A stretch of DNA of 64,000 nucleotides from Peptococcaceae bacterium UBA4068. Its GTDB lineage: Bacteria; Bacillota; Dehalobacteriia; UBA4068. Each line of letters begins with the position of its first letter. Position 1 is the stretch's first letter. The notes beneath the pieces are model-generated. The model had not been told where the DNA came from, made no database searches, and was given only the letters and a program-made list of their open reading frames with translations. The translations under genes were made by a program, and so were the position numbers. The stretch covers positions 17,589-81,588 of the forward strand of contig DFZA01000010.1 of the NCBI GenBank assembly GCA_002382665.1, read 5' to 3'. Below, piece after piece: positions 1 through 64,000 of the stretch.

Positions 1-1233
1 TTTACCACTTTTAATAAAGGAAATACCCGGCAATGTATTCCAGACGCCATCCGCTGCAACATTTGCTTTGTCGATAAATACCGAAATACGCTGCGGGGTC
101 ACTTTAGTATCTTCTAAATAACTGATAGCCTTTGCTAATTGGGCGTCACTATCAGTCAGGTAAATATCAGGCATCACGCCGCCCGATTCATCAATATCCT
201 GATAACCGCGTGAGATATATTTGGCAATTGTAAATTTTATACCCGCGCCGCTGGGTAATTCCACCATAGTCTGGATAAAGCCCTTACCATATGTTTGCTC
301 GCCAATCAGCACTCCTGCACCCTCATCCTGGATATCAGCCGATAAAAATTCCGCAGCACTGGCTGTCGAACCGTTAATCAGTACCGCCAAGGGAATATTA
401 ATTGATTTTACATCTTTATCTGACACATAAAAACTTCGATATCCGTTTTTTGTAACCACAAAAGCTTCCGGACCGGTTTTAGCCAAAAGGCCGCAGATGT
501 CAACAGCGGTATCAACAACTCCCCCCGGACAATCACGCAGATCCAGAACAAGCTTTTTCATGCCTTTTTTTTGCATGGCTGTTATTTCATTGTAAACCTG
601 ATTATATGTATGATCGGTAAATTGATAAATACGTAAATAGCCAATATCATCTTCGAGCATCCAGCAGGCAACACTTTGTGTTTCAACCAGCACCCTCGAT
701 AATGTCTTGGTGACTTGGTATCCGTTCCTTTCGATAGTCACATCAACCAGTGACCAAAGCTCCCCTGTTAATAGTTGCTTAACCTCCGCTGCCGTCATAC
801 CCTCCGTGGAAGTGCCGTCAACCTTAACAATAACATCTCCTTTTTGGAAACCGGCTTTTGCTGCCGAGGTACCGGCAATTGTATTTAGAATTACTACCTT
901 GCCGGATTGCACTTCCATCTGGACGCCAATACCAATAATATCACCGGAAACAATAAGATTGACTTGGTCAAATTGTTCCGGGGTCATATAGCTGGCCCAA
1001 ATATCTTGCTTTTGCAGTGCTGCAATCATATCCGGCACTGTTTTCGCCGCTGTTACTTCGTCGGACAAATCATAGTATGAATTATATTGCAGGTAAAGCA
1101 GCGCTGCTGTTTCATCACTAACACTAGATGTGGTACTATCGATCTCTGCTGCAACCGCTATGGAAGAAAAAGTCAACACCAATATAACTATTATTAAAAA
1201 ACAACTAAATAATTTCTTGTTATTAATATTCAT
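1..1233 (-). CDS. S41 family C-terminal processing peptidase with PDZ domain (runs off the left edge)
   Basis: Not in the ORF track. Manual translation from ATG at 1233 (RBS AGGAG upstream) gives a signal peptide MNINNKKLFSCFLIIVILVL, then LDLRDCPGG, INGSTASAAE (catalytic Ser) and LIGEQTYGKG. Confidence 0.9.
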   Translation of the reverse strand, partial: MNINNKKLFSCFLIIVILVLTFSSIAVAAEIDSTTSSVSDETAALLYLQYNSYYDLSDEVTAAKTVPDMIAALQKQDIWASYMTPEQFDQVNLIVSGDIIGIGVQMEVQSGKVVILNTIAGTSAAKAGFQKGDVIVKVDGTSTEGMTAAEVKQLLTGELWSLVDVTIERNGYQVTKTLSRVLVETQSVACWMLEDDIGYLRIYQFTDHTYNQVYNEITAMQKKGMKKLVLDLRDCPGGVVDTAVDICGLLAKTGPEAFVVTKNGYRSFYVSDKDVKSINIPLAVLINGSTASAAEFLSADIQDEGAGVLIGEQTYGKGFIQTMVELPSGAGIKFTIAKYISRGYQDIDESGGVMPDIYLTDSDAQLAKAISYLEDTKVTPQRISVFIDKANVAADGVWNTLPGISFIKSGK

Positions 1234-1243
1234 TTATTATCTC

Positions 1244-1879
1244 CTAATTGCTCTGTCCTTGGTTTGAAGGACACAAATTTTCTAACGGGCATTGATTGCA
1301 TTGAGGATGTTGCGCTTTGCAGACCTTGCGGCCATGCCAGATCAACCAATGATGAGCATCTCCCCACTGTTGCTTGGGTATCAATGCGCACAATTGAGTC
1401 TCGGTTTGCTCCGGGGTTTTGGCTGCGGCTAAACCCAAGCGGTTGGCAACACGAAAAACATGGGTATCGACAGCCAGCGCCGGTATGCCGAAACCGACAC
1501 TTAATATGACATTGGCTGTTTTGCCACCAACGCCAGGTAATTTGACCAGAGCTTCTTTATCAGCCGGCACCTCTCCGCCATATTTTTCGCAGATCATCCG
1601 CGCTGCCGCGATAATATTTTTGGCTTTATTTTTGTATAGTCCGCATGAACTGATCAACGGCTCAAGCTCTGCCGGTGTCAAAGAGGCAAAATCAGCTGCC
1701 GTTGCATACCGCGCAAATAGCTGTCCGGTAATAGCGTTGACCTGATTATCGTTGGTCTGCGCCGAAAGCATTACCGCAACCAAAAGCTGAAACAGCGAAC
1801 CGAATTTGAGTGCCGTTTCGCTTCCCCGGTAGGTTTCTTCTAATATTTTTAATATTTGTTGCTGTTCTTGCTTACCCAT
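1244..1879 (-). CDS. nth: Endonuclease III
   Basis: LLVAVMLSAQT, HhH motif LPGVGGKTA, VDTHVFRV, and the C-terminal CxxxxxxCxxCxxxxxC 4Fe-4S motif. Confidence 0.95.
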   Translation of the reverse strand: MGKQEQQQILKILEETYRGSETALKFGSLFQLLVAVMLSAQTNDNQVNAITGQLFARYATAADFASLTPAELEPLISSCGLYKNKAKNIIAAARMICEKYGGEVPADKEALVKLPGVGGKTANVILSVGFGIPALAVDTHVFRVANRLGLAAAKTPEQTETQLCALIPKQQWGDAHHWLIWHGRKVCKAQHPQCNQCPLENLCPSNQGQSN

Positions 1880-1978
1880 ATTTCACATAATAGCGTAAAA
1901 CCATCAATAAGGCAATATAATTCACAACAGCAAACCTCACACCATATAATATGAAAAAGACTTAGGAGAATGAGCGGT

Positions 1979-2149
1979 ATGTATTATAAATTTCGCAAAT
2001 ACTGTGAACGGCTCTTTGGCGGCCATTGTGCAAGCGATATCTTATTGATTATAGCTATTGCTACTCTGCTGATATCAATGTTAGCTTGCCCAGGTTTTTT
2101 AACCGGATTTGCTTTATTCCTGCTCTTCATCTGGGCGCTGCTTTGCTAA
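1979..2149 (+). CDS. Small hydrophobic membrane protein, 56 aa
   Basis: Manual translation MYYKFRKYCERLFGGHCASDILLIIAIATLLISMLACPGFLTGFALFLLFIWALLC*. AGGAG at 1964-1968; two hydrophobic segments; fills the gap between nth and the DUF362 gene. Confidence 0.55.
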   Translation: MYYKFRKYCERLFGGHCASDILLIIAIATLLISMLACPGFLTGFALFLLFIWALLC

Positions 2150-2235
2150 TATTTTTTATTTGCCAAGGCTTTTGTCTTATACCTCTGTTGTGGTATAATT
2201 AAATAAACTAACCACACATATACGGAGGTACGTAG

Positions 2236-3066
2236 ATGTCTATTATTGCATCGTGGGCATTCCGGCAACAGCCTTCAGCCAGTGAGATTGAGGATACCAT
2301 AACTAAAATGTTGACGGCTTTCGAAGGAATCGAGCTTTTTGTCAGCAGTGGTGATAATATAGTAATTTTGCCTGATTGGGGGTTGCCGGTTGCGCCTGAG
2401 ACAGGTATTAACACTATGCCCGCTGTAATTGCTGCGGTTGTTAACCTGGCACGGGAAGCTGGCTGCGGCATGGTCTCAATGGCCGGACAAGCCGCCGACG
2501 GGTTTGATTTTGACCAGGCACTGCAAATCAGCGGCTATGCCCAACTCTGCGAGGATCTGGAGATCGATTTTATTGATCTTTCAATGATGCCAACAGCAAC
2601 AAGACCAACAACCAATAACTTGGCACAAGACAACATGCAGATATATCAATGTTTACTGCAAGCTGATACTATAATTAATATTCCCAAACTTAAGTCGGAA
2701 AATGGTAATTTATTTGGCGGCGGTTTTATTAATATCGCCAAAGGTTCCCCCGATTTGGCACTGATGCCGCTGCCGCAATATCAGCGGGCATTGGTTGATC
2801 TATATGACCTGCGTGAACCGGATTTGACAATAGTTGATTGTTTAAAAGGCGATAAAGGTTATCAGCAATTACCGCAAAGCGCGCTGCTGATCGGACGCGA
2901 TTTGCTGGCGATTGATATCGTATTGGCAACACTTGCCGACGCTGATCCCAATAATATTGAATATTTGCGGTTGGCAGCAGCCTATGCCATGGGAGATAGC
3001 CAGCCCGGAGATATCATCATTTTGGGGGAGGCTTTGCGCAAAATGTTTACGGACAAGCAAAACTAA
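2236..3066 (+). CDS. DUF362-like domain protein (divergent)
   Basis: RBS GGAGG. GDNIVILPD, TMPAVIAAVVNLAREAG, ADTIINIPKLK, PDLTIVD and DLLAID match the DUF362 pattern. Confidence 0.7.
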   Translation: MSIIASWAFRQQPSASEIEDTITKMLTAFEGIELFVSSGDNIVILPDWGLPVAPETGINTMPAVIAAVVNLAREAGCGMVSMAGQAADGFDFDQALQISGYAQLCEDLEIDFIDLSMMPTATRPTTNNLAQDNMQIYQCLLQADTIINIPKLKSENGNLFGGGFINIAKGSPDLALMPLPQYQRALVDLYDLREPDLTIVDCLKGDKGYQQLPQSALLIGRDLLAIDIVLATLADADPNNIEYLRLAAAYAMGDSQPGDIIILGEALRKMFTDKQN

Positions 3067-3084
3067 ATTCTACTTTTGTATCAT

Positions 3085-3124
3085 AAAAGCGCCACACGCT
3101 TTATCTAAAGCGTGTGGCGCTTTT
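3085..3124. terminator. Bidirectional intrinsic terminator
   Basis: AAAAGCGCCACACGCTTT-ATCT-AAAGCGTGTGGCGCTTTT, a perfect stem between convergent genes. Confidence 0.9.
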
Positions 3125-3155
3125 AAATATCGAGTAATTTTCACTCATCTAATTG

Positions 3156-3992
3156 CTAACTAATCTTCATTTGATATTGTTTGGGAGTAATACCGTAGGT
3201 TTTCCTAAACGCATTGATAAAATTAGAAATATTTTCATATCCCAAGTCAAAGGCCACATCCGTTACACTTTGATGTTCAATGATTTCTTTAGCTTTTTCC
3301 ATTTTTAAATGAGTTAAATATGCCTTGGGACTAATACCGATAATTTTCTTAAAATATTGGGAAAAATTCGCCTCCGACATTCCCAATTCATTGGCTACTT
3401 TTTTGATACTTATTGGTGACATATATTCTTCTTTCATTAATTTAATCGCCTGATTAATCGGATTGGCTATTTCATAACTCAGAACTTGGTTTGTACCTTT
3501 AATTTTAATAAGATAATATACAAGCTCCTGTGCTAATATATCCAATATATATTTAGTATCACGTTCGTTAGATGACATCATTTTACTTATTTTTGCAACA
3601 GTATTTTTTAGCTGCGGGCTAAGTTTTGAAAACAAGAATTTGTCTCCAATTAAGACATCATAATCAATTTTAAAATCCATGCTGACATTTTCGCTGACCT
3701 TTTTAATTAGCGTGTCGTTCAGCTCAAATACCAGCGCCTTTGTTGGCGTATTAATCAACATGTTTACGTACGATTCCTGAGGCATCAGTAAAAATTCTCC
3801 ACTGTTGTAATTTAAACTATCACCATTATTTATGAAGACTGTTTTTTCCCCTTCTAAAATCGTACATAATCTGGTATATTCATATGATTTATATACCCCC
3901 ACAAATTTTTCCGGAAATTCATAATAGAGTATTCTTAAATAATCGGTTTCCAACCTCCCCAGCATTTCATGTTCTCGGTTAAAATCTTTCAT
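3156..3992 (-). CDS. AraC family transcriptional regulator
   Basis: C-terminal double HTH (SIKKVANELGMSEANFSQYFKK ... VTDVAFDLGYENISNFINAFRKTYGITPKQY) and a cupin-like N-terminus. Start placed at ATG 3992 after GAGGTG. Confidence 0.9.
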   Translation of the reverse strand: MKDFNREHEMLGRLETDYLRILYYEFPEKFVGVYKSYEYTRLCTILEGEKTVFINNGDSLNYNSGEFLLMPQESYVNMLINTPTKALVFELNDTLIKKVSENVSMDFKIDYDVLIGDKFLFSKLSPQLKNTVAKISKMMSSNERDTKYILDILAQELVYYLIKIKGTNQVLSYEIANPINQAIKLMKEEYMSPISIKKVANELGMSEANFSQYFKKIIGISPKAYLTHLKMEKAKEIIEHQSVTDVAFDLGYENISNFINAFRKTYGITPKQYQMKIS

Positions 3993-4240
3993 TATTAAGG
4001 CACCTCTTTCCATCTAATATTTCATAATTAGGCACCCCTACTGACAATATACCACTTTTATTTAATGATTACAATTATTAATATTTGACTATTTTTTTAT
4101 AAAAAACGGTTAGATTTAAATTTATCAAATGATATTATTAAGGTGTACTAACAGCATTTTAATAATATTTTTTACTTTTGGCAAAACTTCAAAGTATCTG
4201 AAAATTATAAGCTTTAAATTAAACAAAGGAGGATGATAAC

Positions 4241-5716
4241 ATGACAAAGTATGTTGATAAGAGCTACCAACTATTCATTGATGGCAAATGGGTCAATGGC
4301 AGCGAGGGGAAAACCTTTAATGCCTATAATCCCTCAAACGGTGAATCGCTTGCAACCTGTATCAATGCAACAAAAGAAGATGTAGACCTGGCTGTAAAAG
4401 CCGCATGGAAGGCTTATGACAGTTGGAAAAATGTTAGCCCCCAGGAACGTTCGCGTATGCTTTTGAAAATTGCCGACCTGATTGATGAAAACGCAGAAAA
4501 AATTGCCATGGTTGAAACTCTTGATAACGGTAAGCCGATCAGAGAAACATTAAGTATCGATGTCCCGCTCAGTTCGGATCATTTTCGTTATTTTGCCGGA
4601 GCAATCAGAACAGCGGAAGGCGAAGCTGTTATGATTGATAAAGACACCATGAGTATTATATTAAGAGAGCCGCTTGGTGTCGTCGGTCAAATTGTTCCCT
4701 GGAATTTTCCGTTGCTAATGGCTGCCTGGAAACTGGCACCGGCGCTGGCAGCAGGCAACTGCATCGTTTTTAAACCGTCATCAACCACTTCGTTAAGTGT
4801 TCTTGAGCTTATGAAATTGATGAGTGAAGTTTTGCCTGCAGGTGTTGTCAATATTATTACCGGCAAAGGTTCAGAATCAGGCAACTATATGCTCGAGCAT
4901 GAAGGGTTCAGAAAACTCGCTTTTACAGGCTCAACCGATATTGGTTATACTGTTGCCGCTGCCGCGGCGAAAAAGATTATACCGGCCACACTGGAATTGG
5001 GTGGGAAATCCGCCAATATCTACTTCCCGGACGCCCCTTGGGAGAAAGTAATTGAAGGACTGCAAATAGGTATTTTATTTAATCAGGGTCAGGTATGCTG
5101 TGCAGGCTCGAGAGCATTTGTTCACGAAGATATCTACGATAAATTTATGGACGCCGCGGTTGCGGCCTTCGAAAAAGTCAAAGTCGGTCTACCCTGGGAG
5201 AAAGATACGCAAATGGGATCACAGGTCAACGAACACCAGATAAAGCAGATCTTAGATTATGTGGAAATTGGCAAACAGGAGGGCGCTAAAGTTGCCACAG
5301 GCGGCTACAGAATCACTGAAAAAGGTCTTGACAAAGGTTGCTTCATGAAGCCGACGATTCTTTCGAACGTTAACAATAAGATGCGCGTAGCACAGGAGGA
5401 AATATTTGGCCCTGTTGTTTGTATCATTAAATTTAAAGATGAAGAAGAAGCTATCAAAATGGCAAATGACAGCGAATACGGACTAGGCGGCGCCGTATGG
5501 ACTAAGGATATTAACCGGGCATTCCGTGTAGCCAGAGAAGTGGAAACAGGCAGGATGTGGATTAACAATTACAACAATTTGCCGGCTCATGCTCCGTTTG
5601 GCGGATATAAAAAATCCGGCATTGGCCGTGAAACGCATAAAGTAATACTTGATCACTATACCCAAATGAAAAATATTTTTATCAGTATGAGCGAAAACAA
5701 AGTCGGTTTATATTGA
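4241..5716 (+). CDS. NAD-dependent aldehyde dehydrogenase
   Basis: PWNFP, KPS, FTGST, LELGGKS (catalytic Glu), NQGQVCCAGS (catalytic Cys), EEIFGP, PFGGYKKSGIGRE. RBS AAGGAGG. Confidence 0.95.
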   Translation: MTKYVDKSYQLFIDGKWVNGSEGKTFNAYNPSNGESLATCINATKEDVDLAVKAAWKAYDSWKNVSPQERSRMLLKIADLIDENAEKIAMVETLDNGKPIRETLSIDVPLSSDHFRYFAGAIRTAEGEAVMIDKDTMSIILREPLGVVGQIVPWNFPLLMAAWKLAPALAAGNCIVFKPSSTTSLSVLELMKLMSEVLPAGVVNIITGKGSESGNYMLEHEGFRKLAFTGSTDIGYTVAAAAAKKIIPATLELGGKSANIYFPDAPWEKVIEGLQIGILFNQGQVCCAGSRAFVHEDIYDKFMDAAVAAFEKVKVGLPWEKDTQMGSQVNEHQIKQILDYVEIGKQEGAKVATGGYRITEKGLDKGCFMKPTILSNVNNKMRVAQEEIFGPVVCIIKFKDEEEAIKMANDSEYGLGGAVWTKDINRAFRVAREVETGRMWINNYNNLPAHAPFGGYKKSGIGRETHKVILDHYTQMKNIFISMSENKVGLY

Positions 5717-5749
5717 TTACTATTCACAATAATACAACTGAAATATGAA

Positions 5750-5779
5750 AAGAAGCTGTTACAAACAGCTTCTTTTCTT
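5750..5779 (+). terminator. Intrinsic terminator after the aldehyde dehydrogenase gene
   Basis: AAGAAGCTGT-TACAA-ACAGCTTCTT followed by a T-run. Confidence 0.8.
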
Positions 5780-5907
5780 TATATTATAAATCAGATCAAA
5801 TATTTATTTTCAAATTGATAGCTTCGGATCAATAAATCATTTATAATATGATTAAAATAATATTACTTTGGTATGTATTATATAAAATATTTAAAATTAG
5901 GAGTTTT

Positions 5908-7686
5908 ATGAAAATATCCGGAAATACTGATGGAATCGGCAAAGTTGTTCTGCAACAGATGGAAAATTGGCCTCTGCTGGAAATTACTTCGGATAATCTG
6001 ATCAGTCAACAGTTGGCTGAGGAAATGGCATCAATCAGCCGTCGGATTAACAGAGAAGTAGCTGTATACTTGGATCGTCGCGGTCAGATTGCAGCAATTG
6101 CCATAGGTAACAGCGGCGACATAACTTTACCTGAGTTACAGCAATCACGGCGGGCATCATCGCCATTGGCCGGGCTTCGTTGCGTGCATACCCACCCTTT
6201 GGGCAGCGGCGTATTAAGCAACGCCGATTTATCGGCGCTCAAGGCATCCGGGTTAGATTGCATCGTGGCGCTGGGGATTGACGATGATGCAGCAATTACT
6301 ACAGTAGGTATCGCTTTTGATCCGCAACAGCCAATGATTATGGATTGGTCTAAAGTAGTCGATCTTGATTGGCGCAGCCATCTGCCTTTGCGTAAACAAG
6401 TTGCTGAAGACGAACAAACAGCATCTATAGAAAAGGCGATATTAGTTGCGCTTGATTGCGGCGCGGGAAGCGAGAAAACGCAACGCTCCCTGGACGAGCT
6501 TGCTCAATTAGCCAAAACAGCGGGAATAGAAGTTGTCGGCTCGCTCTGGCAAAAAAGAAACCGACCGGAGACGGCGACTTATATCGGTATTGGCAAAGCT
6601 AAAGAAATTGCCATGTTAGCCCAGATCAAGCAAGCTGATCTGATTATTTTCGATGATGAACTGTCGCCGTCGGCAATAGCTACCTTGGCGCAAATAATTG
6701 ACCGTAAAATCATCGACCGCACCATGTTGATATTAGACATATTTGCTTCAAGAGCTATTAGTTACGAAGGTAAATTACAGGTAGAACTGGCGCAACTTCA
6801 TTATTTACTGCCGCGCTTAAACGGACAGGGTACTCAGCTTTCCCGACTCGGCGGCGGTATCGGTACCCGCGGCCCCGGCGAAACGATGTTGGAAATGGAC
6901 CGGCGCAAGATCCACGGACGTATAGATGACCTGCAAAAAGCTTTGGACAATATTTGCCGCGGGCGCAGCATTCAACGTCAGCGGCGGACAAAAGAACAGC
7001 TTTTCAAGGTAGCTTTAGTCGGTTATACCAATGCCGGTAAAAGCTCATTGCTCAACGCTTTGTCTGCTGCCGATACCGTCGCAGAGGACAAATTATTTGC
7101 TACGCTTGATCCGCTGACCAGACGCGTAGAATTAGCACAAGGTCAAGAAATACTTTTAAGCGATACTGTCGGTTTTATCCGCCGCCTGCCCCACCATTTA
7201 ATAGCGGCTTTTTCCGCTACTTTAGAGGAAGTTGCTGAAGCTGATCTGCTGCTGCATGTCATGGACGGATCGGCTAATGATATTGAGGAACAAGCCAGCG
7301 CTGTTATGAATGTAATAGTAAAATTAGGCGCAGCCGACAAACTGCAGATCAATGTCATCAATAAAGTTGATCTGCTGGAAAGCTCCGAGGCTCTGCAACG
7401 GCTGTTGAACATCTTTGAACCGGCTGTGGCGATTTCCGCCACCAGCGGGGATGGATTACAAAGTTTAAAAACAATCATTGCCGCACAAATGGCGGAACGG
7501 TTGGTTGCCATAGAGTATTTGTTGCCGCTTGACGGCAACGCAGTGGTGGCCGCCTGCTATGCGGAGGGCAAAGTTAAGCAAGTTGAATATACAGAACAGG
7601 GAATAAAAATCAGCGCGGAGATACCGCGCCGGCTTTTGGGTCAATTAACGAGGCAAGGAATAAGGTCACAATTAACAGGAGAATAG
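5908..7686 (+). CDS. hflX: GTPase HflX, long form with an N-terminal JAB/MPN-like extension
   Basis: GGGIGTRGPGET, G1 GYTNAGKSS, FATLD, G3 DTVGF, G4 NKVD. Start placed at ATG 5908 after AGGAG. Confidence 0.95.
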   Translation: MKISGNTDGIGKVVLQQMENWPLLEITSDNLISQQLAEEMASISRRINREVAVYLDRRGQIAAIAIGNSGDITLPELQQSRRASSPLAGLRCVHTHPLGSGVLSNADLSALKASGLDCIVALGIDDDAAITTVGIAFDPQQPMIMDWSKVVDLDWRSHLPLRKQVAEDEQTASIEKAILVALDCGAGSEKTQRSLDELAQLAKTAGIEVVGSLWQKRNRPETATYIGIGKAKEIAMLAQIKQADLIIFDDELSPSAIATLAQIIDRKIIDRTMLILDIFASRAISYEGKLQVELAQLHYLLPRLNGQGTQLSRLGGGIGTRGPGETMLEMDRRKIHGRIDDLQKALDNICRGRSIQRQRRTKEQLFKVALVGYTNAGKSSLLNALSAADTVAEDKLFATLDPLTRRVELAQGQEILLSDTVGFIRRLPHHLIAAFSATLEEVAEADLLLHVMDGSANDIEEQASAVMNVIVKLGAADKLQINVINKVDLLESSEALQRLLNIFEPAVAISATSGDGLQSLKTIIAAQMAERLVAIEYLLPLDGNAVVAACYAEGKVKQVEYTEQGIKISAEIPRRLLGQLTRQGIRSQLTGE

Positions 7687-7687
7687 C

Positions 7688-8488
7688 ATGAAATATTATG
7701 ATTATCATTGTCACAGCAATATTTCATTCGACGGACGCACACCGATTGCCGAAATTTGCGCTTCTGTAATTAAAGCCGGGGGCAGCGGAGTCACTTTTAC
7801 CGAACATATTGAGTGCGCTCAGGATTTTCCGCACGGAGGGCTGCTAGACTGGCAGCAATATCACAGTGAAATTGAACAAGCGCGCAAAATGTTTCCCGAC
7901 TTTTCAGTCGGCATGGGGGTTGAGGCTGGTTGGCAGCCGTTGATGCAGCCGCAAACGGAAGCCGCCGTCAAAGCCGGAAATTATGATTTTGTATTGGGGT
8001 CATTGCATTATATAGACGATCTGCCGATTTACAACGGCGCTTTTTCAGAGGGTAAAACTTTAAAGCAAGCTTACAGTGAATACTTCGCAGTTCTGCTGGC
8101 GGCGGTATCGGAAATGGTGGACTTCGATGTACTGGCACACATTGACTTAATCCGCCGTGACGAACAACTACCTAAAGTAGACTTCATTTACAACGATTAT
8201 GCCGATTATCTTGATCCCCTGCTTAAACAGTTGATTGAGCGCGGCAAAGGACTGGAGGTCAATACCGGCGGCTGGCGCTGCGGCTGCTACGAGCCCCATC
8301 CGGCGCCGGAAATACTACGCCGTTACAGGAAATTAGGCGGAGAGATCATCACCTGCGGCTCCGATTCGCATGTACCGCGCAGTCTGTTTTACCGAATCAA
8401 AGACGCTTACGGTCTGATCGAAGAAGCGGGGTTCAAATATATAAGTCTATTTGAGCACCGTCAACTTAAGCAAGTACCGTTTAAATAA
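7688..8488 (+). CDS. PHP-family histidinol-phosphatase (HisJ/HisK-like)
   Basis: DYHCHS, FTEH, DFVLGSLH, AHID, EVNT, GSDSH. Starts immediately after the hflX stop. Confidence 0.8.
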   Translation: MKYYDYHCHSNISFDGRTPIAEICASVIKAGGSGVTFTEHIECAQDFPHGGLLDWQQYHSEIEQARKMFPDFSVGMGVEAGWQPLMQPQTEAAVKAGNYDFVLGSLHYIDDLPIYNGAFSEGKTLKQAYSEYFAVLLAAVSEMVDFDVLAHIDLIRRDEQLPKVDFIYNDYADYLDPLLKQLIERGKGLEVNTGGWRCGCYEPHPAPEILRRYRKLGGEIITCGSDSHVPRSLFYRIKDAYGLIEEAGFKYISLFEHRQLKQVPFK

Positions 8489-11400
8489 TTGCCGGTACAA
8501 TAATAATTTGCTGCGTATCAATCATATAAAGATATGTCTCTTTGACCGGCAACTGCCAGATATCGGCGATGGCGCGGCGGTAATAGGCTAATTGTCTATA
8601 ATATGTTTCCACTATCTGCTGTTCGCTTTTGCCGCGGCTGCCGGTTTTATAATCAACCAATACCAGCCCGTCGTCTTCCCTAAACACAGCGTCGATCATG
8701 CCTTGTACAATCAGCATATCATCTGCAGCAGCACCCACAAGCTGCTCTCTCCCGGGTAGCGCATAGGTGAAAGGCACTTCCCTGTAAATTTGCTCTGCAG
8801 CAATCATCCGTTTGCCCAACGGCGAGGCAAATAAAGCGAAAATAGTGGCTGGATCTGTGATTTGGGCCTCCTCCGGCTTCAATATGCCCTGTTGGGCAAA
8901 CGCTTTGATCTGATCTGTAACAGCAGTAACACTTTGACAATTGGTAATATTGATTTTCTCCAATAGTAAATGATAAACAGTACCGCGTTGGTTAGCGGCT
9001 AATGATAACGTATCGCTTTCTTCCAACGCTATTTCTTCAATCAGGCAGCTATCTTGCCGGTCATCGGCAATGATTGCTGTCTTATTTAATTCGCTGACTG
9101 TCCATTTAATCGGATAGTTGCATAAATCGGCATAAGGATAACGGTAATCCATAATTTGCTTGATGACATCCGCATGTTTTGTTGGAGATAATGCTGTCTG
9201 AGCCGCAACAGCTTGCAAACGATTATCCATAACATCGGAATCTTCACTTTGTTGATCACCTATAAGCTGCTGACCAAAACGAATCTGCCAGCAACTGTTA
9301 TCGGTAACTACAGATTGACAATGACAATCAAAACTTGCCCTGATCTCTGTGGCATCAGGATGATACAGCAGCACCATCAGCAGCCATTGCAAATAACTGT
9401 CTTTGCATTGTAAAACGTAACGGCTGAAAATTTGTTGATCTGCAGACACCAGCAAGTCTTTAAAGTATTCTTCTAATTTATCCGGCGGTTTGCTAATTGT
9501 GCCAATTAATATCAATTGGCGGGCAGCACGAGTTACCGCCACATATAAGGTACGCAAATCTTCAGCGATCGCTTCCTGATGCAATTTATCTACAATAGCG
9601 GCACGTGTCAGAGAATCAAATTTTATTCTCCGTTCAACGTCGATATTTTTAGAGCCGACACCAAAATCTTTATGCCATACTACATCGGCTTTAGCTTGAG
9701 GAAACTGCAATTTGCGGCCCAGCGACGCCACAAAAACCACAGAAAATTGCAGGCCTTTGCTTTTGTGGATGCTCATGACCCTAACCACATCGGCGCTTTC
9801 ACTAAGCAGCCGTTCACTCTCATTGGTAGAGTTTTTCTCTAAAGCGTCATCAAGCAGGTTAATAAAACGGGATAACCCGCTGAAACTGCTTCGCTCATAT
9901 TCGCAGGCTTGTTGATGCAGCGCCCGTAAGTTGGCTTGTCTCTCCTGCCCGCCCGGCAAGGCGCCACTTAATTGATAAAAACCACGAGTCTGACAAAGCT
10001 GCCAAACCAAATCGGCTAAATGACCTTTACCTGCTTGCCTACGCCAGACTGTCAACTGTTCTAAAAAGGCAGCGGCTTTAACTGATAAGGCGTCATCGCC
10101 AGCCGATGTCTGCAGCAGGCAATCATAAAAGCTTTGCTGCTTATCCATTAAACGTATCTGCACCAATTCCTCACTGGCAAAACCGGCTATTGGCGAATAA
10201 AGCACGGCAGTAAAAGGTATATCCTGCAGAGGATTATCAATGATTTTCAAACAGGACACGATTAAAGCCACTTCGGGCCGGTCAAGATAGGAAGGTGATT
10301 TATCGGCAACCGCAGGTATGCCCATTGCTAACAGCTTTTTAACTATTTCCTGATCGATATTACGCGGGGAACGCAGCAATACGGCAAAATCACGGTAATG
10401 GTAATTATATTTATCTATTAATTGACGAACGCGTTGACCAATTAATTCCGCTTCCCGGCGCGCGTCTTTGATACCGGCGCTTTCGGTCAGGTCGTCGTTT
10501 TCGTTTATCTCCGCTGTATCATCTTCATTGTTTCCGTTCTGGTCTTCCCGAGGACGGTTAAGCATCCATAATTCACAAGGATCCCCCTGGATATCACTAC
10601 CGGCAGAAAGCTCAGCTTGTTGGTTATAATCAATCTCCGCCGTTTCTTCACTAAACAGGCGGCGGAAAATGTAATTGACGCAGTTAATGATATTACAACT
10701 GCTGCGATAATTGAGGTTTAAATCGATGCGGATACCACCCTGATTGGCAGCATACTGTTGATACTTGCCTAAGAAAAGGCCGGGCTCCGCCATACGAAAG
10801 CGGTAGATGCTCTGTTTGACATCGCCGACCGCAAAACAATTATTATTGTTTTGCAACAGTTGTAATATTTGTTCCTGCACCGGATTGATGTCCTGATATT
10901 CGTCTATCAAGATTTCTGCAAATTGGCTTCTTAGGCCTTCCGCCACACCGTTTTCTTCGTCTTCTAAAACTTGCAGGCAAAAATGTTCCATATCACTAAA
11001 ATCTACCAAATTGCGGCGGCGTTTTTCCTGGGTTAAGGCCCTGTCATAAGCTATAGTCAGTTGACAAAGACCGGATATCAGCACAGCCGCTTCGCGCAGA
11101 TCGGCTAATTGTCTTTGGGGAGAACGACGGCAATACTTTTTTTGGAGTCCCGTAATAATCTCCTTGCCGGTTTTTCGTAAAGAAGCAAAGCGCTCTTTAT
11201 CATTTATCGGGGTTTGTTTATCCATAGGCGACATTCTGTCAAACTTGCAGTTAGCAAGATTAATCAACAGTTGCTGCCAACTGCCGATCTGTAACAAAGA
11301 AACAATCACTTCGTCTTCACCTAACAGTTGTTGCCTGCAGCGTTCAGCTATATTGGGGGTAGAAAGCGCCAACCTAAAATAACTATGCGCTTGTTCGATA

Positions 11401-12068
11401 TTTCTTTTTAATTCAGAAAATGCATAATCAGCAAACGGATAGTCTTCATAAGATTTGGCAGTTGTATAAATAGCTGCCGCGTTTTCTAACCACAGGCGCG
11501 GATGAGGTTGGCTACTGCTAAACGTATGCAGATCGATCACCAGTTTAGCCAGTTTATTTTGATCATTACCGCAGCCGTAGGTATCAAAAACCAAAGGCAG
11601 ACAACTATCCTCGCGGGCAAACTCCGTCTCGAAAAAACTATCAATCGCTTCATCGCGCAGCAGTAAATTTTCCGTTTCCGAGGGGATACGGAAGCCGTTA
11701 TCAAGACCCACCCGATAAAAATTCTGGCGTACGATATCGAGACAAAATGAATGAATGGTCGATATACGGGCTTGTGGCAACAATGCTAATTGGCGCAGCA
11801 GCCAACCATCTTCCCCGCCTTTTTCTTTAAGCCGCGCCGTCAACGACTCATCTATGCGTTGGCGCATTTCGTTGGCAGCGGCATTGGTAAAAGTCAATGC
11901 CAGTAAACAGTCAATATCTACCGGATCGTCATCGCGGCTGATTTTGCTGATGATCCGCTCGACCAACGCCGCCGTCTTACCGCTTCCTGCACCCGCGGCA
12001 ACCAATATGTTGCTACCACTGGTTTCGATGGCAGCTAGTTGCTGTTGGTTAAACGCTATCTTAGCCAT
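8481..12068 (-). CDS. addA: ATP-dependent helicase/nuclease subunit A
   Basis: Walker A AGAGSGKT, LTFTNAAA, IDEYQD, VGDVKQSIYRFR, MSIHKSKGL, YVAVTRA, and C-terminal nuclease QGMID..LVDYKT. Confidence 0.95.
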   Translation of the reverse strand: MAKIAFNQQQLAAIETSGSNILVAAGAGSGKTAALVERIISKISRDDDPVDIDCLLALTFTNAAANEMRQRIDESLTARLKEKGGEDGWLLRQLALLPQARISTIHSFCLDIVRQNFYRVGLDNGFRIPSETENLLLRDEAIDSFFETEFAREDSCLPLVFDTYGCGNDQNKLAKLVIDLHTFSSSQPHPRLWLENAAAIYTTAKSYEDYPFADYAFSELKRNIEQAHSYFRLALSTPNIAERCRQQLLGEDEVIVSLLQIGSWQQLLINLANCKFDRMSPMDKQTPINDKERFASLRKTGKEIITGLQKKYCRRSPQRQLADLREAAVLISGLCQLTIAYDRALTQEKRRRNLVDFSDMEHFCLQVLEDEENGVAEGLRSQFAEILIDEYQDINPVQEQILQLLQNNNNCFAVGDVKQSIYRFRMAEPGLFLGKYQQYAANQGGIRIDLNLNYRSSCNIINCVNYIFRRLFSEETAEIDYNQQAELSAGSDIQGDPCELWMLNRPREDQNGNNEDDTAEINENDDLTESAGIKDARREAELIGQRVRQLIDKYNYHYRDFAVLLRSPRNIDQEIVKKLLAMGIPAVADKSPSYLDRPEVALIVSCLKIIDNPLQDIPFTAVLYSPIAGFASEELVQIRLMDKQQSFYDCLLQTSAGDDALSVKAAAFLEQLTVWRRQAGKGHLADLVWQLCQTRGFYQLSGALPGGQERQANLRALHQQACEYERSSFSGLSRFINLLDDALEKNSTNESERLLSESADVVRVMSIHKSKGLQFSVVFVASLGRKLQFPQAKADVVWHKDFGVGSKNIDVERRIKFDSLTRAAIVDKLHQEAIAEDLRTLYVAVTRAARQLILIGTISKPPDKLEEYFKDLLVSADQQIFSRYVLQCKDSYLQWLLMVLLYHPDATEIRASFDCHCQSVVTDNSCWQIRFGQQLIGDQQSEDSDVMDNRLQAVAAQTALSPTKHADVIKQIMDYRYPYADLCNYPIKWTVSELNKTAIIADDRQDSCLIEEIALEESDTLSLAANQRGTVYHLLLEKINITNCQSVTAVTDQIKAFAQQGILKPEEAQITDPATIFALFASPLGKRMIAAEQIYREVPFTYALPGREQLVGAAADDMLIVQGMIDAVFREDDGLVLVDYKTGSRGKSEQQIVETYYRQLAYYRRAIADIWQLPVKETYLYMIDTQQIIIVPAII

Positions 12069-15000
12069 CGTTGCGCCCTCCCTTGGTCAAAGCAAATTCA
12101 CGCTCAAAACCGCAGATGGTTTTAAAATCACAATATTCACAGGCGTCAAAGCTGCGTCTTTTTACCGGTAGTGCCTCTATCAGGCCGGAGAGCATTTCAG
12201 CAGCCGAAGACTGAAGCAGTGTAATTAATCGTTGTCTTAAATCATCCATTTGCTCTTCGGTAATACCTGGGGATTTATCCCAAAAGCCTTTTTTACCGTA
12301 AGCGACAGGAATCAGTTGTGAATAACCGCTGATCGCCGGATCGGCCAAACGCACCGCCGTTTCATCAAGCACGCTAATGCCATTAAGACGGATATTACCG
12401 CTAACCGACTGATCTTCATCATCTCTGGGTGTGTAATCCTCAAAAGTATCGCGCACAGGCGCGTAATAAATACCGGCAGCCCGCGCGTTCTCGTCGGCAC
12501 CAGTAAAATAAATACTGTTGGTCAGCACCACCTGTAAATAAACGATCAACTGCAGCCGCAGTCCCTCCATGATCTCATTGATATTAAGAGAAACATTGCC
12601 TGTTTTATAATCAATAATCCGGAACCAACTTCGTCCGCTATCATCGCGTGCCATATCGACACGGTCGATAACACCATTAAGCACTAATTTGTTGCCATTT
12701 TCCAGATCAATAGTCAATGCCGGTAATGAATCAGGGCTATCCTGACCAAAAGGCAGCTCCCAGGCAACCGGCACAAAATAACCGCGCCGCATATGTTCGG
12801 CCATGATTAAAACTGCAGTTTTTAATGTGCTTTTAATCCGTGAGGTAATATATTGATAACGGGCGCTGGAGCTAAGGATATTACCTAAAAAGCGCGGTAA
12901 AACTGTCTCCATGCTTTCCCCAATCAGTTGAGTAGCAATTGCATCATCAATATCCTCCCATGCAAGCTGACGCTGATGGATAGTTCTGCCAATTTGCGCC
13001 AATACATCGTGGAATAACGAGCCCCTATCGAGAGCCGTAATCCGATAAACAGGACGAGGCTTGAGCTTCAGGCCGTAGCCGGCAAAATAGGAAAAGGGAC
13101 AAGCACGGAATTTCTCAATCCGTGAAACACTGCTACGCAAAGTATGACCGTAAAGGCGAGCAATATTTGCTGAAGAAAGCCGCTGGTGATTGGGCCGATA
13201 GAATAAGCCTTGCAACATCTGCCGCAGCAATGGCTGCATCTGTTCGTTATCTAAATACCAATTGTAAACATCCCACCAATAATCGTCAATCTCTTGCCCA
13301 GCCGCAACCTGACGCAATTGATATGCCAGTATAGACAAAGTATGCTGGCTATTGCCGAGTTCCTGGATACCTTGCGACTCCGCAGCTTGGATGGTCAGTG
13401 TTGGGAAGATCGCCTTAAGACGGCGGATCACCGCGGAAGGCGACAAAACTCCGCCCTGCTCATCGGCCAACGGATAGCTAAGAAACAGTTCTTGTGAGGA
13501 ACGGGTTAGAGCCACATAGACCAGATAATTCTCCGCTAACTGACGCGAGGTAGAACCGGCAGCCAGTTCAATACCGCAGGAAAGCAATTGCCGGCGTTCA
13601 CGGTCATTGAAGACGGCGTTATCTGTGATTTTTCGCGGCATTAAACCTTCATTAACGCCGATCACAAAGGCCGCTTTTAACTCCGGATTGCGGCTTCGTT
13701 CCAATGTGGAGATAAATACTTCATCAAGACCGGGTGGTGTCAACGATAATGTTAGACCGCTAATGCCGTTATCAAATATATTCAGCAGATGTTCCGGCGG
13801 CAGAATCGTATCAGCCAACAGATACTGCGCTTCCTCAAGAAAAGAAACCGCCAGTTGATAAATCTGCCGATCAATTGCCGAATCAACACCTTGGCCATCG
13901 GTACTTTCCTGCCACTGCCATTTATCAAGCGTTTGATAGACATTAAGCTGTGTCATCAACTGTTTTAGAGCATTGCAAACATCTGCAACAGTAGCGTTAT
14001 CAGCTAATGATGAAATAAATTGTCGTAAGGCGGCGCTGCTAAGGCGGCGCCACTCGTTAATTTGCTGTAGCTTTATCTTATCGGTAGGATTATCATTGCT
14101 TCCACCACGCCATTTTATCCAATCCTCATCAGCCAGCCAATCCCAATGATTGATACCGTTGGCTAAACAATAATTTTCCAGCCGATCCAACTGATTACTA
14201 GCAAGCGGTATTAGCCCGGTCTTAAGATAACGAAAAATTGTCGCATGCCGTGGTTGATAAACCCAACATTCAAGAGCGGCACGGATCATTTCGATCAACG
14301 GATGGGTTAACAATGTTTTTTTGCTGTCTATAAAAAAAGGTATTTGATATTCATTAAAAACTGTTAAAAGCAATTGGGCATAAGGCGTGATATCGCGGCT
14401 AATAATACCAATTTCCCGATACCGTAAACCTTGATCTCGCACCAGGCTGCGGATTTGACGGGCAATGCTCTGCAACTCCAAACGCGGATTGGTGGCACTA
14501 TTGATGCGGATATGTTGAATCTCCCCATCAAACTCAGCAGTATCATTAAAGGGGAATAAGTGCTGCTCCAAAAATGTCAGTTCTATATTTTCTACAAAAC
14601 GATAATTCTTATCTGTCAGCAGCGTTTCATTTAAAGTAAGCTTGTGATTACGAGCAATTTCCAACAAGCGCCGATAACAACACTGTGCCGGATAAAAAGG
14701 ATTTGTTTCATTGATTATTTGATCTCTGAGCCGGGGATCAAGCGGCAAAGCAATATTGACATCAGCGGCATTGGTAAATAAAGCGTTGATTACTGCCAGC
14801 TCTTTAGGTGTAAATTCACTGTAACCGTCGATATAGATAATTGCATCAGATAGAAATCCCTTTTCACGAATGGCTTTGGCTAAAAAATCCATACCGTCGG
14901 GAAAATTCTCGTAACGATTATTTATAAATTGATTATATTGACCTGCCAAAATTGTGATATCCGTCAGTTTTTTACTTAAATGTGTTCGCGCGGGATCAGC

Positions 15001-15453
15001 GTCAAACTGTGCGGCTGCATCCTGCAACTGCCGTTGGTCGATGTCCCAGACAGCAATTTCTTCAGCTGTAGCTACCAACAGTTCGGCAAATCCGCTTTGT
15101 AATTGCGGCGATGTAAAGACCTGCAGCGATTCACGGTTCTCGGTCAACAACTTACTCATCAACAGCCGTTTTCCGGCCTCAGACAACGGCGGTAAAAGCG
15201 ATTTGTTTAGCGCGGCATGAGCATTTCTGATCAAACGCCTAAAACCTGTTACTTGCACCCGGCTAAAGCCATTCAAGCCGTGCTCTGTTGCCAGTATTTT
15301 TTCATGGATAAAAGTTGCCTGTTCCGGTACGATAAAAATTATCAGCTGGCCCTGCGGCGCTTCAGCAGCTAGGCGGCTAATCTCTTCCAGACATTGATAT
15401 GTTTTACCGCTACCGGCGCGGCCTAAGATGAGTCGGCAAGTCATTTTTTTCAC
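12061..15453 (-). CDS. addB: ATP-dependent helicase/nuclease subunit B
   Basis: LILGRAGSGKT, IVPEQAT, SVSRIEKFRACPF, IDRVD..IIDYKTG, C-terminal CEYCDFKTIC Fe-S staple. Overlaps the addA start. Confidence 0.95.
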   Translation of the reverse strand: MKKMTCRLILGRAGSGKTYQCLEEISRLAAEAPQGQLIIFIVPEQATFIHEKILATEHGLNGFSRVQVTGFRRLIRNAHAALNKSLLPPLSEAGKRLLMSKLLTENRESLQVFTSPQLQSGFAELLVATAEEIAVWDIDQRQLQDAAAQFDADPARTHLSKKLTDITILAGQYNQFINNRYENFPDGMDFLAKAIREKGFLSDAIIYIDGYSEFTPKELAVINALFTNAADVNIALPLDPRLRDQIINETNPFYPAQCCYRRLLEIARNHKLTLNETLLTDKNYRFVENIELTFLEQHLFPFNDTAEFDGEIQHIRINSATNPRLELQSIARQIRSLVRDQGLRYREIGIISRDITPYAQLLLTVFNEYQIPFFIDSKKTLLTHPLIEMIRAALECWVYQPRHATIFRYLKTGLIPLASNQLDRLENYCLANGINHWDWLADEDWIKWRGGSNDNPTDKIKLQQINEWRRLSSAALRQFISSLADNATVADVCNALKQLMTQLNVYQTLDKWQWQESTDGQGVDSAIDRQIYQLAVSFLEEAQYLLADTILPPEHLLNIFDNGISGLTLSLTPPGLDEVFISTLERSRNPELKAAFVIGVNEGLMPRKITDNAVFNDRERRQLLSCGIELAAGSTSRQLAENYLVYVALTRSSQELFLSYPLADEQGGVLSPSAVIRRLKAIFPTLTIQAAESQGIQELGNSQHTLSILAYQLRQVAAGQEIDDYWWDVYNWYLDNEQMQPLLRQMLQGLFYRPNHQRLSSANIARLYGHTLRSSVSRIEKFRACPFSYFAGYGLKLKPRPVYRITALDRGSLFHDVLAQIGRTIHQRQLAWEDIDDAIATQLIGESMETVLPRFLGNILSSSARYQYITSRIKSTLKTAVLIMAEHMRRGYFVPVAWELPFGQDSPDSLPALTIDLENGNKLVLNGVIDRVDMARDDSGRSWFRIIDYKTGNVSLNINEIMEGLRLQLIVYLQVVLTNSIYFTGADENARAAGIYYAPVRDTFEDYTPRDDEDQSVSGNIRLNGISVLDETAVRLADPAISGYSQLIPVAYGKKGFWDKSPGITEEQMDDLRQRLITLLQSSAAEMLSGLIEALPVKRRSFDACEYCDFKTICGFEREFALTKGGRNDG

Positions 15454-15536
15454 CAGACTTTATAAAATAATTGTCATATTATAGAAAAAAGTAATAAATA
15501 TATATTCGTTTTAATTAGATTTTTCCCTTTTGATAT

Positions 15537-15722
15537 GACAAGAGCGCCATCTAAGATGGCGCTCTTGCATGTAGATTATTATACCTCTGCTTCTCTCTAC
15601 TATTAAAATAATATGTCCAATCCGCTACAAATAGCAGCGGATTGGACGCACTTATAAATTTGGTAAAGGTTTCTTTTGTCCTTTGTCGGACAAGAGCGCC
15701 ATCTAAGATGGCGCTCTTGCAT
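15537..15722. repeat. Two identical 34-bp palindromic units flanking a third hairpin
   Basis: GACAAGAGCGCCATCTAAGATGGCGCTCTTGCAT at 15537-15570 and 15689-15722. Between them lies GTCCAATCCGCT-N9-AGCGGATTGGAC. Confidence 0.9.
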
Positions 15723-15755
15723 TTTATAAGCTTATCAAAAGCTATTGTTACCGGT

Positions 15756-15929
15756 TCACTTTACACTTGAACCCGAAGAAGAACTGCTCATATCGAAGGT
15801 TTCACAAGCAGTCTCATCAGCGCAAGACGGCTGCAAGGTGTTGGATGAACGAACCTCGATTTCACTGGCATGGCAATTATTAGATTTGTTATATTTGCAT
15901 TCCTCTACAAGACATTTAATATCAGGCAT
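15756..15929 (-). CDS. Small Cys-rich DUF1540-like protein
   Basis: MPDIKCLVEECKYNKSNNCHASEIEV...ETACETF; RBS AAGGAGGTG. Confidence 0.75.
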   Translation of the reverse strand: MPDIKCLVEECKYNKSNNCHASEIEVRSSNTLQPSCADETACETFDMSSSSSGSSVK

Positions 15930-15968
15930 GTTTTCACCTCCTTTTGTCAAGTTCAGTTAATCGATTTA

Positions 15969-15998
15969 TATCTTGCCCAAAAAGAGGATAAAATTTGC
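15969..15998 (-). promoter_or_regulatory. Possible forespore sigmaF/sigmaG-type promoter
   Basis: GCAAA-N15-GGGCAAGATA on the minus strand resembles the B. subtilis sigF consensus (GYWTA-N15-GGnnAnAnT). Confidence 0.35.
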
Positions 15999-16013
15999 AT
16001 TTAATAAAAATTT

Positions 16014-16700
16014 TTAAATCTCAATAGTATCGTTTGAATTTAAAATCAAACATTTACTTTGGGTATTATTTTCTAAATTTTCTTTAAATTGATTGACATC
16101 CTGTTTTATAACCGGGAAAGTATTATAATGCATAGGAATTACTGTCTTTGCTTTCAGCCACTCGGCGGCAACAACGGCATCCTCAGGTCCCATTGTAAAG
16201 TAATCGCCGATCGGTAGCAGCGCATAATCAATATTATATCGTGATATCACTGCATTCATATCGCCAAAAAGCGCCGTATCACCAGCGTGATATATGCACA
16301 AGCCATCCGTACGAATAACAAAACCGCAGGCCAAGCCACCATATACTCCGCCTTTGCTGAAAGAGGAACTGCCATGCCAGGCCGGCACCATGGTAATGGC
16401 AACAGATTTAACAACAACTGTTCCGCCCATATTGATGCCTTCGGTTTTTATACCGTCACAATCAAGCGAATAAATAAGATCGGAAATGCTGACAAGAGTC
16501 GCACCACTGTTACGGGCAATAGTCAGTGTATCTTCCATATGATCCATGTGACCGTGAGTGACAAGGATTATTTCAGGATTAAAGTCCTTCCATGATTTTT
16601 TGCAACTGGGATTATGTGTAATAAAAGGGTCGATTAATATTTTAACACCCTGCGCATTTTCCAACTGAAAACAGGCATGTCCCTCATAACATAACTTCAT
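16014..16700 (-). CDS. Metallo-beta-lactamase-fold hydrolase (UPF0173/YtkL-like)
   Basis: GHACF, IDPF, THGHMDH, YHAGDT, LPIGD..TMGP, IPMHYNTF. Start placed at ATG 16700 after AGGAG. Confidence 0.85.
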   Translation of the reverse strand: MKLCYEGHACFQLENAQGVKILIDPFITHNPSCKKSWKDFNPEIILVTHGHMDHMEDTLTIARNSGATLVSISDLIYSLDCDGIKTEGINMGGTVVVKSVAITMVPAWHGSSSFSKGGVYGGLACGFVIRTDGLCIYHAGDTALFGDMNAVISRYNIDYALLPIGDYFTMGPEDAVVAAEWLKAKTVIPMHYNTFPVIKQDVNQFKENLENNTQSKCLILNSNDTIEI

Positions 16701-16774
16701 CAAAATCACTCCTATGCTTGTTTAATTAATATGAATTATTATATCATAAATAAAAAAATATTTTCAATATATAA

Positions 16775-16804
16775 AAAGCAGGACACAAAATTGTGTCCTG
16801 CTTT
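16775..16804 (-). terminator. Intrinsic terminator after ppdK
   Basis: AAAGCAGGACACAA-AA-TTGTGTCCTGCTTT perfect stem, with a T-run on the minus strand. Confidence 0.85.
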
Positions 16805-16821
16805 CTGCTTTAATCATGCGA

Positions 16822-19455
16822 CTATTTTTGCTCTGCTTTGATCGCAGCCTGGGCTGCCGCAAGACGAGCAATCGGCACACGGAAAGGCGAGCAGCTAACA
16901 TACTGTAAGCCGGCATTATGGCAGAATTCGACGGAAGCCGGATCGCCGCCATGTTCACCGCAGACACCGAGTTTGATATCGGGACGGGTGCTCTTGCCCT
17001 TCTTAACAGCCATTTTGATTAATTCACCAACGCCGCTGGCATCGAGACGGGCAAATGGATCGCTTTCATAAATCTGTTTCTTGTAATATTCGTCAAGGAA
17101 GTTGCCCGCATCGTCACGGGAGAAACCAAATGTCATCTGGGTCAGGTCATTGGTGCCGAAGGAGAAGAATTGCGCTGTTTTGGCGATTTCATCGGCCACA
17201 ACGCAAGCACGCGGAATCTCGATCATGGTGCCGACCAAATATTTCATATCAACTTTGTTTTCAGTAATGATTTTATCGGCTGTCGCAACAACTATATCAC
17301 GGACATAGTTGAATTCTTTGCTGGCGCCTACCAACGGGATCATGATTTCCGGCACAACATTTAACTTATCTTCCTTGTTGACATAGATAGCGGCTTCAAT
17401 AATTGCCTGTGTTTGCATTTCAGCAATTTCCGGATAGGTAACGGCCAAACGGCAGCCGCGGTGACCCATCATCGGATTGAATTCATGCAGTTGGGCGGTA
17501 CGGGCTTTGATCTTGCCAAAATCCATACCCAACTCTTTGGCTAAGGCTTGCATATCCTCATCGGTATGAGGCAGAAATTCATGCAGCGGCGGATCCAGTA
17601 AACGAACAGTAACAGGTCTGCCACCCATTGCTTTGTAGATACCGATGAAGTCTTCTCTTTGCATCGGCAGCAAGTAGGATAATGCTTTTCTGCGTTCTTC
17701 TTCCGTCTCGGCCAAAATCATTTGACGCATACGCGGAATACGTTCTTCCTTGAAGAACATATGCTCGGTACGGGTCAGGCCGATGCCCTCGGCGCCGAAG
17801 CTGACAGCGTTCGCCGCATCTTCCGGAGTATCGGCATTAGTACGAACTTTCAGGGTGCGGTATTTATCGGCCCAGCTCATAAAGCGGCCAAAATTACCGG
17901 AAATGGTCGGATCAACGGTCGGAAGATCACCGGCATAAACTTTACCGGTAGAACCGTCCAAAGAAATGAAATCGCCTTCATGGAATGTCATGCCACCTAA
18001 GACCAATGTTTTGGTAGCTTCGTCAATCTTGGCTTCGCCGCAGCCGGCAACACAACAAGTACCCATGCCGCGGGCAACAACTGCCGCATGCGAAGTCATG
18101 CCGCCGCGAACTGTGATAATACCTTCAGCAGCGACCATACCTTCAATATCTTCAGGAGAGGTTTCCAAACGACCAAGGATAACTCTCTCGCCTTTGTCCG
18201 CATGAGCTACTTTTGCGTCTTCAGCGGTAAAATAGAGACGACCGGCAGCAGAACCGGGGCTGGCGGCTAAACCTTGACCGATACTTTTGGCTTTAGCTAA
18301 AGCTTCGCCATCAAACATCGGATGCAGCAAATTGTCTAATTGCTTAGGATCAACCATCATAACTGCATTCTTTTCATCGATCATACCTTCGTCAACCAGA
18401 TCAACAGCAATCTGCAAAGCAGCAGCAGCTGTTCTCTTACCGTTTCTGGTTTGCAGGAAATACAGTTTGCTGTCTTCAATGGTGAATTCCATATCCTGCA
18501 TATCGCGGTAGTGGTTTTCCAGATTGGTGGAAATTTCCATAAACTGTTTGTAAACTTCCGGCATATCCTGTTCAAGAACGCTGATCGGCTTGGGTGTGCG
18601 GATACCAGCAACAACATCTTCGCCCTGAGCATTGATCAGGTATTCGCCAAAGATCTTTTTCTCACCGGTTGCCGGGTTTCTGGTGAAAGCAACACCTGTT
18701 CCTGATGTATCGCCCATATTGCCGAATACCATCATCTGGACATTGACTGCTGTGCCCCAGTCGCCAGGAATATCGTTCATACGGCGATAGACGATGGCGC
18801 GCGGATTATTCCAGGAACGGAAAACCGCCGTAACAGATTCCATTAACTGTTTGCGGGGATCAGACGGAAAATCTGCACCAATTGCTTCTTTGTAAATTGC
18901 TTTAAATTTAGAAATAATTTCTTTCAAATCGTCAGCGGAAAGCTCATAGTCATGTTTTATACCCTTGGCTTCTTTAATTACATCAAGTTCTCTTTCAAAA
19001 CGCGATTTGGGTATATCCATAACGACGTCAGAAAACATCTGAATAAAACGCCGATAAGAGTCATAGGCAAATTTAGGATTGTTGGTACGGCGGGCTACAC
19101 CCTCTACCGTAGCATCATTAAGACCAAGGTTAAGAATGGTGTCCATCATCCCGGGCATGGAAGCACGGGCGCCGGAACGGACGGAAACCAGGAAAGGATT
19201 TTCGACGTCGCCGAATTTCTTGCCGGAAATAGCTTCTAATTCCAACATTGCCTCTTCGATTTCTGCCACGATAGCATCATCGATACGCTTGCCTTTTTCA
19301 TAATAATCGGTGCAAGCCTCAGTTGTAACCGTAAAACCCTGAGGAATAGGCAGGCCCAATCTGGTCATTTCCGCCAAATTGGCTCCCTTACCGCCAAGCA
19401 GATTCTTCATACCGGCGTTTCCTTCTTTAAAAAGATACACGAACTTTTTACCCAT
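16822..19455 (-). CDS. ppdK: Pyruvate, phosphate dikinase
   Basis: LLGGKGANLAEM, SVRSGARASMPGMMDT, phospho-His GGMTSHAAVVAR, SFGTNDLTQ, GVCGEHGGD. Confidence 0.97.
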   Translation of the reverse strand: MGKKFVYLFKEGNAGMKNLLGGKGANLAEMTRLGLPIPQGFTVTTEACTDYYEKGKRIDDAIVAEIEEAMLELEAISGKKFGDVENPFLVSVRSGARASMPGMMDTILNLGLNDATVEGVARRTNNPKFAYDSYRRFIQMFSDVVMDIPKSRFERELDVIKEAKGIKHDYELSADDLKEIISKFKAIYKEAIGADFPSDPRKQLMESVTAVFRSWNNPRAIVYRRMNDIPGDWGTAVNVQMMVFGNMGDTSGTGVAFTRNPATGEKKIFGEYLINAQGEDVVAGIRTPKPISVLEQDMPEVYKQFMEISTNLENHYRDMQDMEFTIEDSKLYFLQTRNGKRTAAAALQIAVDLVDEGMIDEKNAVMMVDPKQLDNLLHPMFDGEALAKAKSIGQGLAASPGSAAGRLYFTAEDAKVAHADKGERVILGRLETSPEDIEGMVAAEGIITVRGGMTSHAAVVARGMGTCCVAGCGEAKIDEATKTLVLGGMTFHEGDFISLDGSTGKVYAGDLPTVDPTISGNFGRFMSWADKYRTLKVRTNADTPEDAANAVSFGAEGIGLTRTEHMFFKEERIPRMRQMILAETEEERRKALSYLLPMQREDFIGIYKAMGGRPVTVRLLDPPLHEFLPHTDEDMQALAKELGMDFGKIKARTAQLHEFNPMMGHRGCRLAVTYPEIAEMQTQAIIEAAIYVNKEDKLNVVPEIMIPLVGASKEFNYVRDIVVATADKIITENKVDMKYLVGTMIEIPRACVVADEIAKTAQFFSFGTNDLTQMTFGFSRDDAGNFLDEYYKKQIYESDPFARLDASGVGELIKMAVKKGKSTRPDIKLGVCGEHGGDPASVEFCHNAGLQYVSCSPFRVPIARLAAAQAAIKAEQK

Positions 19456-19493
19456 TGAAAAAAAAACCTCCTTAAATTACATGCAATATGATT

Positions 19494-21587
19494 TTATATA
19501 ACTATTTTTGTTAGATCTCCAAAACTAGCGCTTAAAGCGATAATCCGCTTTAGCAATGCTACTCTGTTGTTACGCAATGCTAAATCATCCGTCAGTACCA
19601 TCAGATCAGTGAAAAACCCATCGATAAATGGTGTAAGTTCGCCAATATGATTTAATACCGATAAATAATTCTTTTGTTCAAAAGCACTTTTAACATCGGT
19701 CTCAACGAGCAGTAATTGTTTATAAAGTTGCTTTTCCGCCTCCTCCTTAAGCAATTGATCATCGATGTCGGCAGGTAATTGGCTGCTTTTTGCAGAACGC
19801 AAAAGATTTGCCGCGCGGGTAAATCCGGCCATCAGCGGCGCAAAACCCGGTTGCTGGCGGAAAGTACGTAATGCTTCTACCCTGCGTAAAACATCTAATA
19901 TATTATCGCCAAATTTGGCGGTAACAGCATTAATAATGTCATAGGTTACCTTTTCTTCGTCAAGATAATTTTCAACACGCTGACGGAAAAAATCTGAAAG
20001 ATTGCTGCAACATTCTTCCATACTGGCAGAAGCAACATCTTTCGGTAACAACTGATAGTCAAATTCAATTATTTCTTTGAGAGAAATATCAAGGTTGTTT
20101 TTAATAATTATCTGTGTGCAGCCGGCTGCCGCTCTACGCAGCGCATAAGGATCCTGTGAACCGGTTGGTTGCATACCGATAGCAAAGAAGCAGATGAGGC
20201 TGTCAAGCTTATCAGCCAGTGACACAGCGATGCCAGAGTTGCATTGGGGTAACAGATCACCGGCAAAGCGCGGTAAATAATGCTCGCGTATGGCCTGCGC
20301 TACCAGCTTTTCCTCACCGGCGGCTAAAGCATAGTACTCGCCGATTATCCCCTGTAATTCCGGAAACTCGTAAACGACATTAGATACTAAATCAGCTTTA
20401 GCCAACAGCGCGGCTCTCTGTGTTTGCCATAAATCTTTATCATCATAGTTTAGTTTGGTAGCAATCAAAGTTGCCAATTCACCGACACGCGTAACCTTTT
20501 GCCGTAGCGTACCCAGTTTTTCATGAAAAACAACACTGGAAAGTCTCTCAATATTAGCTTCCCTATCGGCAGCCAGATCTTCATGCCAGAAAAACTCGGC
20601 GTCTGCAAGACGTGAGCGTAAAACTTTTTCATTACCGGCGGCCACTGTTTCCAGATAATTATCGTCGCCGTTGCGCACGGTAATAAAAAGCGGCAATAGC
20701 TTTCCACCCTGATCGTAAACAGGGAAATAACGCTGATGTTCACGCATCGGTGTAATAATCAGCTCTTGCGGCAACTGTAAATACTTTTGCTCAAATTTGC
20801 CGACTAAAGCCGTCGGTAACTCAACAATGAATACTACTTCGGTAAGCAATTCCTCGTCATTTTCGACATGACCGCCAACTGAAGCGGCAACATGATTAAT
20901 TTGCTGCCAGATAATTTGCCGACGCTGCTGCTGATCGCAGATAACGAAATTCTCGGCCAATTGCGGCAGATAGCTGTCGGGATTATCAATAACGATCTGC
21001 TGTGAACCGAGCGTACGATGACCGCGGCTGATACGGTCCGCTTTAATACCGGCAATCTCCATATCGACAACGTCATCGCCAAACAATACGATCAGCCAGC
21101 GCAAGGGTCTGGCAAAACGCATTTCCTGATAACCCCAGCGCATCGGTTTGGGGAAATATATTTTTGATATAAAATTATTAACCAATTCCGGCAACACAGC
21201 CACAGTAGGCTGTCCATTTATTTCTTTATCCGCGAAAAGATAAATATTGCCGGAAATTTCTTTTTGCCGTAAACTATCCGGTTCCAGGCCGTGACCTTTG
21301 CAAAAACCAAGCAGCGCCTTAGTCGGAGCGCCGTCAGCGTCATATGAGGATTTTAAAGCGGGGCCTTTGATCTCTGTCTTACTGTCTGGTTGCTTTATTA
21401 TTAGGCCTTTGACAAGCAAAGTCAATCTACGCGGAGTGGCATATACTTCTATCTGCTGATAATCAAGCGTTTTAGAGGCAAAAGCCTCGGAGGCCAGCGT
21501 ACGCATTTGTTTTAAAGCCGGCGGCAGAAAACGCGCCGGTATTTCTTCAGTACCGATTTCTAAAAGAAAATCTTTTCTCTCGCTCAT
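19494..21587 (-). CDS. glyS: Glycine-tRNA ligase beta subunit
   Basis: LLEIGTEEIPA, TPRRL, MRW...FARPLRW, HQRYF, EFPELQG, GSQDPYALRRAA. Confidence 0.97.
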   Translation of the reverse strand: MSERKDFLLEIGTEEIPARFLPPALKQMRTLASEAFASKTLDYQQIEVYATPRRLTLLVKGLIIKQPDSKTEIKGPALKSSYDADGAPTKALLGFCKGHGLEPDSLRQKEISGNIYLFADKEINGQPTVAVLPELVNNFISKIYFPKPMRWGYQEMRFARPLRWLIVLFGDDVVDMEIAGIKADRISRGHRTLGSQQIVIDNPDSYLPQLAENFVICDQQQRRQIIWQQINHVAASVGGHVENDEELLTEVVFIVELPTALVGKFEQKYLQLPQELIITPMREHQRYFPVYDQGGKLLPLFITVRNGDDNYLETVAAGNEKVLRSRLADAEFFWHEDLAADREANIERLSSVVFHEKLGTLRQKVTRVGELATLIATKLNYDDKDLWQTQRAALLAKADLVSNVVYEFPELQGIIGEYYALAAGEEKLVAQAIREHYLPRFAGDLLPQCNSGIAVSLADKLDSLICFFAIGMQPTGSQDPYALRRAAAGCTQIIIKNNLDISLKEIIEFDYQLLPKDVASASMEECCSNLSDFFRQRVENYLDEEKVTYDIINAVTAKFGDNILDVLRRVEALRTFRQQPGFAPLMAGFTRAANLLRSAKSSQLPADIDDQLLKEEAEKQLYKQLLLVETDVKSAFEQKNYLSVLNHIGELTPFIDGFFTDLMVLTDDLALRNNRVALLKRIIALSASFGDLTKIVI

Positions 21588-22504
21588 TATTCAGCCTCCT
21601 TTACAATGTCTAAACCAAGTTGACTGCGTAAGGCAGGGTCTTTAATCAGAGGATAATTCATTTTAGCTCTCTGCGCTAAATAACCTTCGGCGCAAGCGTT
21701 GGCCAAGTGACGAACGCGCGCCACAAAAGATTGCCGCTCGGTAACGCTGATTGCGCTACGAGCGTCAAGCAAATTAAATGTATGCGAACACTTCAAGGCA
21801 TAATCATAAGCCGGCTGCACTAACCTCAACGCAATGGTCCGTTCGCATTCTTTTTCATACATCTCGAATAAGGCGAACAGCATATCGATATCAGCGGCTT
21901 CAAAATTATAATGAGAGTAGTCGACTTCATTCTGATGGTGTACATCACCGTAGCTGATATCATCTACCCAGTTAATATCAAAAATACTGTCAACCTTTTG
22001 AATATACATTGCCAGACGCTCTATACCATAAGTCAGCTCCGCGCAGACCGGTTTGCAATCAATACCACCGCATTGCTGAAAATAGGTAAATTGCGTGATC
22101 TCCATACCATCCAGCCAGACTTCCCAGCCTAACCCCCAAGCTCCTAATGTGGGACTTTCCCAGTTATCCTCAACAAAACGGATATCGTGTTCTTCAGCAG
22201 GAATACCGATAGCCGCTAAAGACTGCAAATACAATTCCTGTACATTATCAGGGGAAGGTTTTAATATTACCTGATATTGATAGTAATGCTGCAGACGGTT
22301 GGGGTTTTCCCCATAACGACCGTCGGTGGGGCGGCGGGAAGGCTCGACATAAGCAACATTCCAGGGTTCAGGACCCAACGCATGCAAAAAAGTCGCAGGA
22401 TTCATAGTACCTGCTCCTTTTTCCATATCATAAGGCTGCAATATCAAACAACCCTGTTTACCCCAAAATTCATTAAGGGTCAGTATCATTTGCTGAAAAT
22501 TCAT
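21587..22504 (-). CDS. glyQ: Glycine-tRNA ligase alpha subunit
   Basis: [58 protein letters not shown]. Start placed at ATG 22504. Confidence 0.97.
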
Positions 22505-22581
22505 TGGCAATGCTCCTATTTCTATATTATTATGCCGCTTATCTGCGTTTTCTGATACTCCACAAAATACAATTACAGATT

Positions 22582-22610
22582 ATTATACAAAAATAATCAT
22601 CTACTGTCAA
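22582..22610 (-). promoter_or_regulatory. Consensus sigmaA promoter of glyQS-ppdK
   Basis: TTGACA-N17-TATAAT, with an extended TG, on the minus strand. Confidence 0.85.
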
Positions 22611-22709
22611 TTTGATAATAAATAGTCAATACTGTTTTAAAATACGCAATTTACAGTTAATTTCAGATAATTGCTCATCACCATTCGTCTGCGGCCATCA
22701 AAAGCCTGA

Positions 22710-23471
22710 TTAATAGTTTAGACTGCCTTTTTCCAATTGATTAATGAACCGCTTGGCTTGCGAAACTTTTTCCAGATAGTAATTAAGATATATCTCTAAA
22801 GCCTTTTCCATCTCCTGGCCCATTTGATCATTAATCTTCAAATTTAATACCTTCTTTAAATCTGCGGTTGCTAAATATTGCATTAAGCGTACCGTACCGG
22901 CGCTGATCCGCGGTTGTTCAACAGAGCAAGATGAGCAAAGTAGTCCTCCGCGATAAGGCGATAGATAAAAAGAACTGCCGCTAATGCTGTGACCACAGCC
23001 GCTGCAGCAATTAAGCAGCGGGAAAATCCCCAAAGCCGTCAATAAACGCAGCTCAAAGAAACGTGCAGCTAAAAATAATTGATCGGATAAATCAATCATG
23101 GCCAGTGTTGCCAACAAAAGATAAAAGACCGTCGGCGCCGCTTTTTTTTCCGGCAATGCCAAATCGGTCAGTTCCGCAATATATGATGCATAAGCAATCT
23201 TGTCCAAATCATTATGCAAATGCAGATAAGCATTACGCATTTGTCCCTGCGTAATGATATCAAGACTACCTCTGCCTTTGGCAAAATCAATCTCTACCTC
23301 GCAAAACGGCTGTACTATACCGCGTAAACTGCTATTGGGTTTACGTGCGCCTTTAGCCAGAGCCGTCTCTTTGCCTCTTTCACTGCTGAAAAAGCTGACT
23401 AATTTATCGTTTTCCTTGAAATCTCTATTATGCAGTATTACCGCCTGTAGGCGGTAATTGCGTTCCTCCAT
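22710..23471 (-). CDS. recO: DNA repair protein RecO
   Basis: AVILHNRDFKENDKLV, AKGARKPNS, and the CSGC...CSSC zinc motif. Start placed at ATG 23471. Confidence 0.93.
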   Translation of the reverse strand: MEERNYRLQAVILHNRDFKENDKLVSFFSSERGKETALAKGARKPNSSLRGIVQPFCEVEIDFAKGRGSLDIITQGQMRNAYLHLHNDLDKIAYASYIAELTDLALPEKKAAPTVFYLLLATLAMIDLSDQLFLAARFFELRLLTALGIFPLLNCCSGCGHSISGSSFYLSPYRGGLLCSSCSVEQPRISAGTVRLMQYLATADLKKVLNLKINDQMGQEMEKALEIYLNYYLEKVSQAKRFINQLEKGSLNY

Positions 23472-23515
23472 TTTTTTATCCTTCCTGTTTAAGGTTAATA
23501 ACAACCAAACAAAAA

Positions 23516-24412
23516 CTACTCATTGCCGCTGTCAAGATCACGTAATATCCTTTCGTCATTACGCCAATTCTTTTTTTGTTTGACTAATAAATCTAAATAA
23601 ACACCGCAGCCCAACAACCTTTCTATCTCCCGCCGCGCAGACGAGGCAATACTCTTGAGCTTGTCCCCTCTTTTACCGATGATGATACCCTTCTGGCTAT
23701 CACGTTCCACATATATGACAGCGTCAATATACAAGCGCCCGCTGGCGCGCTCTTGAACCCGTTCTACCTTTACAGCGACCGAATGAGGTATCTCATCCTC
23801 TGTCTTGCGCAAAATCTGCTCACGAATTAACTCGGCAAATAATTGTTCCTCCGTATCTTCAGACAGTAAATCAGGCGGATAAAGCTGCGGCCCCGCCGGT
23901 AAATATTGATATATTAACTGTTTTAATATTTCGCTGCCGTCACCTGTCAAAGCTGATAAAGGTATTGTTTCGGCAAATTGAAATTTCTGATTATATAAAG
24001 AAATTAATGGTAATAGTTGTTCCGGCTTTAATAAATCGATCTTATTAATAATTAAAAAAATCGGTGATTTCTGGCTAGATAAAATATTTAATATAAATTC
24101 CTCTCCGCCGCCAAATTCCGCAGCTCCGTCAACCAAATAGAGCAACAAATCGCTGCCTTCCAGCGAATCTCTGACCGCACGCATCATGCGTTGATTCAAA
24201 GCGTCTTTGGGCTTTTGTACTCCGGGCGTATCAATAAATACTGCCTGCATTTTTTCGGTAGTATAAATACCGCGGATGCTATTACGCGTTGTCTGCGGTT
24301 TATCGGAAGTAATCGCCAGTTTTTGTCCCATTAACTGATTAAGCAAAGTAGATTTACCGGCATTAGGACGGCCAATCATGGCAACTATGCCGGATTTGTA
24401 TTCTGTATCCAT
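23516..24412 (-). CDS. era: GTPase Era
   Basis: GRPNAGKST, KPQTTR, DTPG, NKID, and KH domain ERDSQKGIIIGK. Confidence 0.97.
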   Translation of the reverse strand: MDTEYKSGIVAMIGRPNAGKSTLLNQLMGQKLAITSDKPQTTRNSIRGIYTTEKMQAVFIDTPGVQKPKDALNQRMMRAVRDSLEGSDLLLYLVDGAAEFGGGEEFILNILSSQKSPIFLIINKIDLLKPEQLLPLISLYNQKFQFAETIPLSALTGDGSEILKQLIYQYLPAGPQLYPPDLLSEDTEEQLFAELIREQILRKTEDEIPHSVAVKVERVQERASGRLYIDAVIYVERDSQKGIIIGKRGDKLKSIASSARREIERLLGCGVYLDLLVKQKKNWRNDERILRDLDSGNE

Positions 24413-24420
24413 ATTACTCC

Positions 24421-25437
24421 TTATTCTTTATCTGTTGTTGCTGTCGTATCCTGATATGATATTTTCACGTATTGATTGCAAACCTGAATCCAGGTCTTTC
24501 CCGGAGCAAGTTGCCATTCATCGCCGGCATCATCGCAAAAATATGTAGGGCTGTTTAAATCATCCCGCTTCCAGGTGCCAATGCGTACCGTTCCTTTAGA
24601 AAATAATATCGCCTCACCGCTGCCGGTCAGATTAATACTCAATCGGCCTGCGCTGTCCAAAACTTTGGAGCTGACCTTTTGCACTATGACGTTGGCTACT
24701 TCAATTTGTTTGTCATTACTGGGGTCAATTTGCGCCTCACTGTTGATATACCGCAAATATAGCCCGCTTTCCACATCATATTTATACCTGTTTTTAGCGG
24801 CAGGATAATTAATATCTACCAAATCCGCCTTATCGCCTACCAACACGTCGTCACTGGAATAAAAGGGAAATTCCCTTACCTGACTTACACTATCCCAGCC
24901 TTTTTTGTCCAATATAGCGTAGAGATTTTCAGTTGAAGTATAAAGATTGTGCGGTGCTTTACGGCTCTTATCACGCCAAAACGAACTACCGTAACCAAAC
25001 TCATTGATATAATCGACATAGCCCTTTTGCAGATAAGCTTTGGCATCCTCGCTCCAGCCGCAATGCACAAAAACAGCGTTCCATTCACGGGCGACATCTA
25101 CCATATATGGCCTGGCGCTGCGCACCGGCCCAATGGTATCAGCGCTGCCGACATAAAATAACGCCAAATAGCGGCTGATGCCGCCCTCGGCAGGAACTTC
25201 ATACATAATATCCGCGCTGCTTATCCCGCTTTGCGGACGCGCGGTAGACGAATTGTCAATACTGACAATAAATACTCGCCGCTCTAAATCCTGACTGCTG
25301 CTGACCTGCTCATGGGTAAGCGGATTATAAATAGGCTCAGTGGTTTGGGTCTTTTCTTGATTATCTGTCTTGGAACAAGATGTAACGAACAGTGCTGTCA
25401 TAATCAGCATGACTACGACTAAGATAATCTTTTTCAT
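24421..25437 (-). CDS. DUF3048 (YerB-like) lipoprotein
   Basis: Lipobox FVTSC; SIDNSSTARPQSG..ADIMYE..AEGGISR, GPVRSAR, APHNLY. Confidence 0.85.
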   Translation of the reverse strand: MKKIILVVVMLIMTALFVTSCSKTDNQEKTQTTEPIYNPLTHEQVSSSQDLERRVFIVSIDNSSTARPQSGISSADIMYEVPAEGGISRYLALFYVGSADTIGPVRSARPYMVDVAREWNAVFVHCGWSEDAKAYLQKGYVDYINEFGYGSSFWRDKSRKAPHNLYTSTENLYAILDKKGWDSVSQVREFPFYSSDDVLVGDKADLVDINYPAAKNRYKYDVESGLYLRYINSEAQIDPSNDKQIEVANVIVQKVSSKVLDSAGRLSINLTGSGEAILFSKGTVRIGTWKRDDLNSPTYFCDDAGDEWQLAPGKTWIQVCNQYVKISYQDTTATTDKE

Positions 25438-25470
25438 ATATATCCTCCGTTACCAATAACCAACACTCCA

Positions 25471-25830
25471 TTACCAATACTGAACAATATACGGTACAAA
25501 GATAACCAAACCAATAATAATGGCAAATGCAGCGGCAAATAATACCGCTCCCGCCGCTACATTTTTAGCAGTGGCCGCCCAGGGACAGTGATCTTTGGTC
25601 ATGGAATTAACCAATGATTCAATCGCCGTGTTGGTCATTTCCAAACCGATGACCGCTGCAATAGTTAAAAGTATTATCAAATACTCTGTATGACTAATAT
25701 CAAAGTAAAAAGCGGCAGCAATAACAAAAACCGCTACTGCCCCATGAATTTTCATATTGCGTTCGCTGACAAATGCATGTTTGATACCCTGGCATGCATA
25801 ATAAAATGAACGCAGCAGCTTGTTTTCCAT
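25471..25830 (-). CDS. dgkA: Diacylglycerol/undecaprenol kinase
   Basis: SFYYACQGI..ERNMKIH, LEMTNTAIE, AAGAV, three TM segments; sits in the conserved ybeY-dgkA-era context. Confidence 0.88.
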   Translation of the reverse strand: MENKLLRSFYYACQGIKHAFVSERNMKIHGAVAVFVIAAAFYFDISHTEYLIILLTIAAVIGLEMTNTAIESLVNSMTKDHCPWAATAKNVAAGAVLFAAAFAIIIGLVIFVPYIVQYW

Positions 25831-25859
25831 ACTCTCTCCTTATGCTTACTTATCGGAAA

Positions 25860-26333
25860 TTATTCCGCTATTGCTAACCCGGCGCACTCAATTATCTGAC
25901 GTTGCAGCGACCGCATTTGTTCCTCTTGTTTTGTTTCAATATGATCGTAACCCAGCAAATGCAGAAGGCCATGAATAAAAAGAAATCCTGCTTCACGCTC
26001 AATACTGTGTCCGAATTGTTCTGCTTGCTCTGAGGCGCGTGGCCAACAAATTACAATATCGCCTAATATCAACGGTTCACCGGGTACAACAAAATCATCA
26101 TCTCCCTGGGGAAATGATAATACATCTGTAACCATGTCTATATTGCGGTATGCCGCATTTAATTCTTGGATCTGCTGATTGCCGGTAACCATTAAACTAA
26201 TTTCGCAATCCTGTTCAATTTTCGGCGCCGCCAGATTGATCGTCAGCTTGGCCAGTTTCCGCCACAGGCTCCTGATTTCCTTGCTGATCGCCATCGTTGT
26301 TAGGTTGTTGGTTATCCTTATATTTATCCTCAT
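25860..26333 (-). CDS. ybeY: rRNA maturation endoribonuclease YbeY
   Basis: LNAAYR..D..TDVLSFP, LGDIVI, HGLLHLLGYDH. Confidence 0.95.
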   Translation of the reverse strand: MRINIRITNNLTTMAISKEIRSLWRKLAKLTINLAAPKIEQDCEISLMVTGNQQIQELNAAYRNIDMVTDVLSFPQGDDDFVVPGEPLILGDIVICWPRASEQAEQFGHSIEREAGFLFIHGLLHLLGYDHIETKQEEQMRSLQRQIIECAGLAIAE

Positions 26334-28458
26334 CTATCACTGCACCTACTTCTTTTGCTACATCTTCGGGATATTCAATCCGTTGATGGTTAAATCCGCT
26401 TAAAACCATTAAAAAAGCATTGGCAATTATTCCAATATCCTTAAATGTTAAAGGACATTCCTGCAACTGGCCGTCATCGACTTTACTTTTGATTACCTCG
26501 CGTACCTTGGCCTCAATTTTATTTCTTTCGTCGCCTACCAATGACTGAACCGCCGCTTGAACAACATCAGCAAGCAATACCAGCGCTGCTTCTTTGGTCT
26601 GAGGTTTACGTCCCGGATATCTGAAATCATCTTGGCGAACACTGCTGGCATTCTCGGCGTTTTCCAAAGCCTTTTTATAAAAGAATGATAATACACTAGT
26701 TCCATGATGCTGCTCAACAATATCGATAATTTCCCATGGAAAATGGTTCTCTTTTAACAACTCAATACCATCTTTGACATGGGAAGTAAGTATCATAGCG
26801 CTCAGGGATACTTGCAGATTATCATGAGGATTATCAGGAGAACTTTGATTTTCAATAAAGAAATAGGGGCGTTTAAGTTTACCAATATCATGATAATACG
26901 ATGCTACCCGTACCAGCAGAGGATCAGCGCCAACTTCGTCGGCTGCCGATTCGGCAAGATTGCCGACAAGAATACTGTGATTATATGTTCCGGGCGCTTC
27001 TATCATCAACCGTTTCAGTAACGGTTGATTAGAATTGGATAATTCCAGTAATTTGACTACTGTGGTAACACCGGAAGCGCCTTCTAAATAAGGCAGCGTA
27101 CCCATGACCAATATAGTCGAAAGAAAACCGTTGATAGCGCCAATGATCACTCCGGACAGTATTGCTTCTGAACTTTGGCTCCATAATAAACCCCATGATG
27201 CTATCAGTATTGCATTAGTAACCATAATATAGAAGCTGGAGCTGATAAACTGGCTACGTTGATTGAGATTATGGGTAGATAAAATACCGGCCAGGCTACC
27301 ACCGATTGCTACAATCGTAAAAGCTAAATCACCACCACAGATAATCCCCATGAATACACTAAGAATAATAGTACAAAAAATGGCAATTCCCCTACGTAGT
27401 AGTACTGCTAACAAAATTGCCGCTGCCGGTACGGGCAATAAATAACCGATTTGTTTAGCAACTTCCGTATTATCGGATATATCAGGTAATGATAATAGCT
27501 TACACAACAGTAATACCAGTAAAACAACAACCGTCATCAATATCCATGATGAACGGTTTTCATAATCGCGTTTTTGATAATAACGCATATACAAATGCAA
27601 TAACCAAAAACAAATCGCAACAATCAAAAACAAACCGAAATATGGTAATATCTGCAGCGATTCTTTCTTCATGCCCAGCATTTCCAATGATTCTACCTGC
27701 TCGGGAGTAACTATTGATCCCTTGCTGATAATCTTTTCACCAGACTGAACGGTAACCTGAACAGAAGAAACCTTATTCATAGCCTTTTCAACAGCGCCAG
27801 CAGTCGCTACTGCATCATAAACTTTGCTGGGTGGCCACTCTTTACCCTCGTTATAATAGAGTAAAAATTTAATGCAATTATCGCTGTAATTAAGATTTCC
27901 AATGGCAGCAGCCACTTGATCTTTAGCGGCCGGAATATCATCGCTGCTTAAGCCACCGTCATAAGCGGCGGCAACAATGGTTTTAAAACTCTCCTTAAGC
28001 TTCGCCAAATCTTGCTGATTGTATGATAAAATATAGCGCAGGACTTCATCGCTATAAGTACCGGGCAACGTTTCACGTAACACATAAAGCCGCGCTTCGT
28101 CACTTAATGTCTGATCGTCAACTGTTTGGGTAATAGCGGCAAAATCCTTATCAATATCAATCATTACTGCGCCCAAAACTGTTTTGTCAAATTTTAAAAT
28201 CTGCCCGACTTCATCAGCCGCTTTATTTTTAGCCGCCTCGGTCTGCAAAGTACTGATATAAGTAGTGGCCGTGCCGTCGTAATAAACATCGGAGGGGGCT
28301 ATATCTCCGGCCTTCAGCGAAACCTGTAACGGTAATAAGTTAATCGATAAAATCAGCGTTGCCACAATAATACAAAAAGCGGTAACGCCTCGCTGCCACC
28401 AAATAATGCTACCTCGATTAAGCAATTGTTTTATTTTTCTATGGGCTTTTTCAGTCAT
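26215..28458 (-). CDS. 7TM-HD phosphohydrolase (YqfF/PgpH-like, putative c-di-AMP phosphodiesterase)
   Basis: N-terminal TM, extracellular domain, about 7 TMs, then PGTYNHS, YYHDIGK, PYFFIENQ, HHGT, YPGRKP. Located between phoH and ybeY. Confidence 0.88.
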   Translation of the reverse strand: MTEKAHRKIKQLLNRGSIIWWQRGVTAFCIIVATLILSINLLPLQVSLKAGDIAPSDVYYDGTATTYISTLQTEAAKNKAADEVGQILKFDKTVLGAVMIDIDKDFAAITQTVDDQTLSDEARLYVLRETLPGTYSDEVLRYILSYNQQDLAKLKESFKTIVAAAYDGGLSSDDIPAAKDQVAAAIGNLNYSDNCIKFLLYYNEGKEWPPSKVYDAVATAGAVEKAMNKVSSVQVTVQSGEKIISKGSIVTPEQVESLEMLGMKKESLQILPYFGLFLIVAICFWLLHLYMRYYQKRDYENRSSWILMTVVVLLVLLLCKLLSLPDISDNTEVAKQIGYLLPVPAAAILLAVLLRRGIAIFCTIILSVFMGIICGGDLAFTIVAIGGSLAGILSTHNLNQRSQFISSSFYIMVTNAILIASWGLLWSQSSEAILSGVIIGAINGFLSTILVMGTLPYLEGASGVTTVVKLLELSNSNQPLLKRLMIEAPGTYNHSILVGNLAESAADEVGADPLLVRVASYYHDIGKLKRPYFFIENQSSPDNPHDNLQVSLSAMILTSHVKDGIELLKENHFPWEIIDIVEQHHGTSVLSFFYKKALENAENASSVRQDDFRYPGRKPQTKEAALVLLADVVQAAVQSLVGDERNKIEAKVREVIKSKVDDGQLQECPLTFKDIGIIANAFLMVLSGFNHQRIEYPEDVAKEVGAVIDEDKYKDNQQPNNDGDQQGNQEPVAETGQADDQSGGAEN

Positions 28459-28476
28459 GATATTCCTCCCCGACCG

Positions 28477-29445
28477 TTAGACCCATTTGCGATCGTAAGC
28501 GTCGATTATTTTCTGCACCAACGGGTGACGTACCACATCAATACGAGTTAAATAACAAAATACTATCTCATTAATATCTTTCAAGCGCCGCTCCGCCTCA
28601 ATTAAACCGCAGCTTTGTCCAGGCGGTAAATCTATTTGCGTGATATCTCCCGTAATTACCGCTTTTGATCCGGCGCCAAGTCTGGTTAAAAACATTTTCA
28701 TTTGCTGTGGCGTGGTATTCTGCGCCTCATCAAGTATGATAAAAGCGTCGTCGAGAGTACGACCCCGCATATATGCCAGCGGCACCACTTCGATAGTGTT
28801 ATGCTCCATATATTTACGCGCCGCCTCAACACCGAGAATATCATCAAGAGCATCGTAAACAGGACGTAGATAAGGATTAACCTTGTCCTGTAAATCTCCA
28901 GGCAAAAAGCCGAGCTTCTCCCCGGCTTCCACTGCCGGTCGTGCCAATACTATCTTGGACACTCTGCGTTTTTTAAGCGCGCTAATCGCCCTAACTACCG
29001 CAAGGAATGTTTTGCCGGTACCGGCGGGACCGATAGAAAACACCAAATCATTATCTTCTATGGCTTGTAAATACTTATATTGACCGACTGTTTTTGCTTT
29101 GATTTGCTTACCGCGCGGAGTCACATAAATCGTTTCCGTTAACTTATCAGCAAGCGCCGTATCCATCTGTTCTTTGGATGCCAGCGCATAATTAACCGCC
29201 ATAATTGAAATATCAATACCTTTGGCGGCTTGTCTCTGTAACTGGGAAATTACATTATATGCATCAGCTACCTCCTCGGGATTGCCGCTGATCATCAACT
29301 GATCGCCCTGCACCAATAAAGATGCAGAAAGATTTTGTTCTAGCAAACGTAAATGCTTGTCCTGATAGCCAAGCACATTTGCTGCTTCGGCTATGGAATC
29401 GAACTTAATGATCGCTTCCGATGTTACGCCTAGTTTATCCGGCAA
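28477..29445 (-). CDS. phoH: PhoH family ATPase
   Basis: GPAGTGKT, LARPAVEAGEKLGFLPGDL, PLAYMRGRTL, DEAQN, GDITQIDLP. TTG start after GGAGG. Confidence 0.95.
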   Translation of the reverse strand: MPDKLGVTSEAIIKFDSIAEAANVLGYQDKHLRLLEQNLSASLLVQGDQLMISGNPEEVADAYNVISQLQRQAAKGIDISIMAVNYALASKEQMDTALADKLTETIYVTPRGKQIKAKTVGQYKYLQAIEDNDLVFSIGPAGTGKTFLAVVRAISALKKRRVSKIVLARPAVEAGEKLGFLPGDLQDKVNPYLRPVYDALDDILGVEAARKYMEHNTIEVVPLAYMRGRTLDDAFIILDEAQNTTPQQMKMFLTRLGAGSKAVITGDITQIDLPPGQSCGLIEAERRLKDINEIVFCYLTRIDVVRHPLVQKIIDAYDRKWV

Positions 29446-29463
29446 ATACGGACCTCCCCTCGC

Positions 29464-30702
29464 TTATTCCGTGCTATTATTATCTTTATTGAGCAAAGAT
29501 TGATATTGCTGCTGCGTTTGCTCGTCAACCTTAACGAAATCCCCGATATCCTCAATCGTCTCAATTGTAAACCGCGCCCGCTTGATACTGTCGCCGGCAT
29601 CAATCTCTTTTAAATCGCTTGACACAATTTTGGTGCCATCCGCCAAAGCAATCCTGGCATTTTTTTCCGCCGCCTTCGCTGCCTGTTGCCATGCTTGCTC
29701 CGGTGTAAAACTAATAATATTTTGCTGTTGTTCTTGATAATAGGTAATAATTAATTCTACAGGCAGGCGGATATTCCTCCAAATGACCAGAGGCATGCTC
29801 TTTTGCTGCTGATAGTAATACTGAAATTCAGGTGTATTATCTCCCCAAACATAAGCTTTTATTTGTTTTGGCCATGACAATTCCACCGTCATATATTGTT
29901 CCCCGGTATTTTTTACTACAGTATTTTCCAAGGCGCACTCGCCATAACCGCTATACCAAACATGAGCGCTGACAATAGCTGAAGCTGCCACTAGACCGCT
30001 TTGATTATATCCACGCACTAAAACGGTACCAGCCGTTACTGTATCTCCGGCCTTTACGCATGCCGTACCTTTTCGCACCAGTATTTGTTCTATAACTCCG
30101 TCTTTGGCAGCCACAATATCGCCGCAAGCAATTATTTTGTCTTCTTCACTAACATCAACACGTTTGACAACATTGATTATTACATTATTACCGATAATGG
30201 AGACTTCAACAAAGCTTAACTGCGGCAGCTCTCCGCTGATATGTTCCTGTGCCGCCTCCAAATCCATAGTAAATTTCAGCTTGCCTTCGACAACGCCCGC
30301 TTCGCGCGCCAAAGCGACAATCCGTGCTTTTTCCGACTGACTAAGACTATAAGGACTGGTAACAGTCAGAGACAAAACCAACGAAGAAGCTAGATAGAGA
30401 AAAACACAAAATGCCACGGCTCCAATTAGCAACAATTTGCGGCGGCGGCAACGTTCCAGAATAAACGGCAACCCCTGACGGCGTTTAATAATAAAACGGC
30501 AATGACTGGCACGAGCAATTGGCCGCAGTCGATAAATATCCGCTAAAATTATATCGGCAGCAATCCGCCGTTCATCATAGCGAACGATATTACTCAAACC
30601 TATCCCCTGCATCAATGATAGATTTAAGAATTTTTCCGCATACTCGCCGCGTATCTCTATTCTTAAATTGCCGTTAACAAAACGCGTTAATATGCTGCTC
30701 AT
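29464..30702 (-). CDS. yqfD: Sporulation protein YqfD
   Basis: N-terminal EKFLNL, GLPF..RR, one TM, DIVAAKDGVI...G..V..G..LV.G. ATGA overlap with yqfC. Confidence 0.88.
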   Translation of the reverse strand: MSSILTRFVNGNLRIEIRGEYAEKFLNLSLMQGIGLSNIVRYDERRIAADIILADIYRLRPIARASHCRFIIKRRQGLPFILERCRRRKLLLIGAVAFCVFLYLASSLVLSLTVTSPYSLSQSEKARIVALAREAGVVEGKLKFTMDLEAAQEHISGELPQLSFVEVSIIGNNVIINVVKRVDVSEEDKIIACGDIVAAKDGVIEQILVRKGTACVKAGDTVTAGTVLVRGYNQSGLVAASAIVSAHVWYSGYGECALENTVVKNTGEQYMTVELSWPKQIKAYVWGDNTPEFQYYYQQQKSMPLVIWRNIRLPVELIITYYQEQQQNIISFTPEQAWQQAAKAAEKNARIALADGTKIVSSDLKEIDAGDSIKRARFTIETIEDIGDFVKVDEQTQQQYQSLLNKDNNSTE

Positions 30703-30980
30703 CGGCCATCCTCCCCAACAAAACATATTGCAATGATTTCTCCGGAAATTGCCAGTTCCTCACTTTGCAGTGAAGAAATAGTCAATCCTTCACCAAGAAC
30801 TTCAACAAAACCGCTGTTAATTCGGAATACAATTTTACTCCTACCATATTCGATAATACCCTTATGGTTTTCAGCCAGCATATTATTTTGGCCGGTCAAG
30901 ATAATCCGCACTTGGTCCAAGGCAACTTCGGACGGTAATTGCAAAGCGCCGGCGATACTTTTTCGCACATTGTTTTTCAA
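30699..30980 (-). CDS. yqfC: Sporulation protein YqfC (YabP/YqfC family)
   Basis: LQLPSEV...RIILTG..MLAENHKGIIEY...GEGL.I..L..EELAISG.I; directly upstream of yqfD. Confidence 0.88.
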   Translation of the reverse strand: MKNNVRKSIAGALQLPSEVALDQVRIILTGQNNMLAENHKGIIEYGRSKIVFRINSGFVEVLGEGLTISSLQSEELAISGEIIAICFVGEDGR

Positions 30981-30999
30981 ACCGCCTCACCTCCGCTAT

Positions 31000-31029
31000 A
31001 ATTTATTTTGCGACAGAGCTTATTATGAC
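31000..31029 (-). promoter_or_regulatory. Possible mother-cell sigmaE promoter of yqfCD
   Basis: gtcATA-N16-AATAAATT resembles the sigE consensus; yqfCD is sigE-dependent in B. subtilis. Confidence 0.4.
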
Positions 31030-31038
31030 GCGAACAAC

Positions 31039-31070
31039 AAAAAGCCCCGCCAGAACTTGAGCGGGACTAG
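31039..31070 (-). terminator. Intrinsic terminator after the floA-peptidase operon
   Basis: Minus strand AGTCCCGC-TCAAGTTCTG-GCGGGGCT followed by TTTTG. Confidence 0.7.
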
Positions 31071-31085
31071 ATGTATTAATTTAAA

Positions 31086-32168
31086 TTAGAGGCAGATGAG
31101 TTCTTGCGAGGAATCAAGCAAACGTTGGCAACCTACTGCGGTTAGTAGATAATCGTTCTCTATCCTTATTCCTCCCCAACCGGGAATATATATGCCCGGT
31201 TCTATGGTCGCTACCATATCTTCTTCTAAAATTTGTTGTGATATGCGATTAAGCAGCGGCAATTCATGAACGTCAAGCCCGATGCCATGACCTAATCCGT
31301 GACCGAAATTTTCACCAAAACCGACCTCAGTTATATAATCACGCGCCAGAGCGTCAATTTGGCAGGCCTTTATGCCGGAACGCAATGCAGATGCAGCCAA
31401 TCTGTGCGCTTCTAAAACTATATCATATATCTGCCGTTGTTTTGCTGTAGGCTGCCCTAATATTAGAGTACGAGTCGTATCCGCCCGATAGCCATCATAA
31501 GCACAGCCAAAATCAAGAGTGATTAGATCTCCCTTTTGCACCGGCTTATCGGCTTGCGGTTGGGCATGCGGCAATGCACCGTTAATACCGGACGCAACTA
31601 TGATTGGAAAACTGCTTTCACAGCCTTGATCGGCTATTAAATAGGCAAGCTCTTTAGCAATATCTTTTTCGCTTATTCCCGGTTTGATCTTTTCAGCAAT
31701 TGCCGCAAAGACCAGATCGGTAGCTTTAGCCGCTTGTTGCAGTAAAACAATTTCCTGTTCGTCTTTCTTAGCCCGTACCTGCATAATCAGATTACCAAGT
31801 GGTTGCCATTGCAGATCTTCGACTTCTGTCTGCAACTTGTTAAAATCCGCAACACTCCATTGCTCATCCTCAAAGCCCAGATGCTTGATAGCGTATTTTT
31901 CAGACAATTGTCGCAGCATTTGTGATAAAGACAATTGCGAGCCGCCACAGCAAATTACCGTATATCCGGGCGCTTCACGTTTTGCCTGTTCGGTATAACG
32001 TGAATCAGTTAATAGTAGTCGCAACTGTTGTCTGTCAACCAACAAACATGATTCACTGCCGCGATATCCGCTTAAATAGCGAACATTGCTATCGTTATTG
32101 ACTAACAATGCCTGCAGCTGGTCGTCATGCAAATGCTGCCATAATCGTGATAATCTTTGTTCAATCAT
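31086..32168 (-). CDS. Xaa-Pro peptidase (M24 family)
   Basis: Creatinase-like N-terminus (NVRYLSGY.G); DFG...DGYRADTTRT, FGHGLGHGIGLDVHE, TIEPGIY, GIRIE. Start placed at ATG 32168. Confidence 0.92.
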   Translation of the reverse strand: MIEQRLSRLWQHLHDDQLQALLVNNDSNVRYLSGYRGSESCLLVDRQQLRLLLTDSRYTEQAKREAPGYTVICCGGSQLSLSQMLRQLSEKYAIKHLGFEDEQWSVADFNKLQTEVEDLQWQPLGNLIMQVRAKKDEQEIVLLQQAAKATDLVFAAIAEKIKPGISEKDIAKELAYLIADQGCESSFPIIVASGINGALPHAQPQADKPVQKGDLITLDFGCAYDGYRADTTRTLILGQPTAKQRQIYDIVLEAHRLAASALRSGIKACQIDALARDYITEVGFGENFGHGLGHGIGLDVHELPLLNRISQQILEEDMVATIEPGIYIPGWGGIRIENDYLLTAVGCQRLLDSSQELICL

Positions 32169-32169
32169 A

Positions 32170-32679
32170 CTATACCCGTATCCTGTGGTGGCGGCAACGC
32201 GGCTCACCTAAGACCTCAGCCATAATAATTCCTTGTACCAACGCATCTCTATCCGCAAATAAAGGGGTTGTAATATTTTGCTGCCGTCGTTCCATACTCG
32301 GTGATTTTGTTTGCTCAACAACCGGCTGCGTTGCCAGCCGTTCTTTAATAAATGGTTGCGGTCGTTCCGGCTCTTTTCTCGTTATCGTAATCGGCGGTCT
32401 GGTTGTTGCCGGCTGTGACATGCGGCGGGGTGGCGATTGGTGGGATACCGGCGAACCAAACAGCTCGCCAAACAACTCCCTGATGTCGGGAATTTGCTCC
32501 TCCTGCCTGTAGTCCTGCATCTGGTCTTCCGTTGGGTTTGTTTGTTGCTGTTGTCTGGAATCGTATTCTTGCCGCCGACGGCGTTGTTCTGCTATAGCCT
32601 CTTTTTGCTTTTTTTTGGAAGCATTGCCGATCACTGAGCTAATAATCATGATCACAAGAAATATTAATAAACCTTCCAT
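32170..32679 (-). CDS. YqfB-like membrane-anchored protein
   Basis: N-terminal TM, Q/E/R/P-rich linker, C-terminal LVQGIIMAEVLGEP; lies directly after floA. Confidence 0.7.
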   Translation of the reverse strand: MEGLLIFLVIMIISSVIGNASKKKQKEAIAEQRRRRQEYDSRQQQQTNPTEDQMQDYRQEEQIPDIRELFGELFGSPVSHQSPPRRMSQPATTRPPITITRKEPERPQPFIKERLATQPVVEQTKSPSMERRQQNITTPLFADRDALVQGIIMAEVLGEPRCRHHRIRV

Positions 32680-32708
32680 AGCATCACTCCTGACTTGCCT
32701 AAGCTATA

Positions 32709-33692
32709 TTATTTGTCTTTTTTACCGTCAGTTTGATTTTTGACACCGGCAATGTTTTCCCGCATCTTGGTATCAGAAACAATATTCATCATGTTATAAT
32801 AATCCATTACGCCCAGATTACCGCTACGGAAGGCCTCGGCCATGGCCCGTGGCACTTCGGCTTCCGCCTCAACGACTTTAGCGCGCATTTCTTGTACGGA
32901 TGCGACCATTTCCTGTTCACGTGCTACCGCCATGGCGCGTCTTTCTTCGGCCTTCGCCTGCGCAATTCTTTTATCTGCTTCAGCCTGATCGGTCTGTAGC
33001 GCGGCGCCGATATTCCGGCCAACGTCAACATCGGCAATATCGATGGAAAGGATCTCAAAAGCTGTACCGGAATCAAGCCCTTTACCTAAAACTGTTTTAG
33101 AGATTTTATCGGGGTTTTCCAATACTTCTTTATGGGTAGCACTTGAACCTACTGTAGTAACTATACCTTCACCGACACGGGCGATGATTGTTTCTTCGCC
33201 GGCTCCGCCGACCAAACGGTCAATGTTGGCGCGTACTGTAACCTTTGCTTTGGCTTTCAATTCGATACCATTGATCGCCATCGCAGATATAATCGGCGTT
33301 TCGATAACTTTTGGATTAACGCTCATCTGCACCGCTTCCAAAACGTTGCGGCCCGCCAAATCAATGGCGGCAGCCCGTTCAAACGAAAGAGGGATATTAG
33401 CCCGCTCGGCGGCTATTAAAGCATTTACTACCCTGTCTACGTTACCTCCGGCTAAATAATGCGCTTCCAATTTTACCACAGGTACTGCTAAACCGGCCTT
33501 CTCTGATTTAATTAACGGGTTAACAATTTTCGCCGGAGATACTCTGCGTAAACGCATACCAATCAAATCGATAATACCAACTTTCGCTCCCGCAGCCAAA
33601 GCGGAAATCCATAACCCAATCGGAACAAGACTTAAGATAATGATAATTACGATAATCAAAACAAATAATAGAATATAACCCTGTATTAACAT
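32709..33692 (-). CDS. floA: Flotillin-like protein FloA (YqfA, UPF0365)
   Basis: [65 protein letters not shown]. Confidence 0.95.
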
Positions 33693-33707
33693 ATTTTTCC
33701 CTCCGTT

Positions 33708-34445
33708 TTATATTTCTCTTACAACCACCCGTGAACCTTCAATGAGAATCACCTCAACTACTGAACCGGCATCAATAAATTCACCTGATGTAACGACATC
33801 AATGCGTTTGCCTTCTATTTCAATTACACCGGCCGGACGCAGTTGGGAAATTGCCTTACCACGTGCGCCCAGATAAATCGCCAATGAGACATCGGGAGCA
33901 ACATATCCGTCTTTATTCTCCTGCTTTTGCGCAAGAATTAATCGTCCCCAAATCTTACGTGTTTTATTATTCTTTAAAAGAAAAATAAAGATCAGTACTA
34001 AAATCACCAAAGCTATCAATATGGAAATAAGCGCATATTCTAAACTCGGCGAAGCTGAGGCGATACCTAAAAACAACAATATTATTCCTGATATACCAGC
34101 CACGCCAAAACCTGGTATAACAAATATCTCCACAACCAACAATATCAGTCCGGTAATAAAAAGCAAGATCGTCCCTAAACCTATATTGACCGTCTTATTC
34201 TCGAAATTACCGCCGTTGATCTGCGGTTCGCTAAAGCTGATCAATGAGGAAGTATGCAATACCAACTGATCGCCAGCCAATACATCAGTATAAGGCTGTT
34301 CGACAAACTGCCGGTTAGCTTGATCATAATTGCCATTTATAGTTATTGCATTAGCGGCAACACCGAAAGCCAGCACCGGATTGATCATTAATATCATCAT
34401 TGCAATTATTATTGAACATAATAATTGTATCATCCGTTTATCCAT
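33708..34445 (-). CDS. NfeD family protein (short form, YqeZ-like)
   Basis: LLVVEIFVIPGFGVAGISG TMs and C-terminal OB fold G.AISQLRPAG..EIEGKRIDVV..GEFI; upstream of floA. Confidence 0.85.
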   Translation of the reverse strand: MDKRMIQLLCSIIIAMMILMINPVLAFGVAANAITINGNYDQANRQFVEQPYTDVLAGDQLVLHTSSLISFSEPQINGGNFENKTVNIGLGTILLFITGLILLVVEIFVIPGFGVAGISGIILLFLGIASASPSLEYALISILIALVILVLIFIFLLKNNKTRKIWGRLILAQKQENKDGYVAPDVSLAIYLGARGKAISQLRPAGVIEIEGKRIDVVTSGEFIDAGSVVEVILIEGSRVVVREI

Positions 34446-34525
34446 TTGGCACCTCCTTTGATAGTATTATAACATTTTTACATAAAATTAAAAATACTAT
34501 TTGTCTGTTTCTCTAATATTATAAT

Positions 34526-34551
34526 AAAAGAGCCGACTTTTGCCGACTCTT
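34526..34551 (-). terminator. Intrinsic terminator after rpsU
   Basis: Minus strand AAGAGTCGGC-AAAA-GTCGGCTCTT followed by TTATT. Confidence 0.75.
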
Positions 34552-34577
34552 GAATTTTAATTATTAATTGTTAATTA

Positions 34578-34754
34578 TTAATTCCATTTACGCTTTCTTG
34601 CAGCCTCAGCTTTCTTTTTTCTCTTTACGCTGGGCTTTTCATAATGTTCATGCTTGCGAATTTCTGCCATTACACCTGATTTTTGGCATGTCCGTTTAAA
34701 GCGCCTTAAAGCACTGTCCAATGATTCATTCTTACCAACTTTTACTTCACTCAC
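34578..34754 (-). CDS. rpsU: 30S ribosomal protein S21
   Basis: [20 protein letters not shown]...[19 protein letters not shown] start 6 nt after GGAGGG. Confidence 0.96.
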
Positions 34755-34890
34755 TACCATCCCTCCCTCCATATGGCCTGTTCCTATTAATGGAGTGATT
34801 CTGTCTGCAATTAAGCTCCTATATATAGCCATATCACACGCAAAAATGCGAATATGTGATGATTATATAACAAAATTTTTGCTCAGTCAA

Positions 34891-35238
34891 CTATTCTTCT
34901 GTAAAAGCACCTAAAAAATGACCGCCAATCAAATGATAATGGATATGGGGCACTTCCTGACCGCTATCCCCTCGGCAGTTAGTAAGCAATCGATAGCCGC
35001 TTTGATCAATATTGAATTGCTCCGCCAGCTTTTGGGCGACAAAATTTATTTTACCGAGCAAAGCAATATCGGCCTCGGTAGTCTCCGCCAGAGAGGCGAT
35101 ATGTTTTTTTGGCAGCAACAATAGATGAACCGGCGCCCGCGGGTGGATATCCTTAAAAGCTACGATATCTTCATCTTCATATACAAAGTCGCAGGATATC
35201 TCGCTGTTTGCTATTTTACAAAAAAGACAATCCTCCAT
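34891..35238 (-). CDS. Histidine triad (HIT) nucleotide-binding protein
   Basis: DCLFCKI, AFKDIHPRAPVH, GQEVPHIHYH. Confidence 0.93.
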   Translation of the reverse strand: MEDCLFCKIANSEISCDFVYEDEDIVAFKDIHPRAPVHLLLLPKKHIASLAETTEADIALLGKINFVAQKLAEQFNIDQSGYRLLTNCRGDSGQEVPHIHYHLIGGHFLGAFTEE

Positions 35239-35289
35239 AGTTTTTCTCTCCTAAAATAAACTATAGCCTATTCACATAATGCATAACTA

Positions 35290-36630
35290 TTAACATTCAC
35301 CATCTTTTTTATCAATTCCTGCCACAATTAAGCTTCCCGCCGAATATTTTTTTCCAAAAACGCTGATTATTTCACTTTTTTTCGCTATTTCCGGCAAAAT
35401 CAACGATAAATAGTTTTCCGAAGTACCGTTGTAACAGTTTTTACCCTCGTATTCGACTGGCTGTTCAACCAACATCTGCAATCTACGGCCAATATAGAGT
35501 TCTGCGTATTGCCGTGCTGATTTTTCACCGACATCAGCAAGCTGTGCGGCTCTTTCTTCTTTAATTTTTCTGGGGAGCTGTTCCGGCAAAGCAGCGGCTA
35601 CTGTCCCCTTGCGCCGCGAATAAGGAAACACATGAATTTTAGCAAAACACATTTGAGTGGCGAAATCAAGACTTTGATTAAAGTCCTCATCGCTTTCACC
35701 GGGGAAACCAACAATCATATCGGTTGTAATGGCTATATCAGGGATGATCTGCCGTAATCGCCGCAATAAGTCGGCATAAAACCGACTATCATAACGTCTG
35801 CCCATTGCTGCCAACGTCTTATCACAACCACTTTGCAATGGAATATGCAGATGCGGGCAGAGTTTTTTTTCTTCTTGCAATAGTTGCAACATCTGATCAT
35901 CAACCTGCTGCGGCTCAATTGAGCCGAACCGTAGCCTTACCAGGCCATTTTCGGCTGTCAATGCCTTAGTTATACGCGGTAAACTGCTGCCGTCATCTAA
36001 ATCGCTGCCATAGGCGCCGATATGAATCCCGGTTAAAACAATTTCTTTATGGCCTTGGGCAATCAGTTTTTTCCCCTGTTCCAGTGCTTGCTGCCAAGGC
36101 AGGCTGCGCACGCGCCCACGGGCATAAGGTACAATACAATAATGACAAAAACAATTGCAACCGTCCTCAATCTTCAGATAAGCGCGCGCCCGCCGCTGGT
36201 TGCTTTGATCATTAATTGTTGTAAAAGGCCGGGGGTTACTGAGGTCGGCAACATCAACATAAGGGACATCGATTTGTCGGCTCATATATTCATCAACGAT
36301 CTGCGGCAGTCTTGAGCGTTCTTCTACACCGGCGATGATCGCAACCCCTGGAATTTTTCTTATTTCCTCTGACTCAATCTGCGCATAACAGCCGCAGACG
36401 ACAACTTTTGTCTGCGGGTGCTCACGGATAATCCGCCTGATCAGCGATCGCGCTTTGCGCTCTGCCAATTGTGTGACGGTACAGGTATTGATAATATAGA
36501 GCGCCGCTGCCTCGCCGAATTTTAGTTCCTGCCAGCCATGCGCGACAAAGAGACCGCTGATGCCAGCGGTCTCTTCTTGATTTACCTTGCAACCAAAAGT
36601 ATAAGTGGCAAATGTTTTTTCTTTGGCCAT
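35290..36630 (-). CDS. mtaB: tRNA N6-threonylcarbamoyladenosine(37) methylthiotransferase
   Basis: TFGCKVNQ, INTCTVT, GCYAQ, KIEDGCNCFCHYC (radical SAM), HLHIPLQSG, HVFPYS. Start placed at ATG 36630. Confidence 0.93.
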   Translation of the reverse strand: MAKEKTFATYTFGCKVNQEETAGISGLFVAHGWQELKFGEAAALYIINTCTVTQLAERKARSLIRRIIREHPQTKVVVCGCYAQIESEEIRKIPGVAIIAGVEERSRLPQIVDEYMSRQIDVPYVDVADLSNPRPFTTINDQSNQRRARAYLKIEDGCNCFCHYCIVPYARGRVRSLPWQQALEQGKKLIAQGHKEIVLTGIHIGAYGSDLDDGSSLPRITKALTAENGLVRLRFGSIEPQQVDDQMLQLLQEEKKLCPHLHIPLQSGCDKTLAAMGRRYDSRFYADLLRRLRQIIPDIAITTDMIVGFPGESDEDFNQSLDFATQMCFAKIHVFPYSRRKGTVAAALPEQLPRKIKEERAAQLADVGEKSARQYAELYIGRRLQMLVEQPVEYEGKNCYNGTSENYLSLILPEIAKKSEIISVFGKKYSAGSLIVAGIDKKDGEC

Positions 36631-36643
36631 TTCACACCCGCTA

Positions 36644-37795
36644 TTATTTAAATATTTTACCAAAGAAGCCTTTTTTGTCGTCGCCATCATCTAACGGCAG
36701 ATCACCCAGTTGACGTAAAAGCTCTTTTTGCTCTTCACTCAAATGCGTCGGCGTATTAATTTTGACTTTTACATGTTGATCGCCGCGTCCGTAACCGCGC
36801 AGTTTAGGAAAGCCTCGTCCGCGCATACGGAATGTGGTGCCGGTCTGAGTGCCCTCGGGTATGGTTAATTTTACTTTGCCGTCAAGTGTCGGCACTTCGA
36901 CTTCGGCGCCCAAAGCGGCTTGTGAGAAAGAAATAGGGAATTCGCATAAGACATTATCCTCCTCGCGGCGGAAATATTTATGCGGTTTTACGCCAATATA
37001 GATATAAAGGTCGCCAGGCGGTCCGTTATTGACGCCGCCTTCGCCTTCGCCGGCCATGCGCAAACGTGAACCGTTATCAACTCCGGGGGGGATTTTAACT
37101 TTGATCGTCCGCTCCTGACGTTTGCGTCCGGTACCGCCGCATTCACGGCAGGGCGAATCCACTATGGTACCTCTGCCGTTACAGTTATTGCAGGAACGTA
37201 CTGTCTGAAATTGGCCAAACGGCGTATTTTGCGTTACACGTGTTTTACCGGTGCCGCCGCAGGTCGGGCAGGTTTTACGGTTAGTACCCGGCGCTGCACC
37301 GCTACCCCCGCACTTGGGGCAGTTTTCCATGCGGCTAAGATTAAGTTCCTTATCTACGCCGGTTGCCGCTTCTTCGAAACTAATCAATACATCAGCGCGT
37401 AAATCGGAACCGCGCACCGGAGCTGTCGGATCAACCTGACCGCCAAATCCGCCACCGCCGAAAAACGATTCAAAGATGTCGTTAACCGAACCAAATCCGC
37501 CGCTGCCGCTAAAACCGCCGCCGCCGAATCCACCACTACCAAAACCACCATAACCACCGCCGGCAGCGCCGGGGTCGTTATGCCCGAACTGATCATAACG
37601 CGCTCGGCCGTTTTCATCCGATAAAACTTCATATGCTTCGTTGATTTCCTTAAATTTCTCTTCGGCGGTTTTGCTGTCAGGATTCAAATCCGGATGGTAT
37701 TGTTTGGCTAGTTTTTTAAACGCTTTTTTTATTTCTTCGGGAGTGGCATTACGGCTGACGCCCAATACCTCATAGTAATCCCTTTTGTTAACCAT
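36644..37795 (-). CDS. dnaJ: Chaperone DnaJ
   Basis: J-domain with HPD, G/F-rich region, four CxxCxGxG repeats. Confidence 0.97.
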
Positions 37796-37828
37796 ATCCA
37801 AACCTTTCGTTAACTATGTTATATCATA

Positions 37829-37857
37829 ATAGGGCAAGGGCTAGGCTCTTACCCTAT
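37829..37857 (-). terminator. Hairpin between dnaK and dnaJ (terminator or mRNA-stabilising stem)
   Basis: Minus strand ATAGGGTAAGAGC-CTA-GCCCTTGCCCTAT; weak U-tract. Confidence 0.55.
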
Positions 37858-37871
37858 CATAATTAGTTGAA

Positions 37872-39728
37872 TTATTTATTTTTGTCATCGTCAACAACAT
37901 TATAATCGGCATCAACATAATCGTCTCCACCGGTATTGGGTTGGCCGCCGGTATAGTTTGCGCCATCTTGTTGCTGTTGCTCTTGTTGCTGTTGCGCCGC
38001 AGATTCGCCGTAAATGCGTTGGGTAACCTTATAGAGAGCCTCGCTTAAATCTTTAGTTTTAGCCTCAATTAAATCGATATCATCGCCGGCCAAAGCGTCA
38101 GCTAGCTCTTTCTTGGCAGCTTCAATGTTGCTCATCTCATCGGGCTTAACTTTGCCCTCTAAGTCTTTCAAAGAACGGTCAACTTGATAAAGCAGACTGT
38201 CGCCCTGATTGCGAACCTCGACCTGCTTCTTTTTCTTCTCGTCCTCTTCTTTGTAAACATCGGCATCGGCCATCATCCGGTCGATTTCCGCATCGCTCAA
38301 TCCGGAAGAAGCGGTAATGGTTACACTCTGTTGTTTGCCGGTACCCAAATCCTTGGCATTAACGTGAACGATACCGTTGGCATCAATATCAAATCTGACT
38401 TCGATTTGCGGAACGCCGCGCGGCGCCGGAGGAATACCGGTCAGATTGAAACGTCCCAATGTCTTGTTGTCGCCAGCCATTTGTCGTTCGCCTTGCAAAA
38501 CATGAATTTCAACCGACGGCTGATTATCAGAAGCCGTAGAAAAAATCTGGCTTTTGCCGACAGGAATCGTAGTATTGCGATCAATGATGCGGGTAAAGAT
38601 ACCGCCCATAGTTTCAATGCCCAGCGACAGCGGCGTAACATCAAGCAACAATACGTCCTTGATCTCTTTATTAAGGATAGCACCCTGAATAGCAGCGCCT
38701 AAAGCTACGCATTCGTCAGGATTGATACCTTTATGCGGTTCTTTTCCTAATATATTCTTGACCGCATCCTGCACCGCGGGAATACGGGTCGAGCCGCCAA
38801 CTAATAAAATTTTGTCAATATCGTTAACCGAAAGGCCGGAATCCTTCAGGGCCTGACGCGTCGGGCCCATAGTTTTTTCCACTAAGTCAGCGGTCAATTC
38901 GTTAAATTTAGCTCTGGTCAAAGTGACATCCAAGTGTTTGGGGCCATTGGCTGTGGCGGTAATAAACGGTAAATTGATATTAGCAGTCATCATACCAGAG
39001 AGCTCTGTCTTGGCCTTTTCAGCAGCTTCTATCAAGCGCTGCAAAGCCATTTTATCAGCTGCCAGATCGATACCTTCTTTTTGTCGGAAGTCGTTGACTA
39101 AATAATCGACAATACGTTTATCAAAATCATCGCCGCCAAGGAAGTTATTGCCGGAGGTCGCTTTTACCTCAAAGGTACCGTCGTCTATCTCAAGAATCGA
39201 GACATCAAAAGTGCCGCCGCCCAAGTCAAAAACTAATATCGTTTGCGCATCGGCTTTATCAAGCCCATAAGCCAAGGCAGCCGCCGTCGGTTCGTTGATA
39301 ATTCTTAGTACTTCCAAACCGGCAATTTTGCCGGCGTCCTTGGTCGCCTGGCGCTGCGCATCGGAAAAATAGGCCGGCACAGTAATAACTGCCTGTGTTA
39401 CCGTCTCGCCAAGATAAGCTTCGGCGTCTGCTTTTAGTTTTTGCAAGATAAACGCTGAAATTTCCGGCGGCTGATATTCTTTACCGGCCAGTTTAACAGT
39501 CTTTTTTTGCCCCATTGAGCGTTTGATTGATGAAACAGTATTATCAGGATTGGTCACCGCCTGCCTTTTAGCCACCTGGCCGACAAGTCTTTCGCCGTTG
39601 GCAAAGGCTACTACCGAAGGCGTTGTGCGTGCTCCCTCCGGATTTGGAATGACGACTGCCTCTCCGCCTTCCATAACGGCAACGCAGGAATTTGTTGTTC
39701 CCAAATCAATACCGATAACTTTTCCCAT
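37872..39728 (-). CDS. dnaK: Chaperone DnaK
   Basis: [37 protein letters not shown]; monoderm type lacking the insertion after the KR motif. Confidence 0.98.
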
Positions 39729-39764
39729 TGTTTTTTCCTCCTTAGAATTAAATGAAATATAAAT

Positions 39765-40334
39765 TTATTTACCAACCCGTACCATGGCGGGTCTGAGTAA
39801 TTTTCCATTAAAAGTATAACCTTTTTGCACCTCGGCTATGACTTTACCGCGGCTTTCTTCGCCGGCATTCTCCTGTGTTACAGCATCATGAACATTTGGG
39901 TCAAAATCAACGCCTTCGCATGCAATCGCTTTTAATCCCTCCTGTTCCAGTAAATATAGTAATTGTCTATAAATCAGCTCCACGCCTTCTTTTTCGGAAC
40001 TATCCGCCAACGATGTCAAAGCGCGGGCAAAATTATCAAGCACCGGCAGCAAAACACCGACCAAGCGGCTGTTAGCAGATTTAACGGTATCATCTTTTTC
40101 CTGACGGCTGCGTTTGCGGAAATTATCAAAGTCAGCCTGCAGACGTAAAAATTTTTGTTCAATATCCTCTTTTTCCGTCGCCAATTTGGCGACTGCTTCC
40201 ATAAACTGCTCAAATTGTTGTTTGGCTTCTTCTTCGCCAAGCGGTGGTATTTGTTGCTCTTGCGGCTGCTCGTCTGCAGCTTGCTGTTGTTCTTGATTCT
40301 GTTGTAAATCTTGATCCTTTACTTGATCGCTCAT
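39765..40334 (-). CDS. grpE: Nucleotide exchange factor GrpE
   Basis: LRLQADFDNFRKR, LLPVLDNF, FDPNVHDA, QKGY...LLRPAMVRV. Confidence 0.97.
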   Translation of the reverse strand: MSDQVKDQDLQQNQEQQQAADEQPQEQQIPPLGEEEAKQQFEQFMEAVAKLATEKEDIEQKFLRLQADFDNFRKRSRQEKDDTVKSANSRLVGVLLPVLDNFARALTSLADSSEKEGVELIYRQLLYLLEQEGLKAIACEGVDFDPNVHDAVTQENAGEESRGKVIAEVQKGYTFNGKLLRPAMVRVGK

Positions 40335-40355
40335 TTTTTCACCTCTAAATTATAT

Positions 40356-41387
40356 TTAACGGCGTTTATTTAATTGCGTTAACGAGTTGGACAATTCTTT
40401 AGCGATGAATTCAACCAAAGATATAGTTTTGGGATAACTCATACGCGTCGGTCCCATAACACCGATTGTACCGGCTTTTTTACCATTAATATAATAATTT
40501 GCCAAAACTATACTGCAGTTCTTGAGACTTTCGTCGGGCATTTCGCCGCCAATTGCTACCGAAACAGGCGCTTCCTCGGATTTTGCTAGCAAGTTTTGTA
40601 TTTTATCTTCCGCTTCCAACACTTCAAAAACACCGCGTAGTTTATCAACATCGCGAAACTCCGGCTGTGAAAGCATATGCAGCGCGCCGTCTGTAAATAC
40701 ACGTTGACTGAGATCATCGGTAAATGCTTGATCCAACAGGCCGAATGCCTCATCCAACAAACGCTGGCGGCGGTCAAACTCACTGATAATCCGCTTCAGC
40801 AACCCGTACGAAAAACGTCCGATATCCATACCGGTCAGTCTGTCTGCCAGCATAGATTCTATTTGCGATAATTGCTGCGCTGCAATAGGATGACTTAATG
40901 AAATAACTTTATGACGGATCGTACCGATTGACGTATACAAAACCGCCATCACCCGATAATTATCGAGCGGTAGCAATTGGATTTTTTCCAGCTTGCCCTG
41001 ACCTTGCTCAGGAAGGGCAATCATGGTAGTGTAATTTGTTAAATGAGAAATCATTGAGCAGCAGGATCGTAAATAAGCTTCCATCTCATTGAGATGGTTT
41101 GACAGCGACTCGCGTATTAAATACGCCTCCTGCTGGCCGATTTGCTCTTTTTGCATCAAATAATCAACATAATAATGATAACCTTTATCGGAAGGAACAC
41201 GTCCGGCTGAAGTATGCGGCTGTTCGATATATCCCAGCTCTTCCAAATCAGACATTTCATTTCTGATTGTGGCCGGCGATACGCCCAGACCATACTTCTT
41301 AGCCACCGCACGAGAACCTACCGGCTCGCCGTTGGCAATATAATCCTTTATGATCGCGTTGAGAATTTGTTTTTTGCGCGCATCCAT
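40356..41387 (-). CDS. hrcA: Heat-inducible transcription repressor HrcA
   Basis: YIANGEPVGS, SPATIRNEM.DLE..GY.EQPHTSAGRVPSDKGY, GVMGPTRM.Y. Start placed at ATG 41387. Confidence 0.97.
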   Translation of the reverse strand: MDARKKQILNAIIKDYIANGEPVGSRAVAKKYGLGVSPATIRNEMSDLEELGYIEQPHTSAGRVPSDKGYHYYVDYLMQKEQIGQQEAYLIRESLSNHLNEMEAYLRSCCSMISHLTNYTTMIALPEQGQGKLEKIQLLPLDNYRVMAVLYTSIGTIRHKVISLSHPIAAQQLSQIESMLADRLTGMDIGRFSYGLLKRIISEFDRRQRLLDEAFGLLDQAFTDDLSQRVFTDGALHMLSQPEFRDVDKLRGVFEVLEAEDKIQNLLAKSEEAPVSVAIGGEMPDESLKNCSIVLANYYINGKKAGTIGVMGPTRMSYPKTISLVEFIAKELSNSLTQLNKRR

Positions 41388-41408
41388 AGCTCTCGTCCTT
41401 CCTTTTTG

Positions 41409-41435
41409 ATAGCACTCTCGGCCGGTGAGTGCTAA
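41409..41435 (-). promoter_or_regulatory. CIRCE operator
   Basis: TTAGCACTC-N9-GAGTGCTAT on the minus strand (one mismatch to consensus), upstream of hrcA. Confidence 0.95.
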
Positions 41436-41439
41436 AATA

Positions 41440-41468
41440 AATTTACAACTTTTAACTTTTTTTGTCAA
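41440..41468 (-). promoter_or_regulatory. sigmaA promoter of the hrcA-grpE-dnaK-dnaJ operon
   Basis: TTGACA-N17-TAAATT with an extended TG, immediately upstream of CIRCE. Confidence 0.75.
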
Positions 41469-41497
41469 GTGATTGATTAAAAAAATTCTTATATAAT

Positions 41498-42625
41498 TTA
41501 AACGAATTTATAAAAAACTTCGTTACCAAGTAAAATGCCTTTTTTACTCAGCCGCATTGATCCGTCTTCAACGACCAACAGTCCGTTATTGACTAATTGT
41601 CGTATCTGTTTGGCAAAACGGTTTTCGGGCTTGAGTCCGTATTGCTCGGCAAATTGATTAAAATTGATGCCCTGCCGCAGGCGTAACCCTAAAAAAATCG
41701 CCTCGGCAATAATCTCATCAATAGACAACGTCTCCTGTTCGCAAACAGGCAACCTGCCTTGCTCAACGTTAACAGTATAATCACAGAGACTTCTAAGATT
41801 GCTCCAGCGTTTATCTATATAACAGGAAGCGGCGGCGCAGCCGATACCCAGATAATTTTGCCGCCGCCAATATGCGCAGTTATGACGGCTAGCGAACCCC
41901 TCTTTAGCGTAATTAGCAATCTCATATTGCATCAGACCGGCCGACTCCAACGTTTCCATGGCTATCTCTTGCATATCTGCAGATAAATCACTGTCGGCTA
42001 TCGCCAGTTGACCGGCCAATTTCTTTTGCCCCCAAGGGCTTTGCTCAGAGAGACTTATACCATAAAGAGAAAGATGTTCCGAGCCAAGGACCAGGGCAGC
42101 CTGCAAATCAGCTTGTAATATTGATTTATCCTGATACGGCCAGCCATAAATCAAATCAAGATTGATATTTGTAAACCCCGCTTGACGGGCAGCGGCAAAT
42201 GCTGCTTTTATTTGCTCCGCCGTATGGCAACGGCCCATAGACTGCAGCGCCTGATCATTAAAGCTTTGAGCGCCTAGCGAAAGACGATTAACACCTGTCT
42301 TGCGCAACTGCTGCAAATATACAAGATCGACCGTTTCCGGATTGGCTTCCAGCGTTATTTCCGCAGCTTGTGGCAAATCAGATAATATCTTAGAAATAGT
42401 TTCGACCGGCAGCAACGACGGCGTACCACCGCCGAAGTAGATACTTTCCAGCTGCGAAAAGTCACATTCTTGCTGCTGCCACAAATTTAATTCCTTTAAA
42501 AGCAAGTCGCCGTAAACACTAAAATACTGCTGCTGTTCCTCCACCGGGTAAGAGACAAAATCACAGTAATTACATTTGCGACGACAAAAAGGAATGTGAA
42601 CATATATAGATGTAAATTTCATCAT
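41498..42625 (-). CDS. hemW: Radical SAM heme chaperone HemW (HemN-like)
   Basis: YVHIPFC..KCNYCDF, YFGGGTPS, EITLEANP, YEIANY, HN..YW; conserved lepA-hemW-hrcA context. Confidence 0.93.
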   Translation of the reverse strand: MMKFTSIYVHIPFCRRKCNYCDFVSYPVEEQQQYFSVYGDLLLKELNLWQQQECDFSQLESIYFGGGTPSLLPVETISKILSDLPQAAEITLEANPETVDLVYLQQLRKTGVNRLSLGAQSFNDQALQSMGRCHTAEQIKAAFAAARQAGFTNINLDLIYGWPYQDKSILQADLQAALVLGSEHLSLYGISLSEQSPWGQKKLAGQLAIADSDLSADMQEIAMETLESAGLMQYEIANYAKEGFASRHNCAYWRRQNYLGIGCAAASCYIDKRWSNLRSLCDYTVNVEQGRLPVCEQETLSIDEIIAEAIFLGLRLRQGINFNQFAEQYGLKPENRFAKQIRQLVNNGLLVVEDGSMRLSKKGILLGNEVFYKFV

Positions 42626-44428
42626 TTATTCCTTTATTTTCAATACAGCCATGAACGCTTCCTGAGGTATCTCAACATTGCCTACCTGCTTCATGCGTTT
42701 TTTGCCTTCTTTTTGTTTTTCCAATAACTTACGTTTGCGGGATATATCGCCGCCGTAACATTTTTCCAAAACATCTTTACGCAGAGGCTTTACCGATTCG
42801 CGAGCAATTACTTTATTGCCGAGGGCAGCCTGCACCGGTACCTCAAACAACTGGCGGGGAATCAGGCTGCGCAGCTTGGTTACAAGCGCGCGGCCGCGCT
42901 GATAGGCACTATCCTTATGGACAATGCAGGAAAGCGCATCGACAACCTGCTCATTGACAAGAATATCCAGCTTAACCAAATCTGCCTGGCGATAACCGGC
43001 AAACTCATAATCCAGCGAAGCATAACCACGGGTACGCGACTTAAGATTATCAAAAAAATCGAAAATGATTTCCGCCAACGGTAAATCGTAGATCATCATT
43101 ACCCGCGTCGGCGTGATATATTCCATATTAATAAATGTTCCCCGCCGTTCGTTAGCCAGTTCCATAACGCTGCCGACATAATCGCTGGGAATCATAATTG
43201 TTGATTTAACAAAAGGCTCTTCAATCAAAGCCAATTCATTGGCTGAGGGCAATTTAACAGGATTATCTACATAGATGACGTTGCCGTCGATACAGCTGGC
43301 GCGGTAACTGACCGAGGGCGCAGTGATCAATAAACTGAGGTTGTATTCACGCTCCAAACGCTCCTTGACGATCTCCATGTGCAGCAAGCCCAAAAAACCG
43401 CAACGAAAACCAAAGCCCAAAGCTACCGAGGTTTCGGGCTCAAAATGCAGTGCCGCATCATTAAGTTGAAGTTTTTCCAAAGCGTCTTTTAAATCGTTAT
43501 AATCATTGTTTTCAACCGGATAGAGACCGCAATAAACCATGCTGACCGCCGGACGATAACCGGGTAAGGGAAACGGGCAAGGATTATCGGCAGCTGTAAT
43601 CGTATCGCCAACTTGTGAATCCTTGACATTTTTGATCGCCGCGGCAATATAGCCAACCTCTCCGGCGTTTAACCGCTCCACCTGTTTGGCTGTCGGCGTG
43701 AAAATACCTGTCTCGGTTACTTCCATGCTTTTGCCGCTGTTGATCATCTGGATTTTCATGCCTTTTTCGATAAAACCGTCAAAAACACGGATATAAGGAA
43801 TTACCCCCCGGTAGCTATCGAAGTGAGAATCAAATATCAAAGCGGTCAGCGGTTTCTGCAAATCACCTTGAGGCGGCGGAATCAGTTTTATTATTGACTC
43901 CAGTATCTGCAGCGTACCTTCGCCTGTTTTAGCCGAGGCAAAAATAACATTTTCAGTCGATAAACCGATAATATCCTCTATCTGTTTACATACGCCTTCG
44001 GGATCGGCGCCGGGTAAATCGATCTTGTTGATCACCGGAATGATTTCCAAATCATGTTCCAAGGCCAAATAAACGTTGGCCAGAGTCTGCGCCTCTATAC
44101 CCTGCACGGCGTCAACAACCAGCAGCGCCCCCTCACAAGCAGCCAAGCTGCGGGAAACCTCATAATTAAAATCGACATGTCCTGGAGTATCAATCAGATT
44201 CAGCTGATACTCCTGCCCATCCTCAGCATGATAATGCAGGCGAACAGCCTGCAACTTAATTGTAATGCCTCGCTCCTGCTCCAAATCCATCGAATCAAGA
44301 AGCTGCTTCGACATATCGCGCGCCGCAACCGTACCTGTATATTCAAGCAAACGGTCAGCCAGTGTGCTTTTACCGTGGTCAATATGAGCAATAATTGAAA
44401 AATTACGAATCAAATGTTGATCAGTCAT
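42626..44428 (-). CDS. lepA: Elongation factor 4
   Basis: [64 protein letters not shown]. Confidence 0.98.
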
Positions 44429-44443
44429 TATTATACTCCGATA

Positions 44444-46060
44444 TCAACTAAACTTTTTACGAAATCGATTGAGAAACTTTAAGCGGCTACCGAACATACC
44501 AAAAACTATCCGTGCTTCTTCCATTTTAATCACATAGGCTAAACCGAAGTATATAGCAATAGCTATGACCATTGCAACCCCTAACTGAGCAACTTGGCCA
44601 AATTTGCTGCCAATATCAACATAATTGGCCGCGACATCGCAAACCTTCAAGGATACAATACCCATAACAGCACAAATGCCTGCCGTTTTAAGCAATGAAT
44701 TTGCCATATTCCTAATATCGATATGGCCAATCTTGCGGCGGAGAAAATAAAGCAGCAGCAAAGCCTGCGATATACCGGCGATAGAATACGCCAAAGCCAA
44801 GCCACGATGCTCAAGCGGGCCGATCAGCAGTAAACTGCAGACGATATTGATACCAATAGAGACAATTCCTATGATCACCGAAGTACGGGTATCCTTCAAG
44901 GCATAAAAACTGCGAATCAGCACATGAACTACGCTGTAGCCAACAAGACCGATCGAATAAAACAGCAGCGCATTACCGGCAGCAGTAGTCGCAGCAGCAG
45001 TAAATTCGCCGCCTTTAAATTCAAACATCAGGCGGATAATCGGCTCCCGTAAAACGGCTAAACCAACCGCCGAAGGCAAAGTAATAAAAATTACCGAGCG
45101 CACGCCCAGCGACATGTGTTTTTTAAACTCGTCCATTTCATTAAGCGCGGCATGTGAAGTCAATGTCGGAAATACCGCCATGGCAATGGCAATGGCGAAA
45201 ATGCCAATCGGCAACTGCATAAATCGCTGTCCCATGCGCAGAGCGGCAATCATACCGTCGCTTAAAGACGAGGCAAGATTTTGGGTAACAAAAAGATTTA
45301 TTTGGCTTACGGAAAGACCGATAAAAATGGGAATCATTAAATAGATTAATTGTCTGAAACCGGGATGATGATAATCGAGATTAAAATGAAAGTTAATACC
45401 TTTTTTATACAGTACCGGAGCTTGCACCATAAAATTGGCGATAGCGCCTAAAACAACACCGACCGAAAAAGCGGCAATACCATAACCTGGCCACCTTGCT
45501 TCAATCGGTGCTGCCAGCAGAGAGCCGCCTAAAACAATGCCAAGATTATAAAAAACAGAACCAATCGCCGGAGTTGTAAAATGCTTAAATGAATGGAGGA
45601 TGCCCATTGACACGCCGCATAGTCCCATAAATACTACCTGTACCAGCATGATTCGCGTCAGCGTCACTGTCAGAGCAGCCGATTTAGCGTCAAATCCGGG
45701 AACCAGCAGCCCAATCAATTGAGGTGTAAACGCATAACAGATTACCAGCCCAATACCAAGCAGCACCGTTATCCAACTAATAACTATACTTGCTACCGTC
45801 CAGGCCTCTTCCTCTTCACCGCGTGCTATATAATATGAAAAAATCGGTATAAATGCCGAGCTTAAAGCCCCGCCCACCAAAATACTGTAAAGAAAATCCG
45901 GGATAGAAAAGGCGGCGTTATAGGCATCGGTTATACGATTTTGGCCAAACATATTATAAAGAACCACATCACGGAGATAACCAAGGATGCGGGAGATAAC
46001 CATTGTAGCCATTAAAAAGCCGGCAGCTTGAAATACCGATTGTTTATTGTCCTTAGACAA
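44444..46060 (-). CDS. murJ: MurJ/MviN-type lipid II flippase, copy 1
   Basis: SRILGYLRD, AAFSIPD, GGALSSAFIP, RFMQLPIGIF, FYALKDT, GLALA; about 14 TMs. TTG start. Confidence 0.92.
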   Translation of the reverse strand: MSKDNKQSVFQAAGFLMATMVISRILGYLRDVVLYNMFGQNRITDAYNAAFSIPDFLYSILVGGALSSAFIPIFSYYIARGEEEEAWTVASIVISWITVLLGIGLVICYAFTPQLIGLLVPGFDAKSAALTVTLTRIMLVQVVFMGLCGVSMGILHSFKHFTTPAIGSVFYNLGIVLGGSLLAAPIEARWPGYGIAAFSVGVVLGAIANFMVQAPVLYKKGINFHFNLDYHHPGFRQLIYLMIPIFIGLSVSQINLFVTQNLASSLSDGMIAALRMGQRFMQLPIGIFAIAIAMAVFPTLTSHAALNEMDEFKKHMSLGVRSVIFITLPSAVGLAVLREPIIRLMFEFKGGEFTAAATTAAGNALLFYSIGLVGYSVVHVLIRSFYALKDTRTSVIIGIVSIGINIVCSLLLIGPLEHRGLALAYSIAGISQALLLLYFLRRKIGHIDIRNMANSLLKTAGICAVMGIVSLKVCDVAANYVDIGSKFGQVAQLGVAMVIAIAIYFGLAYVIKMEEARIVFGMFGSRLKFLNRFRKKFS

Positions 46061-46160
46061 TTTGCAGCTCCCCTCTTTTTTAACACATTATAACCAAATC
46101 ATTATATCACAATGATATTTTTTTTCCAGTATTAATTAAATGCCTTAATCGGGTCGTAAA

Positions 46161-46197
46161 AAAATGACTGAGCCTTATAATAAGGCTCGGTCATTTT
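46161..46197 (-). terminator. Intrinsic terminator after the PadR-PspC operon
   Basis: AAAATGACTGAGCCTTAT-A-ATAAGGCTCGGTCATTTT near-perfect stem flanked by A/T runs. Confidence 0.85.
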
Positions 46198-46219
46198 CGT
46201 TTAAATTTTACATGCAACA

Positions 46220-46900
46220 CTATTTATTGATTACTCTGCTTTTGGTCGGCATAATGATAGCCGCAATTAAATAGGCCAAAATACCCGCGCCGTAGACAAA
46301 TATCAAAACAACCCATAATAAGCGGATTATTGTTGCATCAATGCCAAAATACTCACCAAAACCCCCGCAGACACCGAAGATCTTTTTATTATCTTCAGCC
46401 CGGTAGAGGGTATGGGGTTTAGTATCAGTGTCCATGCTTGGTCCTCCGTTTTCTTTTACTTTTGTATAACCATCTTTACCAAATATAACTATCATTACGG
46501 CAATAACCACACAAATTATAGCTAAGATTGGCATCAACGAACCTCCCGAGGCAACAAGAGCGAAAATCATCAGTAAGACAAAGACTCCGGTCAGCCAATA
46601 CCAACCTGTTTTGTTTTTGTTTTCTTCCTCTGTTTTTTCCCTCATATGATCATTTATCGGAGCAGTCCGTTCTTTTTTATCACCGGTATTTCGGTAATCG
46701 GCAATAATCGTATCCGCCAGTGAAATCGGATCTCCCAGTTCGCTGATAACCGCGTCCTCATTCTCTTCCCCGGCATCCGCAAAATACTCTTCATAAAATT
46801 TGATAGCCGCTTCGCGTTCATTCTCCGGCAATACCAGCAAACGTTTCTTTAATATTGCCAGATAATGCTCTCTATCGCTATGATATTCCATCCGATTCAC
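46220..46900 (-). CDS. DUF1700 (HAAS-like) - TM - PspC fusion protein
   Basis: N-terminal YLAILKKRL..LPENER..AIKFYEEYF.DAGE..E..VISELG.P; two TMs; C-terminal LYR...KKIFGVCGGFGEYFGID.TIIRL..YLIAAIIMP (PspC). Confidence 0.85.
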   Translation of the reverse strand: MNRMEYHSDREHYLAILKKRLLVLPENEREAAIKFYEEYFADAGEENEDAVISELGDPISLADTIIADYRNTGDKKERTAPINDHMREKTEEENKNKTGWYWLTGVFVLLMIFALVASGGSLMPILAIICVVIAVMIVIFGKDGYTKVKENGGPSMDTDTKPHTLYRAEDNKKIFGVCGGFGEYFGIDATIIRLLWVVLIFVYGAGILAYLIAAIIMPTKSRVINK

Positions 46901-47225
46901 CTCCTTGATCTGCCTTGTTTTCGACGAATAATATATTTTCTACACTGGTGCGATAATCCTTCCATTGCTCCCGGTATAACGCAAGTTGAATTTTACCCCG
47001 TTCTGTTATTTTGTAATAGCGACGGTTGCGTCCTGAGAATTCCTGATCGTAAATTTTCAGGCAATTATCTTTTTGCAACCGGCGTAATACCGGATAAAGT
47101 GTAGATTCCGAAACATCGACTGCTTGGCGAATCTGCTGAGTTATACGATAGCCATAAATATCCTCACCGGCAACAACGGCTAAGACTAAGGCGTCAAGTA
47201 ATGCCGCGCTGCTGTTAAAAGACAT
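46878..47225 (-). CDS. PadR family transcriptional regulator
   Basis: DIYGYRITQ, SESTLYPVLRRL, GRNRRYYKITERG. Confidence 0.92.
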   Translation of the reverse strand: MSFNSSAALLDALVLAVVAGEDIYGYRITQQIRQAVDVSESTLYPVLRRLQKDNCLKIYDQEFSGRNRRYYKITERGKIQLALYREQWKDYRTSVENILFVENKADQGGESDGIS

Positions 47226-47260
47226 ATCCTCACCCCTTTTGCTTTTGTTATTAGTTTAGT

Positions 47261-47292
47261 AATATTATATGTGCTATAATATTTTATGTCAA
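47261..47292 (-). promoter_or_regulatory. Consensus sigmaA promoter of padR with an overlapping inverted repeat
   Basis: TTGACA(47292-47287)-N17-TATAAT(47269-47264). AATATTATA-N5-TATAATATT at 47261-47283 covers the -10 box. Confidence 0.8.
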
Positions 47293-47385
47293 TAGGTAAT
47301 AGACGAAAAATAATAATTTTTATTTGCATATTATATGCCGACCATGTTAATATTTATGTTGTTACCTAAGATGGAGGGATGACAT

Positions 47386-48462
47386 ATCGCCAAAAAACTC
47401 TTTGCCGAATTTACCGAAGCCCGTCAGCTGGGTTTCCTCCATGCCAAAAAAATCAAAGATAATGGCGGTCTGATCGCCGGATGTTTTTGTGCTTTCGCAC
47501 CACGGGAGCTGCTAGCTGCCGCCGGATTTACTACGGTCAATATCTGTAACGCTGCCAAAGAAAATGAATTAGCAGCCATTGCTGATCAAATACCCCCAGG
47601 CATCTGTTCGGCTGTAAAAGCTACCTACGGTTTAGCGTTAACCGATAGATGCCCTTATATCCATTTTTCAGATATATTAATTGGCGAAGACATCTGCCCG
47701 GGACGGATGCAAATTTATCAACTTTTTAAAAAATTAAAAAACGTTTATATTATCCAACTGCCCCAAGGCAGTAATGCCGATGCTGAAATGGAAGCAGAAT
47801 TACGTAAGTTAGCTTCCTTTTTAACAGACCGTTTTAATTGCCGGATAGATGATCAAGCGTTAAGGCAGCAAATAATCAAGAGCAATCAACAAATGCGGCT
47901 GCAGAATGAATTGGCGATGCTTTGCCGCGCCAACCCGCCGCGTCTCGGCGGATATAATTTAGCAAAAATACTTGACGGCGCCGAATTTATATTTGACCAA
48001 CAGGACAAATTACAAAAACTTAATTCGGTAATAGACCAAGCCTCGGTAGCACCTAACAGTAGCGAAAAGCGCGTTGTCGTCAGCGGATGCGGGTTAAACG
48101 GATTAATCGATAAAATAATCAAGCCTGTCGAAGATTTAGGCGCACATATTGTAGCTTTTGACAATTGCCGCTGGGGCCTGTCGCCCTTGTGCGACGAGAA
48201 TATTGCCCAGACTAACCCCTGGCAAGCATTGGCAAAAAAATACAACAATATCAACTGTCTGCAACGTCAAAACGATTCTATAGCCAAATTGATTGCAGAC
48301 ACAAATGCCCAGGCACTGATCAATGTCGGCCTTAGCTGCTGTTCTGTTTGCCAGATTGCGTATGATCATAAACAAATACCGACTCTTAATATCTTAACCG
48401 ATTATACGGACGATGATAAAGACAAAATTAAAGATAGATTAGTTGCATTTTTGGCAAATTAA
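47386..48462 (+). CDS. 2-hydroxyacyl-CoA dehydratase-family / double-cubane-cluster protein (YjiM-like), probable ATC start
   Basis: The frame is open from 47383, well upstream of the tracked ATG at 47707. It reads FAEFTEARQLGF...GCFCAFAPRELLAAAG..NIC...GICSAVKATYG...DRCPY..FSDILIGEDICPG, matching the YjiM N-terminus. GGAGGG lies 7 nt before ATC 47386. Confidence 0.8.
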   Translation: MAKKLFAEFTEARQLGFLHAKKIKDNGGLIAGCFCAFAPRELLAAAGFTTVNICNAAKENELAAIADQIPPGICSAVKATYGLALTDRCPYIHFSDILIGEDICPGRMQIYQLFKKLKNVYIIQLPQGSNADAEMEAELRKLASFLTDRFNCRIDDQALRQQIIKSNQQMRLQNELAMLCRANPPRLGGYNLAKILDGAEFIFDQQDKLQKLNSVIDQASVAPNSSEKRVVVSGCGLNGLIDKIIKPVEDLGAHIVAFDNCRWGLSPLCDENIAQTNPWQALAKKYNNINCLQRQNDSIAKLIADTNAQALINVGLSCCSVCQIAYDHKQIPTLNILTDYTDDDKDKIKDRLVAFLAN

Positions 48463-48465
48463 TCC

Positions 48466-48494
48466 TTGCCAATTTTCTAGAATCGTATTATACT
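48466..48494 (+). promoter_or_regulatory. sigmaA promoter upstream of the cobalamin riboswitch
   Basis: TTGCCA-N17-TATACT. Confidence 0.7.
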
Positions 48495-48499
48495 TCAAG

Positions 48500-48662
48500 A
48501 GAAAAGTGAATACTTTGCGATATGGTATAAGGGAAGAGGGGTGAAAATCCCCCACAACAGCCATTACTGTAATTGCCGACGCGAGAACAACACGCCATTG
48601 TCTTGATTTATGATGAGAAGGCGTTCTCAAGGTTGAAGCATGAGTCAGGAGACCTGCCCTAT
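48500..48662 (+). ncRNA. Cobalamin (B12) riboswitch
   Basis: In the expected order: AAGGGAA, GGTGAAAATCC, CAGCC, CTGTAA, GCCATTG, GAGAAGGC, and the B12 box GAGTCAGGAGACCTGCC. Confidence 0.92.
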
Positions 48663-48715
48663 TGCTTGCACGAACATTATTCCTGGCGTGGGGGATAGCG
48701 GCTTTTTTTATTGTT

Positions 48716-48745
48716 AAAACAAGCTCCCCAATGGGAGCTTGTTTT
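48716..48745 (+). terminator. Leader terminator hairpin (riboswitch expression platform)
   Basis: AAAACAAGCTCCC-CAAT-GGGAGCTTGTTTT just upstream of the GGAGGAG RBS. A weaker hairpin plus T7 run lies at about 48678-48709. Confidence 0.75.
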
Positions 48746-48760
48746 ATTGGAGGAGTACCG

Positions 48761-49429
48761 ATGCAACGAAAAATTTTAATATCAATAATTATTTTAGTGG
48801 TATTTTCAGCATTAATATTATGCTGCTGTCATAACGGTTCCGGGAAAGCCGCCAGTACCAAAGAAAGCACCGCAACTGTTTCGCAGCAGGAACAAACTGC
48901 CAATACTGATCAAAAAACAATAGATAATCAACAACAAAATCAGAATGCGGAACAGCAACCAATAAAGCAGACGACTACAAGTAATAACAAAACGCAGCAG
49001 CAGACCAATCAAACAACAACGACAACAAAGACCTCTAGTGCTAAAACAGACAAATTAACCTGTACGCTTAGTGTTTCCTGTGCCAGTATTTTTGACCATC
49101 TCGACAGCTTTAACAGCGACAAATTAGAGCTAGTGCCGGAAGATGGCATAGTATTCTATAAAAAAGATTGCGAATTTACCAAAGGCGAGAGCGTATTTGA
49201 CGTTTTAAAACGAGAACTGTTAGCTGCCGAGATTCACTTTGAATTTTCCACCACGCCGGTCTACAATACCAATTACGTTGAAGCTATTGATAATATTTAC
49301 GAATTTGACGGCGGCGACTTTACCGGCTGGAAATACAAAGTTAACGGTACTTTTCCCGGTTGTGGCTGTTCGTTATATAAAGTCAGCGACGGCGACGTTA
49401 TCGAATGGGTTTATACTTTTAATTATTGA
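48761..49429 (+). CDS. DUF4430 (transcobalamin-like C-terminal domain) lipoprotein, putative corrinoid-binding
   Basis: Lipoprotein-type signal ending LILCCC; Q/T/N linker; GESVFDVL...YVEAIDNIYEFDGG..TGWKYKVNG..P..G...Y....GDVIEWVYT. Start placed at ATG 48761 after GGAGGAG. Confidence 0.85.
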   Translation: MQRKILISIIILVVFSALILCCCHNGSGKAASTKESTATVSQQEQTANTDQKTIDNQQQNQNAEQQPIKQTTTSNNKTQQQTNQTTTTTKTSSAKTDKLTCTLSVSCASIFDHLDSFNSDKLELVPEDGIVFYKKDCEFTKGESVFDVLKRELLAAEIHFEFSTTPVYNTNYVEAIDNIYEFDGGDFTGWKYKVNGTFPGCGCSLYKVSDGDVIEWVYTFNY

Positions 49430-49455
49430 TTTTTAATATGGAAGGGGTTTAGAGA

Positions 49456-51897
49456 ATGTTCAACAAAAAAAGTAACTGTAAAAATGTCTTTGTTTTATTG
49501 CTGCTGGCACTTCTATTGTTGCTGGCGGCAACCACAACGGTATTGGCGGCAACCGTCAGTCCGCAGGTAGCAATGGATGACACCGTAAATAATTACTACA
49601 TTACAGCCAGAGACCGGACTATGGGAGATTGGGAGGAACTGCTTGCGCTCTATACCGCCCAGACAATCGGCGGCAGTGATATTGACTTAGCTGCTTTTGA
49701 TCAGCAGATCACTTATTCTTCAGACAGCACTGCAGTAATAGACTCTTTAATCAACGGTAATATGGCCGATGCTTCAACTTATGCAGCTGATTTGGTAGAC
49801 GGCACTACCTTGATCAGCGCCGGCTATGCCTACACTGACGCATACTCAATGATCGCAATAGAGGCTTATAACCGTGCTGCTGCCGAAACATCTGATTATC
49901 AGCCGCTACCATATGATAAAGATACAGCTATATCAGCTTTGATTGATACAATGGAAAGTGACGGCGGATTCGGCTACGGAGTCTACAGCAGTGGTAGCAG
50001 TGATGTTGACAATACTGCAATGGCTTTGATCGCGCTTTCGCTTTACCAGGACAGCGACGCCCCTGATTGTTCACCCAACGTGTCCCAGGCAATCACCTCC
50101 GGACTGGCTTATCTTCAGACTGTACAAGCGGCAAACGGCGGTTTCAACTATTCATATACTTATGATGACCAACTGTTTTCGAGCTACAGCGGCAACTCTA
50201 CAGCAGTGGTAATCTGGGCAATCATTGCCAATGGCGGCAATCCCACAGCTGCGGAGTGGACGACCGAAGGCGGTGATACCCCTGTTTCCGCTCTAATCAC
50301 CAATTCTTATATCAGCGGCGGCGGTTTCGGCGATTACGGTGCAGCAGACTATTTTTGTTCCAAACAAGCTCTAATTGCCGTAACCGAGGTAACTGCCTTA
50401 AACAAGCTCAGCAGCCCCTCTCCTGAACAAATAAAAGACTGCTCAATATTTAATACCCTATCCCTTAACCAAGACATGCTCCACCCCGTGCATTTGCTGG
50501 TCTATGACGGCAGCGGCATCAGTCAAAAATCATTATCCGTTCCTCATGGCAATTCGCTTAGCAATGCGTTAAGCGCCGCCGGTATTGATCCCAGCGGATT
50601 GAAATGTTACTTCAACGGCAGTACAATTACTGATTTGAGTACTACAATAACCGGCGAAAGTTATCTTACCCTGGCTCCGGAGGGTATTACCCATATCGGC
50701 CAATTTTATCAAGGCAGCACAAAAACTACATCCGCCACTATTGAAGTCGGACATACAGCCAATTTCATTCTTAAAAGTATAGCGGTTGATGACGCCACCC
50801 AGACAGAAACTACCAGCGCCAACATCGCTCTCAGTAATGATATCACTACCGACGCCAACGGCCATTTTTCTTTCAGCAGCAACAGTAGCGGCAGCTATAA
50901 TATCACCTCCGCCACAACAGGTTATATCACTCCAACATTAACCATTACTGTAATCCCCCAAAACAACGACAGCAGCCAATATATTACACTCAATGTCAGT
51001 GATAGCGGTGGACATATCAATAATTATAATAATGACAGTATTATCTATAACTCCCAACAGACGCCATTGTCGCTATTACTGCAATATAAAGAAAATGTAG
51101 TACTTCAAGGTAGCAGCTATGTTGTGTCAATTGACGGCTGGAGCGCCGGTGACGGCGGCGCCAACAGCGGCTGGCTCTATAAAGTCAAACGCGGCGGTAA
51201 AATGCTTTACCCAACGGTACCGGCCGCTTCTTACGCACTGCAATCCGGTGATATTGTATATTGGTATTACACATATAATTATACTAACGATCAAGGCTCT
51301 TCAAACTGGAGCGGTACGACAACAACCACCGACACCGTTGACGGCAAACAATTTAATGATGTTAACTCAGAATATTGGGCCGCCGCATATATTAACGATT
51401 TGAGCAGCCGTAATATTTTCGGCGGATATCCGGACGGCAGTTTCCGTCCCGAACAAAATATCAGCCGTAGCGAATTTATCGCCCTGTTGGCGCGCATAAG
51501 CGGAGAGACACTGCCGGAATATAACAATACATTCGCTGATGTATCCTCAAATAGTTGGTATGCTGCTGATGTTGCCTGGGCCGTTGGCACAGGAATCACA
51601 AACGGCATCGACAGCAAACACTTTTCTCCCGATACCCCGATCAGCCGTCAGGATATGGCTGTGATGCTTGCCCGTTTTATCGCTCATATGCAATACCAAA
51701 TCACATCGCAAAACGATACCAATACTTTAAGCGATAGTGATTTAATCAACGATTATGCCAGATCTGCAGTCTTACAAATGCAGCAAGCCGGTATCATCAA
51801 CGGTTATACAGACAATAGTTTTCGGCCTTGCGATACCGCTTCCAGAGCGGAAGTTGCAAAAATATTAAGCGTATTACTTACTAAAATCTCAAAATAA
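49456..51897 (+). CDS. S-layer-anchored protein: alpha/alpha-barrel (prenyltransferase-like repeats) + DUF4430 + 3 SLH
   Basis: Signal peptide; DGGFG..SDVDNTAMALIAL, LAYL..VQAANGGF, NSTAVVIWAI repeats; YVVSIDG...SGWLYKV...GDIVYWYYT; three SLH repeats (FNDV..YWA...GYPDGSFRP...ISRSEF, and two more). Confidence 0.88.
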   Translation: MFNKKSNCKNVFVLLLLALLLLLAATTTVLAATVSPQVAMDDTVNNYYITARDRTMGDWEELLALYTAQTIGGSDIDLAAFDQQITYSSDSTAVIDSLINGNMADASTYAADLVDGTTLISAGYAYTDAYSMIAIEAYNRAAAETSDYQPLPYDKDTAISALIDTMESDGGFGYGVYSSGSSDVDNTAMALIALSLYQDSDAPDCSPNVSQAITSGLAYLQTVQAANGGFNYSYTYDDQLFSSYSGNSTAVVIWAIIANGGNPTAAEWTTEGGDTPVSALITNSYISGGGFGDYGAADYFCSKQALIAVTEVTALNKLSSPSPEQIKDCSIFNTLSLNQDMLHPVHLLVYDGSGISQKSLSVPHGNSLSNALSAAGIDPSGLKCYFNGSTITDLSTTITGESYLTLAPEGITHIGQFYQGSTKTTSATIEVGHTANFILKSIAVDDATQTETTSANIALSNDITTDANGHFSFSSNSSGSYNITSATTGYITPTLTITVIPQNNDSSQYITLNVSDSGGHINNYNNDSIIYNSQQTPLSLLLQYKENVVLQGSSYVVSIDGWSAGDGGANSGWLYKVKRGGKMLYPTVPAASYALQSGDIVYWYYTYNYTNDQGSSNWSGTTTTTDTVDGKQFNDVNSEYWAAAYINDLSSRNIFGGYPDGSFRPEQNISRSEFIALLARISGETLPEYNNTFADVSSNSWYAADVAWAVGTGITNGIDSKHFSPDTPISRQDMAVMLARFIAHMQYQITSQNDTNTLSDSDLINDYARSAVLQMQQAGIINGYTDNSFRPCDTASRAEVAKILSVLLTKISK

Positions 51898-51921
51898 TTA
51901 TCATAATCAATCGCAAACATA

Positions 51922-51962
51922 TTAAAAACCAACTGGCACATAATGTAGCAGTTGGTTTTTTA
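51922..51962. terminator. Bidirectional terminator
   Basis: TAAAAACCAACTG-GCACATAATGTAG-CAGTTGGTTTTTTA between convergent genes. Confidence 0.8.
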
Positions 51963-51967
51963 ATATG

Positions 51968-52168
51968 TTATTTTTGCTGTTCTTTAAGCACATTACGCAA
52001 CTTAGCCAAGATTACTTTTTTTTCGATCATAGCTCTTTCAATAGTTTCAATCATCGGATCATCCTCGTTACTGATCCGTCGTTGTAAATCGTCTTTATTA
52101 TTTCTAATCGACTTTTGTAATACTTGCTGCAAGCGATCTATTTCCCGGCTGGTAAGCTCAATTTTCAT
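51968..52168 (-). CDS. Small helical hypothetical protein, 66 aa
   Basis: MKIELTSREIDRLQQVLQKS...; AAGGGAG RBS; overlaps the end of the upstream gene. Confidence 0.65.
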   Translation of the reverse strand: MKIELTSREIDRLQQVLQKSIRNNKDDLQRRISNEDDPMIETIERAMIEKKVILAKLRNVLKEQQK

Positions 52169-52922
52169 CGCTATTCTCCCCTTCCTGGATATGCTTATCG
52201 CCAAAACTATGCTTAGGCCGCGGGTGATAATATAGACTTTTAAATACCGCAGCCGGAACGCCAGTAAGTTTGGCGATTTTCCATAAATAATCGGGATACG
52301 GATAAATACCATAGCGGCAAATGTTATCCGTCGGCCAAATCAGATGGCGACAAAAACGGCCAAGCGCAGTATCTTCGTCTGCCAACTTTATAGCCGCTTG
52401 TCGGTCGCAACCAATTGCCAGCCATAATGATTCGGCAAGCAACCCATCATGAATAGCGCAATAACGTCCAGTTTCGAATAAGTAGCTGTTTAAAGGCTCT
52501 AACGCTTGTCTACCCTGATGCCGGAGAAACCAAACCAGACCCCTGACAAAAACCCAGTCATTATCTTGCAGCAACGACGCTGTCGCTGTTATTTTATCGG
52601 ATACCTGCAACTGTAATAAGGCATCTAGTATGGCCAGCCGCCAATGGGTGGCTTTTATTTCAGTTAACATCGCGGCTAACGGCTGAAAATAATCTGCTCG
52701 CTTGCTACGGCCAATGACAATCAATGTCTTCAGCCGCACTGCAAAAACACCATCATCATCAGTATCAGCAGCCAGTGATGATAATAAATCTAAAAGCGGC
52801 TGAAAAACAGCCGCTTCATTAATAGCACACCCTTCAATCATTGATAACAAGCGCAATTTCTGTTCGCAAGAACCTGTTACCAGTAAATCTGCCCAATCGG
52901 CCGGTAAATAATCTGCCTTCAT
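52158..52922 (-). CDS. HEAT-repeat-like hypothetical protein
   Basis: Leu/Ala-rich helical repeats (WRLAILDALLQL...LLQDNDWVFVRGLVWFL..QG..ALEPL). ATG follows 1 nt after the SH3 gene stop. Confidence 0.6.
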   Translation of the reverse strand: MKADYLPADWADLLVTGSCEQKLRLLSMIEGCAINEAAVFQPLLDLLSSLAADTDDDGVFAVRLKTLIVIGRSKRADYFQPLAAMLTEIKATHWRLAILDALLQLQVSDKITATASLLQDNDWVFVRGLVWFLRHQGRQALEPLNSYLFETGRYCAIHDGLLAESLWLAIGCDRQAAIKLADEDTALGRFCRHLIWPTDNICRYGIYPYPDYLWKIAKLTGVPAAVFKSLYYHPRPKHSFGDKHIQEGENSDEN

Positions 52923-52923
52923 A

Positions 52924-53457
52924 TTAATAAGGAGTACCACAAAGCCATCCGGCTACCCAACCTTGTGTGCCGTTACTTAATTCAACTTTATACCAGACTT
53001 TACCGGAACTGTCTTCTTTCTTATCAAGATAAGTGAGTATATCACCGGCAGTAGCAGTGCCTACCTTTTCGGCATCGGTCGAAGCGGATGTACGTATATT
53101 AACACCGTTGGAAGTAACTTTGACTTTTGTAGGTGTCTCTGTGGAGTTATTGGAATTATTGCTTTCGTTGCTGCTATTGCTGGTGGTATCACTGCTAGTG
53201 GTATCTGATTCATTATCGGTATCCTGAACACCGGCTAACGTTTGTAATTGCGTTACATCAGCCTGTAATTCTTCAATCTGAGTTTGCATAGAAGATAAAC
53301 GTTCACCGATCAGCTTATCCACATAACTTTTCGATACTAAAGGATCATCTTTCGTACCGGTGCTGACAGTTGATTGCACCACCTGGCCGATAACAAAACC
53401 TATCGCCAAGGCCGCAACAGCTACAATCACCAATAAAATCAAACCGCTCTTTTTCAT
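52924..53457 (-). CDS. Membrane-anchored SH3b-domain protein
   Basis: N-terminal TM, DDPLVSKSYVD coiled coil, S/T/N linker, VNIRTSASTDAEKVG...GD.L.YL....WYKVEL.NG..GWV. Confidence 0.85.
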   Translation of the reverse strand: MKKSGLILLVIVAVAALAIGFVIGQVVQSTVSTGTKDDPLVSKSYVDKLIGERLSSMQTQIEELQADVTQLQTLAGVQDTDNESDTTSSDTTSNSSNESNNSNNSTETPTKVKVTSNGVNIRTSASTDAEKVGTATAGDILTYLDKKEDSSGKVWYKVELSNGTQGWVAGWLCGTPY

Positions 53458-53469
53458 CTCAACACTCCC

Positions 53470-54528
53470 TTAAACAGAATTACGCTCTCTTTTGTCTGAG
53501 GCAGAAATGATTTGTCTGCGGTTCCCCCGCAAGACGCCCAATCTATCGGCACCAACAAAAGTAACAATCGTGATAATAATTAAGACCATGACTGCTTGCG
53601 AACTAGTCAATAATGCCATCAATACCGCACAAAAACCAAGCACAATGCTGATTGCATAAATAATCAATACTGTTTGCATATGCGATAAACCCAGCGACAG
53701 TAAACTATGATGCAAATGGCCATTATCGGCTTGGAAAATCGGTCGGTGTAAAAACATCCGCCGCACAATCGCAAAAAAAGTATCAAATACCGGTATGCCC
53801 ATAATAATCAGCGGAATAAAAATCGAAATAACCGTAGCTCCCTTGGACAGACCCATTACCGCCAAAGCGCCGAGGATAAATCCAAGGAAAAGCGAGCCGC
53901 AATCACCCATAAACGTCTTTGCCGGATGAAAGTTGTAGCGCAAAAAGCCAAAAGCAGCCGCTGCTAATATAGCCGCCAAAGCTGCCGTTACTACGTCGCC
54001 CTGGGTAAAACAAACGATGGTCATGGTCAAAGCGGCTATCGCTGATACTCCGGCAGACAGACCGTCCAAACCGTCGATTAAATTGACCGCATTAGAAACG
54101 CCGGTTAACCAAATAACAGTTACCGGGACAGCAAAGATACCCAAAGAAATTAAACCGCCGTCAAAGGGATTGGTGATAAAACGAATACAGAATCCGCCCT
54201 GAATCAACACTAAAGAAGCAAATACTTGTCCCAACAATTTGACTTTTGGCGATATTCCGCGAGCATCATCTATCAAACCAAACAGCATGACAATCGTGCC
54301 GGATACCAACAACGCCGCAACTTGCCGCGTATATACCCCTAAAAACATTGTACCGGCAACAAAAGCGATATAAATAGCCACGCCGCCCATGCGAGGTATG
54401 GATGATTGATGAACCTTGCGTGCATTCGGTTGGTCTACAATATGCAGCTTGTCCGCAACGCGAATGCTAATCGGCGTCGCAACCAAGGCTACTATTAGAG
54501 TTAATAAAACAGTGGCAAATAAATACAT
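53470..54528 (-). CDS. MraY/TagO/WecA-family undecaprenyl-phosphate sugar-1-phosphate transferase
   Basis: RKVH...PRMGG, GLIDD, NAVNLIDGLDGL, FLRYNFHPAKTFMGDCGS, DTFFAIVRR, HLHH. Confidence 0.92.
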   Translation of the reverse strand: MYLFATVLLTLIVALVATPISIRVADKLHIVDQPNARKVHQSSIPRMGGVAIYIAFVAGTMFLGVYTRQVAALLVSGTIVMLFGLIDDARGISPKVKLLGQVFASLVLIQGGFCIRFITNPFDGGLISLGIFAVPVTVIWLTGVSNAVNLIDGLDGLSAGVSAIAALTMTIVCFTQGDVVTAALAAILAAAAFGFLRYNFHPAKTFMGDCGSLFLGFILGALAVMGLSKGATVISIFIPLIIMGIPVFDTFFAIVRRMFLHRPIFQADNGHLHHSLLSLGLSHMQTVLIIYAISIVLGFCAVLMALLTSSQAVMVLIIITIVTFVGADRLGVLRGNRRQIISASDKRERNSV

Positions 54529-54614
54529 TTCTTATCTCCTATGGTTATCCGCAATACACAACCATATTTCTAAACTTCCCTAATTTATATTTTCTCACTA
54601 TTAATTAGCTTTTG

Positions 54615-56150
54615 TCAATCTTTTTGTGTTTTATTTCGCAAACTGTAGTAAATTTCTTTTAAAATAGTTATCCCCATTATTCGAGTAAAAATAAAATATA
54701 GGCCGCAACCAATAATAATTAATACTAGAACTTGCAAGGCAAGAACTGAGCGCATTAACGCCATCGGTACAATCTTTAGCGAAATAAAAATTAACACACC
54801 CATTAATATAGCCGCAACAGTCATTTTTAATATTTGTTTGATATTGATGCCGCCGTCTAAACTCTTACGTAAATACAAAACATGAAACAAAGTATTGACG
54901 GCAGCAGCCAAAGAATTGGCTAAAGCAAGCCCGCCATGCGCCATATACGGCATTAACAACAAGCTGGCGCCAATATTGACCGCAATGGAAATTAAACCGG
55001 CAATCAACGGTTGCTTGACTTCATTCATCGCGTAAAATGCTCTGGTCAGCAACATATTAAACCCCATAAAAACTATACTGGGGCTGATATAAAACAAAGC
55101 ATAGGCTGTAATTCTCGTAGCCTCGGCATCAAAACTGCCACTTTCAAATAATACGCGGATGATCGGTTCGCTTAAAACCATCAACCCTACCGTGGCCGGT
55201 AAAGCTAAGAAAGCAACCATATCCAAACCTTTATCGACGGCCGCCTTTAAAGACGGTTTATCATCTTCCAATGCTTTTTGGGTCATTAAAGGATAAATAA
55301 CGGTGGCAATCGCGGCAACAAAAATGCCCAGTGGCATATTCATCAGCTTGCTGGCGTAATTAAGCGCCGAAATACTGCCCTCAGCCAAACCAGAGGCAAA
55401 TATCCTGTTGATTATCGTATAAATTTGATTAACAGCAATGCCAATGACAATCGGCGCTATGTTTTTAGCGGCTTGCCGCAGCGCCGGATGATGGAAATCG
55501 CATACCGGAAGATATACAAAACCGCAGCGTTTGAGCGCAGGTATTTGTATAAGCAAAAAACCCAAGAAACTGACTAAAGTCGCCCAGGCCAATACATGAA
55601 TATTATTTCCCGCGAAACAGATGATGCCGCCAATAATAATCAAACTGCCAACACCGGGAGCAATGGCGGCAACCGCAAAACGGCGGCGGCAATTAAGAAT
55701 GCCCGATATTACCATGCCTACGCCCATAAATAATACTGAAGGGAAGATAACCCGCATCAAATTTATAGCCAGTTGGCTGGTCACCGGATCAAGTCCGGGC
55801 GCCGTCAATTTCACTAAAAACCGGGCAAAGATAATGCCGGCAATACTGACAATTAATAATACCAACACCGTAATATTAATTAAAGAGCTGCCGACAATAC
55901 TCGCTTCTTGATTGCATAGCTGATCCTCTTCGGGCCAATAACGCGCCAATGCCGGTATTACCGCTACAACTAACGCATAGCCCAAAACGGATTGCAGGCT
56001 ATAAGGCAACGTATAAGCAACAAGGTAGGCGTCTGTCAAATATGAGGCGCCAAATCCTGAAGCAATAAACATCTCCCGCAAAAAACCTAAGAGCTTAACG
56101 ACAATATTTATTATAAAAACCGCGCCCGCCGCTCGGATAATGCTACCCAC
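54615..56150 (-). CDS. murJ: MurJ/MviN-type flippase, copy 2
   Basis: KLLGFLRE..IAS.FGA...DAYLVAYTLP, GSISALNYA.KL..MPLGIF, RAFYA, GLALANS. Confidence 0.88.
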   Translation of the reverse strand: MGSIIRAAGAVFIINIVVKLLGFLREMFIASGFGASYLTDAYLVAYTLPYSLQSVLGYALVVAVIPALARYWPEEDQLCNQEASIVGSSLINITVLVLLIVSIAGIIFARFLVKLTAPGLDPVTSQLAINLMRVIFPSVLFMGVGMVISGILNCRRRFAVAAIAPGVGSLIIIGGIICFAGNNIHVLAWATLVSFLGFLLIQIPALKRCGFVYLPVCDFHHPALRQAAKNIAPIVIGIAVNQIYTIINRIFASGLAEGSISALNYASKLMNMPLGIFVAAIATVIYPLMTQKALEDDKPSLKAAVDKGLDMVAFLALPATVGLMVLSEPIIRVLFESGSFDAEATRITAYALFYISPSIVFMGFNMLLTRAFYAMNEVKQPLIAGLISIAVNIGASLLLMPYMAHGGLALANSLAAAVNTLFHVLYLRKSLDGGINIKQILKMTVAAILMGVLIFISLKIVPMALMRSVLALQVLVLIIIGCGLYFIFTRIMGITILKEIYYSLRNKTQKD

Positions 56151-56189
56151 AAACTGCTACTCCTTCATATTGCGATAAAATTATCGTTA

Positions 56190-56894
56190 TTAAACCTGCA
56201 GATCATCGGGTATTTCTACTTCGGATTGATCAAGAGAATTAATGCGGAAGTTTTGGTATCCTACCTTTAACCGTTCTCCGGTAAAAGAATCGGTAAACTC
56301 AACTTGCAGTGGTATGCCATACTTAGTGCTGACCCAATATTTATTACCATTTGAATTTTCTAATATCATACAACACTGATCTTCTATAGTATCAAAACCG
56401 CTGGCTTCCCAATCTCTGTAATCATAATCCTCTTCATCAATCAAAATATCCAGATCTTGATCATCAAACGACGTCTGAACCGCATGATAATCATTATCCG
56501 GCGAATAAGAAACAACAGTATGATCAGCGCAATCATAATAGGAAATATCTTCGCCGGCGTCACCAACCGATGAAATGATTTTAACTTTACCGCCCATATA
56601 CCAGGTTTTAATATTGGCACTACCGGAAGCATAAGCAATCGTTTGCTCATAATAATAAGATTCGATTTTTGAACGCGCTGTCAATAGGTCATCAACCGTA
56701 GTCTCGCGGCCATTATCAGTAAATTGGTCGTGATCCGGTTTAACATTGTCAGTAGACTGTTCTTCCTGACCCTCTTCGATAATTACCATTTGGCTGTCGG
56801 CGTCCCGGTTTTTATCACAACCGTTCAGCAATGCCATTGGTATTAATAGCAAACATACAGCAACCATACGTATCATACCGGCTTGCATTTTCAT
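56190..56894 (-). CDS. Lipoprotein with a LolA/DUF4412-like beta-rich domain
   Basis: Lipobox LLNGC; KTWYMGGKVKI...G.DTIEDQ.C.ILE....KYWV..KYGIPLQVEF. Confidence 0.6.
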   Translation of the reverse strand: MKMQAGMIRMVAVCLLLIPMALLNGCDKNRDADSQMVIIEEGQEEQSTDNVKPDHDQFTDNGRETTVDDLLTARSKIESYYYEQTIAYASGSANIKTWYMGGKVKIISSVGDAGEDISYYDCADHTVVSYSPDNDYHAVQTSFDDQDLDILIDEEDYDYRDWEASGFDTIEDQCCMILENSNGNKYWVSTKYGIPLQVEFTDSFTGERLKVGYQNFRINSLDQSEVEIPDDLQV

Positions 56895-57171
56895 ATCTCC
56901 CTAAATATGAATATATACTTCTTTCATAGAATTATATCACCAGTATAATGGGAAAACAATCATTTATATTCATAACGTACATATAAATTGATAATAATTT
57001 TCACTTATAAGCTTAATATCTCTTTACTTTTAATAAATATATTAGTATAATAAAGTGGGTTATTGTATGTGCAATTTCTATAAGTTAACAATTGATATTG
57101 GAATTTATAGTAGTGTATATAGGTTATATGTCTGATGGTAAAATGGTAATCTATTAGGAGGAAATGTTTTT

Positions 57172-58134
57172 ATGATTTCAAAAATCAAATTACTTAAGAA
57201 CGAATCCGGCCAGGCTATGGTTCTAGTTTCATTAATGTGTGTCGTATTATTCGGCTTTACAGCTGTTGCCATTGATTGGGGAAGAGTCGCTATAGAGAAA
57301 AATCAGCTGCAAAATACCGCCGATGCCGCAGCGTTAGCCGGGGCACAGGATTTGCCAAGCACAGCTACTGCTGAGAATACAGCGATCAGTTATGCCGAGG
57401 ATAACGGTGTCCAATCTTCTGAGACAACAGCCACTGCTCCATATAACGGAGATTCAAAAAAAATTGAGGTCGTATGTTCTAGACCAGTAGAATACACATT
57501 TGCCCGTGTTTTGGGGTTTAACAATACAACGGTAAGTGCCCGGGCGGTAGCTAGTAACACTGGAACATCTTCCGGTGAATCAGGACTGAGGCCCTGGGCT
57601 GTGCAGTCAAAGTATAAGGAGATGGGTGGTAAAAAGGGTGATACCTGGACTGGAAATTGGCTGGATTATACCTATTCATATGGACTTGAATTTGAACTGA
57701 AAGAAGGCGGTGGCGGAGGTTCCAATGGTTATTACGGGGTTGCTGCTTTTGGAGATCAGAATGCTAGTTCCGCCGATGTGTATAAAGACAATATAACTAA
57801 TGGATACGATGGTATCGTCAAGATTGGCGATATTATAAAAGACGGCCCGGGTAACAAAAATGTAAAAAATGTAATTAATGATCTTATGACGGAATCAGGC
57901 GATACTGAAGGCGATTATACTAAAGCAACAAAAGGTGATTCACGTGTTATTATAATACCCAAAGTAGATCCGACGAATAGTAATAAGGTTATCGGTTTTG
58001 CAGCCATATATCTGAAGTCTGTTGATCAACAAGGTTATATCACAGCTAATTTCTTATATGACACTACTTGGTCAGAATCCCAAAAAGAGTCACATGATGA
58101 TTGGGGCCTAGAGCCTGTCAAGCTTATCGATTAA
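57172..58134 (+). CDS. TadE/TadG-like pseudopilin (Tad domain protein)
   Basis: KNESG|QAMVLVSLMCVVLFGFTAVAIDWG...QLQNTADAAALAGA is a type IVb/Tad prepilin-like N-terminus; AGGAGG RBS. Confidence 0.85.
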   Translation: MISKIKLLKNESGQAMVLVSLMCVVLFGFTAVAIDWGRVAIEKNQLQNTADAAALAGAQDLPSTATAENTAISYAEDNGVQSSETTATAPYNGDSKKIEVVCSRPVEYTFARVLGFNNTTVSARAVASNTGTSSGESGLRPWAVQSKYKEMGGKKGDTWTGNWLDYTYSYGLEFELKEGGGGGSNGYYGVAAFGDQNASSADVYKDNITNGYDGIVKIGDIIKDGPGNKNVKNVINDLMTESGDTEGDYTKATKGDSRVIIIPKVDPTNSNKVIGFAAIYLKSVDQQGYITANFLYDTTWSESQKESHDDWGLEPVKLID

Positions 58135-58187
58135 CGTTGGTTGCAATAATAAACAAGATATAGCAGTGAAAAAATAACAACGAATTT

Positions 58188-58219
58188 CCGCCGAACTATG
58201 GAATCCATAAGGCGGTTTA
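58188..58219 (+). terminator. Hairpin downstream of the Tad gene
   Basis: CCGCC..TATGGA-A-TCCATA.GGCGG followed by TTT. Confidence 0.5.
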
Positions 58220-58280
58220 GAAAAATTTTTAGAGTTACACTTTCTCCATATTTGTTTAAAATTAAGGTTGTTTTGCAAGC

Positions 58281-58316
58281 AAATCCCCTTTTATCATGAA
58301 AGATAACAGGGGATTT
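58281..58316. terminator. Second intergenic hairpin
   Basis: AAATCCCCT.TTATC-ATGAAA-GATAA.AGGGGATTT. Confidence 0.6.
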
Positions 58317-58487
58317 ATTAATTTGTCATACAACATCAACCCAAAATTAGAGTGGCTTTATATAAGAAAATATAATATATGAAAATGTTTTACAAGGTGA
58401 TTATTTAAAGGGTAGTAATAACGATATCATAAAAGCTAGGCAAAATAGATTACGGCAATTCAGTTATTAGTACCGTTACAAATAAAT

Positions 58488-58527
58488 AAGAGAAGCGGTA
58501 GGCTTTATCAGCCGTCCCGCTTCTCTT
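58488..58527 (-). terminator. Terminator after the LPXTG adhesin gene
   Basis: AAGAGAAGCGG..GGCT-TTATC-AGCC..CCGCTTCTCTT. Confidence 0.75.
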
Positions 58528-58567
58528 CTCTTTTTATTATTTAAACATTGACTGACTATAGATATAC

Positions 58568-61084
58568 TTATTTACTCTTGCGCTTAGCTTTCGAGTTCAA
58601 TAACAGGGCGGACGCGATAAGCACAATGCCTAAGATACCAATAATAGTAGCGGTCGCCATTCCACCTGTATCAGGTAGTACATCGATATCGCCTAATACT
58701 CCAGATTCTTCTTCGGGTTGGACTACAGGTTGATCTCCGTTATCTACGTCAATATCGCCTAATACTCCGGATTCCTCGAATATATTCTCAATAACAACGC
58801 CTACCCGGGATGTACCGGTTATTTTTCCAGTAGAGCTACTATCCGGTCCCGTCCAGCCGGCATCTTTCTGATCATCTGTAAGTGTTTCGGTTACGGTATA
58901 TTCTGCGCCTAAAGGAATTTTTGTGAAGGTAGCTGATTCTCCGTTAGCAAGCGAAAGGGTATATTTGCCATCACTCAATGTTCCTCCGTTGCATTTGATT
59001 CCGCTCAAATCGCTTCCTGTAAACTGAACCGTAATATCAAATTTCTCTATTGTGGACGCACCGTCGCCAGTGACATTTTTCGTAACAATTAATGAACCGT
59101 ATTCATCCGGATCAGACGGCGTATCTTTGTCATATTTATTCTTTACTATGATGTCGTTCTGCTGAGAATCACTGATTGTACCGGATGCGTCGCTGCTTGC
59201 TCTGAACCATCCCTTGCTTATTTGCGTACTGGTCAGTTTTTCTATTACGGTATAGGTTGTTCCCAGCGGGATATTTGTAAATGTCGCAAACTCGGCATCA
59301 CTCAAGGACAGAGTGTATGTACCGTTCGAGTCTGTATCCCCGCCGCTGAAGTCGATATCTTCAAGACTACCACTACCGTTTTCTCCGATATTAAACTGAA
59401 CTGTGATAGCGAAATCTGCATCGGGTGCACCTGTTGTCAATACGTCCTTGGTTACCTTCAATGAACCGTATTCAGGATCTCCAGGTGGCGTTCCCGGATC
59501 ATATGTATTCTCAACTGTTTTATCAACCTCTGTTGTGCTGTTTATTGTACCGTTTAAATCATTCGCCTCATTCACCGGGCCTTCCCAACCTGCTGAGGTT
59601 TGCGCAGGAGTTAGGTTCTCCGTTATGGTATAGCCTATTCCCATTGGGATATTTGTAAATTCCGCGAACTCATCATCACACAATGACAGAATATATGTGC
59701 CGTTCGGGCTTGTAGTCCCGCCGCTGAATTCTATATCATTAAGATTATCGGTTGTTCCTGAAAACTGTACTGTGATAGCAAATTCCTCTGTCGAGGATGC
59801 ATTGTCACCAGTTACATTTTTCGTCACCTTCAATGAACCGTATTCAGGATCTCCCGGCGGCGTTCCCGGATCATATGTATTCTCAACTGTTTCTTCAACC
59901 TCTGCTGTGCTGTTTATTGTACCGTTTAAATCATTCGCCTCATTCACCGGGCCTTCCCAACCTGCTGAGGTTTGCGCAGGAGTTAGGTTCTCCGTTATGG
60001 TATAGCCTATTCCCATTGGGATATTTGTAAATTCCGCGAACTCATCATCACACAATGACAGAATATATGTGCCGTTCGGGCTTGTAGTCCCGCCGCTGAA
60101 TTCTATATCATTAAGATTATCGGTTGTTCCTGAAAACTGTACTGTGATAGCAAATTCCTCTGTCGAGGATGCATTGTCACCAGTTACATTTTTCGTCACC
60201 TTCAATGAACCGTATTCAGGATCTCCCGGCGGCGTTCCCGGATCATATGTATTCTCAACTGTTTCTTCAACATCTGTTGTTTCGTCGTTTATTTCGCCTT
60301 CCAAATCATCAGCCGGGCCTTCCCAGCCTGCGTCTTCCTGATCACCCGTAAGTGTTTCGGTTATGGTATAGGACGTTTCCAGCGGGATATTTGTAAAGGT
60401 AGCGAATTCTCCGTCAGCAAGCGAGAGATCATATGTGTCTGTGTCATCATTCCATGTCCCACCACTGCATTGGATTCCGCTTAAATTGTCCCCTGAAAAT
60501 GCTACCGTGATAGCAAATTCCTCTGTCGTGGATGCATCGTCGCCAGTTACATCCTTCGTTACTTTCAATGAACCGTATTCAGGATCTACCGGCGGTTCGT
60601 AGGAAATCAGATCAATATGGCTGACACCTTCATCATGACAACAAGTAGCAGGATCAGGACTATTAATTTTGCTTACTGTGACCGTTTTGTTTGCAGTATT
60701 TATTTCTATTTGATAATTATACTGGTTACCTGCTATAAAATCATATAGTTTAAAACTTGTCGATGTGGTTACATAACTATTTGCTGGATCAACACTCGGG
60801 TCCAAATAGTCTTTATCCTGATTATAATCTTTTCCTATTACACTTTTAATTGTGTCATTATCATCGGTGATAGTATCGTCAACCCAGATAAAAGCAGAAG
60901 TAGACTGCTTTATCACAATAATATTCGAGTCGCCGTAGTCATAAGTCCCCAGTGCATTAAAGATCTGTCCATCTAATTTATAGCTTCCAGTCGTGTCGGC
61001 CGCCAATGCCGCTGCACAGACACATAAAACGATTACTAAAATAAAAATAATACTGAATACTTTTCCTTTAACTTTTTTAATCAT
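58568..61084 (-). CDS. Sortase-anchored surface protein with five CnaB/Ig-like repeats and an LPDTG sorting signal
   Basis: Signal peptide; five units, each running GSL.VTK.V ... Y T(I/V).E ... V.N; then LPDTG (58664-58678), a TM segment and the basic tail KAKRKSK. Confidence 0.9.
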   Translation of the reverse strand: MIKKVKGKVFSIIFILVIVLCVCAAALAADTTGSYKLDGQIFNALGTYDYGDSNIIVIKQSTSAFIWVDDTITDDNDTIKSVIGKDYNQDKDYLDPSVDPANSYVTTSTSFKLYDFIAGNQYNYQIEINTANKTVTVSKINSPDPATCCHDEGVSHIDLISYEPPVDPEYGSLKVTKDVTGDDASTTEEFAITVAFSGDNLSGIQCSGGTWNDDTDTYDLSLADGEFATFTNIPLETSYTITETLTGDQEDAGWEGPADDLEGEINDETTDVEETVENTYDPGTPPGDPEYGSLKVTKNVTGDNASSTEEFAITVQFSGTTDNLNDIEFSGGTTSPNGTYILSLCDDEFAEFTNIPMGIGYTITENLTPAQTSAGWEGPVNEANDLNGTINSTAEVEETVENTYDPGTPPGDPEYGSLKVTKNVTGDNASSTEEFAITVQFSGTTDNLNDIEFSGGTTSPNGTYILSLCDDEFAEFTNIPMGIGYTITENLTPAQTSAGWEGPVNEANDLNGTINSTTEVDKTVENTYDPGTPPGDPEYGSLKVTKDVLTTGAPDADFAITVQFNIGENGSGSLEDIDFSGGDTDSNGTYTLSLSDAEFATFTNIPLGTTYTVIEKLTSTQISKGWFRASSDASGTISDSQQNDIIVKNKYDKDTPSDPDEYGSLIVTKNVTGDGASTIEKFDITVQFTGSDLSGIKCNGGTLSDGKYTLSLANGESATFTKIPLGAEYTVTETLTDDQKDAGWTGPDSSSTGKITGTSRVGVVIENIFEESGVLGDIDVDNGDQPVVQPEEESGVLGDIDVLPDTGGMATATIIGILGIVLIASALLLNSKAKRKSK
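59454..60271. repeat. Near-identical 372-bp tandem repeat inside the adhesin gene (about 2.2 copies)
   Basis: ACCTTCAATGAACCGTATTCAGGATCTCC recurs at 59454, 59826 and 60198. I count 5 substitutions between the two full copies. Confidence 0.95.
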
Positions 61085-61186
61085 AAAATTTCATTCGCCT
61101 CCTCATATCTCTTTCGCCTAATGTTTTCTTAAATCTAATTATTTGGTCGGGATTGCTGTTCTGTCGTGTTTAAATGTCTGATTACT

Positions 61187-61666
61187 TTACTTAGTGTCCG
61201 CTGCTAATTTATTGTTCATCACTCCGTCTCCGTCCAGAGCGCTGTCAATCATCTTCAGAAGCTCAAGTGCACTGCGAAAATTCAGCGTACAGTTCTTTTC
61301 GGCCCATGTTACCTTTCCCTGCCAGGTAGCATTTTGCCTGTATTGTATATGCACTACAAACGTCCCTTTATCACCTTGCTGAGAAGTAATATCATTTTCA
61401 TTCATAAAATTCGCAATCACCTCTTTCACCGGAGACCTCAGTTGTTTTTTGGCACTGAAAGTTCTTGATTTTGTTGATGACTGAGGGTATCCAATACGGT
61501 CAAATACCTCTTCCATTTCCAAAAATATTTTTTGTGGTCCCACAAACGGAACCGCAGCAGTACTCAAGCAATGGAATATTCTTCCCGAAAACCCTGATTG
61601 ATCTACCTGATCAACACAAATCGTAAATACGCTCGAAGCGCGAGTAGTGGATTTTGAATTAACCAT
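61187..61666 (-). CDS. Conserved clostridial hypothetical protein with two similar halves
   Basis: SVFTICVDQ...FSGRIFH...PF.G...IFLEMEEVF versus GTFVVHIQYRQNATWQGKVTW...NFRSALELLKMIDSAL. Confidence 0.8.
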   Translation of the reverse strand: MVNSKSTTRASSVFTICVDQVDQSGFSGRIFHCLSTAAVPFVGPQKIFLEMEEVFDRIGYPQSSTKSRTFSAKKQLRSPVKEVIANFMNENDITSQQGDKGTFVVHIQYRQNATWQGKVTWAEKNCTLNFRSALELLKMIDSALDGDGVMNNKLAADTK

Positions 61667-61911
61667 CCTTTGGTCTCTCCCCTTTTGATGAATTCATAAT
61701 AACATCGCTCATCTACGATTTGGCTACAAAACCCCAAAATATGTAAAAATATTACAATTTTTGTTCCTAAGGTCTAAGGTTAAACATTGCCCAGATAAAT
61801 AGATGGATAAATTCAATATTATTGTTTTATTCAACAAAAAAGATCCTAATTGTAATCAATTGGATCAAAAAAACAGACAACATGTGTAATTATCTGTTGA
61901 TAATTATAAAA

Positions 61912-61933
61912 GGCGTATCAATATTGATACGCC
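61912..61933 (-). terminator. Terminator after the BTAD regulator gene
   Basis: Perfect palindrome GGCGTATCAAT|ATTGATACGCC followed by TTTT on the minus strand. Confidence 0.8.
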
Positions 61934-61963
61934 GTTAATTATTAATTCCGAAAATCTGAAACA

Positions 61964-63226
61964 TTATCCCCATAAAGAACGATCATTATTAAACTTTATT
62001 GCATCGCCATTAAAATTAAATTCAGCCGCAGGCAAAACACTGCACTTCAAATGAATTCCTCTTCCATTATATGACTTGCGATAATTAGCGGTTATACGAT
62101 CGGATATTAAGTTGCAATTTTCCATATTTGTTCCGATCAAAAGCACAAGAAACTGAGTAACATTGTATCTGGTATACATATCTCCACGCCGTAAAGAATT
62201 TTTTATAGAATCTGACAGGCATTGTGCTGCATATGAAAGCCGGTTATCAGACTTGGGCAAGTCGCCGCTTTTATTAGCCAGGTTGCAGAGCATTAAATAA
62301 ACTGACTGACCGCTGCGCTCCATCATCCTTGAAACAAAACGATAGCTGTCAATAAAGCTCATCGATGTACAATAGTAGGCGCCTCTTAGCTCCGATTCCT
62401 CCTTGATTTCATCTCTAATCTCTTTGATCGGCAATCTTTCATCCTTGAGTTTATCTGATATCTCGCCGAAAAGCGCTTTTAGCTCCGCCGATGGAGTAGT
62501 GTTCCAATCATCAAGAAGCATCTCTGTTGCAAAATTGTAGGCAATAAATGCATCTTTAATACGGCCTTCAGCAATAAGACATCTTATGTATATTATATGG
62601 AGCTCTTCCTCAAATGGGTAAATCCTCATGCCTTTTGAACAAAGCTTCAGCATTGTCTGATAATCTTCATTTTCCCTTAACAGTTCCCAAGCTCTCTTAA
62701 AACATTGCAGATAGAGATTAGAATAGTAAGCGGAAACAACTGTCGCCCAATCATTTCCGGCAAGATTTGGCAGAAAATCACCATCATAAAGATCAATTGC
62801 GCAGGTATAAAGCTCAATCTTTCTTTGATAAGTCTGCCCAGGTTGCTTGGCTTGATTAACCGTTGTTTCGAATTGGTGGGAATCGATTTCACATGGTATA
62901 GTTGCATTCCATCCATACATACCGTCGCTGCAGTATATATATTCCTGTTTTGGCAGTCCCAAATCCAGCAGAACCTTTCTCAAACGTGTCACTAACACCT
63001 GAAGCGCCTTAACGGGATTATCGATCTCTTCATCACCGTATAACACGTCGATCAGCTTTTCCTTGGTAATGCTTTTGCCGCTATTCTGAATCAGGTACTG
63101 GAGCAAAAAGGACGTCCTGCTACCATTGTATTTTTTAAACACAATGGATTTCCCACCGGCAGTAATAGAAAAACTGCCGAACATTTTTATCTTTAAAGAC
63201 TTTTCATCCATCCGAACTTTTCCCAA
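61964..63226 (-). CDS. SARP-like regulator: winged-HTH + BTAD + degenerate GGDEF domain
   Basis: IKMFGSFSI, KEKLIDVLYGD...LQVLVTRLRK (wHTH); AIDLYDGDFLP...PFEEELH..YIRCL..GR...A..AY (BTAD); C-terminal LRRGDMYTRYNVTQFLVLL. Confidence 0.88.
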   Translation of the reverse strand: MGKVRMDEKSLKIKMFGSFSITAGGKSIVFKKYNGSRTSFLLQYLIQNSGKSITKEKLIDVLYGDEEIDNPVKALQVLVTRLRKVLLDLGLPKQEYIYCSDGMYGWNATIPCEIDSHQFETTVNQAKQPGQTYQRKIELYTCAIDLYDGDFLPNLAGNDWATVVSAYYSNLYLQCFKRAWELLRENEDYQTMLKLCSKGMRIYPFEEELHIIYIRCLIAEGRIKDAFIAYNFATEMLLDDWNTTPSAELKALFGEISDKLKDERLPIKEIRDEIKEESELRGAYYCTSMSFIDSYRFVSRMMERSGQSVYLMLCNLANKSGDLPKSDNRLSYAAQCLSDSIKNSLRRGDMYTRYNVTQFLVLLIGTNMENCNLISDRITANYRKSYNGRGIHLKCSVLPAAEFNFNGDAIKFNNDRSLWG

Positions 63227-63453
63227 CCCAAATTATTCTTTAATAAATTAAAGTATCATTCATTAATAACCTTTAATTTATATTAAGTAATAATATCATA
63301 ATTATCTAAAATTGTCATTATTTTTTTTTACAATCCCAATTATAATGATCTCTATACTGAATCCGCAGAAGACCACTACCGTGCTGTCGTGATACAAATT
63401 ATATTGAAAATTGTTTTATATATGGTATGATTTTGAAAGGAGGGCCGGAAAAC

Positions 63454-64000
63454 ATGAATAAAAGACGAATTGCAACAATACTTCTGGTTTCGGCCGGAAC
63501 TATTTTGATAATAACGGCGGCTATTCTTGAATATCAAGACTTCCCATGGGATGCTTTATTTAGCAGAAGCAACCAAAATTGGAGCGACGTTGCTGACCCC
63601 AAACCCATTAATCTTGAAGATGGAGAAACTATCGTTAGTGATGATAATCAAGAACCTGCCGAGGACACATATGAAGGTACTGTGCTCCCAGGACAAATAG
63701 ATGAGAATTCTACCTCTACCGCACCGTCTGTTTTTGAACAGCTGGGGATACTTAAAATACCGGTTATAAACGTTTCGGCTTACATATTTGAGGGTACGCA
63801 AAAACAGCTAAAATACGGCGTTGGACATGTTATTGGTACTGATGCGATTGGTGAGAAAGGCAATTGTGTAATTGCAGGACACAACTATCATCCCTTCCGT
63901 CATCTTAATCTTCTTAAGAAGGGAGACAATGTTATAATTAAAACTCCCCAAAACACTTATACTTATACAGTATATGATAGCTTCACCGTACAACCCCAAG
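63454..64000 (+). CDS. Sortase (class D-like), runs off the right edge
   Basis: Not in the ORF track. ATG 63454 after AGGAGG; N-terminal TM, acidic linker, LGILKIPVINV...EGT...LKYGVGH...GNCVIAGHNYHPFRHLNLLKKGD. The catalytic TLxTC would lie beyond the window. Confidence 0.9.
   Translation, partial: MNKRRIATILLVSAGTILIITAAILEYQDFPWDALFSRSNQNWSDVADPKPINLEDGETIVSDDNQEPAEDTYEGTVLPGQIDENSTSTAPSVFEQLGILKIPVINVSAYIFEGTQKQLKYGVGHVIGTDAIGEKGNCVIAGHNYHPFRHLNLLKKGDNVIIKTPQNTYTYTVYDSFTVQPQ

Follow-up and report, generated by a model that had tools for sequence, protein, structure and literature searches.

A two-gene operon that is preceded by a cobalamin (B12) riboswitch and holds no transporter gene has been confirmed in the 64,000-nucleotide stretch of DNA analysed here (the window, to which all positions refer unless a contig is named). 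Most probably (about 70%), this operon encodes the extracellular half of the system by which a corrinoid-auxotrophic member of the Clostridia with a single membrane takes up its corrinoid, the ECF importer being encoded elsewhere in the genome. The initial annotation had proposed such a surface-capture relay, and the proposal agrees with the predicted folds of both proteins, the presence of a single B12 riboswitch in the genome, the apparent auxotrophy of the organism, a candidate transporter on another contig (C13) and the co-operonic arrangement found in relatives; the order of hand-off is one that we infer.

Operon and RNA leader

Each element previously listed for this operon, namely a promoter, a cobalamin riboswitch, a leader terminator, two DUF4430 genes and a closing terminator, was recovered on re-analysis, and all but the last, which is bidirectional, lie on the plus strand. 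The sigma-70-type promoter (TTGCCA-17 nt-TATACT, 48466-48494) matches at 10 of 12 positions, a quality that occurs in this region at chance frequency; both hexamers are identical in the orthologous locus L004 (75% identity), where the spacer differs, and the promoter ends about 10 nt 5' of the aptamer, which is the right position. The aptamer itself (48506-48675), including the B12 box GAGUCAGGAGACCUGCC, matches the Rfam Cobalamin model RF00174 over all of its positions (1-189 of 189) with E 5e-17 and 76.3 bits (gathering score 31.5), and its orthologue in L004 scores 83.8 bits. A scan of the entire genome (2.04 Mb, 98.6% complete) gives no other RF00174 match.

Downstream of the aptamer, folding predicts an expression platform that begins with a P13-like hairpin (48677-48698), whose loop UGGC could pair with GCCA of the aptamer loop CAGCCA to form a kissing loop. 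This hairpin is likewise predicted in L004, where two pair changes, one of them compensatory (C-G to U-A) and the other from G-U to A-U, lend it support that is weak with two sequences. An alternative hairpin (48689-48730), which may act as an anti-terminator, is the minimum-energy fold (-13.6 kcal/mol) of a transcript ending at 48731, when the 3' strand of the terminator has not yet been made; its 5' strand overlaps the 3' side of the P13-like hairpin in a common GGGGG, and it also uses the 5' strand of the terminator. The intrinsic terminator of the leader (48715-48749) has a 14-bp stem, the loop CAAU and a U-rich tail, with its hairpin (48715-48746) at -21.3 kcal/mol (z -6.6; none of 200 shuffles folding as well), and is kept in L004; it is followed by GGAGGAG, which lies 5 nt 5' of the ATG at 48761. 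When corrinoid is plentiful, the riboswitch would stabilise the P13-like hairpin, which would block the anti-terminator and so end transcription at the leader terminator. The strand shared by the P13-like hairpin and the anti-terminator counts for this switch logic, and the folding predictions with the two sequences point to a classical OFF architecture.

At its 3' end, the operon is closed by a bidirectional intrinsic terminator (51916-51969) that also serves a convergent minus-strand gene; it folds at -24.0 kcal/mol (z -7.4) on the plus strand and at -23.8 kcal/mol (z -7.7) on the minus strand. No transporter gene was found in the operon or among the flanking genes examined, which encode an HGD-D-like protein, PadR and PspC upstream and, on the opposite strand downstream, a hypothetical protein, an SH3 protein, a glycosyltransferase and MurJ, none of them of the ECF or BtuFCD kind. 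The operon is conserved together with its riboswitch in a metagenome-assembled genome of the same genus.

Two transcobalamin-like surface proteins

The first gene, ORF1 (48761-49429, 222 aa), encodes a membrane anchor or probable lipoprotein signal (aa 1-24), a disordered, Q/T/N-rich tether (aa 26-95) and a DUF4430 domain (PF14478; aa 97-222, E 1.6e-16). Of its earlier description as a DUF4430 lipoprotein, the domain assignment holds, while the second part is only probable: the N-terminal hydrophobic helix ends in LILCCC, a non-canonical lipobox, and alignment places canonical lipoboxes (ICGC, FTGC, ATAC and LAGC) in four orthologues. In the AlphaFold2 (AF2) model, pLDDT exceeds 90 in the DUF4430 domain and is below 50 in the tether. 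The modelled domain has a transcobalamin-beta-like fold, as had been suggested for DUF4430, with a TM-score of 0.77 to 5NO0 and 5NP4 (the human transcobalamin beta domain, cyanocobalamin-bound in 5NP4); the 19 best-ranked Foldseek hits comprise full-length or beta-domain structures of transcobalamin, intrinsic factor and haptocorrin as well as 3U7Z, a DUF4430 crystal structure, and apart from 3U7Z no chain outside the transcobalamin family matches below E 1e-3.

The second gene, ORF2 (49456-51897, 813 aa), encodes the expected DUF4430-SLH protein, with a signal peptide (aa 1-31), a predicted alpha/alpha toroid (aa ~36-335), a beta-grasp domain (aa ~342-407), an Ig-like domain of the CarboxypepD_reg type (aa ~413-516), DUF4430 (aa ~528-606, E 6.5e-7) and three SLH repeats (aa ~628-813, E 3.5e-35). 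In its AF2 model (aa 1-615; pLDDT 83.3, pTM 0.71), ORF2 is a complete transcobalamin analogue, since it has the alpha/alpha toroid, which had been overlooked in the initial annotation. All of the 14 best PDB matches in Foldseek, with E 1.3e-8 to 1.6e-4, belong to transcobalamin, haptocorrin or intrinsic factor. The alignments to full-length transcobalamin have a high rmsd (about 16 A), as the two halves of ORF2 are set apart by two additional domains. The toroid has sub-threshold Pfam scores only (E 0.0055 and 0.048); homologues of ORF2 combine PF00432 or PF13243 with PF14478 and SLH, and its orthologues share 89% and 75% identity. Among the matches listed for the window proteins at E up to 0.01, there is none to Pfam Cobalamin_bind, and no published experiment showing corrinoid binding by a bacterial DUF4430 or toroid protein was found in the literature.

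Corrinoid economy and a candidate importer

No genes for corrin-ring synthesis (just a single TP_methylase gene is present) and no FecCD/BtuC-type permease were found in the genome, yet it encodes users of B12, namely the alpha and beta subunits of methylmalonyl-CoA mutase, a corrinoid protein with the DxHxxG motif and, as candidates assigned from sequence, two B12-binding radical-SAM proteins. This combination suggests that the organism depends on imported corrinoid and is a corrinoid auxotroph; the only trace of corrinoid tailoring found is one weak, isolated CobS-like gene. The absence of an Omp85 protein from the genome, together with the presence of a CsaB-like pyruvyl transferase, fits a cell with a single membrane and SLH anchoring.

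The transporter, which had been expected elsewhere in the genome, has a candidate in an ECF locus on contig C13 (C13:92177-95805), beside metF and lacking a riboswitch, which consists of a CbiQ-family EcfT gene (C13:94840-95805) and a fused EcfA-EcfA'-CbrT-like gene with two ATPase domains and an S domain (C13:92177-94867). The alignment of the S domain with membrane chain A of ECF-CbrT (PDB 6FNP; 182 aa), which we take to be CbrT, runs from end to end (E 3.4e-8), and in this structure-database comparison no chain of FolT, RibU or another S component came within E 1; the scores of the S domain against folate-family and riboflavin S-component models are weak and below cut-off. The transporter thus appears to resemble CbrT, and a folate-type substrate in this genome is conceivable, given the weak folate-family score, the metF neighbour and the missing riboswitch. 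The remaining S components resemble RibU, a 4HZU-type S component or YkoE, or belong to CbiM, and one of the ABC_cobalt family has no PDB relative.

Arrangement in related genomes

Across 14 related genomes, orthologues of the transporter genes stand with the same types of binder in one operon behind a B12 riboswitch in five (G005, G022, G026, G017 and G013, the last with the riboswitch placed differently). In G005 and G022, the riboswitch is followed by a toroid-SLH protein, an ORF1-like DUF4430 protein, EcfT and a fused EcfAA'-CbrT-like protein, and G026 keeps this order but starts with a DUF4430-SLH protein. G017 carries two riboswitches, of which one precedes the ECF block and the other a giant binder (1378 aa), and in G013 the ECF block is followed by the riboswitch and a 1322-aa toroid/DUF4430/SLH protein. 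The riboswitch precedes ECF genes alone in G002, G019 and G003, and lone giant DUF4430/SLH proteins with a B12 riboswitch and no adjacent transporter gene are found in G001 (2952 aa) and in G005 and G022 (about 2070 aa). Small ORF1-type DUF4430 proteins lie directly 5' of EcfT in five related genomes, the split alpha/beta layout recurs in G005, G022 and G017, and DUF4430 is present in 60 of the 74 genomes of the class.

The ECF genes of the relatives match the C13 genes alone in this genome (E 1e-71 to 1e-105, the next best match having 1e-14). Because these orthologous genes share a riboswitch-led operon with the binders, the window would hold the surface half of a split operon, and the layout appears to be a lineage-specific split of an operon type for which Burroughs et al. 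(2007; PMC1796856) predicted B12 scavenging, and is less unusual than the initial annotation had implied.

Proposed mechanism and alternatives

In the proposed mechanism, ORF2 would be secreted and held on a wall polymer through its three SLH repeats, and would bind corrinoid between the toroid and a beta-grasp domain (either DUF4430 or the unassigned one that follows the toroid) in the manner of transcobalamin. ORF1 would contribute a second transcobalamin-beta-like domain on a flexible, membrane-anchored tether of about 70 residues and pass the ligand to a dedicated ECF transporter made of EcfT and the fused EcfA-EcfA'-CbrT-like protein encoded on C13, so that corrinoid would move from the SLH protein to the lipoprotein and then to the transporter.

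Alternatively, the binders could form a surface store or competitive sink that hoards corrinoid or denies it to others, with no direct hand-off to a dedicated transporter. The operon is indeed separate from the ECF genes here, both physically and in its regulation, the lone giant proteins of G001, G005 and G022 have riboswitches of their own, the switch-led binder genes of G017 and G013 come after the ECF block, and BtuG of Bacteroides may compete for B12 at the cell surface. However, the position of small ORF1-type genes directly 5' of EcfT in five relatives suggests that they work together with the importer, a switch of the OFF type suits a role in uptake, and hoarding and delivery can coexist. 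A pure store or sink is an unlikely explanation.

It is less likely still that the ligand of the proteins is not B12 itself but only incomplete corrinoids or a different tetrapyrrole, for instance heme. Such ligands are suggested by the single homologous operon that has been studied, lsa1836-1840 of Latilactobacillus sakei, which encodes an ECF transporter along with transcobalamin-alpha-like and beta-like proteins and has been linked to heme uptake, by the wording "B12 or its precursors" and the other ligands in archaea that are allowed by Burroughs et al. (PMC1796856), and by the transport of cobinamide by ECF-CbrT. On the other hand, the cobalamin riboswitch senses intracellular corrinoid, which makes corrinoid the economical reading, the genome combines B12-dependent enzymes with a lack of corrin-ring synthesis genes, and the L. 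sakei proposal rests partly on docking. The least probable alternative, which we regard as very improbable, is that the riboswitch is an ON switch or non-regulatory, so that abundant B12 would go with production of the binders, which might buffer an excess or sense it. A 9-nt leader segment, GUGGGGGAU, is the complement of part of helix P3 in the aptamer (its 3' strand), and this pairing features in the lowest-energy fold predicted for the leader as a whole, which could in principle link an unfolded aptamer to termination; this complementarity is lost in L004, where the segment reads AUGGGAGAU with two mismatches, whereas the P13-like hairpin and its overlap with the anti-terminator are retained, in a platform of the classical OFF type.

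Comparison with known systems

The closest described class is that of Burroughs, Balaji, Iyer and Aravind (2007, Biol Direct; PMC1796856), who predicted B12 scavenging for surface proteins combining SLBB (DUF4430, PF14478) with a toroid, encoded as paired paralogues with CbiO/CbiQ neighbours in hosts that lack B12 synthesis. The proteins described here share with that class a secreted or surface-bound location, an SLBB domain C-terminal to an alpha/alpha toroid, Ig-fold domains, a host without B12 synthesis and a link to transporter genes of the CbiQ/CbiO (ECF) type. They differ in that the ECF genes lie outside the operon, on another contig beside metF, that a B12 riboswitch, which is not discussed in PMC1796856, rules the binders alone, and that SLH repeats take the place of the Gram-positive anchor motif named in that paper.

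In L. sakei, the ECF-like operon lsa1836-1840, assigned to heme uptake (bioRxiv 10.1101/864751), likewise joins an ECF transporter to extracellular toroid (alpha) and DUF4430-type (beta) proteins; the available text of that preprint makes no mention of a B12 riboswitch. It also differs from the present system in that here alpha and beta are fused in ORF2 and ORF1 supplies an extra beta domain. The candidate importer resembles ECF-CbrT of Lactobacillus delbrueckii (Santos et al., 2018; PMC5997447; 6FNP) in its S domain, its CbiQ-family EcfT and its two ATPase domains. CbrT of L. delbrueckii uses a shared ECF module and has no described extracellular binder (PMC5997447), as opposed to the C13 transporter, whose S component is fused to both ATPases, which has its own EcfT and which goes with two surface binders (genetically in relatives, putatively here).

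The mammalian transcobalamin, intrinsic factor and haptocorrin, which are the best structural matches to the models of ORF1 and ORF2, share the alpha6/alpha6-type toroid and the beta-grasp domain, although sequence identity is 10-20%, two extra domains lie between the toroid and DUF4430, and the bacterial protein is predicted to be wall-anchored rather than soluble. The earlier description of the system as a monoderm analogue of BtuG-type capture stands for its role and not for its fold. BtuG is a beta-propeller, and BtuG/BtuH of Bacteroides, which are unrelated in fold, act at an outer membrane and feed the TonB-dependent BtuB, as opposed to a candidate ECF importer in a cell lacking Omp85; the Bacteroides proteins capture B12 at the surface ahead of a membrane transporter, a role that the present proteins would share, and both loci are riboswitch-controlled.

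Organization of the operon and its riboswitch

The sole Rfam match in the whole window is a cobalamin riboswitch (RF00174) at 48506-48675 on the plus strand, which covers model positions 1-189 of 189 with 76.3 bits against a gathering score of 31.5 (E 5e-17), and in which GAGUCAGGAGACCUGCC is aligned by the covariance model to the B12 box consensus AGCCAGGAGACCuGCC. Just upstream of this aptamer lies a promoter-like TTGCCA-17-TATACT (48466-48494, +); both hexamers are identical in the orthologous locus L004 (75% identity) with a differing spacer, and such sites occur in the region at chance level. Past the aptamer, the leader has a terminator with a 14-bp hairpin and a U-rich tail (48715-48749, +; -21.3 kcal/mol, z -6.6), 3' of which GGAGGAG precedes the ATG at 48761 that opens ORF1 (48761-49429, +; 222 aa), and a gap of 26 nt separates ORF1 from ORF2 (49456-51897, +; 813 aa). 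A bidirectional terminator (51916-51969, about -24 kcal/mol on either strand) parts the two genes from convergent minus-strand genes for a hypothetical protein, an SH3 protein, a glycosyltransferase and MurJ, while the upstream neighbours encode an HGD-D-like protein, PadR and PspC; no transporter gene is present among these flanking genes within the window. The initial annotation had described a B12-riboswitch operon of surface-protein genes only, and this make-up is borne out by the ORFs, the terminators, the neighbouring genes and the full-length match to the Rfam Cobalamin model, a comparison it had suggested.

Counted from the first common start codon, the HGD-D-like ORF (47707-48462, +) is 251 aa long, and its Pfam match is confined to model positions 71-339; its L004 orthologue has 379 aa, and the N-terminal part of the window ORF seemingly has no ATG, GTG or TTG start.

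Between aptamer and terminator, a weak P13-like hairpin (48677-48698) carries in its loop a UGGC complementary to the GCCA of the aptamer loop CAGCCA, which we take to be the position where known cobalamin riboswitches make the L5-L13 kissing loop. The GGGGG that forms the 3' strand of this hairpin doubles as the 5' strand in an alternative hairpin, an anti-terminator (48689-48730), which consumes the 5' strand of the terminator and is the minimum-energy fold (-13.6 kcal/mol) of the growing transcript as long as the terminator's 3' strand is yet to be transcribed; folding predicts that anti-terminator and leader terminator are mutually exclusive. Ligand binding would stabilise the kissing loop and the P13-like hairpin, the anti-terminator would be blocked, and transcription would end. 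The leader was compared between two sequences, the window and L004 (the P0002 contig begins inside ORF1), and L004 retains the P13-like hairpin and the terminator with one compensatory pair change. Terminator, anti-terminator and P13-like hairpin make up an expression platform that links the aptamer to gene expression, and the folding predictions and two sequences suggest a classical OFF arrangement.

Two other pairings were weighed. Perfect complementarity over 9 nt exists between leader positions 48689-48697, GUGGGGGAU, and the 3' strand of aptamer helix P3 at 48548-48556, AUCCCCCAC, and this pairing dominates the minimum-energy fold of the whole leader; as an anti-aptamer element it was nevertheless rejected because the L004 orthologue has lost it, and the complementarity is probably fortuitous. 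An alternative kissing loop, CACGCC/GGCGUG, shows an apparent compensatory change, but its GCC is already paired in the Rfam consensus structure, and on the two sequences the GCCA-UGGC contact with the aptamer loop is preferred. When RNA runs containing the stretch were looked for, it was found in DNA metagenome runs only.

Domain architecture of the two proteins

ORF1 matches DUF4430 (PF14478) with 60.9 bits against a cut-off of 23.8 (E 1.6e-16). The structure model, for which seven orthologues were used, comprises an N-terminal helix, a Q/T/N-rich stretch predicted with low confidence (aa 26-95) and a well-defined domain (aa 97-222, pLDDT above 90). All 19 significant PDB fold matches of this domain are transcobalamin, intrinsic factor, haptocorrin or 3U7Z, the last of which is a DUF4430 crystal structure. 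Against the isolated beta domain of human transcobalamin (5NO0, apo, and 5NP4, with cyanocobalamin), aa 97-222 give a TM score of 0.77, and against 3U7Z one of 0.76; the next match, an unrelated one, comes at E 0.1. As modelled, the domain has the beta-grasp fold and can be superposed on its transcobalamin counterpart, with predicted strands at 160-165 and 170-176 following a helix at 145-155, which would be compatible with the clade-specific beta-hairpin insert of Burroughs. When the lipobox pattern [LVI][ASTVI][GAS]C was applied to the end of the signal helix, ORF1 proved non-canonical, ending in LILCCC with Cys at -1; four orthologues carry the canonical ICGC, FTGC, ATAC and LAGC, and two others are without any Cys. 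A lipid anchor is likely though not certain, and tethering to the membrane in some form is certain.

For ORF2 the DUF4430 match is lower, 30.2 bits against the same cut-off of 23.8, and the model of aa 1-615 (26-sequence alignment, pLDDT 83.3, pTM 0.71) resolves a signal peptide at the N-terminus, an all-helical toroid domain at aa ~36-335, a small beta-grasp domain without Pfam match at aa ~342-407, an Ig-like CarboxypepD_reg-type sandwich at aa ~413-516 and DUF4430 at aa ~528-606; C-terminal to the modelled part, Pfam recognizes three SLH repeats (E 3.5e-35). The label "DUF4430-SLH protein" given in the initial annotation is correct for both of the domains it names, but incomplete, leaving out the toroid, beta-grasp and Ig-like domains. 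Among the PDB matches of the model, transcobalamin, haptocorrin and intrinsic factor fill the first 14 places (E 1.3e-8 to 1.6e-4), and terpene cyclases and other alpha/alpha toroids rank after them. Pfam scores for the toroid stay below threshold, but homologues carry Prenyltrans or SQHop_cyclase alongside DUF4430 and SLH. Among 1.84 billion representative proteins searched, aa 1-615 has 490 relatives at E <=1e-3, many of them multidomain proteins of 1000-3000 aa. PF01122 (Cobalamin_bind) is not listed for ORF2 at E up to 0.01, nor for its N-terminal part at E up to 5, and superposition on the transcobalamin family gives an rmsd of ~16 A over 400-466 columns, with two extra domains between toroid and DUF4430. 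The model thus portrays ORF2 as a wall-anchored protein with the two-domain design of eukaryotic B12 carriers, a likeness to transcobalamin, intrinsic factor and haptocorrin that lies in predicted structure and architecture and not in sequence-level membership.

The SLH repeats of such proteins bind a wall-polymer ligand for which a pyruvyl transferase is needed, and a CsaB-like PS_pyruv_trans gene is found at C6:91575-92420 of the host genome (E 2.2e-39). Together with the three SLH repeats, this gene marks ORF2 as a predicted SLH-anchored wall protein.

Corrinoid economy of the host

The host genome (2.04 Mb, 19 contigs, 98.6% complete) comes from a hydrocarbon metagenome assembly; among named relatives, the MAG "Peptococcaceae bacterium UBA5752" is nearest. 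The genome encodes methylmalonyl-CoA mutase, with both of its subunits, a DxHxxG-containing corrinoid protein of 214 aa and, as judged from sequence, two radical-SAM proteins that are candidates for B12 binding. Corrin-ring synthesis takes several tetrapyrrole methylases, and the genome has a single tetrapyrrole methylase gene. Searches of the genome for Omp85 and for a FecCD/BtuC permease found neither, the latter meaning that BtuFCD is absent. The host therefore appears to be a single-membrane bacterium, seemingly unable to make the corrin ring, that must import corrinoids, since B12 enzymes are present and corrin-ring synthesis genes were not seen. Exactly one B12 riboswitch occurs in the genome, that of the window; with no BtuFCD and no corrin-ring synthesis genes seen, this makes the functional assignment unusually unambiguous.

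An isolated and very divergent CobS-like membrane protein is encoded at C14:137612-138412 (-), adjoining IMP dehydrogenase and with no cob genes nearby. It reaches E 8.9e-14 in Pfam, but 22 bits against an NCBIfam cut-off of 252, and so weak and isolated a match was not accepted as proof of nucleotide-loop assembly.

A probable partner importer

BtuFCD was dismissed as the corrinoid importer for want of a FecCD/BtuC permease in the genome. All loci of the six EcfT (CbiQ-family) genes in the host genome were examined, and five modules are unlike a B12 importer. The EcfT at C14:422k belongs to a housekeeping module adjoining ribosomal protein genes, that of C18 to a YkoE-like module matching PDB 5EDL, and that of C6 to CbiMQO; the EcfT at C14:333k lies ~6-7 kb from two 4HZU-type S components (C14:340-341k), and the cluster at C14:180k has an ABC_cobalt-family S component without PDB relative, CbrT included, and no riboswitch. 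A further S component, at C14:204528, is RibU.

The sixth locus, C13:92177-95805, consists of an EcfT that matches PF02361 and an 896-aa protein in which two ATPase domains are fused to an S component; the N-terminal 560 aa of this fusion contain two Walker-A motifs, read from the sequence. The S domain aligns with residues 6-177 of the 182-aa membrane chain A of 6FNP (E 3.4e-8), which we take to be CbrT, and no other S-component structure in the PDB falls within E 1. The 6FNP entry is the vitamin B12 importer ECF-CbrT of L. delbrueckii (PMC5997447). By sequence, the C13 genes appear to be an ECF-CbrT-type set with a CbrT-related S component, EcfT and two ATPase domains. They lie directly downstream of metF, and no riboswitch was found when one was looked for at this locus.

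Two observations concern neighbouring features. The long 5' leader of the metF-EcfT-EcfAA'CbrT-like operon contains an 88-nt unit repeated 1.9 times at 90% identity (L020 8691-8856; ~96690-96855 of C13), which matches no Rfam family and in which each unit, judged by eye, has two hairpin-forming stretches; it could be a tandem regulatory RNA or a small repeat element. The C14:180k cluster (C14:179577-187007; L021, ~3578-11007) is a second dedicated ECF cluster, with genes for a lipoprotein, the ABC_cobalt-family S component, a phosphodiesterase-like protein, a secreted 545-aa protein with an SLH repeat, a membrane-anchored Oxidored_molyb-like protein, EcfA, EcfA', EcfT and a MobB-like P-loop protein, and may import a pterin or a molybdenum-cofactor-type compound.

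Riboswitch-linked operons in related genomes

B12 riboswitches were located in 40 related genomes, and 21 of them, in 14 genomes, were read with their downstream genes. In G005 and G022 the riboswitch is followed by a toroid-SLH protein (541 aa, without beta domain), an ORF1-like DUF4430 protein, EcfT and a fused EcfAA'-CbrT-like gene; G026 has the same order of ORF1-like, EcfT and fused gene behind a DUF4430-SLH protein (647 aa). In G017 a first riboswitch precedes a toroid protein (359 aa), an ORF1-like protein, EcfT, ATPases and a CbrT-like protein, and a second, after this ECF block, precedes a 1378-aa multi-DUF4430 SLH protein, while in G013 ORF1-like, EcfT, ATPase and CbrT-like genes without a switch of their own are followed by a riboswitch and a 1322-aa toroid/DUF4430/SLH protein. 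The riboswitch is followed by ECF genes only in G002, G019 and G003, and by BtuFCD-like genes in G004, G007, G021 and G011. G001, of the same genus as the host, has the gene order of the window operon and a second riboswitch before a 2952-aa DUF4430/SLH giant. This second riboswitch is lacking from the host genome; it lies in L051 1932-12771 (G001:C7), where two small ORFs stand between it and the 2952-aa protein, which combines DUF4430 domains with a cadherin-like domain and three SLH repeats. Of 74 genomes in the host's class, 60 have DUF4430, and so do 29 of the 33 genera.

The riboswitch-linked ECF genes of the relatives match only the C13 genes in the host (E 1e-71 to 1e-105), the next-best host EcfT reaching E 1e-14, and unique orthologues of the C13 genes directly follow a B12 riboswitch in G002, G019, G003, G005, G022, G026 and G017. 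The C13 transporter has its genomic link to B12 through its orthologues and not at its own locus. The window operon is therefore the surface portion of an operon that sister genera have kept whole, and in the host the importer half has moved behind metF and has lost B12 control. The initial annotation had placed the transporter elsewhere in the genome and proposed a search for it and for further B12 riboswitches; no second riboswitch was found, and the CbrT-like ECF genes at C13:92177-95805, supported by their riboswitch-linked orthologues, answer to its expectation. An ORF1-type protein is encoded immediately upstream of EcfT in five genomes, and this position is the best evidence that it is the component working with the importer.

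In G022, G005 and G017 (L066 8940-11493, L058 3778-6334 and L063 15553-17409), a toroid protein without beta domain is directly followed by an ORF1-type protein and then by ECF genes, an arrangement that looks like a two-chain "split transcobalamin".

Proposed function

Our reading, to which we give a probability of about 0.7, is that ORF1 and ORF2 together capture corrinoids for the C13 ECF importer and are controlled by an OFF switch; its most secure part would be corrinoid binding and its least secure the order of hand-off. The interpretation put forward in the initial annotation is upheld in its main points by the folds, the sole riboswitch, the C13 importer and the operons of the relatives. 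A specific relay by beta-domain exchange is speculative and rather unlikely as it stands: ORF2 would hold the corrinoid clamped by its toroid on one side and its own beta-grasp domain on the other, the tethered ORF1 beta domain would dock on the ORF2 toroid, oust the ORF2 beta domain and take the ligand, and ORF1, on its tether of ~70 residues, would then swing back and load the CbrT-like S component. Relatives in which a beta-less toroid protein is always followed by an ORF1-type protein would represent a simpler form, a two-chain transcobalamin, and the host's genus would have uncoupled a B12-set supply of binders from a transporter not under a B12 riboswitch.

Were the relay true, it would provide a true substrate-delivery protein for an ECF transporter. 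The locus bears on how single-membrane bacteria capture scarce B12-type cofactors outside the cell, and is a compact and cleanly bounded example with one switch and two genes, where comparison with relatives pins down the transporter served and shows that binder and importer can be regulated separately. While the system will not surprise the specialist, its value is as a small candidate test case for a first biochemical proof of corrinoid binding by bacterial transcobalamin-like proteins.

Comparison with known systems

The initial annotation had drawn a parallel with BtuG, a beta-propeller lipoprotein that works with the TonB-dependent BtuB. The parallel is one of function only, since neither the ORF1 nor the ORF2 model contains a beta-propeller, none occurs among their significant PDB fold matches, and the host has no outer-membrane assembly gene (Omp85). 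ECF transporters are, to our knowledge, generally portrayed as operating with no extracytoplasmic binding protein, and we know of no characterised importer of single-membrane bacteria other than ECF-CbrT, which was studied without a surface helper.

The closest precedent is the transcobalamin-like clade of the SLBB superfamily defined by Burroughs, Balaji, Iyer and Aravind (2007; PMC1796856), whose surface-located proteins have signal peptides and carry SLBB in fusion with Ig domains and with an alpha/alpha toroid, the latter on either side, and whose genes usually stand alongside CbiO-/CbiQ-like genes in hosts without B12 synthesis; a role in scavenging B12 or its precursors was proposed (PMC1796856). 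A literature search found no published corrinoid-binding test of any bacterial DUF4430 member, and for the one homologous operon that has been studied, in L. sakei, heme uptake was the assigned role, with Lsa1840 and Lsa1839 proposed as a two-chain split transcobalamin (bioRxiv 10.1101/864751). The window locus agrees with the 2007 class feature by feature and differs in its explicit riboswitch control, its SLH anchoring and the location of its binders apart from the importer. The protein class and its likely role were thus already predicted in 2007, and the locus opens no new category, its modest twist being the split regulation of binders and importer.

Follow-up and report, generated by a model that had tools for sequence, protein, structure and literature searches.

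Five adjoining genes at positions 57172–64000 of a 64-kb stretch of DNA from Peptococcaceae bacterium UBA4068 (the window) raise the question of which of them act together to control a surface adhesin, and in response to what signal. The first-pass annotation had placed all five genes at positions that our analysis confirmed, and had combined them into one self-contained island. We found that the true unit is smaller than this five-gene island and far more widespread, and that it consists, in order, of a regulator gene with its own terminator, a promoter that lacks a −35 element and has two phased direct repeats, a small-protein gene and surface-protein cargo. No description of such a regulator/small-protein/cargo system was found in the searched literature, and the cassette is probably an undescribed attachment switch. 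The features of the locus are as follows.

57172–58134, plus strand: solitary TadE/G-like protein (320 aa; Pfam Tad, 49 bits), convergent with the adhesin
58568–61084, minus strand: sortase-anchored surface protein (838 aa) with a signal peptide, Ig-like repeats of the DUF7601/DUF5979 type (five), an LPDTG motif, one membrane span and the basic tail KRKSK
59454–60280, minus strand: 372-bp tandem repeats in the adhesin gene (Tandem Repeats Finder; 98% matches, 2.2 copies)
61187–61666, minus strand: small cytoplasmic protein (159 aa), first gene of the predicted activated operon
61696–61728, minus strand: predicted activator-dependent promoter of the small-protein/adhesin operon; TGTAGCCAAATCGTAGAT, then 8–9 nt, then −10 TATTAT
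61912–61933, minus strand: intrinsic terminator directly 3′ of the regulator gene; 9-bp stem with 5 G-C pairs, then TTTTATAATT
61964–63226, minus strand: SARP-type activator of 420 aa (start TTG 63226) whose tail is a degenerate GGDEF domain; wHTH at ~62909–63199, BTAD at ~62459–62887, GGDEF-fold domain at ~62027–62383
62096–62191, minus strand: putative c-di-GMP I-site; R346-R-G-D349 at 62180–62191 and R377 at 62096–62098, with NVTQF in between
63427–64000, plus strand: sortase gene, divergently oriented to the regulator gene and truncated at the window end; likelier start at 63454

The locus had been suspected to run beyond the window edge with further genes, and a contig of the same sequence (L001; 0 mismatches over 7,400 compared bases) indeed carries it onward past the window end.

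Regulator, small protein and cargo form a conserved module

An unnamed, unannotated family of 3,095 clusters at 50% identity includes the small protein. Species-representative genomes contain at least 572 of its loci, and the 79 related loci kept for comparison are all from Clostridia. Of 76 informative species-level loci, 59 carried a regulator homologue ahead of the small gene: it stood immediately upstream in the same orientation in 45, was divergent in 5 and lay within 6.5 kb in 9. In 13 of the 76, no regulator occurred within 10 kb. In the reverse search, started from two regulators, a small-family gene followed each, so that the co-occurrence proposed in the first-pass annotation proved strongly positive in both directions. 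In 55 of 72 loci, a long ORF on the same strand (500 aa or more; median 1,581 aa) began within the next 1.5 kb, and the cargo comprised LPXTG pilins with sortases, SipW/BsaA matrix fibres, and giant adhesins. Regulator, small protein and surface protein are therefore a conserved module.

At the UBA4068 locus the cargo is the adhesin, whose LPDTG motif (58664–58678) is followed by 24 hydrophobic residues and KRKSK, and which matches Pfam DUF7601 over five stretches (218 bits) as well as the LPXTG anchor model of NCBIfam. As the first reading of the sequence had it, no other ORF of the window has a sorting signal of the LPXTG type, even under a relaxed pattern. Each 372-bp repeat encodes one 124-aa Ig-like unit, and the adhesin of L001 (714 aa) is exactly one unit shorter, the contig being otherwise identical. 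The adhesin gene starts 102 nt past the small gene and the terminator scan predicted no terminator between them, which suggests that the two form one operon.

The adjacent sortase matches Pfam Sortase at 68 bits and, at its full length of 227 aa on L001, passes TIGR01076 at 92 bits, while no class model reached its cut-off. Its IAGHN signature lies within the window and LTLLTCTP just beyond, on L001. The enzyme accordingly has the His and the Cys of TLxTC, and the putative substrate has LPDTG, a hydrophobic span and a basic tail; given their adjacency, the two are likely to be paired. The sortase promoter is σA-like (TTGAAA-16-TATGAT, 63404–63431), and no regulator box was found there. Enrichment of sortases and LPXTG proteins at such loci, another expectation of the first reading, was borne out in part: 18 of 79 loci had a sortase no more than 10 kb away, compared with ~2% by chance, a rough estimate from assumed typical sortase numbers per genome, but the gene was not conserved, and elsewhere the cargo operons encode SipW/BsaA fibres or unanchored giant proteins in about half of the cases. 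The sortase is thus a cargo-specific accessory that goes with LPXTG cargo only, and not a conserved member of the module.

None of the 79 related loci, that of the closest species (L011) included, contains a homologue of the TadE/G-like gene. The Pfam Tad match covers only the TadE/G-like N-terminus, and no other Tad gene (TadA ATPase, platform) was called within ~7 kb, where the called neighbours were MurJ, a glycosyltransferase, and SH3 and SLH proteins. A Tad/Flp pilus system also comprises a TadA ATPase, a TadB/C platform, a prepilin peptidase and a Flp pilin, so a TadE/G-like protein standing alone does not constitute one, and with neither a homologue in related loci nor another Tad gene nearby we regard the gene as a neighbour rather than a member. 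These observations make it very improbable that sortase, regulator, small protein, adhesin and pseudopilin form one co-regulated, self-contained island with a protein receptor in place of riboswitch control. All five genes do adjoin, and the sortase-regulator-small-adhesin order recurs in L011; the island is contradicted, however, by the absence of the Tad gene elsewhere, by the lack of a regulator box at the sortase promoter, by the many cassettes without a sortase or LPXTG cargo, and by the riboswitches, described below, that adjoin this locus and occur within homologous cassettes.

A SARP-type activator with a catalytically dead GGDEF tail

The regulator, for which other gene callers chose ATG 63211 as the start (415 aa), has the domain order that defines the SARP family, an OmpR-type winged helix (Pfam Trans_reg_C, 33.9 bits; cut-off 26.2) followed by BTAD (59.9 bits; cut-off 22.1). 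In its AlphaFold model (pLDDT 86) the core resembled AfsR (8k60) and EmbR (2ff4) with Foldseek E values of ~1e-11. The terminator directly 3′ of the gene indicated that the regulator is a separate transcription unit.

The C-terminal domain has a GGDEF fold, with TM scores of 0.5–0.71 against solved GGDEF domains and diguanylate cyclases in Foldseek and a profile match to the Thermotoga maritima cyclase 4urg at E 1e-9; the Pfam GGDEF model scored below threshold on this tail. N355-V-T-Q-F359 replaces the GGDEF motif, and LMLCxL occupies the place of the DxD-type strand. The acidic catalytic pair was absent in 61 distinct regulator homologues, where the catalytic-acid position was Q in 52 and R in 8. 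Lacking both the GG(D/E)EF motif and the metal-binding Asp, the regulator is not an active cyclase. A distant Halanaerobium relative is followed by a separate copy of the GGDEF-like domain.

In the profile alignment, the RRGD of the regulator coincided with RxxD in the T. maritima cyclase, of which entry 4urq is the I-site mutant, and YsksQF coincided with YGGDEF. By alignment offset, R346, D349 and R377 map to R359, D362 and R390 of PleD, with RxxD five residues before the GGDEF position, and all three residues were invariant in 61/61 distinct homologues. The degenerate GGDEF domain recognized in the first reading was thereby confirmed and found to keep exactly the c-di-GMP I-site residues without the catalytic motif, a pattern which suggests that the tail is a dead c-di-GMP-making domain with a retained c-di-GMP-binding pocket. 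Conservation of the R/D/R residues could also reflect fold stability or the binding of another ligand.

Degenerate GGDEF domains that serve as I-site receptors of c-di-GMP include PelD (Pseudomonas aeruginosa), PopA (Caulobacter crescentus), SgmT (Myxococcus xanthus) and YdaK (Bacillus subtilis). We know of no DNA-binding transcription factor among these proteins and PssE of Listeria. PssE belongs to the same class of receptors (PMC4125290). The UBA4068 regulator shares with all five the dead active site, the retained RxxD and downstream Arg, and an output in surface polymers or adhesion, its own c-di-GMP binding being a prediction; it differs from them in that the putative receptor domain forms one polypeptide with a SARP DNA-binding module.

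Phased repeats in place of the −35 element at a predicted promoter

In the canonical SARP arrangement, phased direct repeats replace the −35 element and the 3′ repeat lies 8–9 nt from the −10 element. The predicted promoter at 61696–61728 has the same design: its two GTAG-type repeats are 11 nt apart and the −35 position is occupied by GCCAAA (2/6 matches). This was the sole match to the repeat plus −10 pattern in the window, with 0 expected. Most related loci showed the same layout 60–130 nt before the small gene, and a layout score of at least 17 was reached in 56% of loci compared with 4% of shuffles. The spacing was 12 nt in most loci, versus 11 nt typical of SARPs. The sequence of the repeat box co-varied with the recognition helix of the regulator, ALQVLVTRLRK being paired with TGTAGCC, NNLKVTVSNLRR with TTAACC, SSLNNTIFRLR with GCGAAA, and SLNN[LV]IYR with GCGTGAT. 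From this covariation and the promoter layout we infer that the regulator binds the phased direct repeats in place of a −35 element.

The wHTH and BTAD core is common to the regulator, AfsR of Streptomyces coelicolor (8k60, 8hvr) and EmbR of Mycobacterium tuberculosis (wHTH-BTAD-FHA; 2ff4). The regulator differs from the other two in its sensor, a degenerate GGDEF domain instead of an FHA or NOD/TPR module, in its hosts, which are Clostridia where theirs are Actinobacteria, and in its targets, which are surface adhesins, pili and matrix fibres where theirs are antibiotic clusters or cell-wall enzymes. Its repeats are mostly 12 nt apart, and a conserved small partner gene stands at the head of the target operon.

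A proposed protein route and a riboswitch route to c-di-GMP control

The first-pass annotation had reported no riboswitch in the leaders, and this held for the window as a whole: the c-di-GMP-I riboswitch model (RF01051) gave no match with E ≤ 1 in 56000–64000, and a purpose-built model found none in the window either. It did not hold for the surroundings, since three tandem c-di-GMP-I riboswitches (84, 84 and 78 bits) lie ~280–660 nt past the window end on L001, where they precede a gene for a CAP/YkwD-like secreted protein. Three tandem aptamers stand beside the sortase in both L001 and L011. Within homologous cassettes, c-di-GMP-I aptamers above the gathering score occurred between the small gene and the cargo (L005/L015, L007/L027, L012 and L091) and upstream of the regulator (L087). 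The 5′ arm of a terminator overlaps the 3′ P1 strand of the aptamer in L007, and this riboswitch reads as an ON switch. The earlier proposal of a protein receptor rather than a riboswitch was therefore too strong, and the two routes appear to be combined.

The riboswitches also mean that some cassettes could achieve c-di-GMP control without protein sensing. A regulator that activates the operon through the repeats might then use its dead GGDEF domain to dimerise, to dock the small protein or to sense a different nucleotide (GTP, pGpG or a hybrid cyclic dinucleotide), leaving any c-di-GMP control to the riboswitches. The divergence of the tail beyond the reach of the Pfam GGDEF model fits such a role, as do the stand-alone GGDEF-like domain in Halanaerobium and a small-family paralogue that overlaps the start of the regulator gene in five loci, which suggests a protein-protein partnership. 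We consider this explanation rather unlikely, at about one chance in several, because the three invariant residues are the c-di-GMP contacts of PleD-type I-sites at the same spacing, all catalytic and GTP-site signatures have decayed, and selection on a simple dimer interface is not expected to keep the exact triad in 61/61 homologues.

Our favored reading, which we hold to be reasonably probable, is that the SARP activator with its I-site-retaining dead GGDEF domain, the phased-repeat promoter and the small-protein/adhesin operon make up a three-part c-di-GMP adhesin switch. The activator would be transcribed alone, up to its own terminator, and would bind, probably as two side-by-side protomers, the two repeats that replace the −35 element at 61696–61728. 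Once bound, it would switch on the operon, with the 159-aa two-repeat protein made first and the LPDTG adhesin second, and the adjacent, separately promoted sortase would anchor the adhesin to the wall. Binding of c-di-GMP at the I-site may pair or re-orient the two protomers, in which case high c-di-GMP would turn the adhesin ON. Cassettes of this type precede a wall-anchored adhesin here and pili, biofilm fibres and giant adhesins in hundreds of other Clostridia species.

Sortase-anchored adhesins are controlled by c-di-GMP riboswitches in Clostridioides difficile (CD2831/CD3246; PMC6200980) and Bacillus thuringiensis (CbpA; PMC7423583), and a triple-tandem riboswitch, Bc3-5, has been described (PMC4759541). 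The cassette resembles these Firmicutes systems in its link to c-di-GMP, its LPXTG adhesin output and the tandem aptamers beside the locus and in homologous cassettes. It differs in that the window operon has no riboswitch and a protein activator with a small protein takes that position, and in that related loci combine the protein and riboswitch layers in series.

About a quarter of the cassettes carry SipW and BsaA-family genes (TIGR04090, up to 203 bits). To our knowledge, control of the sipW-bsaA operon of Clostridium perfringens does not involve the regulator/small-protein cassette. These cassettes drive the same kinds of genes as that matrix-fibre operon, for which temperature is reported as the signal (PMC7395162), whereas the cargo in the window is a sortase substrate and not a BsaA fibre.

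The small two-repeat protein

The small protein had no sequence match in Pfam, NCBIfam or the PDB. Its description as a two-repeat protein was upheld by the relatedness of its halves (hhalign E 3.4e-5) and by the AlphaFold model (pLDDT 71), in which two β-β-β-α units indicate an internal duplication; Foldseek returned no PDB match with E < 0.06 for this model. We propose that it may be the activator's partner in regulation and supply feedback or specificity.

The small protein may instead have no regulatory role and serve the cargo, a possibility to which we give somewhat under one chance in three. It might hold or target very large Sec substrates in the cytoplasm, or it might be an elongation or antitermination factor like UpxY/LoaP that is specific to its operon and helps to complete very long transcripts. 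Its gene invariably heads the cargo operon and not the regulator unit, and the next gene usually encodes more than 1,000 aa. Where the box-small-giant unit is duplicated, every unit retains a copy of the small gene, as in L026, where the two small proteins share 154/157 residues and the cargo differs. A cargo-serving protein is, however, difficult to reconcile with a most conserved half that is near-invariant across cargo of unrelated folds and secretion routes, and no fold match to SecB, NusG or KOW proteins was obtained. In several loci a riboswitch lies between the small gene and the cargo, so that the small protein would be made while the cargo is off. Orphan copies of the small protein exist without any cargo in L016 and L025.

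Gene content of the locus

The first-pass annotation had proposed a five-gene adhesion island at 57172-64000 of the window, and ORF listing combined with profile searches recovered all five genes:

57172-58134 (+), TadE/G-like protein
58568-61084 (-), LPDTG surface protein of 838 aa with five DUF7601/DUF5979 Ig-like repeats
61187-61666 (-), small protein of 159 aa without family match
61964-63226 (-), regulator of 420 aa with Trans_reg_C and BTAD domains
from 63427 (+), sortase, running past the window end

Other gene callers placed the regulator start 5 codons later than in the 420-aa version. The LPDTG protein was confirmed as the only LPXTG substrate of the window, a relaxed pattern detecting no second sorting signal among the window ORFs. 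Its gene carries 372-bp repeats, 98% identical, at window 59454-60280, and its counterpart on L001, a contig of identical sequence, encodes 714 aa (L001:10583-12727) vs 838 aa in the window, exactly one repeat fewer, which may reflect either real copy-number variation or assembly collapse. The Tad pseudopilin had to be removed from the proposed island: no homologue was present in any related locus, including that of the closest species (L011), and no Tad partners were found nearby. Type IV pilus/T2SS-like genes lie within or beside the cassettes of some related loci (L005:10951-14753 and L051:5875-9779); in L051 they separate the regulator gene from the small gene. They encode T2SSF, T2SSE and several pseudopilin-like proteins, including DUF4860, and are unrelated to the TadE-like gene of the window.

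The regulator joins a SARP core to a dead GGDEF tail

An AlphaFold model of the regulator built from a 22-sequence alignment (pLDDT 86) was compared with solved structures by Foldseek. The N-terminal 260 residues matched AfsR and EmbR (E about 1e-11), and the last 120 or so residues matched GGDEF domains from numerous solved structures (TM to target 0.5-0.71). A profile restricted to the tail matched a Thermotoga diguanylate cyclase (E 1e-9), with the RRGD of the regulator aligned on the RxxD I-site of the cyclase (mutated in entry 4urq) and Y-s-k-s-Q-F aligned on Y-G-G-D-E-F. By alignment offset, R346, D349 and R377 correspond to PleD R359, D362 and R390, which we take to be the primary I-site residues. 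This triad was invariant in 61/61 distinct homologues from related loci, in which Q or R replaced the catalytic acidic residues and the metal-binding strand had decayed. Retention of the triad together with loss of the catalytic residues indicated that the tail is a dead cyclase with an apparently intact putative c-di-GMP pocket. At the level of both sequence and structure, the regulator combined the defining features of a SARP with those of an I-site-type degenerate GGDEF receptor; it failed the test for a cyclase, indicating that it is not an enzyme.

We consider c-di-GMP, putatively bound at the I-site, the probable signal of the regulator; it would plausibly cross-link two regulator protomers on tandem promoter repeats. 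The rival explanation is that the tail does not sense c-di-GMP, against which the strict invariance of the three pocket residues argues.

Promoter repeats vary with the predicted recognition helix

The regulator gene ends at a clean terminator (61912-61933), and the small gene that follows has a predicted promoter of its own:

61728-61696 (-), promoter of the small gene, TGTAGCCAAATCGTAGAT-GAGCGATGT-TATTAT

It consists of two GTAG-type repeats 11 nt apart, an 8-9-nt spacer and a -10 hexamer, with a poor -35, the layout of SARP-dependent promoters. The 102 nt that separate the small gene from the adhesin gene contain no predicted terminator, and the two genes were therefore read as one putative operon. 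The repeat pattern (the box) occurred once in the window. A scan of the window placed no box before the sortase gene, which has its own promoter, or before the regulator gene, and the ideas that the regulator directly controls the sortase or its own gene at this locus were therefore dropped. A sortase adjoining the regulator was kept in the closest relative only.

The same layout recurred at a fixed distance in most related loci (typically 63-130 nt from the small-protein start as aligned), including loci without an adjacent regulator, and a simple promoter score of at least 17 was reached by 56% of related loci vs 4% of shuffled controls. The repeat sequence itself differed by subfamily and tracked the predicted recognition helix of the regulator.

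Predicted recognition helices of regulator subfamilies and the repeats of the associated promoters
ALQVLVTRLRK: TGTAGCC
NNLKVT(V/I)SNLRR: (A/T)TTAACC
SLRAVIFRLRK and relatives: (A/T)GTAAC
SSLNNTIFRLR: GCGAAA
SLNN(L/V)IYR: GCGTGAT
LNNLLYRLKK: TGAG(T/A)CA

This correlation, which partly reflects shared ancestry and is supportive rather than proof, is consistent with the repeats being cognate operators of the regulator. The SARP-dead-GGDEF protein probably activates the box promoter to drive expression of the small protein and the adhesin.

Cassette conservation and cargo in related loci

The first-pass annotation had suggested examining co-occurrence of the regulator and the small gene across genomes, with enrichment for sortases and LPXTG proteins. 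A scan limited to one genome per species returned at least 572 loci, of which 79 were kept, several genomes contributing two loci each. All 79 belonged to Clostridia (Lachnospiraceae, Oscillospiraceae, Christensenellaceae and Peptococcaceae). Our own ORF calls and HMMs made 76 loci informative for co-occurrence, and the expected association was borne out: a regulator homologue lay immediately upstream of the small gene and on its strand in 45/76 (median gap 187 bp), immediately upstream but divergent in 5/76, and within 6.5 kb in another 9/76. Reverse searches from two regulators found a small-family gene following in both. An extra, diverged small paralogue overlapped the regulator gene start in five loci.

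Downstream, 55 of the 72 loci informative for this feature had an ORF on the same strand that was at least 500 aa long (median 1,581 aa) and started within 1.5 kb, in most cases no more than 100 bp from the small gene. Three classes of cargo were distinguished: LPXTG adhesins or pilins accompanied by one or two sortases; a VWA/DUF7604 giant and, behind it, several SipW-dependent matrix proteins of the BsaA family plus a SipW peptidase; and giant Flg_new, MBG or Cna_B proteins without sortase/LPXTG or SipW/BsaA. A sortase was present within 10 kb in 18/79 loci, far more than the roughly 2% expected, an expectation that we assumed from typical sortase numbers per genome and not a computed control. 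The sortase tracked the LPXTG cargo rather than the cassette.

The cassette, by no means rare, stands at the head of operons for sortase pili, BsaA/SipW matrix fibres and giant adhesins in the four families named, and a genome often has several copies. Candidate carriers that can be cultured are Eisenbergiella tayi DSM 26961, Lacrimispora saccharolytica, Christensenella sp. MSJ-20 and Diplocloster species. The four families dominate gut and anaerobic-digester communities, and to our knowledge hardly any work has addressed how they attach. The cassette bears on how commensal Clostridia decide to stick, and offers a testable handle: a single protein, three point mutations in it and a predicted operator of 33 bp.

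c-di-GMP riboswitches in and around the cassettes

The absence of c-di-GMP riboswitches from the leaders, noted in the first-pass annotation, held within the window, where an Rfam scan at an E-value threshold found no riboswitch in 56000-64000. It did not extend past the edge, which that annotation could not see. An exact-protein look-up retrieved L001, a 161-kb contig from a hydrocarbon-degrading enrichment metagenome, identical to the window across 7,400 compared bases. On L001 the full sortase (227 aa) is followed by a good sigma-A promoter (TTGACA-17-TAAAAT) and then by an array of c-di-GMP-I aptamers:

L001:7009-7386 (-), three tandem c-di-GMP-I aptamers (84, 84 and 78 bits; gathering score 35)
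about 64281-64658 (+) in window-equivalent coordinates, just past the window end, the same three aptamers

A terminator follows each of the first two aptamers, and the array precedes a gene for a 176-aa secreted CAP/YkwD-like protein. The triple array was also kept in L011, a Peptococcaceae MAG and the closest species-level relative; an earlier example of three c-di-GMP riboswitches in tandem is known from Bacillus thuringiensis (PMC4759541). The three aptamers indicate that the source organism uses c-di-GMP and that the neighbourhood of the locus is under its control. A caiA RNA match at 63389-63456 (+), overlapping the sortase promoter and start, scored 27 bits vs a gathering score of 55.5 and was treated as probable chance.

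In homologous cassettes, c-di-GMP-I aptamers passing the Rfam gathering threshold were located precisely in the interval from the small gene to the cargo (L005/L015, L007/L027, L012 and L091), and before the regulator gene in a Christensenellaceae MAG (L087:8405-8489). In L007 and L027 the giant cargo gene was immediately followed by a second triple array (L007:13341-13842, L027:15285-15787), which precedes a gene for a transglutaminase-core/DUF553 protein. These positions place the cassettes in the c-di-GMP regulon for at least part of the family. Found in 5/79 species loci only, the c-di-GMP-I riboswitch is a feature of a subset and was rejected as a general cassette rule. The 5' arm of the L007 terminator overlaps the aptamer P1 stem on its 3' strand, so that ligand binding should prevent termination, as expected of a predicted ON switch.

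The small protein defines a large family

No significant relative of the small protein was found in Pfam, NCBIfam, a PDB profile search or Foldseek against PDB, where the best fold match had an E of 0.07; weak matches (MHC-like, DnaK-SBD, Rdx, IDEAL) were dismissed as noise. Its AlphaFold model (pLDDT 71) showed two beta-beta-beta-alpha units separated by a low-confidence basic linker, and the two halves aligned profile to profile (E 3.4e-5), in agreement with its original description as a two-repeat protein. A full profile search gathered 3,095 clusters at 50% identity. Nearly all consist of proteins that stand alone and measure about 150 aa; some are tandem versions close to 290 aa. The N-terminal unit varied, and near-invariance marked the C-terminal unit (FVVHVQYRQNATWQG.V.WAEKN...FRSALELLKLIDSAL) and the YPQ.ST..R.F motif of the linker. 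These clusters make up a large unnamed protein family whose predicted fold resembles nothing solved.

The leading, if tentative, proposal is that the small protein acts as a partner of the activator or as a feedback element on it. Alternatively, it might serve the cargo or the transcript; its gene lies upstream of the riboswitch gate where one is present, which fits a regulatory role better than that of a cargo chaperone. We regard it as rather unlikely that the regulator and the small protein together constitute a new class of c-di-GMP effector in the following full form. The orphaned cyclase I-site would act as a ligand-dependent clamp pairing two activator protomers on the tandem boxes, and the small protein, a new fold made first from every target operon, would bind the activator and set feedback, perhaps by docking its invariant YPQ-S-T...R-F linker in the TPR-like BTAD groove. 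Many gut Clostridia carry several paralogous adhesin, pilus and fibre operons, among which such feedback would yield bistable or mutually exclusive expression. In this form, c-di-GMP would also gate the cargo twice, in series, in those cassettes that have a riboswitch behind the small gene.

The cassette combines two known kinds of protein, a SARP activator and a putative I-site receptor, in one fusion, plus a new protein family. The literature searched, including that on sortases, pili, BsaA and SipW, contained no description of the SARP-GGDEF fusion, the small family or the cassette. The documented routes of c-di-GMP control in Clostridia are riboswitches and PilZ proteins. We know of no c-di-GMP-responsive transcription factor of Clostridia, nor did the searched literature contain one, a gap that the regulator family would fill.

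Short ORFs of 63-91 aa matching the small-family HMM occur beside or near full-length small genes in L069 (10557-10775), L081 (10546-10815), L073, L024 and L064. L026 carries two box-small-giant units in series behind one regulator (L026:1365-1835 and 9962-10432); the two small proteins agree at 154/157 residues and the boxes are the same, with different giant cargo. In a Halanaerobium MAG (L092:429-2128), what comes after a distant regulator homologue (24% identity) is not a small-family gene but a stand-alone copy, 116 aa long, of the degenerate GGDEF-like domain (LRAGD...EQYLIIL), with a secretin gene further downstream.

Follow-up and report, generated by a model that had tools for sequence, protein, structure and literature searches.

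The regulator gene analysed here probably encodes an undescribed c-di-GMP-controlled switch for neighbouring cell-surface adhesin genes. It lies within a 64-kb window, by which we mean the whole stretch of DNA analysed. The reading that we favour, with moderate confidence, is that the protein is a one-component activator of the SARP type, in which a degenerate GGDEF domain retaining only its I-site couples adhesin expression to the level of c-di-GMP.

The regulator is composed of a winged helix-turn-helix, a BTAD domain and a C-terminal domain of GGDEF fold, in that order from the N-terminus (Table 1). Its true start is ATG 63211 rather than TTG 63226, because the homologs, whose N-termini were compared, start with MDEK, MDEQ, or MNEQ. 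The winged helix-turn-helix domain spans about residues 9–100. The best PDB sequence matches to residues 34–247 are the SARP structures of AfsR (8hvr and 8k60, E 6e-7), and the NCBIfam AfsR model NF053617 matches as well (1.8e-8). Together with Pfam, these matches reveal the arrangement that defines a SARP, an OmpR-type winged helix followed by BTAD, and the fusion to a wHTH-BTAD module reported in the preliminary description is upheld by the two Pfam matches given in Table 1. A PucR/CdaR-type regulator with GGDEF_2 is ruled out, as neither PF17853 nor a PucR HTH is matched in Pfam even at E ≤ 10.

Table 1 Features of the regulator gene and its surroundings, in window coordinates.
Feature	Position	Strand	Remarks
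Cell-wall-anchored adhesin, 838 aa	58568..61084	−	Five DUF7601/DUF5979 repeats, LPDTG sorting signal
Partner gene, 159-aa protein	61187..61666	−	Two beta-beta-beta-alpha repeats
Extended −10, TGTTATTAT	61696..61704	−	6 nt downstream of the repeats; no −35 hexamer; read from sequence
Tandem direct repeats TGTAGCC-AAAT-CGTAGAT	61711..61728	−	11 nt start to start; putative SARP site
AT-rich hairpin followed by T-run, GATCCAATTGATTACAATTAGGATCTTTTTT	61836..61866	−	Conserved in comparison with L010/L001
Intrinsic terminator 3′ of the regulator gene	61912..61933	−	9-bp stem with 5 GC pairs, T-run
Regulator CDS	61964..63211	−	415 aa; ATG 63211, stop 61964–61966
C-terminal tail, low confidence	61967..62029	−	Ends ...KFNNDRSLWG; pLDDT <50 for last 13 residues
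Truncated, catalytically dead GGDEF-fold domain	62030..62383	−	Residues ~277–394; profile against PDB, AF2, Foldseek
R372, equivalent of PleD R390, third primary I-site residue	62096..62098	−	Ungapped HMM alignment
NVTQF replacing GG[DE]EF (degenerate A-site)	62150..62164	−	Alignment
RRGD, RxxD I-site motif (R341, D344)	62180..62191	−	Aligned to TM1788 RRSD and PleD R359/D362
N310 at the metal-binding Asp position	62282..62284	−	Aligned to D of VLFVDLAGFK in TM1788
R295 and R299 at end of helix alpha1	62315..62329	−	Near-invariant; position from AF2 secondary structure
BTAD domain	62444..62872	−	Residues 114–256; PF03704 4.7e-16, full profile length
OmpR/SARP-type winged helix-turn-helix	62945..63094	−	Pfam Trans_reg_C 3.4e-8; residues 40–89 matched
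Likely regulator promoter	63290..63318	−	ATGACA-17-TG-TATTAT; consensus scan; block kept in L010/L001
Sortase gene, divergent from regulator	63427..64000	+	Pfam Sortase 7.7e-19; continues beyond window end

The C-terminal domain is, by profile and predicted fold, a member of the GGDEF superfamily. In a single-sequence Pfam scan, GGDEF (PF00990) scores 15.3 bits, below the gathering cut-off of 23.8, and the match covers profile positions 62–112 of 161 alone. A profile of the domain (alignment A2) searched against PDB yields 14 matches below 1e-3, every one a GGDEF domain, with TM1788 (4urg) the best (E 7.6e-10), indicating that the ungapped alignment to RxxD-x5-GGDEF noticed previously is a homology match and not a chance motif. 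Within this comparison with PDB cyclases, HMMER places slRrgDvytrYsksqf on RVRRSDVVARYGGDEF, and the residue altered in the 'I site mutant' entry 4urq is exactly the Arg aligned with R341. The AF2 model of the domain (pLDDT 87) has the secondary structure alpha1-beta1-alpha2-beta2-beta3-alpha3-beta4, and the best 50 Foldseek matches to it in PDB are all GGDEF (probability 1.0, TM(query) 0.46–0.62), in agreement with the profile search. The model stops after beta4 and continues into a low-confidence tail without the alpha4/beta5 part; relative to a canonical GGDEF domain, the C-terminal third is absent. The GGDEF assignment of the preliminary description thus stands in fold and homology, but not as a full-length domain. 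We know of no structurally characterised I-site receptor as short as this one.

With ATG 63211 as the start, R341–F354 reads RRGDMYTRYNVTQF and lies at exactly 62191–62150 (−), with the RxxD motif five residues ahead of the degenerate GGDEF position. In ungapped alignment, R341, D344, and R372 correspond to R359, D362, and R390 of PleD, the alignment for R372 running over profile positions 75–114 on PleD 354–393. The I-site of PleD consists of these three residues and R313 of an adjacent domain (PMC7288161). Judged by how well it is conserved and where the AF2 secondary structure places it, R299 may be the counterpart of R313, the trans-acting secondary I-site Arg.

The A-site residues, in contrast to those of the I-site, are missing throughout the family. 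GG[DE]EF occurs in 0 of 146 representatives, its position following the pattern S/N/G-x-S/N/G-Q-F/Y, which bears out the earlier remark that the catalytic motif has become NVTQF. The metal-binding Asp position (PleD D327) is T, S, or N across the family. Judged from alignment and model, with GG[DE]EF, the metal-binding Asp, and the alpha4/beta5 part all lost, the domain cannot make c-di-GMP.

Conservation sets the I-site residues apart from the rest of the domain. The family comprises about 2,212 clusters at 50% identity (E ≤ 1e-10), nearly all of ~400 residues and of the same architecture, from gut and anaerobic-digester Clostridia (Lachnospiraceae, Oscillospiraceae, Christensenellaceae, and Peptococcaceae-like MAGs); a literature search found no paper on a SARP/BTAD-GGDEF fusion. 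The RxxD motif singled out in the preliminary description is kept in 57/57, 55/55, and 145–146/146 members of three samples, and the third I-site residue, R372, is kept too (141/144 representatives in the 50% identity set of 146). The only residues of the C-terminal domain that are 100% invariant in 57 homologs are F286, R295, R299, R341, D344, and R372; they are likewise conserved in the 146 representatives at 50% identity and kept in 54 species-representative genomes at 25–83% identity. From this pattern in the sequences, we infer that c-di-GMP binds at the retained I-site residues. Some of the retention could be historical or structural, because RxxD and an R390-type Arg belong to the general GGDEF consensus.

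The gene immediately 3′ of the regulator gene encodes a small partner protein. It has no Pfam match, and a fold search against PDB gives no match (best E 0.36; pLDDT of the AF2 model, 72). Its family, ~155 residues in size, comprises more than 335 clusters and 486 loci, related loci having been collected with the small-protein alignment (A4). The regulator lies ≤600 nt upstream of the small gene in 44 of 86 cases and is divergent or 1–2 kb off in others, so that a rule by which the small protein always follows the regulator is rejected. Roughly one in four small-protein genes has housekeeping genes as neighbours and no regulator nearby. In P0046, regulator and small protein are fused (E 1e-15).

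These associations bear on the rival explanation that survives best, in which the degenerate GGDEF domain is a nucleotide-independent interaction or dimerisation module, the Arg and Asp residues forming salt bridges to the partner, BTAD, or a second protomer, and the signal arriving via the partner. Adjacency of the partner gene in most cassettes, the fusion in P0046, and the truncation of the domain are all consistent with such a module, as is a recurrent Phe...Trp motif at the C-terminal end (W within the last 10 residues in 40/55 regulators, compared with a 1.2% W background), which suggests docking. However, the invariant set is exactly the I-site triad plus the alpha1 Arg, regulators of the P0043 and P0059 groups have this set with no adjoining small-protein gene seen (neighbours judged without a homology test), and c-di-GMP riboswitches are present in the same cassettes. 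We consider this nucleotide-independent role unlikely.

A pair of heptamers beside the extended −10 in the partner-gene promoter is the predicted, putative SARP binding site. The pattern [CT]GTAG-N6-[CT]GTAG occurs a single time in the 64-kb window. Compared with L010, the heptamers are identical and the spacers have diverged; the repeats of the window draw their support from this one related species and from the similar arrangement in other cassettes. The two heptamers of the window agree at 4/7 positions. Analogous co-varying repeats in 40 cassettes agree perfectly (7/7) in 10/40, compared with 1.5% of shuffles, and at ≥6/7 positions in 33/40, compared with 25% of shuffles, and a TGnTAnnAT element lies downstream of the repeats in most cassettes too. 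Nearer the regulator gene, the conserved hairpin may be a second terminator or an operator.

If the repeats were a matter of chance, the regulator would act elsewhere or on its own gene only and would not control the adjacent adhesin cassette. The low agreement between the heptamers of the window and the small-protein genes beside housekeeping genes point in this direction, but the recurrence of co-varying repeats upstream of an extended −10 at frequencies above those of shuffles, the conservation of the heptamers while the spacers diverge, and the conserved gene order make it quite improbable.

That order, with the regulator followed by the small protein and a giant surface protein and with a sortase nearby, is observed in 6 of 8 distinct cassettes (those found by way of the regulator); the remaining two adjoin T2SSE/T2SSF or secretin clusters. 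Regulators from other lineages adjoin type IV pilus or secretin genes in place of those for sortase-anchored adhesins. Read from the sequences, this gene context speaks for a function in surface structures. The one-component SARP-like activator with a degenerate GGDEF domain put forward at the outset is retained, and is extended by a cassette with a conserved small partner and by loci beyond sortase adhesins.

In five distinct homologous cassettes, c-di-GMP-I riboswitches occupy the interval between the small gene and the adhesin gene, and in the closest relatives, L001 and L010, three tandem copies adjoin the sortase. Riboswitch and regulator control appear, from these arrangements, to be combined in some cassettes. 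The cassette of the window has no c-di-GMP riboswitch in Rfam searches at gathering and E ≤ 1, and a regex scan for GG[DE]EF, EAL, and HD-GYP over all 64 kb finds no cyclase or phosphodiesterase. The scan returns two EAL-like strings, as well as a GGEEF string in a 304-codon open frame at about 24109 (−) that we judge a chance match of the regex. Near the cassette in L004/L005, a 473-aa HD protein matches a generic HD model only.

We know of RxxD combined with an R390-type Arg in c-di-GMP sites only. Binding of another nucleotide (c-di-AMP, which Clostridia make, 3′3′-cGAMP, pGpG, (p)ppGpp, or GTP) to the I-site-like pocket is improbable as well: degenerate GGDEF domains can bind others, and the GGDEF domain of YybT/GdpP has ATPase activity (PMC7288161), but here the domain has lost the A-site residues that would bind GTP/ATP, along with the phosphate-binding part at the C-terminus, the two motifs are, to our knowledge, those of a c-di-GMP site alone, and the riboswitches of the cassettes belong to the c-di-GMP-I class.

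In the favoured reading of a c-di-GMP-responsive SARP activator, the SARP module (OmpR-type winged helix and BTAD) would bind the tandem repeats TGTAGCC-N4-CGTAGAT, adjoining an extended −10 that would drive the 159-aa partner gene and probably also the LPDTG adhesin gene behind it. The degenerate GGDEF domain would be a palm core with a complete allosteric I-site, formed by R341, D344, R372, and probably R299 in trans. An intercalated c-di-GMP dimer at this site would cross-link two such domains, as in product-inhibited PleD and WspR, and cross-linking would set the oligomeric state of the two DNA-binding modules or the way they are arranged on the direct repeats. The small protein may bind the regulator and adjust its activity or exert feedback on it. 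The direction of control, the cross-linking by c-di-GMP, and the part played by the small protein are our inference. Tentatively, and with somewhat less than even confidence, the proposal can be widened to the SARP-GGDEF proteins as a large family (at least 2,200 clusters at 50% identity) of c-di-GMP-gated activators from Clostridia and their relatives that would switch on adhesin, sortase-pilus, and type IV pilus loci, in which a c-di-GMP dimer would dimerise the SARP on its repeats, the partner would have a new fold, and some loci would carry a riboswitch in series, making a protein-plus-RNA feed-forward gate.

PelD of P. aeruginosa is a c-di-GMP receptor that uses the I-site of a degenerate GGDEF domain. 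The same holds for PopA of Caulobacter (PMC12564702), YdaK of B. subtilis (PMC5422440, PMC7064775), and PssE of Listeria (PMC4125290). Like the regulator, all four have a dead GGDEF domain that keeps the R390-type Arg and, five residues ahead of the degenerate GG[DE]EF, RxxD, and their output is on surface polymers or adhesion. However, they are membrane, scaffold, or response-regulator adaptor proteins that act via protein contacts and have no DNA-binding domain, whereas the regulator has one, and their GGDEF domains are full length, whereas that of the regulator ends after beta4 and its binding is predicted only. The product-inhibited cyclases PleD, WspR, and TM1788 share the fold and the I-site residues. 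In product inhibition of diguanylate cyclases, a (c-di-GMP)2 dimer cross-links two domains (PMC7288161). Cross-linking of these active enzymes stops catalysis, whereas in the regulator its effect would be on the geometry of a transcription factor.

With the SARPs AfsR, ActII-ORF4, and DnrI of Streptomyces and EmbR of Mycobacterium, the regulator shares the OmpR-type winged helix and BTAD, and the putative repeats of the partner-gene promoter would be the counterpart of their tandem heptamer-like direct repeats, about one helical turn apart in place of a −35. The small gene afsS, directly downstream of AfsR, is its direct target; by this likeness, the small gene here is a likely direct target of the regulator. 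These SARPs are found in actinomycete hosts with antibiotic clusters as targets, whereas the regulator is found in Clostridia with adhesin and pilus genes, and the C-terminal sensor is NB-ARC/TPR in AfsR and FHA in EmbR but a degenerate GGDEF domain here. We know of no SARP that senses a nucleotide second messenger.

As proposed, the regulator would resemble BldD, FleQ, VpsT, MrkH, Clp, and LtmA in the direct control of adhesion or biofilm gene transcription by c-di-GMP. Dimerisation of BldD is reportedly mediated by a c-di-GMP oligomer. None of the six, as far as we know, has a GGDEF-derived I-site sensor, is of the SARP type, or comes from Clostridia, and we are aware of no c-di-GMP-sensing protein transcription factor characterised in Clostridia. 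Control of clostridial adhesins and pili by c-di-GMP is known mainly via riboswitches. The target class is the same, and c-di-GMP-I aptamers are present in homologous cassettes, but the riboswitch senses c-di-GMP as RNA and affects elongation or translation, whereas the regulator would sense it as a protein and affect initiation.

The hypothesis is directly testable, because the candidate operator, the partner protein, and the four residues to mutate have been specified. If binding is true, the regulators would form a new and widespread class of c-di-GMP effectors in Clostridia of the gut and of anaerobic digesters, would explain the coupling of c-di-GMP to surface attachment in many commensals, and would indicate that a transcription factor can reuse as its sensor the site through which a cyclase is inhibited by its product.

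The preliminary description placed an ORF at 61964-63226(-). The gene itself stands, but its start moves from 63226 to the ATG at 63211, because the homologs begin with MDEK, MDEQ or MNEQ; the resulting SARP-type regulator is 415 aa long. In this numbering, the motif peptide R341-F354 (RRGDMYTRYNVTQF) occupies 62191-62150, exactly where it was first located. Pfam matches both Trans_reg_C and BTAD in the single sequence, confirming the fusion to a wHTH-BTAD module (see table). NCBIfam returns an AfsR-type SARP model together with weak cyclase models, and among PDB sequences the N-terminal half best matches the AfsR SARP module (8hvr, E 6e-7).

On the single regulator sequence, the Pfam GGDEF match is sub-threshold (residues 337-384, 15.3 bits vs a cut-off of 23.8). 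We collected ~60 homolog clusters of ~400 aa, aligned 25 of them over their last 154 residues and ran the resulting profile (A2) against all PDB sequences. All 14 sequences with E <1e-3 are GGDEF domains, the top match being Thermotoga TM1788 (4urg, E 7.6e-10). In the HMMER alignment, the family consensus slRrgDvytrYsksqf pairs with RVRRSDVVARYGGDEF, and 4urq, a PDB entry labelled 'I site mutant', departs from wild type precisely at the Arg paired with R341. The AlphaFold2 model of A2 is confident (pLDDT 87, pTM 0.79) and has the topology alpha1-beta1-alpha2-beta2-beta3-alpha3-beta4, followed by a tail whose last 13 residues are of low confidence. The best 50 Foldseek matches in the PDB are all GGDEF domains (E 1e-6 to 1e-3, probability 1.0). 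Because profile matches, model and structural matches all point to GGDEF, the fold proposed at the outset is upheld. Compared with canonical GGDEF, the domain (GGDEF*) stops early: it lacks the final ~30 profile positions, which cover alpha4 and the subsequent strands. The C-terminal tail of the regulator (61967-62029, minus strand), of low confidence in the model, ends in KFNNDRSLWG and carries a recurrent Phe-x(4-7)-Trp motif; Trp occurs within the last 10 residues in 40/55 family members vs a Trp background of 1.2%. As a peptide, this motif may serve in docking or in autoinhibition.

The catalytic site is lost and the residues of the allosteric c-di-GMP site (I-site) are retained, in agreement with the initial reading. 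The metal-binding Asp of TM1788 (VLFVDLAGFK) is N310 in the regulator and T, S or N across the family. GGDEF has become NVTQF, with the family pattern S/N/G-x-S/N/G-Q-F/Y, and GG[DE]EF occurs in 0/146 representatives (50% identity). PleD aligns with the A2 HMM without gaps over profile positions 75-114 (residues 354-393 of the 454-residue chain), which makes R341, D344 and R372 the equivalents of R359, D362 and R390. These three PleD residues, together with R313 of the adjacent GGDEF domain, form the I-site (PMC7288161). Only F286, R295, R299, R341, D344 and R372 of the domain are 100% invariant in 57 homologs, and the identical six are invariant in the query and 54 regulators from species-representative genomes (25-83% identity, median 33%). 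Among representatives at 50% identity, R341 is found in 145/146, D344 in 146/146, R372 in 141/144, R295 in 144/145 and R299 in 144/146. R299 sits where helix alpha1 ends, 11 residues ahead of the D327-equivalent; given a three-residue difference in loop length, we infer that it corresponds to PleD R313, which acts in trans. All but one of the six invariant residues carry a charge, and these five would be surface-exposed. That GGDEF* is an interaction domain without nucleotide is rather unlikely: the invariant residues overlap a known ligand site and the catalytic residues have drifted, a pattern that would be expected of a receptor. The regulator is predicted, with some confidence, to bind c-di-GMP.

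The A2 profile retrieves 2,212 clusters (50% identity, E<=1e-10) among 1.84 billion representatives. The best 150 of these, shorter entries aside, are ~400 aa long with the domain at ~residues 262-400; many of the shorter entries are probably fragments. With this number of clusters and a common architecture, the SARP-GGDEF* fusion is therefore old and successful, and no local accident.

The gene directly after the regulator, encoding a small protein, is preceded by TGTAGCC-AAAT-CGTAGAT-GAGCGA-TGTTATTAT (61728-61696, minus strand). L010, which with L001 is the closest related locus (regulator 84%, small protein 88% identical), shares both heptamers and the extended -10 and differs in the two spacers (AAAT to AAGA, GAGC to ATAA). 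[CT]GTAG-N6-[CT]GTAG has a single occurrence in the 64-kb window. The layout recurs in 40 non-identical cassettes, as two direct repeats 11-12 nt apart, 6-9 nt, then TGnTAnnAT, with a repeat sequence that varies by cassette (GTAACG, CGTGAT, GCGAAA, CTTTAC, TGAGnCA and others). Repeats are perfect (7/7) in 10/40 cassettes vs 1.5% of shuffles, and >=6/7 in 33/40 vs 25%. SARP/OmpR proteins are known to recognise promoters in this way, by tandem repeats ahead of the -10. The recurrent layout indicates that each regulator activates, through these putative sites, the promoter that comes directly after its own gene. We regard this predicted control of the neighbouring promoter as likely, and a target elsewhere as distinctly improbable. 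Between the GC-rich terminator of the regulator and the small-gene promoter, an AT-rich hairpin with a T-run behind it (61836-61866, minus strand) is kept in L010 and L001; it could serve as an additional terminator, as an attenuator or as the operator of a dimeric protein.

Domains and cassette features of the regulator locus, and tandem aptamers at its closest relatives
Feature	Position	Strand	Remark
Trans_reg_C	residues 40-89		Pfam 3.4e-8
BTAD	residues 114-256		Pfam 4.7e-16
Regulator terminator	61933-61912	minus	
Small gene	61666-61187	minus	159 aa; after regulator
Surface-protein gene	61084-58568	minus	838 aa, five DUF7601/DUF5979 repeats, LPDTG anchor; after small gene
Sortase gene	from 63427		divergent from regulator
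Triple aptamer, L001	6349-6736	minus	152-nt spacing
Triple aptamer, L010	2745-3133	minus	152-nt spacing

Eight distinct cassettes were reached from the regulator side. The order seen in the window is kept in 6/8, with surface proteins of SpaA/Cna_B/VWA, Flg_new or DUF7601 types; one of the remaining two adjoins T2SSE/T2SSF genes and the other a secretin cluster. The theme common to the cassettes is surface appendages, a classical c-di-GMP output. At two loci (L091 2402-7297, L092 1778-6595), divergent members of the regulator family lie upstream of transglutaminase-like, T2SSF and T2SSE genes or a secretin cluster, not sortase adhesins; they comprise a 398-aa group, one sequence of which is labelled Peptococcaceae, and a protein of Halanaerobium, and no small-protein gene was seen beside them. 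At L004 (P0053 lineage), a 473-aa HD-domain protein is encoded two genes downstream of the cassette (9493-10914). The adhesin gene in the window contains near-identical internal repeats of ~370 nt each (59697-60341), visible as repeated antisense ORFs and hairpin matches at 59784-59797 and 60156-60169; their number may therefore vary. A cobalamin riboswitch (48506-48675(+), 76 bits), upstream of ORFs 48662-49429 and 49456-51897, is unrelated to the regulator.

The small protein has no Pfam match. Its family comprises >335 clusters, with 486 loci in species-representative genomes (Lachnospiraceae, Oscillospiraceae, Christensenella and others). The model (pLDDT 72) consists of two beta-beta-beta-alpha repeats and matches no PDB fold; the invariant signature is RQNATWQG...FRSALELLK. 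P0046, a regulator of the family, carries the small protein as a C-terminal fusion (BLASTP E 1e-15), and this speaks for a physical association of the two. The small gene is ruled out as an obligate neighbour, a regulator lying <=600 nt upstream of just 44/86 small genes and elsewhere being divergent or 1-2 kb off; about a quarter of small genes are beside housekeeping genes. Some small genes also separate consecutive giant adhesin genes, and some stand by themselves beside housekeeping genes.

In the mechanism we propose, c-di-GMP, probably as an intercalated dimer, would bind R341, D344 and R372 of one GGDEF* and R299 of a second. This bridge would copy the cross-link that inactivates PleD and WspR, and would lock two SARP modules in phase with the tandem repeats, so that the small gene and the adhesin gene are switched on. 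The product of the small gene would next bind the regulator, providing feedback. Regulation could be of opposite sign.

Aptamers of the c-di-GMP-I class reach the Rfam gathering threshold in L006, L002 and L013, where they separate the small gene from the adhesin gene, and in L001 and L010, where three tandem copies lie between the genes for the sortase and for a CAP-domain (PF00188) protein. A covariance model made from these aptamers and run over all loci adds L011, L012 and L030, bringing to five the distinct species in which the small gene is directly followed by an aptamer; a tandem of three is present in L030, too (11285-11787). Rfam finds no c-di-GMP riboswitch in the window's own cassette, and the triple-aptamer position, projected on this genome, falls just past base 64000. 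The loci with aptamers are therefore part of c-di-GMP regulons in related organisms. This is circumstantial backing for c-di-GMP as the ligand of the regulator, for which another nucleotide is highly improbable, and suggests that expression is gated in two layers, by a protein that senses the signal at initiation and an RNA that does so at elongation.

PelD is a degenerate GGDEF I-site receptor. So are PopA (PMC12564702) and, in Firmicutes, YdaK and PssE (PMC5422440, PMC7064775, PMC4125290). None of the four is known to bind DNA, whereas the regulator has a DNA-binding module. The sensor parts of known SARPs are NB-ARC/TPR or FHA, in contrast to GGDEF* here, and a full-text literature search returned nothing relevant linking SARP or BTAD to GGDEF or c-di-GMP. 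Degenerate GGDEF I-site receptors are known; what is new, and bioinformatically well supported, is a predicted I-site receptor with a transcription-factor output.
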